From Styela clava (Eukaryota), in NCBI RefSeq assembly GCF_964204865.1, contig NC_135250.1, forward strand, positions 10,292,001 through 10,356,000: 64,000 nt of DNA, in the 5' to 3' direction. Both the position numbers and the translations under genes were made by a program. Each line of letters starts with the position of its first letter. The stretch's first letter is position 1. The notes under the pieces were generated by a model. That model saw only the letters and a program-made list of their open reading frames with translations. It searched no databases and was not told where the DNA came from. Below, one piece after another: positions 1 to 64,000 of the stretch.

Positions 1-3000
1 CCCAAATAATAAATTCACTAACTAAAGATCACCGGTTTTCGTTTTAGGATTATTATCTAAGCGTTTACGCCTATTTTTCCAAGAATATCAAGTTAATCCA
101 CCGGCAAATTAACGAACTTGAAACTGACTCCGAGATTCGGTACTGACAGGGTCGAATGTTACATTTTTATTAGGTTAATGCGTGTCATTACAAAAGTAAA
201 CAATAACATTTTGCGGTTAGATGAAGTCATCTTACGACTAGATACGGAACGCCTGGAATTTAAATAAAAATATATGAAAATGAATTCATAAAATAACTAT
301 TTTGTTAACGAATTTCAAATTTACACGACTAATCTTCTGGGAACTATGTTCCCACATTCGATTGGAATGCTTTGCTGAAAGAACGAATATGTACCAAAGT
401 TCTTTTGACCAAATGCCGTGAACTATTAACACACTTTTTCGAAGTCGTCGTTAATTAAAATTTGTTGAGTATCATTTTAAATTTATTGGTCCGTCCTTTA
501 TTCCAGATAGGTGAGATGATAATATTTTTTAAATACGAAGTATTTGTATGTAGTACTAAAAGTACTACAGTAAAAACTACAATTTGGCAATACCTTACCG
601 TGACGGATAAACTGCTCTGTAAAGATAGGTCCTATTCAACCGAGTCTGTGCCATTATCTGAATGTGACGTGAGATTGTAGACAGAAACACAGAATTGAAC
701 AATACCGCAATATAATTAGCACAAAATACAAAATAAACATTTTTCTATAACTAGTTTTTTATTAAAAAAAAAAATTTATATGATAGCTTATACTTCTCAA
801 AAACCTGATAAATCAGCCTAAAATATATAACGTGAAATCGGTATAAGTTATAAAACCGAAAAAAAACTATTTTTAAAGGCATTGATTTAGGTAGGCATTG
901 TTTGGATGTTGATACGCCCGAGACTAACATTTTTGACAAAAAATAGAATGTGCTAATAAATTTATGCCTACGTAGTAACATTTGAAAGCAATAACAATTT
1001 TGCTAGAAATAAAGAGTTGGATAAAAAAAGCATTTCTTTGAGAGCTTTCTCAAAAATAGAATACATGTATCATCATTACTGAATTTGATGATGAAAGCTA
1101 TCCTATTGAATTTTATTTTTAAAATTAGCACTAATAACTTTATTATACTTTTCATAATTCAGAAATATGTGTATGCATTCAGAAAATATCATTTTGCGGA
1201 TTAAGGTTAATGCTGTATACGTTTGCATAAAATTTCAAGTATTTGAATGTTCCATTTTGAAAGTCAAACAACCTTTCTCTTTATTTTATTTAATGACCCC
1301 TAACAAAGTACTGAGTGTTGTTGGGGAGGGATGAGACATTGAGTATGTCTCATTGGAACAAATGTAACCTAATTCCAGTTTATCGTGATTTTTCATAAGT
1401 CACTGATCGCGCTTCTGTGACACAGTCCGCCGAACTGCAAATGTTCGACTGTATATGAATATGAGAACATTTTTTACTGCTGTACATTAGTATACTATAA
1501 TGTGGTAATGTTTAATAATGATCTAAATTATCACAACATAAATATATACATATGTGAAAATCTTCGCCTCCTTCAACACTCCTACTTGTTTATTAATTTT
1601 AATTCAAAATTAGGAAGTGTAAACTTCACATTGAGTACATCAACAATTCAAGCAACAGTCCTTCAAGACATTGACAGTCTGATACAATTTTCCCAATTTG
1701 TAAATCGTGGACTAAATTTGAATAACGAGTAAAAACGTTCAAGTCAAAATCATTAAGTAATTTTAAAAGTGGAAGTGTTTAATTGTATCCGATAATTAGT
1801 TTGTATATTTTAGTTGTGAAACCATAGACCTGGAAATCAAAATATTGGGAATTCACCATAATATATGTTTGGAAAAATTGTAAAATAACGTAACTTAACA
1901 ACTAAATAAGATAGATTTTTTGAAGTTTACATTCCTTAAAAATAATATGAAGAAATGTAGATTATCTCTACATTATTTGCAGCATTTTTTTTGTGTCGAG
2001 ATCATTTCCTATCCTAGTGAGATTAAATTGCCAAACAAATTGTGAGCCTGATTTTAAAATAAAGCTACCGTTTTTATTGTATATTTCTTCATTTAGTTTA
2101 TTGGCCAGTAAACAATCCAATGTGAAAAATCCCACCATGGGCGTGATACCGTAATTGGAATTGCCGCGATACACGTATGAATGATTTTGATGTAATTTAA
2201 TAAAAAACGTTATAACAAATTCTTATCAGTAAAATGTCATATCTTACTACCTCAAAGAATATGAAAATGCCTACCGGATATCAATGACGCTATCGGAACT
2301 ATACGCCTTTTATTTTCTTTATTAATAGAACGATCCATTTTTAGATATTGCATATATCACAAAATAATAATTATAATAATAAAATATAATGTATGTAAAT
2401 GTATTCCGGGAATCAAACAGCAACCGGACAATCGGATCTTGTGAACTGGCTATTGGCCAAGAAAGCGGTGATTATTATATTTGAACAATTTATCTGACAT
2501 CATAAAATTATTTTGTGTATGAAACTATATTATATTGCTCTATAACATGGACACAAAGTGGACCTATAGATTGTCTTGTCAAATTGTTGTTAGTATTTCT
2601 TTTCTTGTTGTTGTGAAATATCGACTTTCTCTTCAAATTCTGGACTAAGTTGGAATTAATTTTGTGAAAGATTTATTGTTAAATGGCTATTACTTTTATT
2701 CATTCCTAATTTTTCTCTGAATCCTATGAGATCTGATATTTTATTCAAAATTTTACTGTTTTATTATTATATATATGAATACCGTTTTTATTCCGCCGAA
2801 CGTGACACCTGCGTCAAATCTGTCCTCCGTTTTGATTTTGCACTGCACCGTTTTGATTTTGCATTTTCGTATGAGTTGCCTAGGCTACCGGCACTGCGGC
2901 TGTTCATTAGACTTCCGTGTCCATGTTTCTTGTTCAATGAATATAATTTTACTTTTGAGTCATCTCAACATTGATGTACCGTGTTTTGAATATATTACCC

Positions 3001-6000
3001 TAATCTATTAATAATTAGAAAAAACATAATCAAATAAACAAAATATTTAATATGCATTCACAGCTGTTTTATGACATCATAATATGATAATATCAATGAA
3101 CGGAGAAACGCAACGATTATAAATAATTTAAAATTACATAGCTAGTCCAAATAAGGGAACGGAAGCAATATCATGTCCAGAATCATATTATATTGAAACA
3201 TAGTCAAGTTTTACACTACTTCCGCTTATCAACGTGACGTGACAAATCAAATTACGTCACAATTACAGGGTTTGAACATCGGGGATGATAAACGCTAAGT
3301 TGGATATTGCAAATGTGATGTAACAATGCATTCCCATATATGGTATGATGTCAGTATGTGTATTTACATGCTTCATAAAAATATATTGAAATTGTGTACC
3401 AGAACAGTTGTTTACTTTTGAAAGTGAAAAGTGGATTCACTTTCTTCCGTGATAAGGGTCATTCGTCGAACTGGAAGTATGTAGTCTAAAACAGAATTTA
3501 GTTATTAGATTACGTCATCTTTTTGTCTTCTAATTTTATCTTCTTCTATAATGTATAATGTTTTTCTTTTGCTGCATATGTGCCATGTATTTAAAATAAA
3601 AACCAAGACATCTGCATTGTTGCAACGAAAAATGAGACAAAAAAAATCGTGCATTGTACCGATAGCGTCTCCCTTGTTTTATGTTATTTTTCCGCAACGT
3701 GATTCTTTTATTACTAATGAATCAGCATGCCTTAAAATCGTGAATAAATAACGACTGCAAAACAGACTGATTAAGCTTTCAACTCGGATTAAAACGTTAT
3801 GGTATGTCTAAAAACAATGGCCAATGTAATAAGCTGTTGTTTTTATTAGAAGATAACATCCCCAGCTGGGCCAGCCTACATGAGAAAATATCTACATGTA
3901 TCGGAAACGCGTTTTAAATGCATTTCAATGAGAAAAGATTACATGGAAACTTTTAAACATACTTTCACGGGCCCACAATTTTCTTGTTCTAATGTTGCAA
4001 ATATTTAATAAAATTTGAAAATATATTAATAAAAAGTGTTTTGATAGATTTGTTACTACAAGCACTGTCTGTGTTGTTTTTTCTGAGTTTACTTACATAT
4101 CCATTTTTAAATATAGATTCAGTATTGTTGGTGGCCCAAAAAAAAAGGGCTCATACGAGTACTTAGTCTATTATTTAAAAACAATTTTTCTTTTTATTTG
4201 CAAAAACAAATCTCCGGAAATTGTCAGTCCAGTTTATTAAAGAAGTCTGAACGTTTCGACTTGATAGATATCACATAATTTATTATATTCTTCTTCGAGT
4301 TGCAAACCGAAAATTTCAAACACGTTACGCGAATAATCGCTGCTTCATCATTAAATTCAGATCTTTTAGCTTTCATGCACTCGTCATAATTTGCATATTT
4401 GTTTATTATTTTGAAGACATGGATTGTACTTTTTCGACGATCTTTTTTTGATCGGCCAAAATTTGACCAAAAGACGTCACCATTTGCTATTGTGCCATCA
4501 AGTTTGATAACATCTACAGCACAGATGTATGAGGTGATTTTTCAGACACAGAGTCTAATTATCAATCGACATTGTATTGTACCACCCAGCACCTCGAAGC
4601 ACAAGCAAACAAACCATACATCATTACTTAATATTGTCAAAGAATAAATAGTAGATAAAATTCCCACGCATCGACAAAAATACTGACAAACAATTATGAA
4701 TATTAATGTCGTTTTAAGCCAATTTCTCCCATCTTAAGGTAATTATCTTTTGTTTTTGTACAGATTAAAACACGATTTCATAGGGTTGATCCGTTGTGTC
4801 AACATGTAAAAGTATAAAGTTTTATTTCTGGACTGGTCAAATGAAAAGATTGCAATCTTGTAGCAAATAAATGCCCATTAGGTATCACTGACACGCGAGA
4901 AAACCGGAATAGATGAGTGTGTTCAGTGGAAGAAATGAGCGAAAACAACATTTCAAAATATAAGCGAAATCATAGTGTAATACACTATTCTGAGTCCAAA
5001 TATTGCCATTGAAGAGCTTCATCATAAAATCGAATCTGATAATTCAACTACTGCAGTGATTCAATTTGTATTCGTGATATATACATAAATCATATAAAAT
5101 AAAATAAATTAATATATTACACACAAATAACAAAGACTCGCACATAAAACATCCTTGTAAATCTATGAGGTTCTACGATACGTTCTATAAACGGCACTTT
5201 TAAAAAACAGAAAAAATGATTATCGTGAGTGAAAAAGCGGTTTTATCGTAAATATTGGAATAAATTTTGCAGACGCTGAGTTATATTGCTGATTATCAAT
5301 GCCTGCCAAATGATATTTGACTAGACATGATCGAATCAAGTACATCACTCAATTTCGAACACTGAAACAACCAACATCATTTGTGGGTATCGGTATTTGC
5401 TAGCATCCGTCAAAATGTCAAAAATCTACTTAAATATTCAGTGTTTTAGTTCGACTTTTTGTTTGGACCAATTACATTTTTAGTTTTGTTTTTATTAAAT
5501 GTAATCTGTGATTGATTACATTTATAACGGAAACTGTAGTTGTAACAAATGTCAAAGTCTGGAATAGTTTCGATAATGAATATCCATTGCAATCTTAAAT
5601 ATCAAAAACTTGTATTGTCTGAGAAAGTGTGCCAAACTGCGCCAAAACAGGTCACCCAATACTCAATCTCATTGTTTTATTTTCTGTTCCCATTCTTCCT
5701 GAAACTGCCAGTTTTATTATTTGAACAGTAGATTAAATAACTGCAGCGGTGGACCTGGTTGTGCTCCATTCATAAACTTGTGATGGTTTGTCAGTAGTAA
5801 AATAATAATAATGATGTTGCTGATGCCTTGCTATTCATTTGATCAATTTGTGTAAAGCAAACGACTCAAATGATACTGTTTCACTGCAGCAAAATTATAA
5901 TGATTTAATGACCTTAAATTGTTCCATCATTGACTGAAATATTTTTTTTGACAGGACAATGGGAATCGAATGGGCAATTGAATTTTAACCATTGACTAAA

Positions 6001-6679
6001 ATGCTATACAATTAAAAGTAGCCACATAAAATTCCGTACACAGATTTATTCTGGATTGAATTACATTACCAACTAAAGCACCGTAATCTAAAGCGATAAG
6101 TATACGATCCATGTTACACTGAACTGGTAATGTTTCAGCTTGTGAATAATTATTACGGTATAAATAACGTAAAAAGTTGATTTGTATGATGCCAAAAAAC
6201 TTATTATTTATAAGGTTTAAATGCTACTTATATGAATCGCAACATTCCCGCAAAAAAACACTCTATTTTAGTTATATGCTACCACAAAATGCGACAATTT
6301 TTGCTCTTATAATGACGTAGTGCGACTGAAACTTCATAATTTATACTTGCCATTTAATACTAGTGATTTATTTTGTTACCGATTATTATTCTTATCAAAC
6401 ACACCTGGCCTTCAACTTCACTGATCGAGGTCAGGTAAGAAGACGGAGAAAGTTTATTTAAACACACTTAAAGATTTAATTTGAAAATCATTATTAAAAC
6501 TGCCGGTAACCACACATTAGTGAATCATTGTCTGGCAACGATTAGTTAAAAATAGAAATTTTGTAATCCTGTTGAATTCTTATCAATTCTCGTATTTCGC
6601 ATTAAAAGAAAGCGATAACAAAAATCGTGTTGGGTAAAGATAAACACTAATGGCGATAACATTTAATTGCAAGTGTAAA

Positions 6680-6680
6680 T

Positions 6681-6711
<31 letters not shown>

Positions 6712-6712
6712 G
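6680..6712 (+). repeat. (TG)7 microsatellite followed by a G18 run
   Basis: Seen directly in the sequence. Confidence 0.95.
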
Positions 6713-9700
6713 TCCAAGGAATGACACAGCGAGGAAAATGTTAAAATGGCAATGAAAGAAAACAAATTAAAAAATAGAGATGAGTTAACAGTTAGAAGAA
6801 AGAGAGAAAGCATTACAATATAGAAAGGGTGCAATAAAATAAGGAAAAATATCAGGGGCCCATGGAGAGTATAGGAAATTAAGACGATAAACGAATGAAA
6901 AAGGCGAAAAACGTTTGTTTGTTTGGCGTTATTGTGAAGGAAGAAAAAAAATGCATTTGATATTTCGTATTTATATGTAAATTTATTTATGTAATAATAT
7001 TCAACTTATTCATCATTTATATACTAACAAACACAATATTAAAATTCAACAGACCTGATTGCGAATTTCGGTATTTTTGTCAATGTGTGCACGGCGGTGT
7101 GTTTAAGTGATTATTTTCTGAATCACGTTGTGGGCAAAAATAGAAATTTGTAATTCTGATTCCGCATTATTTAATATTTGTAAACTCGACTAAGGTCGTC
7201 GAGTACCTGATATTTTGTCTGACAATATAAGACTAGCTATGACTAAGAAACAGTGCGATATATATGGAAATAATATTGGAAAATGCAAAAACAAAAACCT
7301 ATATTTCTCTATAAATTTGCATTGCATGATTGTCTTTTTAGATCTTGTTGAAATTTGTTAAAAATTATTTTTAAACGACGATAGCAATAAGAATAATAAC
7401 CTTATTCAACGTTGACAAAAAAAAGTAAAAAAGTTTATGAAATTGTTCATATGCCCGGTGTTCCACTATACTATACAAAAAGCTTTTCTATCTCAAGAAG
7501 GCATGATAAAGTCCTCGCTTATGCTTTATTTGTTGCTTCTAATATGTGATGACAAAATGAATTCGGATGCTGTTAAATCCATTTGATTTAATCTGGCGAT
7601 TCCTATAAAAATCCATTTGTCTGCACGTCCATTTACAATAAATATATGTTCATTACATTTATTGTATAATATACAACAATTTAGCACGTTTACATTAAAA
7701 TAGAATATGAAACATCCATGCATCAATCATCCATACCTTTTATGGATGGACACCACTATCATGGCAAGGTTGTTAATATTTCCAATTCAAAGAGTATAGG
7801 CTTTCCAGGAATATATAGGTGGTTTTGACTACATGAATTAAACTCGAAAATCGAAACAATAAAACTAACAAGGAACGATATTGCAATGCCGCCGTCTTCA
7901 TCTATATTTGTATCAAAGTTAATTCCCAATATGATCAGTATCGGTACTATTTAGTAACTATTTCTGTACACGATTAGTATTGCATAATCAAAAACAGTAA
8001 GCAAAATGACTGCGTTATTGCGGCAGAAATGAATACAATCTAAACGAAATTTAAATGGCAAAATTGTGATTAAATAGAGGGAAGCATTTTAGAAATAAAA
8101 TAGGTTAAAAGCTTTTTGTATACGGACGATTTTATATCTCATAGTTACATTTTGTATGGGTTACCACGAACAGTCTATGTGTAGTTTAGAACTAATGCAA
8201 CACTGAAGGATTGAAAATAACTTCAAGGTATACCGACAACGTGAAAAACTTACGTTCATCATTGTAAGTCTTCAAATTCATCTGACATATATTCAAATAT
8301 TGTGTTTAAATGTTACCAATGCAATGGTCTAACTCACGACTTTGATAACATCCCCATATATGTGATTAACGGTTGATGCAAAGATACCATGCCTCTGAAT
8401 GCTAATTCATGATATAATCAACGACTCAATTGCCTATATCGGGGCTCAAATTAAGATGTTAGCGAGTTTCAATTGCTGCATTCAACAGATAATTACCTTT
8501 ATTTGTAAACATGCAATGAAGCATGACCGGGTATTGAATTTTACAATATTCAATCAAAATATGCAATGTCGTCTGCTTTGATGATTTATTTACGTTACGC
8601 AGAAGCGTATAGACACGCGTATATTCGATTACTCTTTCCACAAATAGCATTCCAAGAAAATCCGTACCAGCGCACAGGTATCACATAAATAATAAACATT
8701 TTATTTTGACCGAAACAAGCTTAGGTCTCAAACTCATGATATTCGTCTTGAATTTGAGCCGCTTTTCATGATTTGATATCGAATTTTCTCCCTATCCCGT
8801 CTTCCACAATGCATCGCCCACACAGCAGTTTTCAGCACGAAAAGGAAGCGATGTCTTGAATTTATTCACGAGGGGTGGAATTGAAATAAAAATCCGACGT
8901 GGGCGAAATAATTTTCGTATTTTGACGAAATTTGTATTTTTTTTTCTGCTATCAAAGTTGGTATATTTTACATAAAAAAGTTATTTTATAGAAATTTAGC
9001 ACAGACAAAAGGCTGAAAAACGTGAAGATTATATATATCTTCGAAACAGACCGATAATAGAATATTGAGTTTTGTATCACGTTTTGCGTCGGCATGTATG
9101 TAAACTTACATACGATGACAAATTCACGAGTTCAACAGCTCATCTCTCGGCAATGCCATGTTTGCAATATGTATAGCTTGCAAAAACTCAAATTGATTTG
9201 ACACAAAAATCAGACAGTTTACTGGAAACTATATCTACTTGTGATTAATCTATGACATCCTAATTACGGCACAGATGATTTATGAATTGAGAAAAAGGAT
9301 GTTAAATCAGACATTAAATCACCCTAACACTCTATGACATGACACATTTTTAGGGCCAAATTGGGTAAAGTCGTCATTGGTTTATAAGTGAAAAATTATG
9401 ATGATGCAAAATTCGCTCGCTCATAATGAGAGAAATATTAGTAATCTGCTGATGAGTGTATCATATTCCACAACTTATTTGATGATGAAAAGAAATTTAT
9501 ACCAACTTGTATTTCGCCATTGGTTTTGAAATTGGTAAATCGGAGTTTTTTTGAAGTTTGAGAAGTGCTTTCATGTTGTAAGTACGTCATCATTTACCAG
9601 TTAGGAATATAATACTGGCATATTAGGTTTTATCTGTAATGAAAACCGATTTTCTGCCTAGTTGGACTATTTTTACTTAAGTTAGAACGTAAAATTTATC

Positions 9701-12700
9701 GGTACTGATATCTACGGATGCAAATATTTTTATCTGCTATGTTTCACAAAAATCCCTAGCAAAAACAATATTTTTCGTCTTTCGTATAACTCAAAACCAA
9801 CTGTTGTCAAGCTTTTCTCCTTTTCAGTTTCATTTTGAGGTCATCTTATTAGTAAATAATTATAGGTTTGTTTGAAATAAATCGGCCTAAGATGCCAGAT
9901 TATTATTGATTCAGGTTTTTACTTGTATCGAACAATATTGTGACTTTATTCAGAACGTTTATAAAAAATAAAATTAAAAGCTTGTTTATATAGTGGAACA
10001 TTCAATTTTTGAACCGTTATTATCGGCTTTTAAGGTATATTTGCAATTTTAAAACCATCACCTTGTAGCATCTTTACTTGAGCTTCGTGGTAATATTTCA
10101 TTTTTTACTGTTTTATTTAAAGTTTTCAACGAAACTGTTGGAATAAAGTCTGGCATTAATTTAGCAAAAGTCAATATAGTTTATATCAAAATAGCTACCT
10201 AATATTTTAAATACTATTATACTCCACGACTACAAAGAATGTATGAAAGTATATATAAGTATATGTATCTATGTAAAACATGTATTATTACTAAAATACA
10301 ACAAAATTGCCCAAACAGCATTGAAAACAGTTAAACTATGTCATGATTTTGTTCTTTCAACATGTCCACATTAGACCAATGCGTTTCGTTTGAATACTTA
10401 AACTCATTCTTTGCATACAAAAGTATTTTTGGGTGTAAATTCTTTAGACAATTGGCCAGTTCAATCATTACTTTATTGTGTATCTGTTAACACGCGTATG
10501 ATGGTAATTATGACAGAAGAACTATAAAAGAATAAATTAAACATCGTCGATTTCAATATTGATAGCTGGATTTTGAAGAGTTTCCGCATTCGTCACCTTT
10601 TAAACAATATGAAAATCTTGTTTGTTGCAGTTATATTGTCACCGTAAAATTGAAACGAAATCACCACAAGCTCCATCTTTTTTTTTATCATTACAAAAAC
10701 ATCAAACGATGCAAGTGGCAACATCTGAAATTGAAAAAGCATATTCAAGTAGACTAACAAATTGTAGTTATGAAGTGTACTCAATTTTATCTTGAAGAAT
10801 TTCCCTATTAATCAGATTTGATATCAAAAGAAATTTTTGGATTATGTTCTGAACAGAGCATAATCCCGTCTTTCACTCGACAACAAAGTGTATTTCTACG
10901 TAAACGTCTCACCTATACTGCACAGCAGCAGTTTGATCCTCTCGTGTATTCCTGGGATCATTTTCCTAATCTCATGTTTGTTTATTTACTAAAAGGAGAG
11001 AATGAACGGACATTGCGGCAACCTTATGTTCGATCAAGTTAATAGGATTTGCGACGGTATTATTTTAATTACACCTGTAGAAATAATAATACACGTTGTG
11101 ACGTACGAGACACTTCGTTGTGTATTTCGTAATGATGGATGACAGTCGAAAAGGGCACGTAGTCTGCAAGCCAACAAGCATTTGCGAACTTGATATTGAA
11201 CTTGGAAAGTTGTAAGATATGTATGAATATTAAGTATTGTGTTTATAATGCAGTTAGGCAGATTCTGATTATATTTATGGAGTTAGTAAATAAAATCCTC
11301 AAATCGAATATGAAAATTAATGCTCAACGGTTTATACTTCTACGTGCAGTGAGAACAGAATTTGTATGTCTAACGTTACCTAAATATGAAACGGTTGTGT
11401 ACGGATTGTATGTATAACAGTTGCATATTTGTTTCAAATGTGCTTACTATCTTGAAATCCGCAAGTCTATGATATCTCAATAATCTTTCAAATGATTGAG
11501 AGGGGGTACATGTGTTGGACAATGAGACAAGAAAACGCTTCGAAAAGCGAAACTATATTGAAACGCATTTTATGGAAAGCAGAAAGCCTCTTTTAACTTA
11601 CCGAACTTTGCAAGAGTGCATATCAATTTAGATGCCCAATAAGGCAACGGTGGATATCCAAGTTACGCGTCTAATTACCTTTAGTAAAAAATAAAAGGTT
11701 TCTCCACAAGTTCCCTTAGCTTCGTGGTAAGTTTGTTTGAAAACAAGTCCATATTTAACTAAATTATCAACAAATGAGGTATCGCCTATATATATTCCAG
11801 ACAAAGTTCAAAAACAATTTAATCACTTATATTATTTAGATTAAATAATTATGCAAAAAATAGGCTTTTTTGTAGCCATCATTTCTATTTCTATCCTAGA
11901 CTATACACATGCCACATTGAAAACAATTAACGGTAACAATAACCAAATTCAAAACATTAAAATTCTATATTGTCTAATCGTGTATATCATATTATACGAC
12001 TCAATGCAAACTGCAAATACACGCAAATTTTTCCGCATTTTTGCAACATCATAAAACGTTCCTGGTAACGTAATCAACGTTCATTAATATTTTCTTGCGT
12101 ACTATTTAACATATATTTGTTTCAAATAAAAATAAACTTCATATTTTATTGTACTAATTTTGAAAACGTGAGGATATTTTAAGATTGACAAATGGATCTG
12201 AACGCGACGTACGTGACGTACAATTACGCATCGAATTGAACATCCGGAAGCAAAGTTTTTAACAAAATCTACAATATAAATATTATGTATTTATTTACGT
12301 CGATAAATCTTACGTTGTGCGTAAAAAAACGTGAAGTATTGATTAGCAAACTGAAAATGCATTTGCGTATACGATCAACACCCTGGTTTATCTATATGGT
12401 ATTTATACCTACAAACTCATTGGTGACTCATATTTCCAAGTCGAAATAATTAGGTAACTGAACCAATATCACCTATCATGGAATACATACATGTATACAA
12501 AATGTCACACTTGCTAATGCAATACTGCCATGATGAATTGTGACGTAAGGCACCACTGAAAGTTGACCAAATTGGCATTAATAATTTTTAGAATGTGTTG
12601 CAAAAATAAATGGCCAAGGAATTAAATAATTAACGAAGAAATTAAAATTACAAGTAACATTCTGTTCGGAACATACCATCATCTTACGTCAATTGATTCA

Positions 12701-14225
12701 GAAACGAAAACGAAATTCATGCAGGTTCTGGTTGAGCAAGAAATGTCACCCATGTAAAGCTATTCATTCATGAAAGCATTATTAATCCAACGATCATTTC
12801 ACCTTTCTTCGGAACAAAAATATTGTTCGCTATACGCAGTAATTTGGATTCATAGTAGATGCAGGCCCATAGCCTGATGCTGTATCAAGTATGCCAATTA
12901 AACAAATTGCCGTCATTTCAAGCAAAATTCAAAAGTAATAATGCAGATAGTTACACAGGGTACTAATTTTAACTTCATTTGCTGACAAACGCGTAGAAAA
13001 CAAACAAAGTTATTGCTGAAATAATACTTTTTACTCATGTTAAATCTTTTTTTGCAAAATATTGAACGTTATAAAGTTTAAATGAGAATGCAAAAGATGC
13101 CCACCGGGTACATTTGACGAAGGTACTTCACACTCCGCACCGTAATTTTGGTAAATTAACGCTTGCTGTAAGGAGCAACCAGCTGCTAATAAGGGTTGTT
13201 TTTCCGGCAATTACACAACTAATTTTATCAGCTCCATTCTGAAATTGTTTGTCTGTTTATACGTCGCATTTGGTGGTTCAGCTACTGCGCCTGCCAAGCA
13301 TATAACAAATTTTAGCCAAGAATATATAGTGTCTGAATGTTGTATTCAGAAATTGGAAAATAGTTTTCTTAGAATTGTTAAATGAGTGACTTAGCAAAAT
13401 AAGTACAGCTCCCTATAATCACTAATCAGTGTAGCCTTGTGGGCGCAGGTGAAAGGATGGATACAAACTTCAGTTATGAGATTCTACTCGGCATAAATTA
13501 TTACCCATCAGATAAAACATTTTTATGTCAAATTTCAATCTAGAATAGATGAATATTACAACCGAATCAAGAAACAAATAATGCATTGCATTGGCTTATT
13601 CAACAATAATCTTATAATTTTGATTCGATTTGAATGGAAATTGTGCATCCATTTCATAATTATGTGTGCTATTTTTATTAATATTAAAAACATTATTCTA
13701 TTGTTGATTGTAAAATAGTCACAATCTATTTCGATTGTATGCGTTTGAGACAAATTAAAAAACGTCCACATTTGTATTTTGATAGAAGAGTTTACGTAAA
13801 GAAAAGAAAAAGTTTTGTCACCGATGACTCAAAACATGACGACCTCAAACATATAAAATGTGGCTCATGTCAGTATAGCGGCATTCGAATCAGACCGGTC
13901 TCGGTGAACGGATAGCAAGAAACATTTTCTAACTGAGTTAGAAACAAGCATTCTCGCTGCATAAAAAGTAAAGAATAGCTACTAGAGAAAATAAAGTTTT
14001 ATCTGATAAAACTTCTCTGCAAAATATCGACGCCACGATAAGTAGCAGTATTTTGTAGTATTATAGAAAAGTTTCGTTTAGGAAATAATTCCCCGATCGT
14101 TTTCAATATTAGAAAGAATATATTCAATATAACTAACAAAATTTTATCATTTTCAGCTCCGTATACTTTGTATAAAATAGAAATAAAATTATCATTTGTT
14201 AATTTGAATGTCAAAACTTTTCACC

Positions 14226-17200
14226 ATGAACGCACTATCGTTCACATACGTGCTACTGATCTCATGTTTTATCGTCGTTTGCAACGCAAGTGTGCTTTCG
14301 GTAAGTTCAAATCGAGATTTTTGAATTGTGATCAAAATAAAAAACTTTGTAAAATTGTGGCATCAACGTTTTTTTCTGATAATGTGTGAAAAAGGGTGAA
14401 AATTTGTACTAAGGCGGATCTCTGTTTATTTCAGTATGACGTCGTTGTATCCGAACTGTCTGATGATAAAGAAATTAATAAAGTTGAACAGGAAATTTAT
14501 ATTGATGAAGTTTATATGCTGACGACTACGCCTCCAGTAATCGAAATGGTGTACGAAGAAGATTTAGAAAAAGAGAATTCATTTAATGTAAGTATGCACG
14601 TGTGAGTGTAATACTCGGTCAAATCCTGTGAACAGTTTTAGCAAATTTTTTGAGTTTTCATCTTTTCCATCTATATAATTTCAAATAATTCCCAATTTCA
14701 GGAAACCGAATTCGTCGGGAGGTCAAACTATAATCTCACCGCAGAAGAATTTGAATTAGCTTTTGGAAAAGAAGGACATTTTCCAGAGGAACATATGAAT
14801 TTCGACTTAGGTTTCGGCGCTGGTCTCGTAAACTCCAAAGATTGGAGCAGTTGGACTTGTTGTCGTCCTGTCCTCAATATCCGATCACGTGAGCGAGTTC
14901 GACAAGTGCCAAGAATCGAAATGGAATACAAGAAATGTAGCGATGGTTACTGCAAACGTAAGCATAATATATCATTAATACTTATGAAAAACTGGTAATC
15001 TTTCGTGTATAATTTACGTGTCTTATTGATTAGCTCAGACGTCGGTGTGCCGGATTTAGACTAGCGTGAATATTAACTATTTTCGATACCGGTTTTGTTA
15101 ATGCACCGATTCTGATAAATTATAATTATAGTCGATCACTTTTGACACCAATTAAACAAAATTACAGCCATCGTTTCAAGTTTTCTTTTTTTAATTTTAA
15201 TACAGCGCACATGTGCAAGGATAATGTAAATGTTTGTGAAGCATTTATAAAATCTATGGGACAAGGATTGTGCGACAAAAATCATATGATGTCGACGTGA
15301 GTATTTTATTTCGCCGATTTCCAGTTTTTTAAATGTGAACCTTTGATGGTTTTTAACCCTTTTTTATTTCTAATTCTAGGTTTATGGGACATCATTGCCC
15401 TCTGACTTGTAACTTCTGCGGTGGAAGTGGTGAGAAGCCCACCGAGCCACCACGTCCAACTCTTCCACCTTGGATGCAAAATCCATGGAGACCGAGAACG
15501 ACAAAAGCAGAAAGACCAATTTTTACCACACCGAGACCGCGTATCACAACAACCAAGCGTCCATCTCGCCCGTGGTGGATGACCGAAAGACCAACTACAA
15601 CCAGACGTCCGTATTACACCACTAGACGCCCGAGAATCACACAAAAGCCATGGTGGGAAAGACAAACAACTACCACGACTCCTAAACCATTTGGTAAGTT
15701 GCATATCAATAGCTCAAATTAAGAACTGCCCTCTTTCATGTTTATAATATATTTCTGTTATTTAATTTTTCAGTTTCTGGATCTTCCGGTCTGGTAAAAG
15801 TTTCCATTTTCACCCACGACTTAAACGAGCCATATCCATCCTACATGTATTCGATTAGCTCAGGTGCTTATCCTTCAAGACCCTGGACAAATGTCATACA
15901 AGGAAATTCTGAGATATCACACTTTTACCTCTACAAAAAGTAATTATTTATTTTGATTAATTTAAAAATTTAACATGAAATTTGAAATATATATATTAAC
16001 AAGCTGATTCTGTTTTACAGACCCACTGATACATACAAGACGGCAGTCAAATTTTGCTCAAGCAAAGACTCGACTGGTAACAGAAAATGGGCTGTAACAA
16101 AAAGACGATGCTCTCGAGGTAAGGTTCAAATAATATTTTTTATCACAAAATATAAATCGTTAAAATGCTACTGTACTAAAGAATACTAAAAGTATTTAAT
16201 CAATAGTTTAATGAATTATGTAATAATTTTAGGTTGGAAGCAAGAATTTGTTTTATACGGTTCTCTTTTCCGATCATCTGAGTCTCAACTATACTACGTC
16301 GGAAACAGGGGAAGACCACATTGGACATCTCGCGTATCTAAGAAATTCCCCTCAAATGGTTATACGTCATCAGTCTTCTACTTCTATGGACCAAGTAAGA
16401 TCATAGTTTATTTACATAAAGTTTCGTAAAATAATTATAAAAAAGAATTTATTTGCTCAGTTGGTTAGCAAAAACTAAAATCAGTGTTGCTATGTTTTGC
16501 AGAAAGTACAGACAATGGACCAACTTTTCCATCAAGGCCTACACCAAGACCGTTCAGCACTCGTCGTCCTATCTATACTAGACCATATACCACTTCACGA
16601 AGACCAGTTTATACTCGTCCATATACCACTTCACGAAGACCGATTTATACTCGTCCATATACCACTACAACCAGAAGACCATACCGACCCCAACCCACTT
16701 TCCCATCTTTTACAACAACAAGACGAACCTCTCGACCAATTGGTGGTGGACCTCAGCCAACAGACGCATACAACAGAGAGTGCTTAGAAGCCCACAACTT
16801 TTTCCGAGCAGCACACAATGTACCTGCTCTTCAATGGTCCTCAGAACTTGCAAGGACTGCTCAAAGATGGGCAGATCAATTGAAGCAACGAGCACCAGAG
16901 CGACCAGACCAAGCCAGGATGGGTGATCGTACCCGCAACTGGCCCCACTCTGAGGTGAGAAAATTAGTTTTATGAGATCGTTCAATAACAACATATATAT
17001 AAATGATATAATATTGCATTGACTAGGATAATATTTTTATTTAACATTATTTTTGCATTTACAGTCCGACCAAAGGGGAACCTACAGAAAAGCAGGTGAT
17101 GGTGAAAATATCGCATGGGATCGTTCTGGAGATGGTAGCCCCGCCAAAGAATCTGTTCTTAGATGGTACAGTGAAATATTCTATTACAACCGAAACCATC

Positions 17201-17889
17201 CAACACACTCTCCAGCTCCAGACAAGCCAGTCGGTACGTCTCATTTCATTTTAACACTCAATTGTGCATACAACTGAGTAGTAAATTGTTTAATAATATA
17301 TACATGAAATAAGTAAATCAAATTAAAACTGGTCTTATTGTATTTCAGGACATTTGACACAGCTCTTGTGGAAAGACACAACGCATTTAGGATGTGCTAT
17401 GGCTACCACCAAAATTGGAAGATACAACCAACTATCAACATGGTCTGTTGCCCATTACAGAAAAGGTGGTAATATGCGATATTCAAACAGCATGTCAGCA
17501 ACATTGAGACTCTACAATGAACAAGTTCCCGATATGAGAGCAGGTTCATGCATGACGAGATCTGGAGCATGTAACAACGGAAATCAATGTATGGCTTTCG
17601 GACCGGCTCAAGGAAGCTGTGCTTGCACAAAGTAAATATCTCTTATTACTTTAACAAAAAATATAAAAACAAAGAAGACGTTTTTTTAGTATTAGAACTT
17701 TTACTAAAAAACTTAATGACGATAACTAACAATATTTTACTTCTTTACAGTCAACTAGCTTCGTGTCGCAGCAACAATGGTTGTATAGCTTGGTGCAAGA
17801 ACAGAGGTGGAAATTGGAATTGGTCTGAAGAATGCCGAGGCGCAAATAAATGCTCGTGTACGTCAGACAGAGGAGCAGTCTGTACTTGA
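14226..17889 (+). CDS. Secreted multidomain CAP/SCP (GAPR-1/PR-1/CRISP superfamily) protein, about 785 aa: signal peptide, acidic region, TSP1-like segment, ShKT domain, Thr/Pro/Arg-rich linkers, three-repeat domain, CAP domain, 12-Cys C-terminus
   Basis: 12 exons, all GT-AG and phase-compatible: 14226-14300, 14435-14587, 14702-14957, 15206-15296, 15380-15693, 15774-15939, 16021-16118, 16233-16394, 16503-16954, 17065-17233, 17349-17631, 17751-17889 (2358 nt). Signal peptide MNALSFTYVLLISCFIVVCNA. TSP1-like WSSWTCC..RSRER..EYKKC. ShKT CKDNVNVC...LC...HCPLTCNFC. CAP motifs AHNFFRAAH..LQWSSELA..AQRWA, WPHS, GENIAW, WYSE, GHLTQLLW..LGCA. AATAAA at 18142-18147. Confidence 0.92.
16562..16669 (+). 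repeat. Three 36-bp coding tandem repeats (RRP[I/V]YTRPYTT[S/T]) in exon 9 of the CAP gene
   Basis: Units at 16562-16597, 16598-16633 and 16634-16669, seen in both DNA and translation. Confidence 0.9.
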
Positions 17890-20800
17890 TTAAGAAACAA
17901 CCCACATAACGTCACTTCATAATTCTACTGTTGCCAGATTGAGTTAATTGAGCCCAGGTTCATTAGTAAAGGAATCTGTTTCGCTGTAACAAGATGTGGG
18001 CACTGTTGTGAGCGACGATAGAATTGCTGTTCTTGAAAATTTTTTTATAGTATTTATTTTTTGTAGTGCAATGTTATTTTGTGCCAGGAGCATTTCATCT
18101 TTTGATAAACATTCGAAGTAACAATATCATGTTCCCATAAAAATAAAAAGCTTCCGAGAAGCGTCATTTTGCTTGAACAGAATCATCAAAACCACACTTC
18201 ATCCAGCAGTAACTAAAATTTTAAATCGCCTATTCAACCTCTAGTATTTTCACTCGCCTCACTCTAAGTTTTTATTTGACTTCCTTTATTTATATTCTTC
18301 TATTTTATTAAATTGCATTTATTTCATAATACTTTACGTCTCATGCAAGTTCGCCCTTATTATACTTACATTATCAATTATATTCTTTTCGAAGATTTCT
18401 TAAATAATAAATTAAACAAAAACTCGTGCGATATATGTTACAAATTTTGCTATACCGTGTATAACGATGCTCAGCTCAGTTTTTTCGGCGAAGTATTATG
18501 ACGTCATACACAATTTTAAGAGAAGAAAGCGGGGTAGCATAATCATTTAATTAGAACGATAATAGCTTTAATAACAGGTTGTGAATTGGTAGCTAGAGTA
18601 ATTGGACAATCAATTTCGATTATTGACGTTCAGTACGTAGGATATGACACAAATTATTAGCAATTATTAAATATTGGGACAGATCATTAGCCTGCTTATC
18701 ACAGTTATAATTTCCCGGTTGTGTTTAAGAGGATTACGCAGTTAAAAAAAATCAGTTCTCGACTAACGTATCATCTGTTCTTTGACAATGTTAAGATATT
18801 ACATTGGTTGATAGTAAAATTCAAGTATATTTTATTGCGGTTCATTTCATATCTAGAAGATAATAATCCGGCATATACTCGGACTATATGAATATACTGA
18901 CTGGCTATAGATAAATTTGACTGTAGGGTTGACAAGTTCAATTTTATGAATGGCAATTAAGAGCAAAAAATCGGCACTTAATTAGCGGCACACGCAGACG
19001 CGGTTACGCTAGGTAAAACTTTTGAAGTCGCTATATATTAAATAAAAGACAGGACGAGACTAATTATCAGGATCACGAATATATTAACTTTTTAATAATT
19101 GGTATCAAATAACAGTAAATTATCAATTCGTTGAAATAAAGCCTGAATAGCAGGTTTTTTGAATCAAATTACAAAGCGACACAAACTCTTCATTTCACTA
19201 ACTTCATTTACGAAGAACAATAAATGATGGGCAATTAACTGACTCTTTTGATATTTTACAAAACTTTCCACCTTGAAACTGATACTGAAAACTATAACCT
19301 GGTGATGTAAACAGAATTAGTCACATTATGGCAGCACTGCCTTTCCAAGTTAGAATATCAACGTATTTATTGAATATATTGTTGAGGGTCAAAGTTTAAA
19401 TATTTATGCCGTTTTTCAACGTGAGTATACACAACACAATAAAACAAAAATTGGGAATAGATTATCAAGAACAACGATAAAACGTTATGCTTGGGCCCTT
19501 TCATCACTACAGGAGACAGTTTCAGTTTGTAGTTTGAAATTATAGAAGAGTTATTGTAAAAAATATATTGTCTCTTTAGCTGATAATGTAGCAATATTAC
19601 AAATGTTGTAGTGGCGTGAATTTGAGATTGAAAGCCTATTGTACAACTATATCTAACAGACAACTCAGAAAACAAATACGATCATCCAATTTGATATGCA
19701 ATTCAAAGCGGTTTATGAGCAATGCGGAAATCGTTTGATTAAAAATCAAAATACCTAATCCGAAATATATGGACACAAAAATCAAAGAACCAACCGCAAT
19801 ACATCAGTAACTAAGGAAGTTTCTGCAGCTTTGAAATTCACATTGATACCTGTAAGACCTCAGTTAGGAACCGTGCTGGTCGAACAGATAGCGGACTAGC
19901 CTGACGGAAGGCCACATGGTGGCGCAAAGTAGTAAGATTGGAAGGTTGGAATTGGAAATCATGAATTAGTTACGGAAAGAAGCAATTTTTCCACAACGAC
20001 AACCTCAAAAGGGATAACAGTACAGCAGAGCGTTGCATAGGCCAACTCTGCATCAGAAAATTTTCTCGCTTAGTCAGTTTTCCGGGATTGGTGGCAAACA
20101 CTAGCGCTCTTTCGTTATTTTGTCAGATATTTGTCAGTTTAAGTTGGAAAACCTTGACACAAATGAAATAACTTGGTATTAATGCTGATATTGTCTTTTA
20201 GAAAACTTTGATAATTAAAAATTGATCGACACTGATTGCGATAGACTAGGCGATAATTAAATATCAGAACTTTTATTTGTCAGTTGGTTGAATATTTCGA
20301 ATCAACATTTGAACCAGTTTGTAAGCACCAACTCGAGAAGACGTCCCCAAAATTAAGCACCATAAGTTGATGGGTTGACAAGTTGCAAAAAAAAAACCAG
20401 AAACCACAGCAATTCAGCACATCGATCCTTTTTATATGTTCCTTTATTATGAATAATAATACAAAATTTAATTGTACGTATGAGTTCATTAAACAGCTCA
20501 TCACTGTCACCTAACGGAAATCTTTATTTTCATCTGGTAACTAGTTCATTTCATTTTGCAGTATGGCTTCCGTAGTCTACATTTGACAAAAAACCGTAAA
20601 TTAGTAAATGATATTTGTCAATATTATTTTGTTTATTGCTGAACTCTCTTTCACTCAGCAAGTGACGCTCTTTAACCCCGGAAAGCTGGTTATGTTGATT
20701 CCTTGCCTTTGACCCAATACAAAATTACGCCGACAGGTTTTCGGTACTAGGTCATCAGCGGGATTTCGGCAGGGTTGAAAAAAAAACGAGTCTCGCAAAG

Positions 20801-20979
20801 GAAGTCCACTTTATGCAAGCGGAAAACGCGCCGAAAATCTTAAAAATTTCTTTCGAATCAAATTTGCCACAAAAATGTTTGCGTGATAACCCACCCTTAT
20901 AGCGTTCTATGTTCTTACCTTAAATCGTATGCTAGTTCTATTGGGCGGTGCATTTGGCGAACGCTACAGTGGTTTAAAT

Positions 20980-22720
20980 CAGGGCTCCGCAACTACGGCG
21001 AAGCCCTTCGCTCTGGGTCGCAAAACAATTTAAATTTGTCATAAATATGAGCATCGCGTCAGTGTAGCGTATTTATGTATAACAACTTTATAAATCTCTG
21101 ATTATAATTATGGATGTTTCCCCGAGTATACGCTTCCTCATTTACTGCCGTAACATTGGCCAATCAGCATAATTGCAAAATTTGACGTAACAATAAACGT
21201 TTCAGAAGCGCTCAGATACTTTTGCCATTCAGGCAGTCTTTCGTGGTTGTAAATATTACCTCGTTTTGGCGGTTTTCGCGGGCTATTTGTTAGTTTTTAG
21301 TGGTGATTTGGTAAATATAAGCCCCAATCAAATAACTCAATAATCGTTTTGCTTTGTCGGAGTTTTATTTTAAATAAAGCAATCAAAAATTAATCTAGAA
21401 ATAGCTGGGATAGACTAAGCCAAACTTCTCTACGACACATTCAAATGAAAGGTTGTTGAATGTATTGAATCAAAATGATAGTTTGAAATATATAAACCTT
21501 ATAAGACATGAACATATAAGATGATGAGATTCGTTCATTCCAAATTAATTAGTTAGGATGCTGTTACATTTGTTATTGTAAGGCATTCTTGATTAAATCC
21601 AAAAATTAAGCGGGGTTAAGAATTTTGAAGATAGTTTTAGTCACAAATAATGTTGACAAACTGATTACTGAAAATTAATTCAAAAAAGCCGCGAACGGAA
21701 GATACATAGGAGAAACAGAACATCGCATGCACTTTCAAACCATCTTTGCGTCAGTGGGGATCAACGCCCGACAAAAAACTCATCTCCTCACCCTCATCGG
21801 ATAGAAATACATCACTCAAACCATCCTTATGAGCGGAATTACACCGAAGAATTTATAAAGCTTGGTTTCACGTGTATTCTTAATATAAATGATGAGTAAC
21901 GTCCTCAATGTGTTGTTTGTTCCGATGTTTTTGCCAAAGAGAGCCTGAAAGCAGTGAAATTGAAACGCCATCTTACAGCAAAGCATCCAAAATTCATTGA
22001 CAAACCAATACATCTTTCCGCCGATTAGCAAAAGAATTATTACGCGAAAAGAATACCCTCAACACTGAACTGCCTGAGTCGAAAATAGAAGAATGGATAT
22101 GTTTTCTGAGTTGAACGATTTTCTCGAAAAAAAAACGAGTTCAAAAAAACACATTGTGAAACAGTCCATAACCAGTCATCTTCGTGATCTTTCGCAGTGG
22201 TTTAATAAATATTTTCCCGAAATCACAACACCACAGCAACACGTCTGATTATTATCACCTTTCACAGTATCAAACATACAACATCTATCATCAGACTTGA
22301 TTGAAACACTGGGTGACTTGTCAAGTGATCGACGGTTGAAGACCGCATTTGATGGCAAAAGAAGTTGGGCTGAATTTTAGTTTTAGTTGAAAAAGAATAT
22401 CCGGAGATATCAGCTGCTGCAATGAGTTTTCTGTAATCTGTTGTCATTCGGAACTACCTACTTATGTGGAAAGACCTTTTCTGCGTTTTCACACATAAAA
22501 AACAATACAGATCAAGGCTAAAAGTTGAAGAAGATCTTCGAGTTGCCGTCTCCCAAATTAACTCTCGAATTGACATGTTATGTTCAAAACACAAAACTAA
22601 TAATTCGCATTAGTTATAATAAACGCTATTATTCACGATTTTATGTGATGAGTTTCATATAATTTTGTACAAGAAAATTGCTAGTGTCAATAATAGTCTC
22701 AAAATCATTGCGGGCCCCTG
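20980..22720 (+). mobile_element. Internally deleted hAT transposon (Buster/Charlie, ZBED5/ZBED8-like transposase relic)
   Basis: TIRs CAGGGCTCCGCAA / CAGGGGCCCGCAA. Perfect 8-bp TSD GTTTAAAT (20972-20979 and 22721-22728). Broken BED-finger coding at ~21835-22010 (YTEEFIKLGFTC..*RPQCVVCSDVFAKESLKAVKLKRHL). hAT dimerisation region at ~22440-22610 (TTYLCGKTFS..RSRLKVEEDLRVAVS). Confidence 0.9.
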
Positions 22721-23789
22721 GTTTAAATAGATACCAATATCTTCAATTAATATTGTTGAATTACTAGAAATTACTGTAAACTTCTCTTCAATACCCAAAC
22801 AATGTCCACTGAAATCCTCCCTTTTTGTATTTGGCCTCGACAACTTCAAACCCATATAAAGTTCTAAATTTTTATTCAATCATCATCACTAATAATTCAC
22901 TAGCAAGAAGAGCTAGAGCATTTAATATGTTGGAAAATTACGGACAGAATTCGAATATAACTATCAGTAGAGGTGCGCGATACTAACTTCCATTCCGTTC
23001 TCAATGCCTTTGCGCTAGTGTATCCGTATGCCTGTAATGCAAGAATGCTGTAGCAAGAATAAAAATACCATAATATGCAATTCAAGAATCCATCTGCACA
23101 CTAACACAAATATATTTCTGTAACGTTTCATCTGACCAAAATCAGACTTCCTCAAACAAGCAGTTTACAACCTAAAGGTTTTACGATTGCATGATGTAAT
23201 TGTTGTTTAAAATTCCAAATTTATAAAAAAAAAATTATTCGAAGGAAAAATGTAAATGTTTATCAAATTTTAGAATATCGAAAAATACATTTTTAAAAAG
23301 AGTATTACATTTCTTCATAGTCATATAGGTATAAATATTCAATTTACAAAACATTGTGTAGCTATGTTCGCTAAACGGGCCATAGTTTGACGTTTGGCCC
23401 TTTGAAATTTTCCCACAAATTTCAAGCACTTGTTTTCTAACTGTGTTTCAAAGTACTTTGCCGTTTACACCATCAATGCATGATTATTCATTCACTGTTA
23501 CACACCAGCCAAGGATAAATACAAGATAAATCACAAAAATCGACATATAAAATGAATATTTTAAAAATAAAGAATCCAATCTCCCAATTCTCCACCATCA
23601 CTCTTTTCTTTCAATAAAATATTTATTATTTGACGTCCGCGGACTTTCTTTACTGATAAAACCGCCTATGAGTCACTCAATACCAAAACCACCCTTCAAA
23701 ACATTTACTGTTCGAAAGCTACAAAAAAATAGCTCAATCAATCACCTCGTAAACAAAGAATACCCTACTTTTCCGTTGATGTCACTTAG

Positions 23790-24025
23790 TGGTGGAGCTC
23801 TCATTTTCTTATTTTGAGCGCTTTTGTAAAATAGAATTAAAGAGAAAGGCTTCACTAAGTATCTGATTTGCATAACTACACGTTTCATACGAGCAAACGC
23901 ATTCGAAATATACGGGGGTGGATGAAAAATTTTTGTACTTTTTTGTGCCAACTGATGGTGGTGCTCTCTTTTCTTATATTGAGCGTTCTTGTAAAAGAGA
24001 ATTGCAGAGAAGCACCTCACTAATA
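23790..24025. repeat. Diverged direct repeat (two units of about 70 bp, about 170 bp apart)
   Basis: ggtgg[a/t]gctctc.ttttcttat.ttgagcg..ttgtaaaa.agaatt..agagaa..c.tcactaa occurs twice. Confidence 0.7.
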
Positions 24026-25030
24026 ATTTGCGATATATGTTGGGATTCCACACAAAAATTTTAATTCCGGTCAAACTACTTGGGGCAGACGAGAGGAGAT
24101 TCGAACATTTTACTTTACACCAACGGCATATTACAGTCTATCACAATTGAACATTTTTGTACCAACGGCATTAAAAGCGTTTTAACGAATCGAGGTCAAG
24201 ATAATACTCGATCTTTGTGCCGTTTCCTCTCCCCTGGAATAAATATGTATATCCTATCCTATATATATATTAAAACACAATAAATACATAATAATGCCTT
24301 ATGCGACGAATATGCCAAATTCTCTCAATAGCCTTATTAAAGATCAGAGGAGGGAAAGCCTCAAATATCACGTAGTATAATAACATTTGGTCATTGTAAT
24401 CATTGCTTTACAATTCCTCTCAGAAGAAGAATTTATATTATCTCGAATAAAAGATAAAGAGGCAGTGTCTACGGCTCTACGCGAACTCTTGCTTTTGACG
24501 CGGACGTCAGTCTTACTTGGAAAACCTGGATGTTCGCCAGAGAAACCCATATTCTCGACCAGCTCAGAAAAATAATTGGCTCAATTTTTCATTTTCAGCA
24601 ACCCACTTCGAAACAAAAACACAGATCTTACTAAAAAAGTCAACGATTGAACAATTCCACCATCTGTTGAAGTATTATTATTGACTCCAAATTGATGTAA
24701 AAAATTAATATTATTTACAACTATCAGTGTATTGAAAAAAGTAAGATGCAACTTCAATGAGACAAAGTAATAAATTGAGTAGAACATAATAAATCTGACT
24801 GTAACTGTCTTTTTCAAGCTGCGTGATTCCTCGTCTGCGTAGAGTTTTGTTCTGTTGTTATTTTAAAGTTGCTCTTTTCTACTAATAGACAGATATTGCT
24901 AGGTATATGAATTATTTTACAGCAATGAACTTGATAAAATCACTGTTAATATATATACAAAGTCATTGAGTATTAATTCAGAGCGGTTCGATTGCGAGCG
25001 AGCGATTAATTCAGATGTTTGTTGGCCACT

Positions 25031-28000
25031 TCAGCCGCTCAAGTCGTAAGCTCGTTCAAAGCACATATTTCTGCAAGCCCAGCAGCGTTCCTCGAATCTT
25101 TTATCTGTAGGTAGCAAAAAAGGAAGTCAGGCAAAGAGGTAAGATACAGTAAAAATAAAGAATCGAATGAGGTATTCGTGATGTTTTGTTACAATAATGA
25201 AAAAAAATATAAATCTGTATTGTCAAAAAAGTCTCTACAATAATCATGGTGTATTTCTATGCCTATTTTGTCTTTTACTATTTCGTACAATCTAACAAAT
25301 GAAATATCAGAAGAGTATAAATATTCCAATATAAATGGTAATATATCAGTAAATTTTTGCTAAGCCAAAGTCTAACTTGTTAAAGATAAAATAGCAATAG
25401 CAATAATAATGCAAAATATGAATCTCCACATTATTAAACAAATTGACTTCATGTTCTAAATTATTCTTGTTATACCCATGCTGTACGTATGAGACATTGG
25501 ACTAGATCAGTATGGAAAGCCAGATTAAAAATATATTCTTAATAATGCACAGATTTATGAATTTGCGGTTTTAATCACCCTGGTAGCAAAACCTTATGAG
25601 CAGGGATGGCCATACCCATCGACTATCTTGAAAGTCCTAGTTTGGGAATTTCAAATATATCTCTTTTTTTTAAATAAAGTACAGTATATATATGATCTAA
25701 GCGATTGTCTACAATAATGCTTATTATTTTGCGGGGAGATAATTATGCTATTCTTGGTTATCAATCTAATACTGTCTTGTTCAGGTATCCTTGCGGTCCA
25801 GTAAAAGATAAAATGAAGTAGGGGTAACGATTTGCAGGTATTAAATGGTATTTCAAAACCCCATAGATATAGTAAAAATCTTTAAACAATTATAACTGAT
25901 TCTCCTTATTGTCCCATGGTGACGACGGAAGACAATGGGTCGGTATACTTACGTTTTTGAAGTGACTTGGAACTTCTCCAACAGCTAACAACAAAGTTGT
26001 CGCCTTTTTTCTCACAAAATCGTTTGCAGATTTTGGGATATCCTGATACCATGTTTCTGCTGCCTTTAGTCTAAAAAAGGATTTTTTTTTTCAGAAGTCT
26101 TAACCGCCGGTCACGGCATTCCCGTGCATTATTTTCAATAACAACTAGTATGTCAAGTGTTATGTTGATGTTTCAGCACAAGTTCACAAATTCCAGTGCT
26201 GTAAAAAAACAATTCCTGAATATAGTTCATGGTTTGAAACGCCCCAAAACCGCAATTTCCTTTTATCTAAGCATTGTTTTGAACCAAATATTCACCGACT
26301 TTGTAGATTATAGCAAAATTACAAAATGGATAAATTTTACAGAATGCGAGGGCTTTGTGTAAAATAGTATGTAACTTTGCCAGATTTTATCAAATTTTTG
26401 TCCTCTATATGTCAAAACAAATACGATTTTACTTTGTGGTTATTTAGAAAGCCCAAATTCACGGTTGGTCGACAAATCATAACAATACAGGTCACGCAAC
26501 TTAACTTGCAAATTGTAGAATAAATATTAATTTTCATTCTTGCGTTTTAGGCACTATGCATACCCGTAATTGATCGGTCGTAAACAACATTTCAAATTAA
26601 ATTATGGTATATACATTATTTTATCGTGAAATAAAGCAACCAGAGAATGATAAATTGGTATAGGCACTGTCGAATCAGAAATATTCCAGTTTCTAGAGAT
26701 TGTGACTCGTCACATAATATCAGCGATTGCTAGTGCGAGGGCTTGTTATGACCACTCAATTTGAATTTAGTATTTCGATCGTAGAGTGAATTTGAATGGT
26801 TATCGTACAAATTTGCTATTGTTGGTATACGCCAGGGGTCGGCAAACTTTCGTCGTTCGCGGGCCAAAAAATGGTTGCAAGTCATTGGCGGGCCGCACAT
26901 ATTTTTAGAAAGTTAAAAACCGAGGAAATGGCCAATGAATCACATTTTGTCACACCGATTTTAGTTTACAAGCAGCGCGCGAAGACTGATATTTGAATAT
27001 TTTTTGCGCCATTTACTCATTTGCACTCAGCATCAACTTTTTTACGTTATGTTGCCATTTGTCTAATTATAATCAATTTATAGGCTCATTAAACGAGTGA
27101 TTGTGAATTATATACTTGGTAGGTTATAATATAATTTAGTGTCTCAAAACGAATTCTGTTACGTAAAGAGTAAAAGAATATATTCGTCAATACAGTTGTT
27201 TTGTTAATATAATCCATGCGAAGCGTCGCGTGCCGGATTATATTGTTCCGCGGCCGGATCTAGCCCACGGGCCGCAGTTTGCCGACCCCTGGTATACGCT
27301 ATCATTTTAAATTGTCATATTGTCTCCCAGTAAGAGTAAACTTACCATCGCACGGGCATGCGGGTATCGCAATCTCCCCACTCTTCTAGATCCATTTCGC
27401 GAATATCCAAGAACGTCGATAGACATGGCCCCTATAAAAAAATTATTTTTATATTTTTATTTAAATATACAATAGTTCTTATATTTGTATCGGCATTGGT
27501 ATCTTTACCAAGCGCACAAAAGAGATGAATTGTCAATCAAAATAATCCATTAATCAACGTCAGATTTCATCTCGCCAAATTCTTGAACATGAATGCATTC
27601 TATTCACAGAAATATTGCAAAATTTTCAGCTCCACTACTTCACGCATCTTAGTGTTAATTATCTATCCAAATTTTAAACCCCCAACAAAAACGCTGGAGT
27701 TTATAAGTCGAGAAATTTGTACGTCTTAGGCATTTATTACGGCATATTTATTAGGCATAAGAATACAAAAAAAGCGGCCCTTCAAAACAAATTTGTTTTA
27801 AGTTTAGTCTATTTTCTGCGATAAGTTGAAAGTTCAATAGCCAGTAAAGTTGAAGTACTGAGTGCAGAGCTTTTATCAGTCAGTAAACTTATTGCTTTTA
27901 GCCTAATACCAGCTAGAATACCTGCTAGCCATTGTCCATTGAATTCTCGGGATAATGCTTATCTTTCAAAATGGACAATTTCAAACACTTTAAGAGCACT

Positions 28001-28614
28001 TGTGGGTGTAATGAAATGGTAATCTCACTTGACGATCGAATTACATCACACTGGACGTAAACACGCGCCTTTGAAGCATCATAACCTACCCAGCATGCAT
28101 CTTGTGGGCAAAAGTATTTCTGAATTCCATAGCTAATTGCAGTTTCCATTACCGGTGACCGTGCATTTGGACCCACGTACATTTGAACCCATACACCCGC
28201 CACTTGTAGAATACTTTACACTTGACTAAAAAATGTGGCTTTTCCTATAATAAAGCCGATTTTCTTTTGGTGAGAAATGAGGACAAATATTCCATTTTTA
28301 TCATCCATGTTGCCACAATCATATTGAGAGTGATCGGTCATAATGACTATGAGTAAAGTGTATTTAAAAACATATATTTCTAGAATGTTTAGTGATAAAT
28401 TTTGATTTTGATAACGCATTTCCGCCTAAGTTTGGAATATGGAGGGATTAATATGAATCGTTTTGAATGATTTTCTCCGTGTTAGGCTATCGGGTTGCCA
28501 TAACAATATCAAATTTGATTTTTATGATACCTCTAAACAAATTTTCATTACCAAGAATTTAACAACTTACTCACCGATAATAACAACGACAAAGACGATG
28601 CTTATTATTTTCAT
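25031..28614 (-). CDS. Small secreted cationic cysteine-rich peptide precursor, 105 aa, family unknown
   Basis: Exons 28614-28575, 27431-27346, 26070-25953 and 25104-25031 (40+86+118+74 = 318 nt). Donors GTGAGT/GTAAG/GTAAG, pyrimidine-rich AG acceptors, phases 1/0/1. Translation: MKIISIVFVVVIIGAMSIDVLGYSRNGSRRVGRLRYPHARAMTKGSRNMVSGYPKICKRFCEKKGDNFVVSCWRSSKSLQKHKRFEERCWACRNMCFERAYDLSG*. Confidence 0.78.
26833..27291. mobile_element. hAT-type MITE in intron 2 of the peptide gene
   Basis: Perfect TIR CAGGGGTCGGCAAACT; perfect TSD GTATACGC (26825-26832 and 27292-27299); GGCCCG/CGGGCC subterminal motifs. Confidence 0.92.
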
Positions 28615-29844
28615 TGTGTAATTTCTTTTCTACTCAATTCCAAAGACTTCAACAAGATTAATCAATAGTAAAATATATCTTAAAATATAAATGGAATATT
28701 TAATTGTAAATGTTAAAACAATATTTCATAAACAGCTACACGAGCGTTTGTTTTAATGTTTCTATATTTTGTCTAAACAAAGACTTGTGTTGTAAATTTC
28801 AGAAAACAATTCAGAAAAGTTTGCAGATCAAAATTCACATTCCAAAATACATGTATATAGTTTCTGCGGTGAGACGCTAGAAAATTAATATGAAAGTTAA
28901 AATGGGTGCCAAGCATAATTATTGGCGTAACATATTTTCCTCAAAAGCTTACGTACCCGAAATAGAAACGTGATCGAATTTATTATATAAAATATATAAT
29001 ATAATAAAATGCAAAAAAAAAAATTTTCTAATTTTGCTAAAAAAAATTTCAATTGATTATTTTATAATATTCTATTCGAAAAATTATTTTGTCGACGTTA
29101 TTCACGTTTTTCACTCCGAACAGGAAAGACCCTCTGCATGCACCCACTGAATATATTGGTTCTTCGGTATTTGTTAATGACAGTTTTCAGGTGATTCAGT
29201 ATCGTTATGCGATATGATGATTTATGGCATAGCAACAAAAAATGCTTATCGCTGAATCCGGACAAAAGTAACAAGATACTTTTCTCGGTAGCTAAACGAT
29301 TACAATTGTACCAAAACAAGAGGTGAAAGAATTCCACAACATCATGACATTTTCTAAAGAGTTTATATCGTATTATTTTTTCGTTTCGCAGCATTTTTAA
29401 AAATCAGAAGTTTTTAAATCTACAATATTTTTACCATCAACGTGATTTAATGATATCAAATTCCGCAAAATGTGCGTGAATTCTGACACAAACGGCTAAT
29501 TTCATTAATGAAAGAATAACTTTTCGATTATTCTAAACGTTTATTTTTTTTTTAATCAAACTTTTACGCTCTTTAATTCAAGATATCAAAATTTCTAATA
29601 CAGGGAAAACCAATAAATTCATTGATTTTATTCGAAAACTGCTTTTACACTTAAAACTCGGTTTGTGTGTGGTTGTATTCAAAGGTTTCTGTAATCTGGG
29701 ACTTCAATGAAAGAATAACTCTCTAAATATTCTGAACATTTTTTTTGATTTAAACTTTTACGCTCAATAATTCAAAAACTTTATTACACGCAGACTAAAA
29801 AACAGGTTTCTGGGACACTTTGCACAAAGTCATGTTCTCTGGAA

Positions 29845-30748
29845 CAGTGGTTATAAATCTTTTTCAGTTCGGGAACCGGTAAAATTTCAAAACAAATTTT
29901 GCGGACCGGCGGACTTTTGAAATGAACCAAAAATTTCATGAACACAAAACATAATCAAAAGATTGTAATAACGACAAAGTAAGCGGTGCAAAGGAAGTCA
30001 ATTTAATGAGAAATTTGCTGCTGTCTTTTTAATATTATACATGTTAAACGCGGTTCTAATGAAGTTTTTGCAAAGCGAAGTAGAGCGTTGACTACCACAC
30101 GATTTTGTTAGCTTTGCGGGTTTTATTGCGTCGTTTGAAAAAATTTTGGCGTAAACACGGCACATCGGAAGCGGTTCTTTTTTGCTGCTGGGAGCAATAG
30201 TGAAACCTAGCCCCAAATACTTCTTATCATATACTGTATAAAAAAGCCCTTGCGTTTTTTGCGTGATTCATGTTAACATTGCTGCAAGGTCATTCCGGGG
30301 CATGTTTTTAAGTAGCAATCTTTGCCTCTGTTCTGTCAACACCACTAACTTGGCTTTCACCGATGAAAGAACGGGATAATACTTTGCTGTTTGTTTGCCT
30401 CCATTTTACTACCAAACATTGCTGAATTATAGGCCTACTGTCAAAATATGGATTCAGTCTCATGGTTCTCAATCAAATACCGTACTATGTGCTATGTAAC
30501 TCCTCCGTTATGACGCTGGCCGCCGTTCAGGGCCTGAAATGGGCAGAGGACCTCCCACCAAGTTTGGTAAACTTTGGTTGTTAGACGAATACCGGTAATA
30601 CAAATCAATGAACGTTTAAAAAAAAATTACGAAATTAATGGACATGCCGTCAATACCTTGTAATTTGCAATTTGCTTGTAATATATTAATATTGGAATAT
30701 ATTTGGCGGACCGGCAGCAGTCCGCGGACCAGCGGTTGAGTGCCACTG
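29845..30748 (-). mobile_element. Non-autonomous hAT element with a BED-finger transposase remnant
   Basis: CAGTGG...CCACTG termini; TSD CTCTGGAA/CTCTAGAA (1 mismatch); GCGGACCGG subterminal repeats; minus-strand remnant LGFTIAPSSKKEPLPMCRVYAKIFSNDAIKPAKL at ~30110-30216. Confidence 0.82.
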
Positions 30749-33700
30749 CTCTAGAAGATGTTCTAAATGACATGGGTTTTGTCTTTTTTAGCTCACATTG
30801 TACAGATATATTTATATCGCTTGTGCTATTGGAAAATTCTTAAATCATTTTGAATCTATTTTGTTCTCTCTGTGAAGTTCCTAAAAAGATAAAATCGTAG
30901 CCGTTGTTGTATGTGATCTACATGTCACCGTGTTATACGAAAACTTAAATCTAAACTTTCACTTACACATTTAGTTCAGTGGTGATTAGCGTTTCTATTG
31001 CCACTGAATGTGGATACCAAATTACGTCAGCACCGCTGAATCTTATCTTGCAATTCGTCTGAGCTACGATGCTACCATCTGACGACGCGCTTGTGTCTGC
31101 GCTCTCCTTTCGGGTATTTTCTGAGTTTAAGTAATCGGCTGTTAACGAATTCAGCCTTCATCCCGCAGGAGAAAATAGTAACGCACGCGAAAAACAAACT
31201 TCGTTGGGGTAATATAATTTGTTTGTAAAGATGAACAAAGGTAACAATCGACGAACTTGTTTGTCATAAAAATGAGAGAATACATACGGAATTCCGGTAC
31301 TTTCATGTGCGCTTCGAAACGTAATTCAGCTTTATGTTAGAAAAAAGAATATATCTCATTGTCTCATATTTATAAATTTAATATTTGTTACCCTCACGCT
31401 GTGAATCCCAAAACAACAACTCGACATTGAGCGAGACCGACAGATGGCCAATACAACGTTACGTCCCAAATAAGATAAGGTAGATTTTAACAGTACTGTG
31501 ACCATATTCTTGTAAAAGTGATTTGCCAAGTTGTTCCGGTATGCGCTAGCTAGACAATACGCCTTCGACTACAACGTCAGTCGGTGTTTATCTGTTTACT
31601 CTTTGGTGGTTTGATATCGGCAACCAGCAACGACCACGCAAAGTTACTGTAAATGATTATTTAAAAAATACTGTTCGTTTCTCGACGCCTCAATGACTAC
31701 TTTTATCGTAGAGGACCCGTTTGATTTACAAAGAACTCGTCGATGTAGGTTTTTAAATGTTCTGAAAAGCGTTTGTTTTAGCTCTAGGAAAGCACTATAA
31801 AAAAAATCTTGTGTGTGCATTTTCATTGTGCTAGCATATTCCAAGGGTTACCAGTAAACAAATCCAATACCCAGAACACTGTAAATGTCATATTTACAAA
31901 ATGATAAAATTACTGATTACTATTCAAACACTTGCGTTCATTTTCATAGACCGAATACCAATAATTTCGAGCAGTCTCTATGAGAAAAGTTTATTTATCA
32001 ACATACTTAGGTGAAATTTGTTACTTGCTGGCTGCCACAATCTTCAATGGCATGTTGACATAGCCCACTCAACTTGCGCAGTAGATCACTTAACAATTCT
32101 ACAATTTTTGGCAGTCACGGATTTTAAGTAAAAAAGCTTTTTTTTGTTGTTTTTTGTTTTTCCAATTGGATTACTATATTACTATATCAATTTCCGAACA
32201 GATGTCCGCAAAAATTAAACTAGAAGTTATTCAAAGGAAATCCTCTTTTTGATACTTTTTCTTCGTTTTTGTTTGTTTACAACATATATATATATATATA
32301 TATACATGTCATTGCATATCAAATGATCGGCTCATTTCTAAAAAACATAGCAATTTCAAAGAAAGCCAGTTGTCGGATGAAGAAACCTTTGTTTTTAACT
32401 AAAATAATACTTCATAATGAACTCGTTAGAAACGTTCTCAAACTAGGATACAAAATAACTGTTTACATTGTGTGACAGGAACACGCGACATTCTTTCTAA
32501 TCTACGATCGATATTCTATAATACCGTTAGATACCAGAATTATGTCCGATTTTCGACAATATTAAACTTGATTGACAGTATTATATTAGTTCAATTTTTC
32601 AAAGTCGGTAATGGGTGGGCGACTAATTTCACAAATGTGGGCATTGATTTCCGTTCAGAATAAATGATTTTTTTTTAGATGTTTCTTGCTTTCTTGACTG
32701 GATAACTTCGTGAAGATGGTTTTGTTCCGTGAAGCATAGTCTATTTATGACTTAGTTGATTGATTTAAACTTGGCAGTGGGCGATTACAAAATATAATGA
32801 TAATATACGTTCAGCATAAATAAATATCTAAATAATAATTTATCCTCTGTTTGCGTCATCCTGGTCTGTAAAACAAAAACTAGCTATAAAACTCGACCAT
32901 AAAACTATCAGTTACACTTTGAACTATTTAACTTGCTATTCAATCAGATAAAAAATTGATTTATGAGAATAATAGATAACAGTTTCTAAACTTTTACCGG
33001 TCAAATAATAAAAATGCTTTTAATGCGAAATACAGCAACGCAAGTCAATTCTTAAACATCTTCCCTATTGATATGCTAAACCTTTTTCAATCGTAAACAT
33101 TTTTGAAGAGCCTATAAACTGCAAATTGCCACCTTCTCGTAAAACTTTGTCCCGGTGTCCCGGTAAGTCGACCATAAATCGTGTTTTTAGTGATTCATAA
33201 TTGTAGTTCATTATGTGTGAACTGTTCTTAAATGTGAAAGTCAAACAAGTTTTAAAACAATTGGGTCCTCATTCATTTCAGCTCCATAGTCTTTCAATTT
33301 CATGCGCGTGGGCAGTGCTATTGTCAAAACAAATTACTTCACGCTAAGAACGTGACTGGTACAATGTTGAGAAGGATTTGAGATTAGGATCAAAATATTT
33401 GCCAAAATTGAGCTCTGTCAAACACATACGAAGAGTCTATACTATCAACGAAGCAACAACATAAGATAAACAGCGAAAGCCGGGACAATAATCTAAACTT
33501 ACTTAAAAAGATAATCCAAGGAAATTGATGATTGGCAAATTGGCAAAAATTTCATATAGATATTTCGTGATGGATTCCAAAAAATATAAAAAAAACGGGT
33601 TCTCTTTAATATCGAACAGACTATCAACATGTACCCTTTTTTCAAAAAACGTGCCGAAAATAGATTGAATACAAAAATTTCGAAAGTCGAATATAACGCT

Positions 33701-35886
33701 AGCTGCCACCCATAAGCTGGGGTCTTCCAAAAAAGAAACAAGACCCGTTTCGCTGGTGACCCCGAGCCCGTGCGAACCCCTAAATTCCATTACTACTTAA
33801 AACCTCATCGCCAACAGTTTTGCACGATTTATCATAGGAACATAACAAAATTTTTGACTTGATGTACTCTTATTTAACAAAAGGCCACATTCTCCAGTAA
33901 CCCTGGCCATTCAGATTGACAATGGCCATACAGAACAGAATGCGAAGGTCATTTGAAAAAAGCAAAAAATCACAACAAAATGCAAGTTCTGAAACAATTA
34001 TAGTGGTTTGAATATTATTAGTCCTAACAGATCGTGCACTTGTTATATCTGCTGCACCGACTTTGAGGTATCAAATAACATATTTTCGTCCTCATGATGT
34101 CGCTGCGATACCGAAAGTTTTTCTCGAATAATCTGGAAGAATGATACCGGACTAAAATAAACACCTCTACAAATTTTGCCGCAATATTAATTATAATTTG
34201 AGATATTATTTTCGACATAATATGATTTCTTGTACTCCATGCATAGAGAAAAGAAGCTGTATTTAAAACAAATTTCTGGATAAAAACTTGATCGTAGTAT
34301 AATATGCTAATCTTGATGTCTGATAGTTGAAAATTTAGATAAGGAATTTTGTTCTCATAAAGAAAGACTTCCCCAATGAGTTAAAGAAGAAATAGGAAAA
34401 TTATAAAAGTACTCATATTATGTGTGACATTGACAACAACATAGAAACAAAATGATTTACATAGGCTCACCACATGTATAAAGATTTCTAAAATAGTTTA
34501 TTTTTTACGAAGTATTCCACGTAATTGTTCATCGACACTACTATAGTATACGATTACCTGTTATGCTTTTTATATATATTACTGAAATTTACCGATTTCG
34601 GAATAGCTTACTCAATTTAATATATAGCCCGAGTGAGATGATCGTACCGCTTTGTGGAAAATTGTGGTTAATTTTGGGAATTAATACCGGTTTTGGCCGG
34701 TTCAAATTCAATACCTTATCAACCGCAATGAAGCTTGACACACCCATCGTTACCTAAATGTAACTGGACCATGATTCACAATTGGGTAATGATTAACAAT
34801 TCGCGCTCTTGGTATAACAATTTACGTTATGATGGAGAATTGTTCATCTTAGTTTATCGGACGGACGATGAATTCATTCGGTAAATAAACCCAACAGCGA
34901 CCGAAGGTTTGTTCACCTTTCTTGGGAACAAGACGAATGATCTAACAACAGCTTTGCAGTAGACTAATAAACACACATTGACAATCGTGATTCAATTTTA
35001 TTTCATGAATAAAAATTTTGATAAAAGTACATCTAAAAAAAGCTATTTTTCAAAGATTCATTGAAAAATACGTCAACTTTTTCGTGAAACAAGTGAGTCC
35101 TAAATCTAAGACATGATTTTTTGAAAATCTTTCAATGCGGACCAATTCGCAATATAAGAAATGTTTACCATCCAATATCTTTCATTACATACATATATAA
35201 GATATATATATATACTACAAATTATTGTTTTTGCATGATTGTAAATAAAAATTGAGGCGTGATAAGCCCCTCGTTCGTTGATATAAATTGAAAAAAAAAC
35301 AAGAAAAAAAACATACATAGGTAAAGTGTTTTCGTAAAGCAGTGTTGCTCTGTGTCATCTCATATACAGAAATAATCTTGAGATGTTTGTAAGCCATACA
35401 TGCACCTCGCAGCAGCGGTGCATTCTGTTTATGGCCCATTCCTAACCCAAGTTGAAAGTTCGAAATATTTTCTGAGTGGGGAGGAATTAATTTTATGTTT
35501 TTATGACGTGAAAACTACAAAAATTTTGTAAGCAAATTCACCTATTTCATTGATAAATTTACACATGAATTTATAACATTACATAAATTCATATAGTCAA
35601 TGTCAGGCCAATCCACATATTTAAATTGCTTTCTACTTCCTTTTATGCTTGTGATTACTTGAGGCCTTCGTTTCAAAGCTTCATCTGAGAGAGATAAAGT
35701 CAGTATTGTTCCAGCGCTTTTGTGCAGTTTCACGGCAAACACATTACGTCACAATAGTTGATAACAACATCGTCTTGAGAATAACAGCATGCTCTACGTT
35801 TCAGAGCGTTTGTCGAACTTTACGTGCAGGACTTCAAGTGTGCATACGAGTAAACCCGTTTGTGAATAAACGAAAACAGCAAACAT

Positions 35887-38800
35887 CTACGATATCAAGA
35901 TATCTGGACAGCAGTTATGAGAGCGAAAGAACAACTCAGCAATTGCATGTGTTTTGATACTTCTCAGTGCCGGAAGACCAAGTAATATTTGTGCAAGACG
36001 CATTTGCTGGTGATGTTCTGCGTCAAATGGCGATGAATTCACTCTCTCGCCTGAAATGACAAAAAAAATCTCATCACGCAAGATTTATATATATAAAAAA
36101 TCGTTAAGAATACTAATGTGGCAGAGTTTCCAGAGCAAATTTTTAGTTAATTCTAGTCGAAAAGAATTTGTGATTTGAAACATTGTCAAGAGAGAACATA
36201 ACTTTTGTGCGAAGCGTCCTAGATTACTGGAACGTTCGGGTACAAGCATACATAAATAGAAGTCCAAGTGTAAAAAGAATTTGCTTCATTGGAGTAAATA
36301 TAAAAAATTCTGGAGTTTCGTTTTTGGTCATCGTGCATTTGTGCAAGACAAGCATAAACGACCGTGTTGATAACTTTTTTGATTTTATTCGCGAAAAAAT
36401 CAATTTAATTTCTGATAGCGTGAGTAAAAGTTATTCGACACTCTCAAGTATTAAACCAGAACGTTTTGAACTTTATTTGAGGTTTCGTCGAGTTTCCTGT
36501 TTCTTTCATTGTGTTAAGTTTTATTATTATACTCTGATGGAACTCTCTGATATCGGAATAAAATCTGTTCAAGTTCAGAATATCTCAAATCGATTTCGCT
36601 TTTTGCCAATCCAAGTCCCTTTTTTGTTCAAGTTTACGGCGTTTGAAATTTGAATACCTTCATTTTAGTGCTAATTATTTTGTTATTATTGCAAATTGCG
36701 CTATATCGATAGATTGCTCCAAGCAAGTTCACGAGAGCTTACTCAGTTCACGGTTCTGGTGATATGGGCAAAATCACATGCTGAGATCTTAAATTTGAAA
36801 ATAAATTTCTAACTAAATAAATGTTATCAGATCAAGATAGTGTTGTAACAGTAGCATGAAAAAAAATGTTTGACTATGATCACAGTAAATGACGTTCCGT
36901 TTTCTTCTCTTTCTGTTCTATCACTTAATTTTTTTATTGAAATATTGATTATTCATTTTTTCATATTGCTGTAATCAGTAGAAATATTTCTAACTTCTGT
37001 ACCACCCAAAGACAAAAACAAAAAGAATCAAGTAATAAAGATGTGACTCTAACTCCGTTTAATAACAAACATAGTGAGTCTTGCGTAACAGAAAATAAAA
37101 AGGTTACGACCTTTCTTATTTGCCTAATTCCTGGAATTTGATCACGCGGAGAAAAGTTTGTTTGCTATGGGTGCTTTACTGGCTTCTATTAATTGCTAAA
37201 AACGACAAAAGAAAGGGACATAGACAATACCTAACCGGAACGGAGGAACTGGAAACTTAGACCATGAGAAATAGTTTTGATTTAATTTTAGCACAATTAC
37301 TGAAACCAACTAAAATTTAATTTAACAAGGTTTGAAAACCATCGATCTAACTGATAAATATTTAGTATCATAAATGAGGCTCATCGATGAACATCTGTTT
37401 GGATAAGGTTATATTTAGAACACTTGAGTTTCCATATCTTCAAAATGATATATTTATTAAACTTTAAAATGAAAACTCAGCTGAACCAAGGCACGTGTGT
37501 GCTGGCTGACACAAACGTCACGAATATTTATTGTGTCATCACCAAGCTGTCAGTCACATAATCGTCGCACTGGTTCACACTAGGACGCATTTGATACAAT
37601 CGTCCATGATTGGTGCAAGCCAAGAATCAAATTCTCAACTCATAAACCATCGGTATTGTTTCAAGGTCACCTCTCTGTGAGCGGCGTTTGTCAATATATG
37701 ATGTTTACCTAATAACTATATATCAAGTGATGACTGCGTAAATATCACGAAGAAGTTTTTTGACCCAGTAACCCCTCTTGAACGTTCGAAATGTAAAAAT
37801 CGATTTACAAAATATGAAAATATTGCTTTCAAGGAAAAAATCTTTCACACAAGTGTCGAATCATTTCATCATATCATCGAGTTTTTAATAAAAACGTGTA
37901 ATAACTTGTCCACATTCGACTGGGAACGCATTGTTTGCATTGGTATTGTAGGAAAAGTTCACAACATTTGTTCATTTTTATGATTTCAAATTTCTGAAAA
38001 TATAAAATGATTGTACCGCACGACATTGATAATAATATCTAACCTCTATATTCGGCGAGGGCATGCATTGCTTCAACTTGTAACGAGGCAATGGTATCTC
38101 GGTCCTTTAATCCAACTACATCTGAAAAAGATGACGATTCAATTTTATTGGCTCTATCTATTGGTGGACTCAGAGTCAATTTTTGGAAATAAAAATACCA
38201 ATCACCAAGATGTAGGCTACAGTTTTCATTTCTTTTTTTATCATGGTAGGCTACATCGTTTTTCACTGAATTATAATTTTTAAACTTTATTTGTGATTAA
38301 AAAAATTGAATTTAAGCCGAAACTGGTCTCTAAGTCCGGTTATGATTGATATAATTTCTTTGACAGCTGCTTTTAATTTTATTAGATAACAAATACTTAA
38401 ATCTAAGATTTTGGTATATATTGAAAATGTCATATCATTTGAGTCCAAAATTTTTATTTTAAACATAAGAAAGTATAATTAATTTTTGACTGCATGATGT
38501 TTGCAATAGAACTCCATATTTGACTCCACGTCGGCTATAAAAAACAAGTCTCTACCGCTCTGATTTTTTATTTTGAAATAAGAATAAGCTTTGAGTTGTG
38601 CTTTTATGAATAGACCTCTCTACCCTGTTGTTTGACCCCAATGCCCTTATTTAACCTTGAACATTTATCCGGTAAATATTTGTTCCAATTGAACGGGATG
38701 ACTCAGTGATATTAAACAAATTAATTATTAAATACAAACAACCACAACTTTTGTAACCTCTTCAACCAGAAACTACGTCAGGGTAAAATAAAAAATACCC

Positions 38801-40622
38801 TGCAAATACGTATTGCAAATTTTCCATGATAGTATAAATTAACAATATTATAGTCCTTATAAAATCCCTGTTCGAAACTTAACGCTGTCAAAAATATGCA
38901 GTTGACGACTATTTGTCTTTCATCGTACGCTAAGAAGAAATACACTTTAACGATTTATGAGAAAAAAACTTTATCACTCTTTTGTGCTATAATAAAACAA
39001 TTCCAAAATGAGGTTTATCAGTTTTGATAAGAAAAATTAGCTAATTCTATCAAATACTGTAATTTAAATTCGAATTTCCATGTCGTTCCTAAATAGACAT
39101 CCGTATCTTGACGAACAATATGTGAAAACTCAATGAAGTGGCACTTAATAATTTTTGGATGCTTACGCCAGTTGACGTTTCATCAAACATCGTTTTTCTT
39201 GTTTATTTCCGTACATATGACCAATCAGCAATAAGTTTACGGGGCGTAACAATTGCTACTTGTGCAGCCGCTCAGACTTTTTTATTATGCAGACGAATTT
39301 TTAAGTATAGTTGTACACATTGGCTCGTTTTCATAGATTTACCTGCTATTTGTCTTTTTTAGTTGTGTTTCAACAACTTGGGTATGAATCAAATATCCTA
39401 GTGGTCTTTTGTTTTCCGAGGATTTTCGTTTAATTTTAACAACCAAAAAGTAGTTCCAAAGATCTGCTATGGACTATCTTGAAAATTAGCTATCAGTACT
39501 TTCGAATGACAGTCGGTTATATATTTTGATTCAAAATGATGGGCTCGGATTTTGTAAGTGACAATTCGCCAGAACTCGCTCAAAGTCGGAATCTACAATG
39601 GTTACGTGTATAGGTAGGTGGTGCAAGGATTGGGAAAACACGCATTAACATAACTATTCGGATATAATACCGCTCACATTGATTTTCTGGGAAAAGTTTA
39701 TTTTATGTAAATGATACACATTACATTTAAAAAGGTTCAAGTACAGAAGGACTAAAACAGTTGTAAATTTACCTGGATTAAATAAGACGGTTCCCATGAA
39801 ATATGCATATTCTACAGCTGAAAGTTGCAGTTCCGTGAAACGTTTAATGAAACTTTTCAGCTTGTCAGCTTCGTCAACTTTTATTGATTCTCCTTCATTG
39901 AATGAAACATCTTTAGATGTTTGAACCGTAGCAGGCACAGAAATTTCGTACCGAATAACACCAAACGATACTTGTTCCTGAGCCATTCCGACAATGAACA
40001 GCTCTGCCCAGCAGTTGGAGAAAAGAAGCTCTTGGTCGTGAGTTCCAAGGTTTTTAAAAGACTCTAAACTTTTTACAAAGCTTATTGTTTTTTCAAGAAT
40101 TTCGGCAGAATTTTTGTGCGTTTCAGCTGCGTTTTGTAGGCCTACACATCGACGAGTCATAGTTGATCTGTTGCTTATATATGGCAACTGTGTGACGGGT
40201 TGTGTGTTAGGACACGGTGAGGTCTTTGGCCTCAGTTCGTGATGGGGTTTGTTTAGTAGGCTAAATAAAATTGAATCTTCTTTTTCTGGTTTTGGAGTAG
40301 AGCCACTACAACCACTACAATCACGGGCGTCTGTCACTTGAGAATAGGTCTCAACTGGAACTCCTGTACCGGTGTTAATTGGGAGCGATGGTACGCGCTG
40401 TTGTCCTGCGTTTCGGCGGGAATATCCCATCATGTCTGTCATCAAATACGGTGAATTCTGGACCGCCAGGCTATCAGTAACAACACTGATATACGGTTGG
40501 TAAAGTCCTGTTGAATTTATGCTGTATGGCGAAAGTTCAGATGGGAATACATCGAATGCTTTTGGTGGTACTTGACGACGTGGACCCTGTATACCAAAGC
40601 TATTTATAGGTACCAGAAGCAT
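35887..40622 (-). CDS. NR0B: NR0B (SHP/DAX-1-like) orphan nuclear receptor lacking a DNA-binding domain, about 363 aa
   Basis: Exons 40622-39773, 38121-38044 and 36050-35887 (phase 1/1). NR0B hallmarks: CSGCSG..SILFSLL (SHP CPCQG..AILYALL box), EILEKTISFVKSLESF..LGTHDQELLFSNCWAELFIVGMAQ, EYAYFMGTVLFNP/DVVGL (intron at the SHP/DAX-1 FNP/D position), RLAQILLGLPALRSI..AELFFR. No C4 zinc fingers. The start codon is the first in-frame ATG; an upstream exon cannot be excluded. Confidence 0.88.
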
Positions 40623-41821
40623 AGTCTGCTGCCCCTCGTCAAATGATTTGAAGATATAGATGCAAGTAGGCTGAAGACTCAATTAGGATAAAACTAGCAG
40701 TGTTGTAAACAGATAACAGGACAATTACTAATACAACTTATAGTAAAGTTTGAGCAAACAGTCTAAAAAATTAAATCATATGTACAAAATGGTAATACCG
40801 TATTTTCCAAGCAACCTTCAAAAAAGGTTTGGCCAGCAAAATTTGTCCTCTACATTTACCGTTACAAGTCACTCATACCAGCCTAGTGAGCAAATTTGCT
40901 ATTTGCCCAATAGGCATGTTTGCTCACTGAATATTTGAATCTATATTTAGAGCGCAAAAAAAACGATATAACGATTTTACAGATTTTTCATTCAAGATTT
41001 ATATTGTTTACCCCATGCTCCAAAGCAATCGTATTATAATATTGGCGATTCGAATCTTTCCCTCGACAAGAATCAGTAAATTATAATTCAGTACTGGTTT
41101 ATATGATATATAATTATATACCAAAGTAACCCGTTTAATTTTGTCTTTCAAATGTGTAGGCTCCTGAACGAAAGAGCTTTGCTGAGAACTCTGAACCTAG
41201 GCATAATAGGATAACAATTCTGTATTTGTATACTTATCAAGACTATAGCAAATTATTCCTTTGGCCCATTACATTTTTTACCATTCTCGAAACATTTTTC
41301 TAACGTTACTAGTTAGACAACCATAACGTTATGCTGTTGTCAAGTATTGTATTGGCCACCACAGTGCCGAAAAACTCGTTACTGATTTTCAGTAAGACAT
41401 GCCTCTATTTAATATACATATATAACCATCTCTTAGACAAATATTGGTGTGAGGTATACCCATAGGAAACGGCTGAGATGTATGTCATCAGTAAACGTAA
41501 CGACGAAAAAAGAGAATACACAACGATGGCGACCTCGACCCGAGGCTGTTATGCACATAAAGAAACGGGGTTAGTATAGCGAGCTTATTCTCGTTAATAT
41601 TTTACAAAGGTGAGTCGAGGGTTTCGACTAGAATATCAACTACTTTCGCTAATAATGACGACTTGATTTCCAAATAAAATTGTTCTAAAATTAGGACTAT
41701 ATCGCTGTACGATGTTAAGTGATCTGCTTTCTCAGTAACAACAAATTACTCACAGTCATCGACATCCTCTGATATGGTCTCCGAATTCAGTTTCCATTCC
41801 TGGTGATGTAATGTGCTTATA

Positions 41822-42911
41822 CCGTGTTTTCCCGAAAATAAGACAGGGTCTTACTTCAATTTTCTTCCGAAAAATATCACTAGGGCTTATTTTCGGGGAT
41901 ATCTTATATTTTCATTTATTAAAACAAAATTACAAAGTAGAGAATCACGAGATTTTTAAATATATATATATATACAAAACAATGAAACCGATATCCATTA
42001 ATCTATAAATAACACGTTTTTATTCAACATAACTGCAAAACATAAATTATCAATCATTTAAAACGTGTACGAGAGATTTCTTGCTGTCGACTAGGTCACG
42101 GTGGTTAAAACCCAGGCCCGCGGGCCGCATGGCCATTATCTGTGACCCGCGTCGCTTTTGCTGCAGGGTAATCGAAAATCGCATGTGGTGTTGTTTTGTC
42201 ATAAAAATAACCAGAAAATCTTGTTACATCACTAATGTCACTGAATCGATTAGTGTCACGGCTAGCTGAAGCAACTAGCGAAGTTGAATAGTGTCCAAAT
42301 TGTTCACTGGCTTTCTATATTTTTGGTTGAGAATATATTTCAACAGTTATTATAACTAAATTTTAATGTTATGGCCTGAGAATATAACTCTTTCCTGTGA
42401 TGTTTTGCAACCAGCCTAAACAGTATTACAAAAATGCTTCTAATATGTTAGAAAATTTGGTAATTACTCTTCTGTACCTTACATTCGGTAAAATATGTTA
42501 ATCAATCATTCAGCAGTTATGGCAAACATAGTCTAAAACGCCATTTTGCTATCATGTGAGCAAATTTTCAAATTTTACTTTGAGAACCCCATCGATATTC
42601 AAGAGCACTTACATTTGCGGGAGCACTTTCTCCGTTGTGAAGAGTTCGAAATCTTACATTATATGTAGATAAATGTTTCAATGATTTTTCTGGCGTATTT
42701 TGCATGTTTTAGCTTGATAAATGACACACAATGATCAATTGTTTGCACAATAAAAGTGTTTGTTTTGTATTGTCCTATTTACCTATTTCTGACACTATTG
42801 TGGCCCGCGAACAATGCAAAAAAAAATTTGTGGCCCGCGAAGGCAACAACCTTGGACCACCCTGAACTAGGTCTTATTTTAAGAGGAGGGCTTATTTTTG
42901 GGGAAACACGT
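41822..42911. mobile_element. TA-flanked Tc2/pogo-like MITE interrupted by a nested hAT MITE
   Basis: TIRs CCGTGTTTTCCCGAAAATAAG / ACGTGTTTCCCCAAAAATAAG; TA at 41820-41821 and 42912-42913; repeated GG(G/T)CTTATTTT motifs near both ends. Confidence 0.8.
42097..42864. mobile_element. hAT MITE nested in the Tc2/pogo-like element
   Basis: Degenerate TIRs CACGGTGGTT / CAGGGTGGTC; TSD GACTAGGT/AACTAGGT; GGCCCGCG subterminal motifs at both ends. Confidence 0.78.
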
Positions 42912-44316
42912 TAGACTCTTTCAAATCGTTTTTGCATTATAGACTAAATAGAGTAGTGGTTACAGTTTTGTCATTTGGTGGGGCGAAGACTTTTAAGGCG
43001 GTTAGACAATTTTTAGCGAAAAATGTTATTTACCTATAAATACATTACAAAAGTATATATGTAAATTTCAGTAGCAAGGAATTCTGGGCCCCTTGTCGTG
43101 GTTTGCACATAGTATAAAGGCATCATAGTACCTATAATAGCTTTAATTAAAGAAGTATATAAAAATTGGTAAGAATCACAAACTTTTATTTCAATATACA
43201 AATGAATCTCGTGTACCTTCCACCCAGTCGGGGAATGAAACTTCTTTTGCACTTTCTTTTTTTTTTAACTCCGATGTCAATAATATGTATGATTTATTAG
43301 TCACCTATAGATAGACCAACTGAAACTATTTCTAAAAATACTTTTTAGCAAAAAACAATACTCTTTTATTTTACCATCAAGAGCTTTTCATGAGTTCTTG
43401 TGGTTAGATATAAGATGAAGCCTATAGTCGTGCAGTAACTAGACCACATTTCCCGCTTTGAGGACATAATGAGCATATATGGCGCGCCGTTATGGCATAC
43501 AGAAATTTCGTTTCGATTTTATGTCAACGTGCTACAGTTGGCGTTGTCCTTTGCTAACCAAACCCACAATATGGCCAGACATACACAGGCCTAGTACTCC
43601 TTACTCCCTTTTTGATTGTATATTGAATTAGTGCGTTATTTGGCACCCTCGTGGAAACGTGTTTAAGGCAAAACTAGGTATTTAACAAAAAAGCAGGGGC
43701 CACAGGCGTTGAGAGTTTTGGAAAGGAGAGCATGGATAATGGGAGTTTGAGAATTATTGTACAAGATCATCCATTTCACTAATTGCTTAACTTCAATGAA
43801 AAAAGTAACTTGCTTTGGTCTAAGAAATAATGAACTTCAATAAAAGTCACAACACTGTTACTGTTTCTATATCTGATCTTAATTACAGTTTTATTTGCTT
43901 TATGAGCATAAATAGGTACAGATATTTTTATTGAAATTTCTGGGAATTCCGTATGTCAGAAGTAGGATTGTGGTTTGTGTAAGGTGGCAATTTTCACACA
44001 AGATCGCAGCGACGCGTCCGTTAGTGGTTCATAATTGTCTTGCGGTTAAACTATCCGAAAAATACATTCAAAATTAGATTTTTAACGCGTGGGTTCTGCG
44101 ACACTGTAACCTACAAAGGTTAATTATATATATATATCCAAGTTTTAAGCATCGCGCAATACGATTTTGTCACAATGTGTGTTATGGGTTCATTTGCAAA
44201 GATTACAAATATGTTTGGAAGCAATAATCTACAATTGCTGGTGGCGTTTCTACTATTTACGACAAGTTATGTAACAGGTAGGTAAGTCTACGAGTGTACT
44301 GTTCTATCTCACTATG

Positions 44317-44611
44317 CAGGGCTACTCAACTGGCGGTCCGAATCCAGACCTTTCGATTATTTGATTCGTACCGCACCTAATTCTTTATTTTCGATTATTA
44401 GCCCAATTTTGAAGTTTCCTTCTATAGTTTTGAGTAATATGAAAAGAACTATAACACCATAATAAACAATCTTGATTATCTAATAATCATTATCCGGCCG
44501 AGGAAGCGCGCGTTTCAGGATGCCGAAATATAATTCCTGGAAAGACCGGACCCAAATAATTTTGAAGTTTTTTATGCGGGGATTTTTGGTGGAAATAGTT
44601 GAGTAGCCTTG
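44317..44611. mobile_element. hAT-type MITE
   Basis: TIRs CAGGGCTACTCAACT / CAAGGCTACTCAACT; TSD degenerate. Confidence 0.75.
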
Positions 44612-45348
44612 CGCTATAGTATAAAATGTTTAGTTTGCCTTGAATTGAAACTATTGCTGCATAGTGAGTCACATGTATTTTAATTTCTTATCTCTGTAGT
44701 AATTAGTGCTCATTGTCAGGTAAGGTGAGTATGTAGTTAACACTTTTATTTGGTTATCAGGATGTCATACAAAAACGAAAGACAGCAAGGGAAAGGAGCC
44801 ACACGAGAATTGGGACAAAACTAAAGGAAAATTTACAACTAAAACAGCACACAACTTACAAAAAGTTAAATTGTCATATATGTCAGCGAAATCAAAAACA
44901 ATAAAATTAGATTTTTGTATGGAAGATGCTGTAAGTATTCAATCCCAACGATCTAATATTCTAGTTGTTATGATAATTGTAACTTAAATGTGAGCTTTAT
45001 CCAACAAATTTGAATTTGTGCGGTAACAATTGGGCCAAATGTAGAATACCAATGTTCATAGTAGCATAATAGACTCGAAAAACATAAATTTCTGTCATAA
45101 TAAAAAAATTTCTGTTTAAAAACATCACATTTTGTAGTTTTGTCTTGTGCGATTATGCAAGGAATGTACTACTATTTGCGAGGCATAAATAAATTAACAT
45201 AGATACAAATCGTTGTATATTGGCCAATCATTATATCTGGTCTTGTATGTTTTTTTTTGTGTTATATATATATATATATATATTACCCGCGCACTCTCAC
45301 TCAGCTGACATACCAGTTGATGTGTAGTAAACTTATGAGTAAAATTTT

Positions 45349-45459
45349 GGGACTTCCTGAAGTATGTGCACCAAGATGGCGCACAACCTGAACATGGTAT
45401 GTGTAACAGGTTAGGGTTCAGGTTATGCGACATCTTGGTGCACATTTTATGGGAGTACC
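45349..45459. mobile_element. Short fold-back (palindromic) MITE-like element
   Basis: Arms of about 45 bp: GGGACTTCCTGAAGTATGTGCACCAAGATGGCGCACAACCTGAAC versus the reverse complement GGTACTCCCATAAAATGTGCACCAAGATGTCGCATAACCTGAAC, around a spacer of about 22 nt. Confidence 0.7.
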
Positions 45460-47042
45460 ATTCTCGGATGACGTAATGTACAATATACAAATCAATTCTG
45501 AAAAACACCCATTACATCATTCGATTTGAAATCAATCATGAAATTCACCATTAAATTTGCGGTTATTTAGAATTATGGTTACATTAAAAAACTTTAAATT
45601 GATACGAACCTGTGTAATTATCTTTTTATTAAATCGTTTTGATTAAATTTTGTTTCGCTTTTTGTAATAATATATACTTAGGACTGGTATTTAATTATTA
45701 ATTTAAATTGAACAAAGTGGGAGGCGCAAAGGCGGTAACCGCCTTTGGAAACATATGTAGTAATTTAGTGAGCAGTTGCTTGATCCATCACGTAGGCCTA
45801 CGTGAAGAAATACGTTATATATATATACTGGATTTTATTGCTGTGCACGGAGTCTAATTAAACAACCATAAACGGATAAGAGGATTCGGAAGCATCCACA
45901 ATGCGACCTTTCTTGTTTGTTTTTATCTAAAAACAACTTAGATTTATTTTTTCTTTCGTTACCATAAGGTTAAAAAAGAACAATGGCTCAAAAAATATTT
46001 GATGAAAAGGAAAGAGTTTATGAAATTAATGGCAAAAGGTGGAGATTTGCACTACACCAAATTTTTATCGGTGGTTTCAAGAACTTGGGAATGCAGGAAG
46101 TATCGATCATCATGCAGTAGATTCAAGGTATATTGTCAGTACCATAGTCGGCTAGCGTTACTGTGTGTTAAAAGACAACCGTTCATGGGAAAAAAGGTTC
46201 CAATTTACTCAATTAAAAATGTATAACATATAATATTGTTGACGTAGAATGATAATGTCGCCAACGCCGTATTCACGTTTTAACAATAGGCTACTCTGAG
46301 ACATTATAATCCTCGACCGCTCAAAAGCGAATTAAAAATTAGAACCTTGGATTGTCAACGCTTGATCATCAGCTTTGGTTACACGCGTCTTCCCTTCCCC
46401 AGTAAAACTGTACTCTTATTTTCTTCGTATTTTGCAAGCAAATTTTTACTAGTTCAAAAAAAAAACTTGACCATACCTACCTTATTCAAATTTATTCGTC
46501 CATATTTGGCCGATTTCAGTCCCAACTTGGGCGTTTAATTTGGGCAATTGAAGCCATAAGAAATATGTAACAACGTTACCCACTAACATTCTTTTTGTAG
46601 AAATGCATTTATCAGAACAACAAAGGAAAAAGAAATAAATAAGCAAGAAGACTTCAAAACATTGCATTTAATGTTATAATTTGAATAACTTTGCGGCGAT
46701 CGTTGCTAATATGGCGGCGTGAAGAATCGGAGACAATGCAGCTTCAAGATGCTATTTTATAGAAACGCTGATTACTTTTTCGGTTTTATACATACTACTT
46801 TTTCAATACAATGCCATTGCAGTATTGTACCCTATTTGAAAATTTATAATCGTATGTGACCGCTCTTTAACTTGCTTCAAAGAACAGCGTACTCGCGGGA
46901 ATGCCTGGTCGAAGGAGGTCGTAGTTTCTACACCTCGTGGCTCAAAAAAAACAGGTTAAAATGCGAATTTATACTCGAGAATGTGAAGTGGGTCACTTTT
47001 CTATCCATATGCGTGCTTTAAAATTATTTGAAACAAAATATG

Positions 47043-47222
47043 ATGCATGATGGGAAGTAGAGCCTTCTTAAGAAGTTGTTGAATAGCGCAAATCTATAGC
47101 GAAGGAATAGAAATTTCCTGGTGTATTGTAATCAGTATTGTAGAATGCATGATGGGAAATATAACGTTTTTGTAAAGTTGTTGAACAGTGCAAATCTATA
47201 TTTAAGGGATTGAAATTCCCTA
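47043..47222. repeat. Diverged tandem duplication (period about 100 bp)
   Basis: atgcatgatgggaa..aagttgttgaa.ag.gcaaatctata..aagg.at.gaaatt.cct occurs twice. Confidence 0.75.
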
Positions 47223-47296
47223 GAACAACATATAGCGCGAGATGAGAAAATTAACTGAAGGTAGCTCATCAATTGTAAAATCAGGTTTACAATGTT

Positions 47297-47514
47297 CAGG
47301 GTGTCCAAAAAGTTCCGCCCGATTTCATAGCATTACCAATTGCATTTTTGAATAAATTTTGTTGTATGACTATGATAAATGGGGACTACAACATTCAACA
47401 TCTATAACATCCAATTAGAAACAGGTCGACTATAAATCTTTTTTAAAATTAAAAAAAAAATAACATTTGATTATAAAGACTTTATAATCGGGCGAAAACT
47501 TTTTGGACACCGTT
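47297..47514. mobile_element. Tc1/mariner-like MITE
   Basis: TIR cores GGTGTCCAAAAAGTTCCGCCCGATT / GGTGTCCAAAAAGTTTTCGCCCGATT; a CAGGGTGTCC terminus is typical of Tc1/mariner elements; exact ends are decayed. Confidence 0.72.
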
Positions 47515-48041
47515 ATATCTCTACATTTGCTGAATGATATACGAACGGAACGCCCGCCCTATCCAAAAACTCCTCATAAAAAACAAAAATAAATCACAAC
47601 TTATACATTATAGAGTGTATTGTTGGCATTGGGGCCACTGCAAAGTTTTCTTTCCAAAGGAGAAAAAACAATACGTTCATTAAATCTTAGAGTATCAAAG
47701 AAGAAATCACATTGTTAAAACTTGACTGGAAGTAGTCAATTAAGCCATGGCCATGTACCATGGCCCATGGTACAATATTAAATTTTTATGCGAAGACTTG
47801 AAAACTTTTACGTATATTGATATCCACTGGTTATTGTGTATCGTGTTTGTGAACATGAAATGTAAAATTTAAATTAATTTGGATCTACATTAATCATGGG
47901 CCATCTATAAACATGCTTGACAATGACCCAATTTCTGTGTAGCCATTTCTTGGGAATTGGGTTTTATAGTTTGGCAATATTTTTATGGTAAAATAACTTA
48001 AATATAGTATGATTAATAAAATTCTAAGTTGTCGGGCACAG

Positions 48042-51000
48042 TTACATGTTTGGGAGATTGAGTACTTTTTCAAAGTTGTTAGTGGAGCGCATGGGGATAG
48101 GAACATCCGTTTTGTAAACGTCGCTACCGAGTTGATCCATGTCTGGTTCCGTAGAAGCAAGCGCTAAAGCAGTTTCCTCTTCAACGTGTTGTTTGATCTC
48201 TTTATCAATTGTCTGTACACATAACAAAATTAAAATTTAACACACAGCAGGTAAACTTTGAAGCCATCTGGAATTATGGCAGCAATGGTGAACTAACAGC
48301 TTGGCGGTGTGGCGCATCGTGCCAAGCGTTAGGAATACGCTCGCCTCCACACCTCTGATTACCTTGCGCGGGATCGATTCCTTTGCAAGGATAGTTATGT
48401 GCAAGAGGATTGCCATCTAGTCCATGCTTCCAAAAACAAATAACTGGCTAACTAATCCCATACCCGACTGGAAACCGGACGAGAAGCCGTGGTTCGTCAT
48501 ATGATTAAGCCCTCTTATCGACTTTCCTCTGCCCGGGATAAATATTAAAATCCTATCATATCCTACATTGAACTCTAAATAACGAACAGGCAGTGCGAGA
48601 TATTTATGTTAATATGCTAGCTAGATTGGGCTGAAAAGAATTGGTGGAATTCAGGAGAATAGGTAGCGTTCAAAAGAGAAACCTTAACAACTAAATAAAG
48701 CAGGGAAAATCATTCCAGAAAACTCACTTTAATTTCGTCCATGGTAACTAATTCAGCTTTGATCATTTTTTCTCTGAAACTTGTGATTGGATCAAGTTTA
48801 CTTCGAACTTCTTTTACTTCATCTCTTGTTCGATAACTAAAATCAAGTGTATTCCTTGATTATATAATCATATAATTAAATGCATTTTGCACCAAAAATA
48901 CCCAAAGTAACTAGATTTGATATTTTGCAATTTATACATTAAGCACTATACACAGGGCTTACGCCAATATTATCAGTGGCAACTTTAAAAATTCTTGAAA
49001 TTTGGGTAAATGGGATATACGAGAAAAAACTGTTACAATTTTGCAGTTGAGTGAATATACTTCTGTTACTGTACTCCTAGATCATCGGCTATGGAGACAT
49101 TGGCGACATCCATCACCACTAATCTATATCTTCAACCAAAGTGCCATAGTTTTATTCACATACCTCGTTCCTGGGTCACTCATACTGTGTCCGTGATATC
49201 TGTATGTTGCCAGTTCCATTAATATAGGACCCTGTGAACCCAAGAGATAAAAATCAATAAACCAGTAAACAGCTGAATGCACCCATGACATTACATAGAC
49301 CAGTGTTTTCCAACCAACCTTTGGGTCGCAACCCAAAACTGGGTCACTTTAAAAATTTTCTTGGGTCGCTTGTTTTATCAACATAATTAAAGTCACTGAT
49401 TTCATTTTTTGGTAAATTTCAATTGTTTATTCTATATTTACATTGAAGTGTTGTTCAATAGTGATTGTATATGTGGCAAGCATTAAAAAGTAAGAACATG
49501 ACAACATCTATTTTAAGTATGGCCATGCCACAATTTCGATAACTCGCTTGTGCCAAACAATCACAGCGTTTTCAGTAAAAAGGAATGTTCATATCAGTAA
49601 TTTAATTGTGCGAATATATGAAAGGTTGCAAAAATTACTTTTCAAAAAATTTGGGTCGCTTGAAATAAAAGGTTGGAAACCACTGACATAGACTATAGTA
49701 CACACACACAACAAACCAACCACCTCAGAATGTAATTTTGTGTTTAATCCACAAAAAAATCGACTTAGATTAGATTCCCACAGTCTATTATTCATAACCA
49801 GTAATGGTTATGCTCTGTTGTGTAATAAAATCATTTACAATATTATAATGTCCCAATATACTTGCATATCCATATTAATATATTGGCATAGGTCTAAGAT
49901 AGAATACTTGAAACCCCCAAAGTACATACGTTTTCGACTGCGTATTCTCTGGCAAATTTAGTTGCTTCTCTGACTGCTAAAATATCCATTCCATCCACCT
50001 TAATACCAGGCACGTAATCTCCTCTTGTGTAGTATTCGGTACTTGCGCTTGCTCTCTCCACAGCCGTTCCCATCCCGTACCTACATTAAACAAAGTATAA
50101 GTGGAAAGTAGTTGGAAAAACCATATTGAGAAATTCAGAATAATGAATATTATATGAATTTTTACATGATAGCCAAGCTTTTATTCACAGTTTTTGAGTA
50201 TGGTCGAACAACTGCTTGCATAGGCAAGGAAAGGTAGATAGGCTAGTGTTTCAAGTGACCCAACTGATAATAACTAGTTGAGCTTGAGAACTTTGCATTA
50301 TATATAGATCAGTAATCACTGTTCCACTTTTAAAAATACCATATTATAAGAACACCATTATTTGAATATGATAGTTTGCAGGTATAAAATTATCAGTTAA
50401 ATCTCCATACATACTTGTTATTTTCACAGACATATATTACAGGGAGATTCCATAATTTTGACATATTGAAAGCTTCAAACACTTGACCCTAAAATAAATA
50501 AAAAACATTGCCTAAACATAATCAACTAAGGCAGGGGTTCTCAACCTTTTTTCTGTTAAGTACCCCCCGAGTCACGAAACAATCAACGCGAACCCCCGGT
50601 AATCAGACACTGAACAAAATTGTGATATATTGAATAACAATTTGTTGCAACACCAATTCATTGACCATATCTAACTAAATTAAATCATCTTGCTGATATT
50701 ATTGCCCTTATCGTTTGCCTAACTAATGAATTCTTAAAATCTCTCCCAAGTTTCAATAAGCATGATAACTTCTCCAATGCTCGCAGCATGCTGTCTTTAG
50801 AGATTTCACAGTTTGTACCTAAAGCCTTGAATTTCACATTGTTGTGTCACAATCACAACAACGCAAGATCAGGGAAAATCTACGTTTCAATTGACGTCTA
50901 GTTTCAATGGGCATTTTCCTCTAGTAGTAATGAAGGGTACTAAAAAAATAGCAACATACAAAAGCTCGACTGTCATTCAAGTACCCCCGAAAATCTTCTC

Positions 51001-54000
51001 GTGAACCCCTGGAGGTTCGCGAACCCCAGGTTGAGAACCCCTGAACTAAGGTAAACAAACTGTGCATTAATATAAGAAGTAACTAGAAAATAAAAGTAAA
51101 AATTATGAAGATCTGATACAAATAGCTGAAAATAGAATTACATTTACTACTACTACAATCTGCTATACCTATATATCATTAATCTTGTACAGTTGACTAA
51201 AGGCCAGCTGGGCCTGCTATCTGATCTACATACCAATTAACCAGGATGATTATTTCACAAAGTTTGAATGCATTTTCCAGAGTGACCCAACAAAAACAAA
51301 ACACATAAACTTCTTAATTACTTCTACGACAATTGAAAAAATTTATTTACCTACTCAAACTGCTGTTTGTGTAGGATTGTATCCAAAAGTTACAGTATTC
51401 TAGGACGCTTTACACAAAAGTTCTATCTAGATTAGAATATGTTCCAATTGACCCGAGTTTTGTTTTTGGATCATCCTGCTCATTTCAACCTTATTTACTC
51501 ATGTAATAAAAGCATCATTTACCCACCTGATTGGCTGCACCATCACCATAACATGTTACACAAATCCCACCATCTTCTTTATATTTGTGAGCAAGTGCAA
51601 TACCAGCACCAAGAGGTACCTAAAACATTTTAATCAATTTGTTAGAGTTTGAATACTCTCAATTAAAGTAAAATGTCTTTTCTTACCTGTGCACCGACAA
51701 TTCCATTTCCGCCATAAAAGTTATAGTTATACATGTGCATAGATCCACCTTTTCCCTTCGCACAACCATGTCTTCTCCCTATAAAAATTATCGAAAATTA
51801 AAATAACCAGAAGTCCAGAAATGGAAATATTTAACTATAACGATAGATTTTAATCCATCAGTTCATGTATTCAGTTGCAACTCTTTTATTATTATTCACA
51901 TCACTTCCAAGTAACACCTTGAAGAATATAGAAACAGAATATATCCATACCGAATAGTTCAGCAAGGACTTGAGATACTGAGATTCCTCGAACATGCACC
52001 CAGCCATGAGCACGATAGGCTGTTATAACGTCATCGGTTGGCTTTATTGCGCTTTCAATTCCAACACAGCATGCTTCCTGGATAAATAGGGAACAAATTT
52101 TTACAGGTCAAAGGAATGAACCCACTACTACCGTATGTGAAAACAAATATGCCATCCATAGCAAGGAAATGTCTATTAGGAGGACAGCAATGGTCAAGCA
52201 ATTAAAGAATGAGAAAAGTGCTTCGATATCGCACATTGCACAGCTCGGGTCAGGTTCAAATCCCACACCAGGGTGTAAGAAATTGGGTAGGCAATGCCGA
52301 AACGAAAAAATTCAGTTCGTTCAAATAATAGAAGCTCCTTACAAATCAGTGACTGCTTGTATAAGGCCTTGTTTGGAGTGAAAGACATAAACAAGTGTCG
52401 TATAAAAAAGAACACCAATTCAGTCTAGATGCGTGAGTGATAATCACTTGAATATTTTCTGTAAGATCCACCAGAAATACCCCCGCATGATGATGAATCC
52501 ATTGTTCCTCGTAAACCACTAAACCATTGGAACTTCATTTTTAAAAGCTGTATTGGCTTTAAATTGGAAGTTTTACACACAATTCAAATTTTACTGCTCT
52601 GGTCTTACTAATTTATTAGATTAGTCTTTTTTATCTATTTCAAAGACTTGCAAAAAACTCTTTTGAATCTAAAAGTAAGTCTCTCTCTGGTGGTAAGCCA
52701 AGTTCGAGTTGAGGAGTTGACTCAAAATCCAATTCAAGTTACTGACACGAATCTGAGTACAATGAACTTCTCAGATCTACAACAATATTATATTATATGT
52801 CTTAGTGCCTGATATAATGTTTGATACCTGGCCATCATATAAATGACAGAATCCACGAATGACTTTTTGCTTATACAATTGATCAGCTTTAAGTTCCATG
52901 CGCCGTATAGTTTGCATTTGTCTGAATTAAAAAAATAGAGAGTTTAATGAAAAGAAGAAAAAAATTTGCTTATTAATTCAACAGTAATGAAAATGTTAAA
53001 ACATTATCAAAAACCAAATTCATAAAATCCTAATAAGTCTACCATACAACAAATAAGCATTGTGTGAAGTTTCAAGAGAGGCCATATTTTTGTGTGTCAC
53101 AAGAAATACGGTAGTTCAAATTAAGAAGAGGTGAGATAGGATTCAAATATTTATCCAGACGAGGGGGGAAAGTCGATAAGATGGCCTAATCACATGGCAA
53201 ACCCTGGTCTCTGGTGCAATTACCAGTCCATGACAGGTGTGGGATTAGCCAGTATTTTGTTTTCCGATGCATGAACTTAATGGTACAGGAAGCCTTTATA
53301 ATTTTTCTTTGAATACATTTATAAATGTTTTATCATTAATGTACATTTAACTCTCTACTAACTTATAATATTTCAAGGCATCATCCCTAGTGATATGTGC
53401 TTCTGTGGAAGGACCAGTCTCAAGTTTGTGTAGGTCGAATGGTTTGACTGATAAGGTTGCTTCACTTGCATAGCGGTGAGAACAGCAAAATATTCCTTGC
53501 TGGAAATATAAATATATTTCTTTTGAACCCACCAGTCATCAAATAAATTCCCTAAGCTCTGGATCGAGTTGTAAGTGCAATGGTAACCAACATAGTGTAC
53601 ACAAATTTATAAATATTTAGACCTGTTTTTACAAAAACAATTCCTATGCTGCACCTGACTTCAGACTGACTTATAGGCTACAAACAGACAATGGCTGTAT
53701 AGCAGAGATTCTCAAACTTTCTGAAGGCTTTCAGCACTTATGGCTCTTTGTTTATCATTCCAGTGGTATTTATAGTGTTAATTTAGCTGGTAGATTTTAA
53801 AGATTTTAGAGTTTTCTTGTCAAGTGAAAAGTTTTTCGCCTAGCATTGTTGCCACCCCGCAGGCACCCCGCCCTAAAGCCATAGTTGAGAGTCAAAACCA
53901 GACATCGAAATATCAAGTTAAGTCGGGAGTCTCCACAAATTCTAAAATACGAGTCCCAAACAGAATCGAACCAGTAAACTGCGTAGCTACAAATTTGATT

Positions 54001-54743
54001 AGAGTCGCTTATGTTCTTATCCACAAGTCAAGTCTAAAATTTCATTATGAACAGTACTGCAGTAAGCTGATAAATACGAGTCATATCGATATTATGAGTT
54101 ACATCTCACGTTAAACCAACATCAAATAGAAAGTCACACTAAGGTTTAATCGTGTATTGACAACATTCAATTTCGCATCATGATGGCATATTTTAAATTA
54201 TTGCTCATCAAGTAAATTTTCGATGTTTGAATACAAGTTTAATCTAGTTCTGCAGTAATTCTAGTTCTGGTAATTTGCACAGAAATTTTTTTGTTATTTT
54301 AAAGACTTGCACTAAATTATCTTCGAACCACAACTTTTTCGTTAAAATGACTCGATGTTTGCAAAAAAATGAGTGAGTAACAAAGTATATTGTGACAATG
54401 AGTATATGTTTAGTAACTATATTTTTATTTCTGTGATTTATAAACAATAAAACAGGTTATCAAATAATCTAATGTTATAAAAAATAATGATTACCGAATC
54501 GAGATGGGAAACAAATAAGGCTGTACTGCAGTAAGGTCCCAAATATACCTACAACAGTAGTCTACAGTTCGAAATTGACCTAACCAAATCTGCAAATTTA
54601 CAACTAGGCCTACAAGAAATAAGAAATGGCTACATGCAGACATGAGTCACGGAACTATGGGTTTCCTAAGTTTACACCAACGACTAACATACCTGTATCT
54701 TTCCGAGCTTTAGTAGCGCATTGTAACCTTTATGGAGAGCCAT
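48042..54743 (-). CDS. PDHA1: Pyruvate dehydrogenase E1 component subunit alpha, mitochondrial (388 aa)
   Basis: 11 exons: 54743-54693, 53499-53363, 52921-52828, 52077-51951, 51778-51687, 51619-51527, 50488-50415, 50080-49930, 49231-49164, 48836-48728, 48212-48042 (1167 nt, in frame). Motifs [36 protein letters not shown]-binding [19 protein letters not shown], phosphorylation loop [14 protein letters not shown]. Confidence 0.97.
48298..48565 (+). mobile_element. tRNA-derived SINE in the last PDHA1 intron
   Basis: Pol III A-box-like TGGCGCATCGTG (48310-48321), B-box-like GGATCGATTCC (48371-48381), and a 3' end CTTATCGACTTTCCTCT..GATAAATAT..(ATCCT)n that recurs elsewhere in the window. Confidence 0.72.
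49301..49685. mobile_element. hAT-type MITE in a PDHA1 intron
   Basis: TIRs CAGTGTTTTCCAACC / CAGTGGTTTCCAACC; perfect TSD ACATAGAC; TTGGGTCGC subterminal repeats. Confidence 0.9.
50532..51043. mobile_element. hAT-type MITE in a PDHA1 intron
   Basis: Perfect 16-bp TIR CAGGGGTTCTCAACCT; perfect TSD AACTAAGG (50524-50531 and 51044-51051). Confidence 0.93.
53135..53290 (-). mobile_element. 5'-truncated copy of the same SINE
   Basis: Reverse complement of the 48298-48565 3' half (gatagg..aatatttatcc..gaaagtcgataag..gggattagccagt..ttttg). Confidence 0.7.
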
Positions 54744-55234
54744 GTAGACAAATTTAGGAGAGTCGAAACACGAAGGACCGTAAACACAAAAACCAAAGCG
54801 ATCGCTCGGCAACCTGTCCAATAATTTTTCTTCCAGCTACCAAGTCTTCACTTTTTGGGGTGTAGGGAGTCTATAAATAACCAAATAGACTATCTGGATT
54901 CCAGATAAAAGTCATAGTCACAGTTAGTCGTTTTTCAGTATGCTTATGAATAATTGACAATTAGAATGAATAAATGCATTAGCGGATGTTATAAGATAGT
55001 AAAAATCCACTCGGGTTGCTTTATTTTTTAAGATACTGATTTCTATAGTAATTTGTTTGTTAATTATTTATTTGGTATTGAAGCTCAATATATATGTAGG
55101 AAGCATCACGTAAAAACCTGGCGGCATCTATTTTGCATGCTCATGGCTGACAAACCCACCTTTCTCATTTCTGGGATGATTAAATGTTGGGTGAAAATGA
55201 TTGTTTCATATTAGTTATGTAATTTTGCGACCAT

Positions 55235-55281
55235 AAATTTTTAAATTGGGGTCGCTTGAAAAAAAAGGCTGTGAGTCACTG
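55235..55281. mobile_element. Right-end fragment of the 49301-49685 MITE family
   Basis: ggggtcgcttgaaaaaaaaggctgtgagtcactg matches gggtcgcttgaaataaaaggttggaaaccactg. Confidence 0.55.
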
Positions 55282-56699
55282 TTACAGACAGGGAACAAGT
55301 ACAAAGTCATGCTGATCAAAATCGCGAATGTAAATGCGGATCCACGAATAGCATCTCGGAGGAAGGGATTCTGTGGAAGCGCCAAGAGCTTTGATACGGT
55401 GTCAATTGCTGGGAGTTTGGTAACGACAAGAGTGGCAGTTTTTATTTTATAGCTGGTTGGGTTCCAGTATGGGTTCATGCTTAATAAAAAAAGCACTAAT
55501 AAAGGCATTAATGTATGTTATAAGACATGACACTAGTACAAATGCTGATCAAAAATTAGGCCGAGTTTTGATTCCCCGCATACTTGTTAGGACTATAATA
55601 GGGGCTTGGTGTAGAAGTCAAGACGCCCCGAAAATTTGTTCGCATTCTCTAGCGTTCCAATATGGTGACAAATTCTGTAGAAGACAGATTAAAAACCCAT
55701 CTTGATTTATGCAATAGTTGAACCGGTATGTTAGTCGTTGAGTTGAACTGAATATTGTTTTATTGCAACGACTAGGCTTGTGGTGATAGGAAAAGTTAGC
55801 CTCCGTAAATATGTACCGCAGCGCAAAACTTGTTTAGAATTAGTCTCATTAATTAAAATCTTGAATACTTGTAGTGACATGCAAGAGCGTAGCCAGTGCC
55901 CATTTTTTTGTTATGAAGGGAGAATTTGAACTAGCGGTGGTATTGTGTCTGCGATATCACTTCTCCATCGTTCATTGATATACTCAATTTGTTTATATCA
56001 ACTCTTTTGTGGCGCCCCTATCCTTATGCTATATACAATCCTAGATATTTGGTCATCAGATGTCAGCATCAACTCTGAGATACAGTATTTGTTTAATTTA
56101 ATCGAATTTGTATAACCCGAACAATCTGCACCACAAAACAATAAACACACAAAAAAAATCTGAGAAAACGTGAATTGGTATATAAAAACTCTTTCATCGT
56201 AATAAGAAAAGGACACGAATTTCATTTCTAATGGTGGAAAACCAAGCAAAAAAGTGCCAATCGGTAAACAGATCCAACCGAATACACCTAAATCATGACA
56301 CAAAGGAAACAAGTTTCTAATTCGAGCGCTGGAATTCGTCTTCACATCTCTTCGCTCTGCTCGATGTAATCAGTAAAACAAATTACCTCTTAATTCCCTT
56401 TTTAAAACTTTTCATATTCAATTGAATATTCATATTGAATAGATAGTTATTCAATTTTTGATTGAGCATGAAAGAAATTTCGTGAGGCCCCCTTAAAGTG
56501 ACGTTTTAATTACTCTCTAAATTCTAAAATATATCGCGACGTCATAATAGGCCTTCCACTGACATGTGAATGTATTATGACGCCACAAGTAAATTTTAAA
56601 ATTGCTTGAAATACGGAAGTTCAGGTACATGCACGATACGCTAGAGCTAGGTAATCACCTGAGTATATTGGATAATAATTTGGATGTAAAAACAATTCA

Positions 56700-57097
56700 A
56701 GAAAATCAAGGCTAGGGATAAAAGGTCATGAAACCAAAAAACCCGACATCATGTTATACGTTTCTAGTCGCGTGGATGGGGGGCATGGCCCAATTACTGG
56801 TAAATAAAACATTACCGAGAAATAAAACGAGAATATCGGTCAGGGACCGAAGACTTATCGATCGAAAGTTAAGGGATCCCCGTAAACAGCGCTCTTACTC
56901 CATAGTGACACCTTGTAACCCATCACTAATTAATTAATACCTCGCTTCAATAGGCTTCTGGTACGACATATGATGAATGAATGCAAATGCAAAATCTGTA
57001 GCCGATTCGATCTCGTATTCGTGAGATATCGCGTGCTTCTAACAGACAGACAGACAAATACCTAACAACATACTTACCGATTAAAATCGATAAGTAA
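56700..57097 (+). mobile_element. Possible Helentron-associated (DINE-1/HINE-like) non-autonomous element
   Basis: (CAGA)n microsatellite at ~57044-57057 followed by a terminal stem-loop TACTTACCGAT-TAAA-ATCGATAAGTA; the 5' boundary is uncertain. Confidence 0.4.
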
Positions 57098-57213
57098 TAA
57101 TCATTCCATTTTTTCAAATATTTGAGTATTTGATATAAACAGCAATCTGGATATGGTTACAATTTATACCAATTCTTCGATTATAAGAATAAAAACTTTT
57201 AATTAATTTAAAT

Positions 57214-57950
57214 CGGAAGTCGGCAAACTGCGGCCCGCGAGCTAATTTGTTGCGGCCCTTGAACGACCCGATTCAATACATAAAACAAAAATTAATCCTA
57301 AATTTATTATTGTCTCTACATCGATTTATGTGGTAACAAGTGCTGCTGTACGGTGCTTGTTTTGTAATAAGTAGAATCATTTGTATGTCGTTCGAGTTAA
57401 TTTTGATTTTCAATATTTAACAATGTCTGGGAAACGGAGGGTAGTTCGCGACGAGGATTGAACATTCCAAAGTACTTGGACGGAAAAATATTTTTCTTTC
57501 TTGCGCATTCCAAAATCAGTTTGCTCGATATGCCCAGTCAGCATCGAAATTATTAAGGGATTCAATGTTAAACTCGTTACGAAACGTGTCATCGAAAATT
57601 CGACCCCGAGACCCGTGACTGCGCCACAGTTCATCTGTGCGACAGTGCAAAAGTGCACGTTCGGAAGCAAATATTGCTGTGAGCAAGCAGCCTTATCTAA
57701 AATGCATTGCTCTTAGAATAAATTTCGTACTCGTGAGTAAATAAAAACAATGTATTGTTGAATAATATATTGAAAAAGGTCACATACACATCTCATTGTG
57801 ACAGGCTTTTAACGCAGCAATAGAACGTGCGAATGCGCCATAATTTGAAGTTTAATATGGCGATTGTTCGAAAGCGGAAATATTGCGGCCCGCGCGCTAC
57901 CGAAAATGTGTATATTTGGCCCGCAAGTACATAAAGTTTGCCGACCTCTG
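57214..57950 (+). mobile_element. Non-autonomous hAT element with a SPIN/GTF2IRD2-like transposase N-terminal remnant
   Basis: TIRs CGGAAGTCGGCAAACT / CAGAGGTCGGCAAACT; perfect TSD ATTTAAAT; remnant MSGKRRVVRDED*TFQSTWTEKYF..KSVCSIC from ~57423. Confidence 0.88.
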
Positions 57951-60767
57951 ATTTAAATATTTTTTTTTCGCTAGGGAAAAGATTTTCAAATCTAAACAAA
58001 TTCAATTATTTGACCTATTTAAATTTTGTTACCTTTTCAAACGTAAAATATTCATTCAGCGTGTTGAGAAAGTCAAATTTTGCGATCACTCTGTGTATTT
58101 AAATAACAACTACTCCAGAAAACTATTGGAACTTTTTTAACCTTTACAGAATTTGATATTTTTTAATGCACATATGACAAATGATGAGATTAAAATGAAA
58201 ATCCTTACACTGTTTTATTATACATGCTACTAATCAAATGACTGTGACATATATATGTGTATTTATAAACGATATCTACCTTTTATACTGCGTCAAGTAT
58301 GGTCAACAGGCAACGTCTGTTCATAAATATGCGCGTTATAATTGAAGATTATTTTCGCATATGGCGATAGTCGCTTTAGTTGCATAATTTATTGGCCATG
58401 TAATTGTCAATTAAAGCGAGCTCCTTCAGGGACTTCTGGTAAAATGAATTAAACAAAGAAATGATAAGAAGAATCGCATGCATTTAATTATAATTTCCTT
58501 TAAAATATGAATTGAAATTGATGAATTTCGACCCTTAATTGTGTCAATTTCGGTTATGAATAATTTCTGGACGGTTGTCGATTAATTCCATCTTATATTT
58601 GACAACAATCGATTTCAATTTCCACGGCACTTAAGAGACTATCTGGAAGGAATAATAATTCTCGCCTTATGAAAAATTGAATTGATATATCAAAATAAGC
58701 TCAGGAATAATTTGAAAACACTTTATGACAACTCCGAAAAGGGAAACACATTTAAGGTATAGCTATAACTACATAATGACAATGAAATCAAAACTGTCAA
58801 AGTTTGTGACGATTCCTAGATAGCGAAACCAAATTGCATATATATACATTTAAATTAATTTCGCTTTCTCAATGTTATGGTGTCCCAGTTTCTTCTACTG
58901 AACTGTTGTACTACGTGTATGTGATTTTCAAGTATCCTTATTTTATTCTCCACTTTGTCATCATGTTTTTATTGTAAAGTTCAGCGTATTGTATGGACAC
59001 TTTTTTGAAAATAAATTTATCTAACTTCTTTTTTTACTGTTGTACATTGGCAGTATTCCCACACTTCGTATTTCATATTATTGTGCTGGTCTAACATAAT
59101 AAAAGCACGTTTATTAGATTGATCTTAAAATTTAAAGTTAAAATTGACCACCTTGGAAATTATTATACCTCGAGTAATTCCGATTTATCCATGAACCATA
59201 TTCAAAAAGATGAAAAATGATTTAAATAATGTCGATCGCACTAAAGTGTAATTTAACTCAATCCAAAGGCTTAAAAATCACTTTGTACGAAGGGGTACTT
59301 ACAATCATCTACAAATCCCCCGACATATTCCGTTTAGTTACACGGATTGGGCATAACCCCTAATTTAGTACTGAATCTGAGCGTTCCCACAATCGAATTA
59401 TTTTTTGACAATAACCCGCGACAAGGTATACACGCAACGTTGTCATGTTTTTTCAAAAATCTTTTTATGAAAAATATAACATTTTTGGATCCCCGGAAAT
59501 TACCAAAATATTAAATTATGGGTTTCAATATTTTAAATCCATGGGAAACATGATTCTTTCCCCCACGTTACACGATATCTTAGTAAGTAACAATTTGTAA
59601 AAGATTACTCTACATATAATAATGTTTTTTTGTGTAATAATAAATTCGTGAAGTTTGTTATGTTTTCCTTATTTTCATTTATTGTCTTCCGTCACTTTGA
59701 TTATTTTTTCAATGTTTTGTTTTTTAATCCTGAATGCACTACTAACTTCATAAAAATATTCGTAAACAAAGAATTATTTAGTCAGTTGTAAGTGATGTCA
59801 AATTCAAACCGAAACCACAATGAAAAATTGACAATTAGAATTTTGTTTACAAAATTATGTTGCTTTAAATTAAATTAATAGTAATTAAAACGATATTCCT
59901 ATTTAAATACACGACTGTGTTGATCATGTTCAACAATTTTCTTTTCACTACCACGAAGGGTTACGAGCTAGAGCACAATCCGTTTAAAAACAGCAACCCC
60001 CATTCAAAGGAAAAAGAGTAGGTGGGTGTTACACTCTGACAAACATTAATTGTGAAGTAATTCGAAAACGGTGTATTATGTTTTTTTTTTCATAGTCTAT
60101 TTGAAAGTTTCGTGAAATGAAGTAATTGTATCTTTATTTTAGTATTTGGAATCCATGTAAATATAACGCGATGTTGCTGTCGTAAAAATAAAAATAAATT
60201 TTTAAACGATTCATGTTTTCTCGCACTCGAAAACATAAACATATCTGAAGTCTTCTTCTTAAGCCGCCTATTATTTTGCTTTAATTTACACATTTATAAT
60301 GAAAGATAATGCGTTAAATTAATAAGTATAAGTTAAACGTCTTGAGTACTTCGCTGGCAAACATTTACCCAAATTATAAACTCTCCCAGTTTACTGTTTC
60401 CTTCCTCATAAAAATTTTATTCGACTTCTGTTTTCGTTTATAATAAAGAATATTTTTCCAATATACAACAACTGGATTAATATTGAGTGTAAAACTTGTC
60501 TTGATTAGCAATTATAATAATATTATTTATTTATGCATATATCGATAATAAATTCAGGACGCGTGGAAATAAGATTTAAAAATCAAAGTGCGGCGGCGAC
60601 AAAATACCGGATTAAGTAAATATAACAAGTCGATATCTCTTTTTACGCATCGGTTGTCGATACTTATATAAGAAGATAGATCTTAGCAAGTTATCGCTTT
60701 CACACGCAATCCTAGTTGGAATACAGCTGAGTTGAGATTTTTTTATAAAAAGTAGTTATAAATCAGT

Positions 60768-62832
60768 ATGTCCCGTAAATTGTCAGTCGGATCGATTGAA
60801 AATTGCAAAAGTGATTTTGGAGAAACAACAAAAGTGGAAAATGAAGTTCGACACCATGCTAGTTTTTATATAGATGAAATATTAAACAACCGAGAAAAAT
60901 CAACCCCGTTACGGCAAACTATATCACCGCCTATGCTTCCTGTTTTTCTACCTCAAGCTCTACCAGTAAATCCTAATTCGAAGGTAAGCAAAATATTTGG
61001 TATTAATTTTAATCCTAGATTCTTTAGCTATATAGAACTACATCATCTAGAAATTCAATTTACCTCGTATCATTCAAGCAATTTTTACTTCTCACGTCTA
61101 GATAAAAAGTACTGAAAGGCCCATGACACAAGCAGAAGTACTCATAGAAAACAATCAATTTATCCTAAAACGAACAATATTTAAAAAAATAATTTGGTAA
61201 TTTATGTCATAACCTATATCATAGAATATTGTGTTTGAACTTTTTTGTGAACTGAGCTAATAAAAAGATCTTTTATATTTTAGTTGAATGAACTGTTCAA
61301 CGGATTCAGAAACAATACAATGATGAAAGTATTGCCAATTGTATCTCAGAGTTCGCAAGGTAAGAACTTTTATTGAAAGTTGTCTGTGAATATTTTGAAA
61401 TTTTATTTCACTTATTGTTTAACGTTTTATTGAAATTGATTTTAAATTTTGTAGAACACCAAGAGAGTTTCTGGAACCAAAGTAAGAGACGTAGAATCAG
61501 AACTAATTTTAATAGTTGGCAACTCGAAGAATTAGAAAAATCATTCAAAACGTCTCATTATCCGGATATTTATGTCAGAGAAGCAATTGCTCATCGTCTT
61601 GATTTGATGGAATCTCGTGTACAGGTATAATATTCACTTACTTGTAACGAGATTTTTTTTTTAATAAACTGGCACAAAAAACATTATGAAGTTGAATGCG
61701 TTTAGCTAATACCATTTTGTACAGTTAAAACAATGGAATGAGTATTTCTATTTACATTTATTTTGAGAATTGTAAGTACAGCAAAAAAGGTAACAATTTA
61801 TTTTGATTGCCAGGTGTGGTTTCAAAACAGACGGGCTAAGTGGCGAAAAAGTGAAAACACGAAGAAGGGGCCCGGGAGGCCTCCTCACAATGCAAAACCA
61901 ACGACTTGCTCAGGTTTGTACTTGATTTAATTTTCTATACAATTTGCCGAATATTTTAATAACGACGTGCTAATTGAGAACTTGAGAATTTGATAGCAAA
62001 TAAAAGTAATAGCCGTGTAGCCTATGTAAGAATCCTATCTTTAATCAATTTGAGATCTGATTTCAGTAGTCGGCGAAACATCAATTTTGTTTTGTCCCAA
62101 TAATAACATAAAAATACACTTTAAAACGACTGGCATGCCACTCCAAGGTTAGCAAAATATTTATATACAGTATTTCAAAGTACAGCCCGTCTATATTTTC
62201 TTGTATTTGGTCCTTATTATTAATTACTAATTATACTAAACGTTACAAGAAAGCCAAACCGATCTTAAAAGCTGGACGGTAATTATTTTTTTCCTGCGAC
62301 GTGGTGCAGCACGGTTTCTAATATAACGGGAAAATAATTGAATCTCTCACATATCACAGGAGAACCCATGGACCCACTGGAAATTGAAAAGCGTGAAAAG
62401 GCACGACTAGAGAAACGGCGGAATCGGAAACATACAGGGAAATCTGTAGATGATACACTGAAAATCCAAGATGTACAGTCACATACAGCAGCAGAGCAAG
62501 CCAAAAACATACCATCGTTTCCTCTGACAAACTTGCAACCGTTTTTCAACAGGCAGGTAGCCCCGAATTTTGGCTCCACTACGCCTGTGTTCCCGGACGT
62601 TGGGGCATTTTCTCTCTTACTCAAAGCAATAGGAGAGAACAGACCGCAACATTTAAACACAGCTAACAATGTTGCTGAGTTTCATAAACAAGCGAGCGTT
62701 CTTTCCAGTGTTTTTTTAACGTGGAAAAAATATTGCGATTCGCTTCCCAAAAACAACACTTTTCCGAACTTTTTAAATCTTGCCAAGTTAAATTCGAACA
62801 CATTCGCTGGGCCAATAAATGATACCTCATGA
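60768..62832 (+). CDS. UNCX: Uncx / Unc-4 paired-type (Q50) homeobox transcription factor, 344 aa
   Basis: Exons 60768-60983, 61284-61359, 61455-61624, 61814-61913 and 62360-62832 (1035 nt). Homeodomain [56 protein letters not shown], followed by the Unc-4-family extension [30 protein letters not shown]-like TATATAA at about 60665. Confidence 0.93.
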
Positions 62833-63297
62833 ACTTTTTATGCGCAGTATTTATTATGATGTTCCCAACTGTTTTTATATTGTCAATGTGCCGGTAACTT
62901 GTGAGTAATAAAAATAACTAAGATCATCTACATGAACTTAGAATTATAATTTGGATAAATTGGTCGCATTAAAAACACGACAATATTTTGCGAAGACAAT
63001 TACCCCGCACATACAGAATAAATGCTACGATTCGACACAACGGAATAGGCGTCTTTCGCAGAAAACCTAATCTCCAAATTACCACTTTTGCCATAACTCC
63101 CGAACTCTGAACCATATTCATTCCAAACAAAGATGTCACTAATTGCTACAATACATAGGCCTCAAATCATAGCTGAGCTACTGCGAGGAAAATTAGAACA
63201 TGCAGGGTTTCATATAGTAATCATATAGGTGAAAGTGAATAAAATTGAAGCTTGCAAATATTTGGTTGTGTTGTCAAGTGTTTGGGTTACCAAGTTC

Positions 63298-63486
63298 AGT
63301 ATCGCTCAGTTTGGTGCTATGTGTTAGGAACGCGACTGCCATCGCTCCGCAGATTAGCCTGCAAATTCAACTATTACTGGGATGATCATATAAAACGGTT
63401 TTTGTTTAGCTACTTCCGTTCCCATTCGTAAATGGTCGTGTGCCAGTTTACCACACAATTAATAAGCCCTATCGACTTTCTTCTTT
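63298..63486 (+). mobile_element. Old, diverged copy of the SINE
   Basis: Shares gtgc..gttaggaa.cgc in the head and taagccct.atcgactttc at the 3' end with the 48298 element. Confidence 0.45.
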
Positions 63487-64000
63487 CGCAGGATATGGGA
63501 ATCTTGTCTGGTATCATCTCTTTATTAATATGGCAAAGCAAGTTGACCTTGAGTATTTGTCGCTAGGTGGCAGCGAGTGCGCTCTGTAGGGCGGAGTGTA
63601 CAATTGATAAAGTTCATCTCAAATGCCTGCGTCACATGGAAATGAAACTGATCATGACTTACGCATTGGCGTAAGTGTATATATATTACCTTCAAAACGA
63701 AGTTATTTTGCTTGGAAACACGCTTGAATACTAGCTCTTCAAGCGAGACACAAAGTGATCTGGTTGTTTTCATACATATTCTAGCTAGAGAGATCGAATT
63801 ATGCATCATATCATGCTACTGTAGAAGCAGTTCCGGCGCGTCCTACACTATTACGTCATTAAACGTGTGTCGAATAATCAATAAATATATAGACAGTTGA
63901 CCATTGTTGCCAACATATGCCAGTGCATACTGCATATCAAACTTTTGAATGAAATTCCGAATTCCATTCAACCAATACCCAAAGTTAGCTAAATTAACTT

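Follow-up and report, generated by a model that had tools for sequence, protein, structure and literature searches.

Short multi-exon peptide genes are missed by ORF-based scans, and a stretch of the Styela clava genome raises the question of whether such a gene is present there and what its product might do. This stretch (the window; 64,000 nucleotides of contig NC_135250.1) had been read, from its letters alone, as holding a hidden gene of four short minus-strand exons that encodes a secreted, cationic, six-cysteine peptide of no recognised framework. We followed up this sequence-only reading with transcriptome-size contigs mapped to the window, taken from runs X1, X2, X3 and X9 (three independent studies), with profile searches of the S. 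clava genome, and with sequence, profile and fold searches of public databases.

A spliced gene and its transcripts

In-frame translation of the four minus-strand coding segments (Table 1) agrees with the proposed gene and yields a precursor of 105 aa. The splice signals, described beforehand as strong, are seen in the sequence as GT donors and AG acceptors. The gene was said to be absent from the ORF track, and indeed no ORF of at least 60 aa lies over any of the coding exons; an in-frame TAG stands 18 nt 5' of the ATG at 28614. This prokaryote-style ORF track is the only kind of annotation without the gene.

Table 1. Features of the locus, in window coordinates
Feature	Position	Strand	Details
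Alternative non-coding leader exon B, 3' end	31398..31427	-	Donor GTGAGG at 31397; exon continues further upstream; ~286 nt of contig unplaced
Alternative non-coding leader exon A, 3' end	30967..31016	-	Donor GTAAGT at 30966
First coding exon	28575..28678	-	Acceptor AG at 28680-28679; 5'UTR 28678-28615; CDS 28614-28575, 40 nt, phase 1, start of signal peptide
Coding exon 2	27346..27431	-	86 nt; end of signal peptide and Arg-rich pro-region
MITE-like repeat inside intron 2	26832..27292	.	Perfect 17-nt terminal inverted repeats
Coding exon 3	25953..26070	-	118 nt, phase 0 to phase 1; C57, C61, C72
Exon 4, coding part	25031..25104	-	C89, C92, C96, YDLSG tail, TGA stop at 25033-25031
3'UTR, minimum extent	24700..25030	-	X2 record 7, X9 record 20, X3 record 13

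Taken together, the contigs of X1, X2, X3 and X9 contain all three predicted junctions (25104/25953, 26070/27346 and 27431/28575), which read CT..AC on the plus strand, that is, GT..AG on the strand of the gene. The joint between coding exons 1 and 2, 27430(+1)/28574, was found in all four runs, and the joint 25104/25953 is exact only in X2 and X9, the contigs of X1 and X3 being fragmented at this place. Single contigs cover all four coding exons in two cases (X2 record 7 and X9 record 20). Word depth in the RNA contigs is ~40-200 in exon bins versus ~0-9 in intron bins outside repeats. The predicted gene is confirmed as real, transcribed and spliced exactly as proposed in Styela clava. That short open frames were assembled here by chance, with no gene behind them, is vanishingly improbable: the predicted junctions are exact in spliced contigs of three studies, RefSeq models the gene, and a paralog has the same structure.

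The count of four exons holds for the coding exons and falls short for the transcript, which has at least one more non-coding leader exon upstream. X3 record 17 has an overhang at 28679 that matches the listed part of leader exon B exactly, and the overhang of X1 record 3 at 28678, 50 nt long, matches 30967-30996 with one mismatch. The alternative leader exons end at 30967 or 31398, and they suggest regulated promoters. Spliced-leader trans-splicing at the 28679 acceptor was considered and rejected, since the extra 5' letters of X1 and X3 map to the upstream window exons and those of X9 are part of a 438-copy dispersed repeat. At the other end, the contigs extend past 24700, with ~345 nt more in X9. 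The MITE-like repeat in intron 2 is multi-copy, with an RNA contig depth of 350-2400.

The gene is not hidden, as had been supposed: RefSeq already models it as LOC120345940 (XP_039271481, 'uncharacterized protein', Styela clava). Our early searches were made exon by exon, and the full-length proteins P0001, P0002 and P0004 used later came from database matches; P0004 (= XP_039271481) is identical to the window product and P0001 is an allele. The RefSeq models of this protein and of its paralog, XP_039256532, are annotation only, without name, domain, family or function, and a literature search with the locus and accession names found no mention of them.

Organization of the precursor

The description of a secreted, cationic peptide with six cysteines agrees, by sequence criteria, with the encoded protein and with its paralog. 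Both begin with MK followed by 13-17 hydrophobic residues, with small residues at -1/-3 (..VLG/Y and ..GKA/E), and thus have the putative signal peptide expected of the secretory prohormone/neuropeptide precursor class; in the window protein, cleavage is likely after ..DVLG. Net charge after the signal peptide is ~+15 for the window gene and ~+13 for the paralog, and the pI of the two proteins is 9.9-10.3. Basic sites differ in position between them, with RR and RxxR/RLR in the exon 2 pro-region of the window protein and KR at the start of exon 3 in the paralog. The computed cysteine spacing, 3/10/16/2/3, reproduces the C-x3-C-x10-C-x16-C-x2-C-x3-C framework read earlier, exon 3 coding for the first half of the cysteine domain. 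Both precursors end ..YDLSG-stop and so offer a C-terminal Gly as amide donor, a feature that is necessary for amidation and not sufficient for it.

AlphaFold2 (AF2) models, built on a two-sequence alignment and therefore of modest confidence, place helices at 54-67 and, after a loop, at 79-104 in the window protein (pLDDT 63-75), and at 56-64, 67-74 and 81-100 in the paralog (pLDDT 76-84); a further helix at 4-21 of the window protein falls in the signal peptide region. Taken as a whole, and with the same modest confidence, the models have a signal helix, then a disordered pro-region rich in basic residues, and a small cysteine domain that is helical. The disulfide-stapled helices proposed earlier are matched by these models as far as the helices go, with putative disulfides. 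The predicted helices are hydrophilic, with amphipathicity no greater than that of shuffles (muH 0.03-0.41).

A single, constrained paralog

One paralog (LOC120333232, XP_039256532) was found, on another chromosome (C17); P0002 is identical to it as deduced from the genome. Its coding exons measure 40/92/118/74 nt versus 40/86/118/74 nt in the window gene, the phases 1, 0, 1 are common to both genes, all six cysteines are in register with the same spacing, and the C-terminal YDLSG-stop is also shared. Both genes are single-copy and unlinked, with no tandem array. When profiles were run against the S. clava genome and sub-threshold matches were judged by their cysteine framework, loci L006 and L014 were rejected as lacking it, and L002/L013 and L015 as having part of the exon-3 motif in a decayed form or without an exon-4 partner.

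Identity between the paralogs rises from almost none in the pro-region to 33% in exon 3 and 65% in exon 4. Synonymous differences are saturated (pS 0.83) and pN is 0.32 overall and 0.18 in exon 4, so the duplication is old and has been under purifying constraint. Judged from this pair, constraint is strongest in the C-terminal tail, which ends in Gly, and the gradient is that of prohormones rather than that of the fast-evolving mature regions of antimicrobial peptides or toxins. Variation within the species was also scored. Among the coding exons, allelic differences are confined to exon 2 (V31L when P0001 is compared with P0004, and 2-3 other letters in X3 and X9), and exons 3 and 4 have none in the four runs. 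In the 3'UTR they reach 9 per 384 nt, and in intron 3 they number 10-13 per ~500-700 nt.

Search for relatives

No described family was matched in any sequence, profile or fold search that we ran, in keeping with the earlier statement that the framework is not a recognised one. In Pfam, searched with exon pieces and whole proteins, no cysteine-rich family (ShK, defensin or others) appeared at E<=10; the rows DUF7191 (E 0.2) and Sar8.2 (E 0.073) are unrelated, non-significant families. A word index of 5.8 billion proteins, queried with P0001 and with the two-sequence alignment, gave no match beyond the two S. clava proteins. For neither paralog was a usable feature match obtained from the ESM Atlas. 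A HMMER profile of exon 3, run against 1.84 billion representatives, retrieved these two proteins and one WSC/kringle protein only. In the latter (P0003), each of 5 repeats matches at 15 profile positions (13-27), and the E summed over them is 2e-4; we regard this as local chance similarity. Neither P0001 nor P0002 has a Pfam match to WSC, a domain of ~80 aa with 8 Cys, or qualifies as one.

In the PDB sequence search the only matches were to factor IX/X EGF2 (E 0.27-1.3 over ~34 residues), with the cysteine register not kept. EGF cysteines C1 and C4 have no counterpart here, there is no Pfam EGF match, and the prediction for the domain is helix instead of beta structure; an EGF-like domain as defined by six Cys, C-x-C at C4-C5 and a significant profile match was not found. 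Foldseek and VIA-align searches with both AF2 models gave generic helical pieces throughout (best E 2.3, best Z 4.5), and C5a-desArg was listed at E 5-7 in the fold searches. For insulin/relaxin there is no Pfam match at E<=10, no adjacent CC pair, and nothing in the PDB sequence or fold searches. CHH/ITP/MIH and eclosion hormone likewise have no Pfam or fold match, and their spacing is unlike the one found here. Within the reach of these searches, which gave no orthologue outside S. clava, the two genes form a small family without detectable relatives.

Possible functions of the peptide

The best explanation for the gene, though a tentative one, is an extracellular signalling peptide that is hormone-, neuropeptide- or cytokine-like. 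A processed, possibly amidated signalling peptide is to be favoured, again tentatively, over a membrane-active antimicrobial peptide because the predicted helices are non-amphipathic and the most constrained part is a C-terminal tail ending in Gly. The precursor would consist of a signal peptide of ~22 aa, a disordered Arg-rich pro-region of ~20-30 aa carrying di- and multibasic convertase-type sites, and a cationic helical domain of ~50 aa with six Cys that ends YDLSG-stop. After entry into the secretory pathway, three disulfides may lock this domain into a compact helical fold, in which the long C-terminal helix would carry its three cysteines on one face. Cleavage at basic sites would then remove the pro-region, and the terminal Gly would be turned into a C-terminal amide. 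The conserved tail, displayed on the rigid core, could be recognised by a specific receptor or binding partner.

Such a signalling role is consistent with splicing and expression in three studies, with an identical RefSeq protein, with an old and constrained paralog, with conservation that increases from the pro-region to exon 4, with exons 3 and 4 free of allelic differences, with single-copy unlinked genes, and with the non-amphipathic helices, the AF2 architecture and the alternative leader exons. Against it stand the non-conserved positions of the basic cleavage sites in the two paralogs, the high net charge and lineage restriction, which also suit defence peptides, and a contig depth that looks fairly high for a neuropeptide, though depth is not rankable here.

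A host-defence (antimicrobial) peptide, that is, a cationic disulfide-stabilised helical peptide from haemocytes or epithelia that kills or binds microbes, is possible and somewhat doubtful. The earlier proposal of either an antimicrobial/defence peptide or a hormone keeps both its parts, and a lytic antimicrobial peptide is made less likely by the non-amphipathic helices and the conserved C-terminal tail. Charge, pI, small size and signal peptide all suit a defence role, as do an absence from other lineages within the range of the searches and good representation in whole-run transcriptomes. The helices, however, are hydrophilic, the mature domain, and above all its neutral to acidic C-terminal tail, is the part best conserved across a saturated duplication, and there has been no tandem expansion. 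Clavanins, clavaspirin and styelins are cysteine-free, linear and amphipathic, and several are C-terminally amidated. They resemble the present peptide in species, positive charge and secretion or granule storage, and differ from it in that it has six Cys and is non-amphipathic; no resemblance to them had been seen in the sequence-only reading either. S. clava is described as rich in peptide-based immunity, including clavanins (histidine-rich alpha-helical peptides) and styelins (cationic antimicrobial peptides), and the ascidian antimicrobial peptides named in that source are linear or single-disulfide (PMC10817596). The proximity of a CAP gene in the window is no evidence for a defence role.

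In architecture, a defence peptide of this kind might be likened to alpha-hairpinins or saposin-like peptides. For plant alpha-hairpinins and other cysteine-stabilised helix-loop-helix peptides, the motifs are C-X3-C-X4-20-C-X3-C for the four-cysteine form and C-X3-C-X3-C-X4-20-C-X3-C-X3-C for the six-cysteine form (PMC11591084). Like these peptides, many of which are basic, the present one is small and secreted, with two Cx3C on predicted helices that are possibly cross-braced by disulfides. In contrast to them, its two Cx3C are 30 residues apart rather than 4-20, the extra cysteines are at x10 and x2 and not at x3, the helices are non-amphipathic, the source is an animal, and there is no sequence relationship. 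The likeness is at most an architectural analogy.

Other extracellular roles, for example in the tunic or matrix, at fertilisation or in the gamete coat, or as a CxxC protein active with metals or in redox reactions, are unlikely. In their favour, the CW(A/T)C motif is conserved and looks like a redox CxxC site, and there is weak local likeness to WSC and EGF helices. The WSC and EGF likenesses, however, extend over few residues, fall short of significance and lose the cysteine registers; Pfam yields nothing, and an enzyme fold would need a larger protein. Less probable still is a toxin- or inhibitor-like effector, a cysteine-stabilised helical scaffold blocking an ion channel or protease for anti-predator or anti-fouling use. 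With two Cx3C motifs, both on predicted helices, and with its basic surface, the peptide recalls scorpion kappa-hefutoxins, nemertean B-neurotoxins and plant trypsin-inhibiting alpha-hairpinins, but none of these families was matched in sequence or fold, ascidians are without a venom apparatus, and the two genes are single-copy and have evolved slowly under constraint.

An expressed two-gene family with a new six-cysteine framework (predicted to be helical), whose C-terminus is strongly constrained and possibly amidated, makes a concrete candidate for antimicrobial testing or for receptor deorphanisation. The impact is limited in that RefSeq already has a model of the gene, animal genomes commonly contain orphan secreted peptides, and the function is putative.

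Returning to the favoured signalling peptide, a further and more doubtful suggestion is that the two genes are the founders of a tunicate family of peptide hormones or cytokines not described before, whose ligand would be helical, amidated and ~60-75 residues long, with three disulfides and a cysteine framework unlike those of insulin, CHH and eclosion hormone (EH). Those spacings are C-x11-C...CC-x3-C-x8-C for insulin, C-x15-C-x2-C-x12-C-x3-C-x8-C for CHH and C-x3-C-x2-C-x12-C-x3-C-x10-C for EH. Apart from spacing and the lack of a Pfam or fold match, the precursors would share with insulin/relaxin, CHH/ITP/MIH and eclosion hormone a signal peptide, three disulfides, a helical fold, basic processing sites and a mature length of ~60-75 aa. 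CHH-type members are also amidated at the C-terminus, a feature comparable with the terminal Gly found here.

Gene structure and transcription

The minus-strand gene LOC120345940 is a spliced, expressed and constrained member of a two-gene family. We read the minus strand of 25031-28614 directly and translated each proposed exon separately; all three introns start with GTGAGT or GTAAGT and terminate in AG. The sequence-only reading had described the gene as missing from the ORF track, and indeed no ORF of at least 60 aa was found over any of its exons, making it invisible to a prokaryote-style ORF list.

Coordinates of the gene, its paralog and neighbouring features (window positions unless a contig is named)
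Feature	Position	Strand	Description
Coding exon 1	28614-28575	-	MKIISIVFVVVII + one base of Gly codon
Coding exon 2	27431-27346	-	rest of signal peptide, then Arg-rich stretch
Coding exon 3	26070-25953	-	three cysteines
Coding exon 4	25104-25031	-	three further cysteines; terminates ..YDLSG-TGA
Alternative non-coding leader exons	30967-31016 and 31398-31427 (+ further upstream)	-	joined to acceptor 28679|28678
MITE-like element, 461 bp	26832-27292 (intron 2)		perfect 17-nt terminal inverted repeats CCAGGGGTCGGCAAACT
Short high-depth segment	28125-28261 (intron 1)		RNA contig word depth 1000-3100 in 4/4 runs vs ~5 beside
Neighbouring secreted gene	15384-17889	+	Pro/Thr/Arg-rich repeats (RPxYTRPYTTS..), then CAP/SCP-like ORF, Cys-rich C-terminal pieces
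Paralog LOC120333232 (L004/L005)	G000:C17:19325481-19328677	+	same coding-exon architecture

Four of nine transcriptome-size S. clava runs, drawn from three studies, were compared with window 24700-28800. Among the contigs of these runs are individual ones that connect the exons at 25104|25953, 26070|27346 and 27430(+1)|28574, each skipped piece being CT..AC on the plus strand, i.e. GT..AG on the gene strand. The three junctions proposed from sequence are therefore correct to the base and, together with the in-frame translations and splice signals, the contigs fully confirm the four coding exons of the gene. Two contigs cover all four exons and UTRs (run X2 record 7, 880 nt; run X9 record 20, 1080 nt), and word depth is roughly 40-200 in exon bins and 0-9 in intron bins, two multi-copy repeats excepted. 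The 'RNA?' label of the runs is a guess; contigs made up of exons alone, with the introns cut out exactly, are the pattern expected of spliced RNA.

At the AG acceptor in front of the first coding exon (28680-28679), contigs of runs X1 and X3 switch to non-adjoining letters, which match window 30967-30996 and 31398-31427. Since both matches are followed on the gene strand by canonical donors (GTAAGT, GTGAGG), the gene has alternative upstream non-coding leader exons. These leave the protein unaltered, because an in-frame stop (TAG) precedes the ATG by 18 nt. An X2 contig continues unspliced beyond 28800 and may mark a third, proximal start. The 3'UTR reaches at least 24700, with contigs going on past this point.

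The extra 5' letters of the X9 contig were considered as a spliced leader and rejected, as they belong to a dispersed repeat: the 17-mer TGGAGTATTTGGTTGTA at the loose end (window 28683) has 438 copies in the window's own genome, vs 0 for a control. The copies often form same-strand pairs 5-6.5 kb apart, as expected of retroelement LTRs, and in one individual's transcript contig the repeat is joined to the gene's 5' end.

A constrained two-gene family

Searching the S. clava genome with exon 4 revealed a frame on another chromosome (contig C17) that is 65% identical. The two genes share exon lengths of 40 nt (exon 1, phase-1 end), 118 nt (exon 3) and 74 nt (last coding segment), exon 2 being 86 nt in the window gene and 92 nt in the paralog; both have cysteine spacing 3/10/16/2/3 and a YDLSG-stop C-terminus. 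An AG acceptor ~30 nt 5' of the ATG also precedes the paralog's first coding exon. Whole-genome profile searches with exons 3 and 4 returned only these two genes at significant E. Sub-threshold matches were rejected as members, as they either do not have the cysteine framework or resemble decayed fragments. Two exon-3-like frames among them, L015 (G000:C8:2303147-2303209, minus strand; ..YPGEMSYFCETRGKSFAVAC..) and L002/L013 (G000:C1:24607956-24608027, minus strand; ..GYGKFCKEFCEKENNSAHV..), are one cysteine short, have nearby stops and are not accompanied by an exon 4; either degenerate remnants of the family or chance similarity could account for them.

Identity between the paralogs climbs from almost none in the pro-region through 33% (exon 3) to 65% (exon 4). 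Nei-Gojobori counts, made per exon and then summed, gave pS 0.83 (saturated) and pN 0.32 for exons 3+4, and pS 0.95 and pN 0.18 for exon 4 alone. With pS saturated and pN lower, the duplication must be ancient, and the cysteine domain was retained after it. Among alleles in the four runs, no differences fall in exon 3 or the coding part of exon 4; 2-3 fall in exon 2, up to 9 per 384 nt in the 3'-terminal stretch 24701-25084 (all 3'UTR), and 10-13 per roughly 500-700 nt in intron 3. This pattern parallels the paralog constraint but is supportive only, the haplotypes being few and non-independent. Two allelic forms of the paralog protein (P0002, P0005) differ by K61N and A71V within the cysteine domain.

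Comparison with known families and folds

When the exon-3 translations of both loci were combined into a profile and searched against 1.84 billion protein representatives, the top matches were P0001 (105 aa, E 3e-21) and P0002 (107 aa, E 3e-20), both full-length. A cluster look-up lists them under Styela clava as 'uncharacterized protein LOC120345940' and 'LOC120333232', respectively. The window-gene product is identical to P0004 (XP_039271481.2), from which its allele P0001 is separated by V31L in the pro-region. The suggestion of a new peptide family is partly supported: the cysteine framework is a new one among small, putatively secreted peptides rich in disulfides, themselves a familiar class. 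The gene is already modelled, though unnamed, in RefSeq. Neither locus is cited in any paper of the searched literature library.

Pfam gave nothing relevant for exon pieces or whole proteins, searching 5.8 billion proteins through a word index, with P0001 or the two-sequence alignment as query, returned only the two S. clava proteins, and the ESM Atlas yielded no usable feature match. The third profile match, P0003 (629 aa), combines a kringle with five WSC-like repeats of nearly identical sequence; 15 residues per repeat match, where a KC(K/R)(Q/R)FCGKKG(F/Y)KFAG helix locally resembles the family's first Cx3C helix. We rejected it as a homologue, the similarity being local and the cysteine register not kept; EGF2 of factors IX and X (PDB sequence search, E >=0.27) was rejected for the same loss of register. 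Insulin, CHH and eclosion hormone space their cysteines differently from this family, and the defining motifs of alpha-hairpinins (PMC11591084) are absent.

AlphaFold2, given the two-sequence alignment, modelled the window protein with mean pLDDT 55 (cysteine domain 63-75; below 50 for residues 16-49): a signal helix 4-21, a helix 54-67 with C57 and C61, a loop with C72, and a helix 79-104 with C89, C92 and C96. The paralog reached 62 (cysteine domain 76-84), with helices 37-54, 56-64, 67-74 and 81-100. When the PDB was searched with Foldseek and VIA-align, generic helical matches alone came up (best E 2.3, best Z 4.5). Within the protein and structure libraries searched, whose reach for animals is limited, the family stands as an orphan in both sequence and framework; in the 1.84-billion library a 39-residue profile needs ~35 bits to pass.

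Predicted product and function

Both precursors show MK followed by a hydrophobic core, with small residues at -1/-3, so the product would be expected to enter the secretory pathway; a putative basic pro-region with convertase-type sites follows. Beyond the signal peptide the net charge is about +15 (paralog +13), which makes for a strongly cationic cysteine domain, predicted to be compact. In a helical-wheel projection C89, C92 and C96 all fall at 220-280 degrees, as do F85 and L103, so this face could oppose the first helix bearing C57 and C61. Nested pairing C57-C96, C61-C92, C72-C89 is our guess.

We tentatively read the product as a signalling peptide, i.e. a specific ligand, which seems quite possible from its sequence. 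A C-terminal Gly is the amide donor for peptidylglycine alpha-amidating monooxygenase. An antimicrobial (defence) peptide appears somewhat less likely: the high charge, lineage restriction and good representation in whole-run transcriptomes speak for it, as does the dependence of S. clava on peptide-based immunity (PMC10817596), but a ligand is favoured over a membrane-active peptide by hydrophilic predicted helices no more amphipathic than shuffles, by a best-conserved element that is the non-cationic tail with its final Gly, by single-copy, unlinked genes in no tandem array, and by the alternative leaders. Toxin- or inhibitor-like and other roles, taken jointly, are slightly less probable again.

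Neighbouring gene and repeats

The convergent secreted CAP neighbour noted earlier is present, with its CAP-like ORF at 16484-16975; the gene lies ~6.8 kb away, measured from the minimal 3' end mapped for the peptide gene (24700), and gives no evidence on the peptide's role. RNA contig depth over the intron-2 MITE-like element is 350-2400, reflecting many expressed or co-transcribed copies. The high-depth segment of intron 1 is probably another multi-copy repeat.
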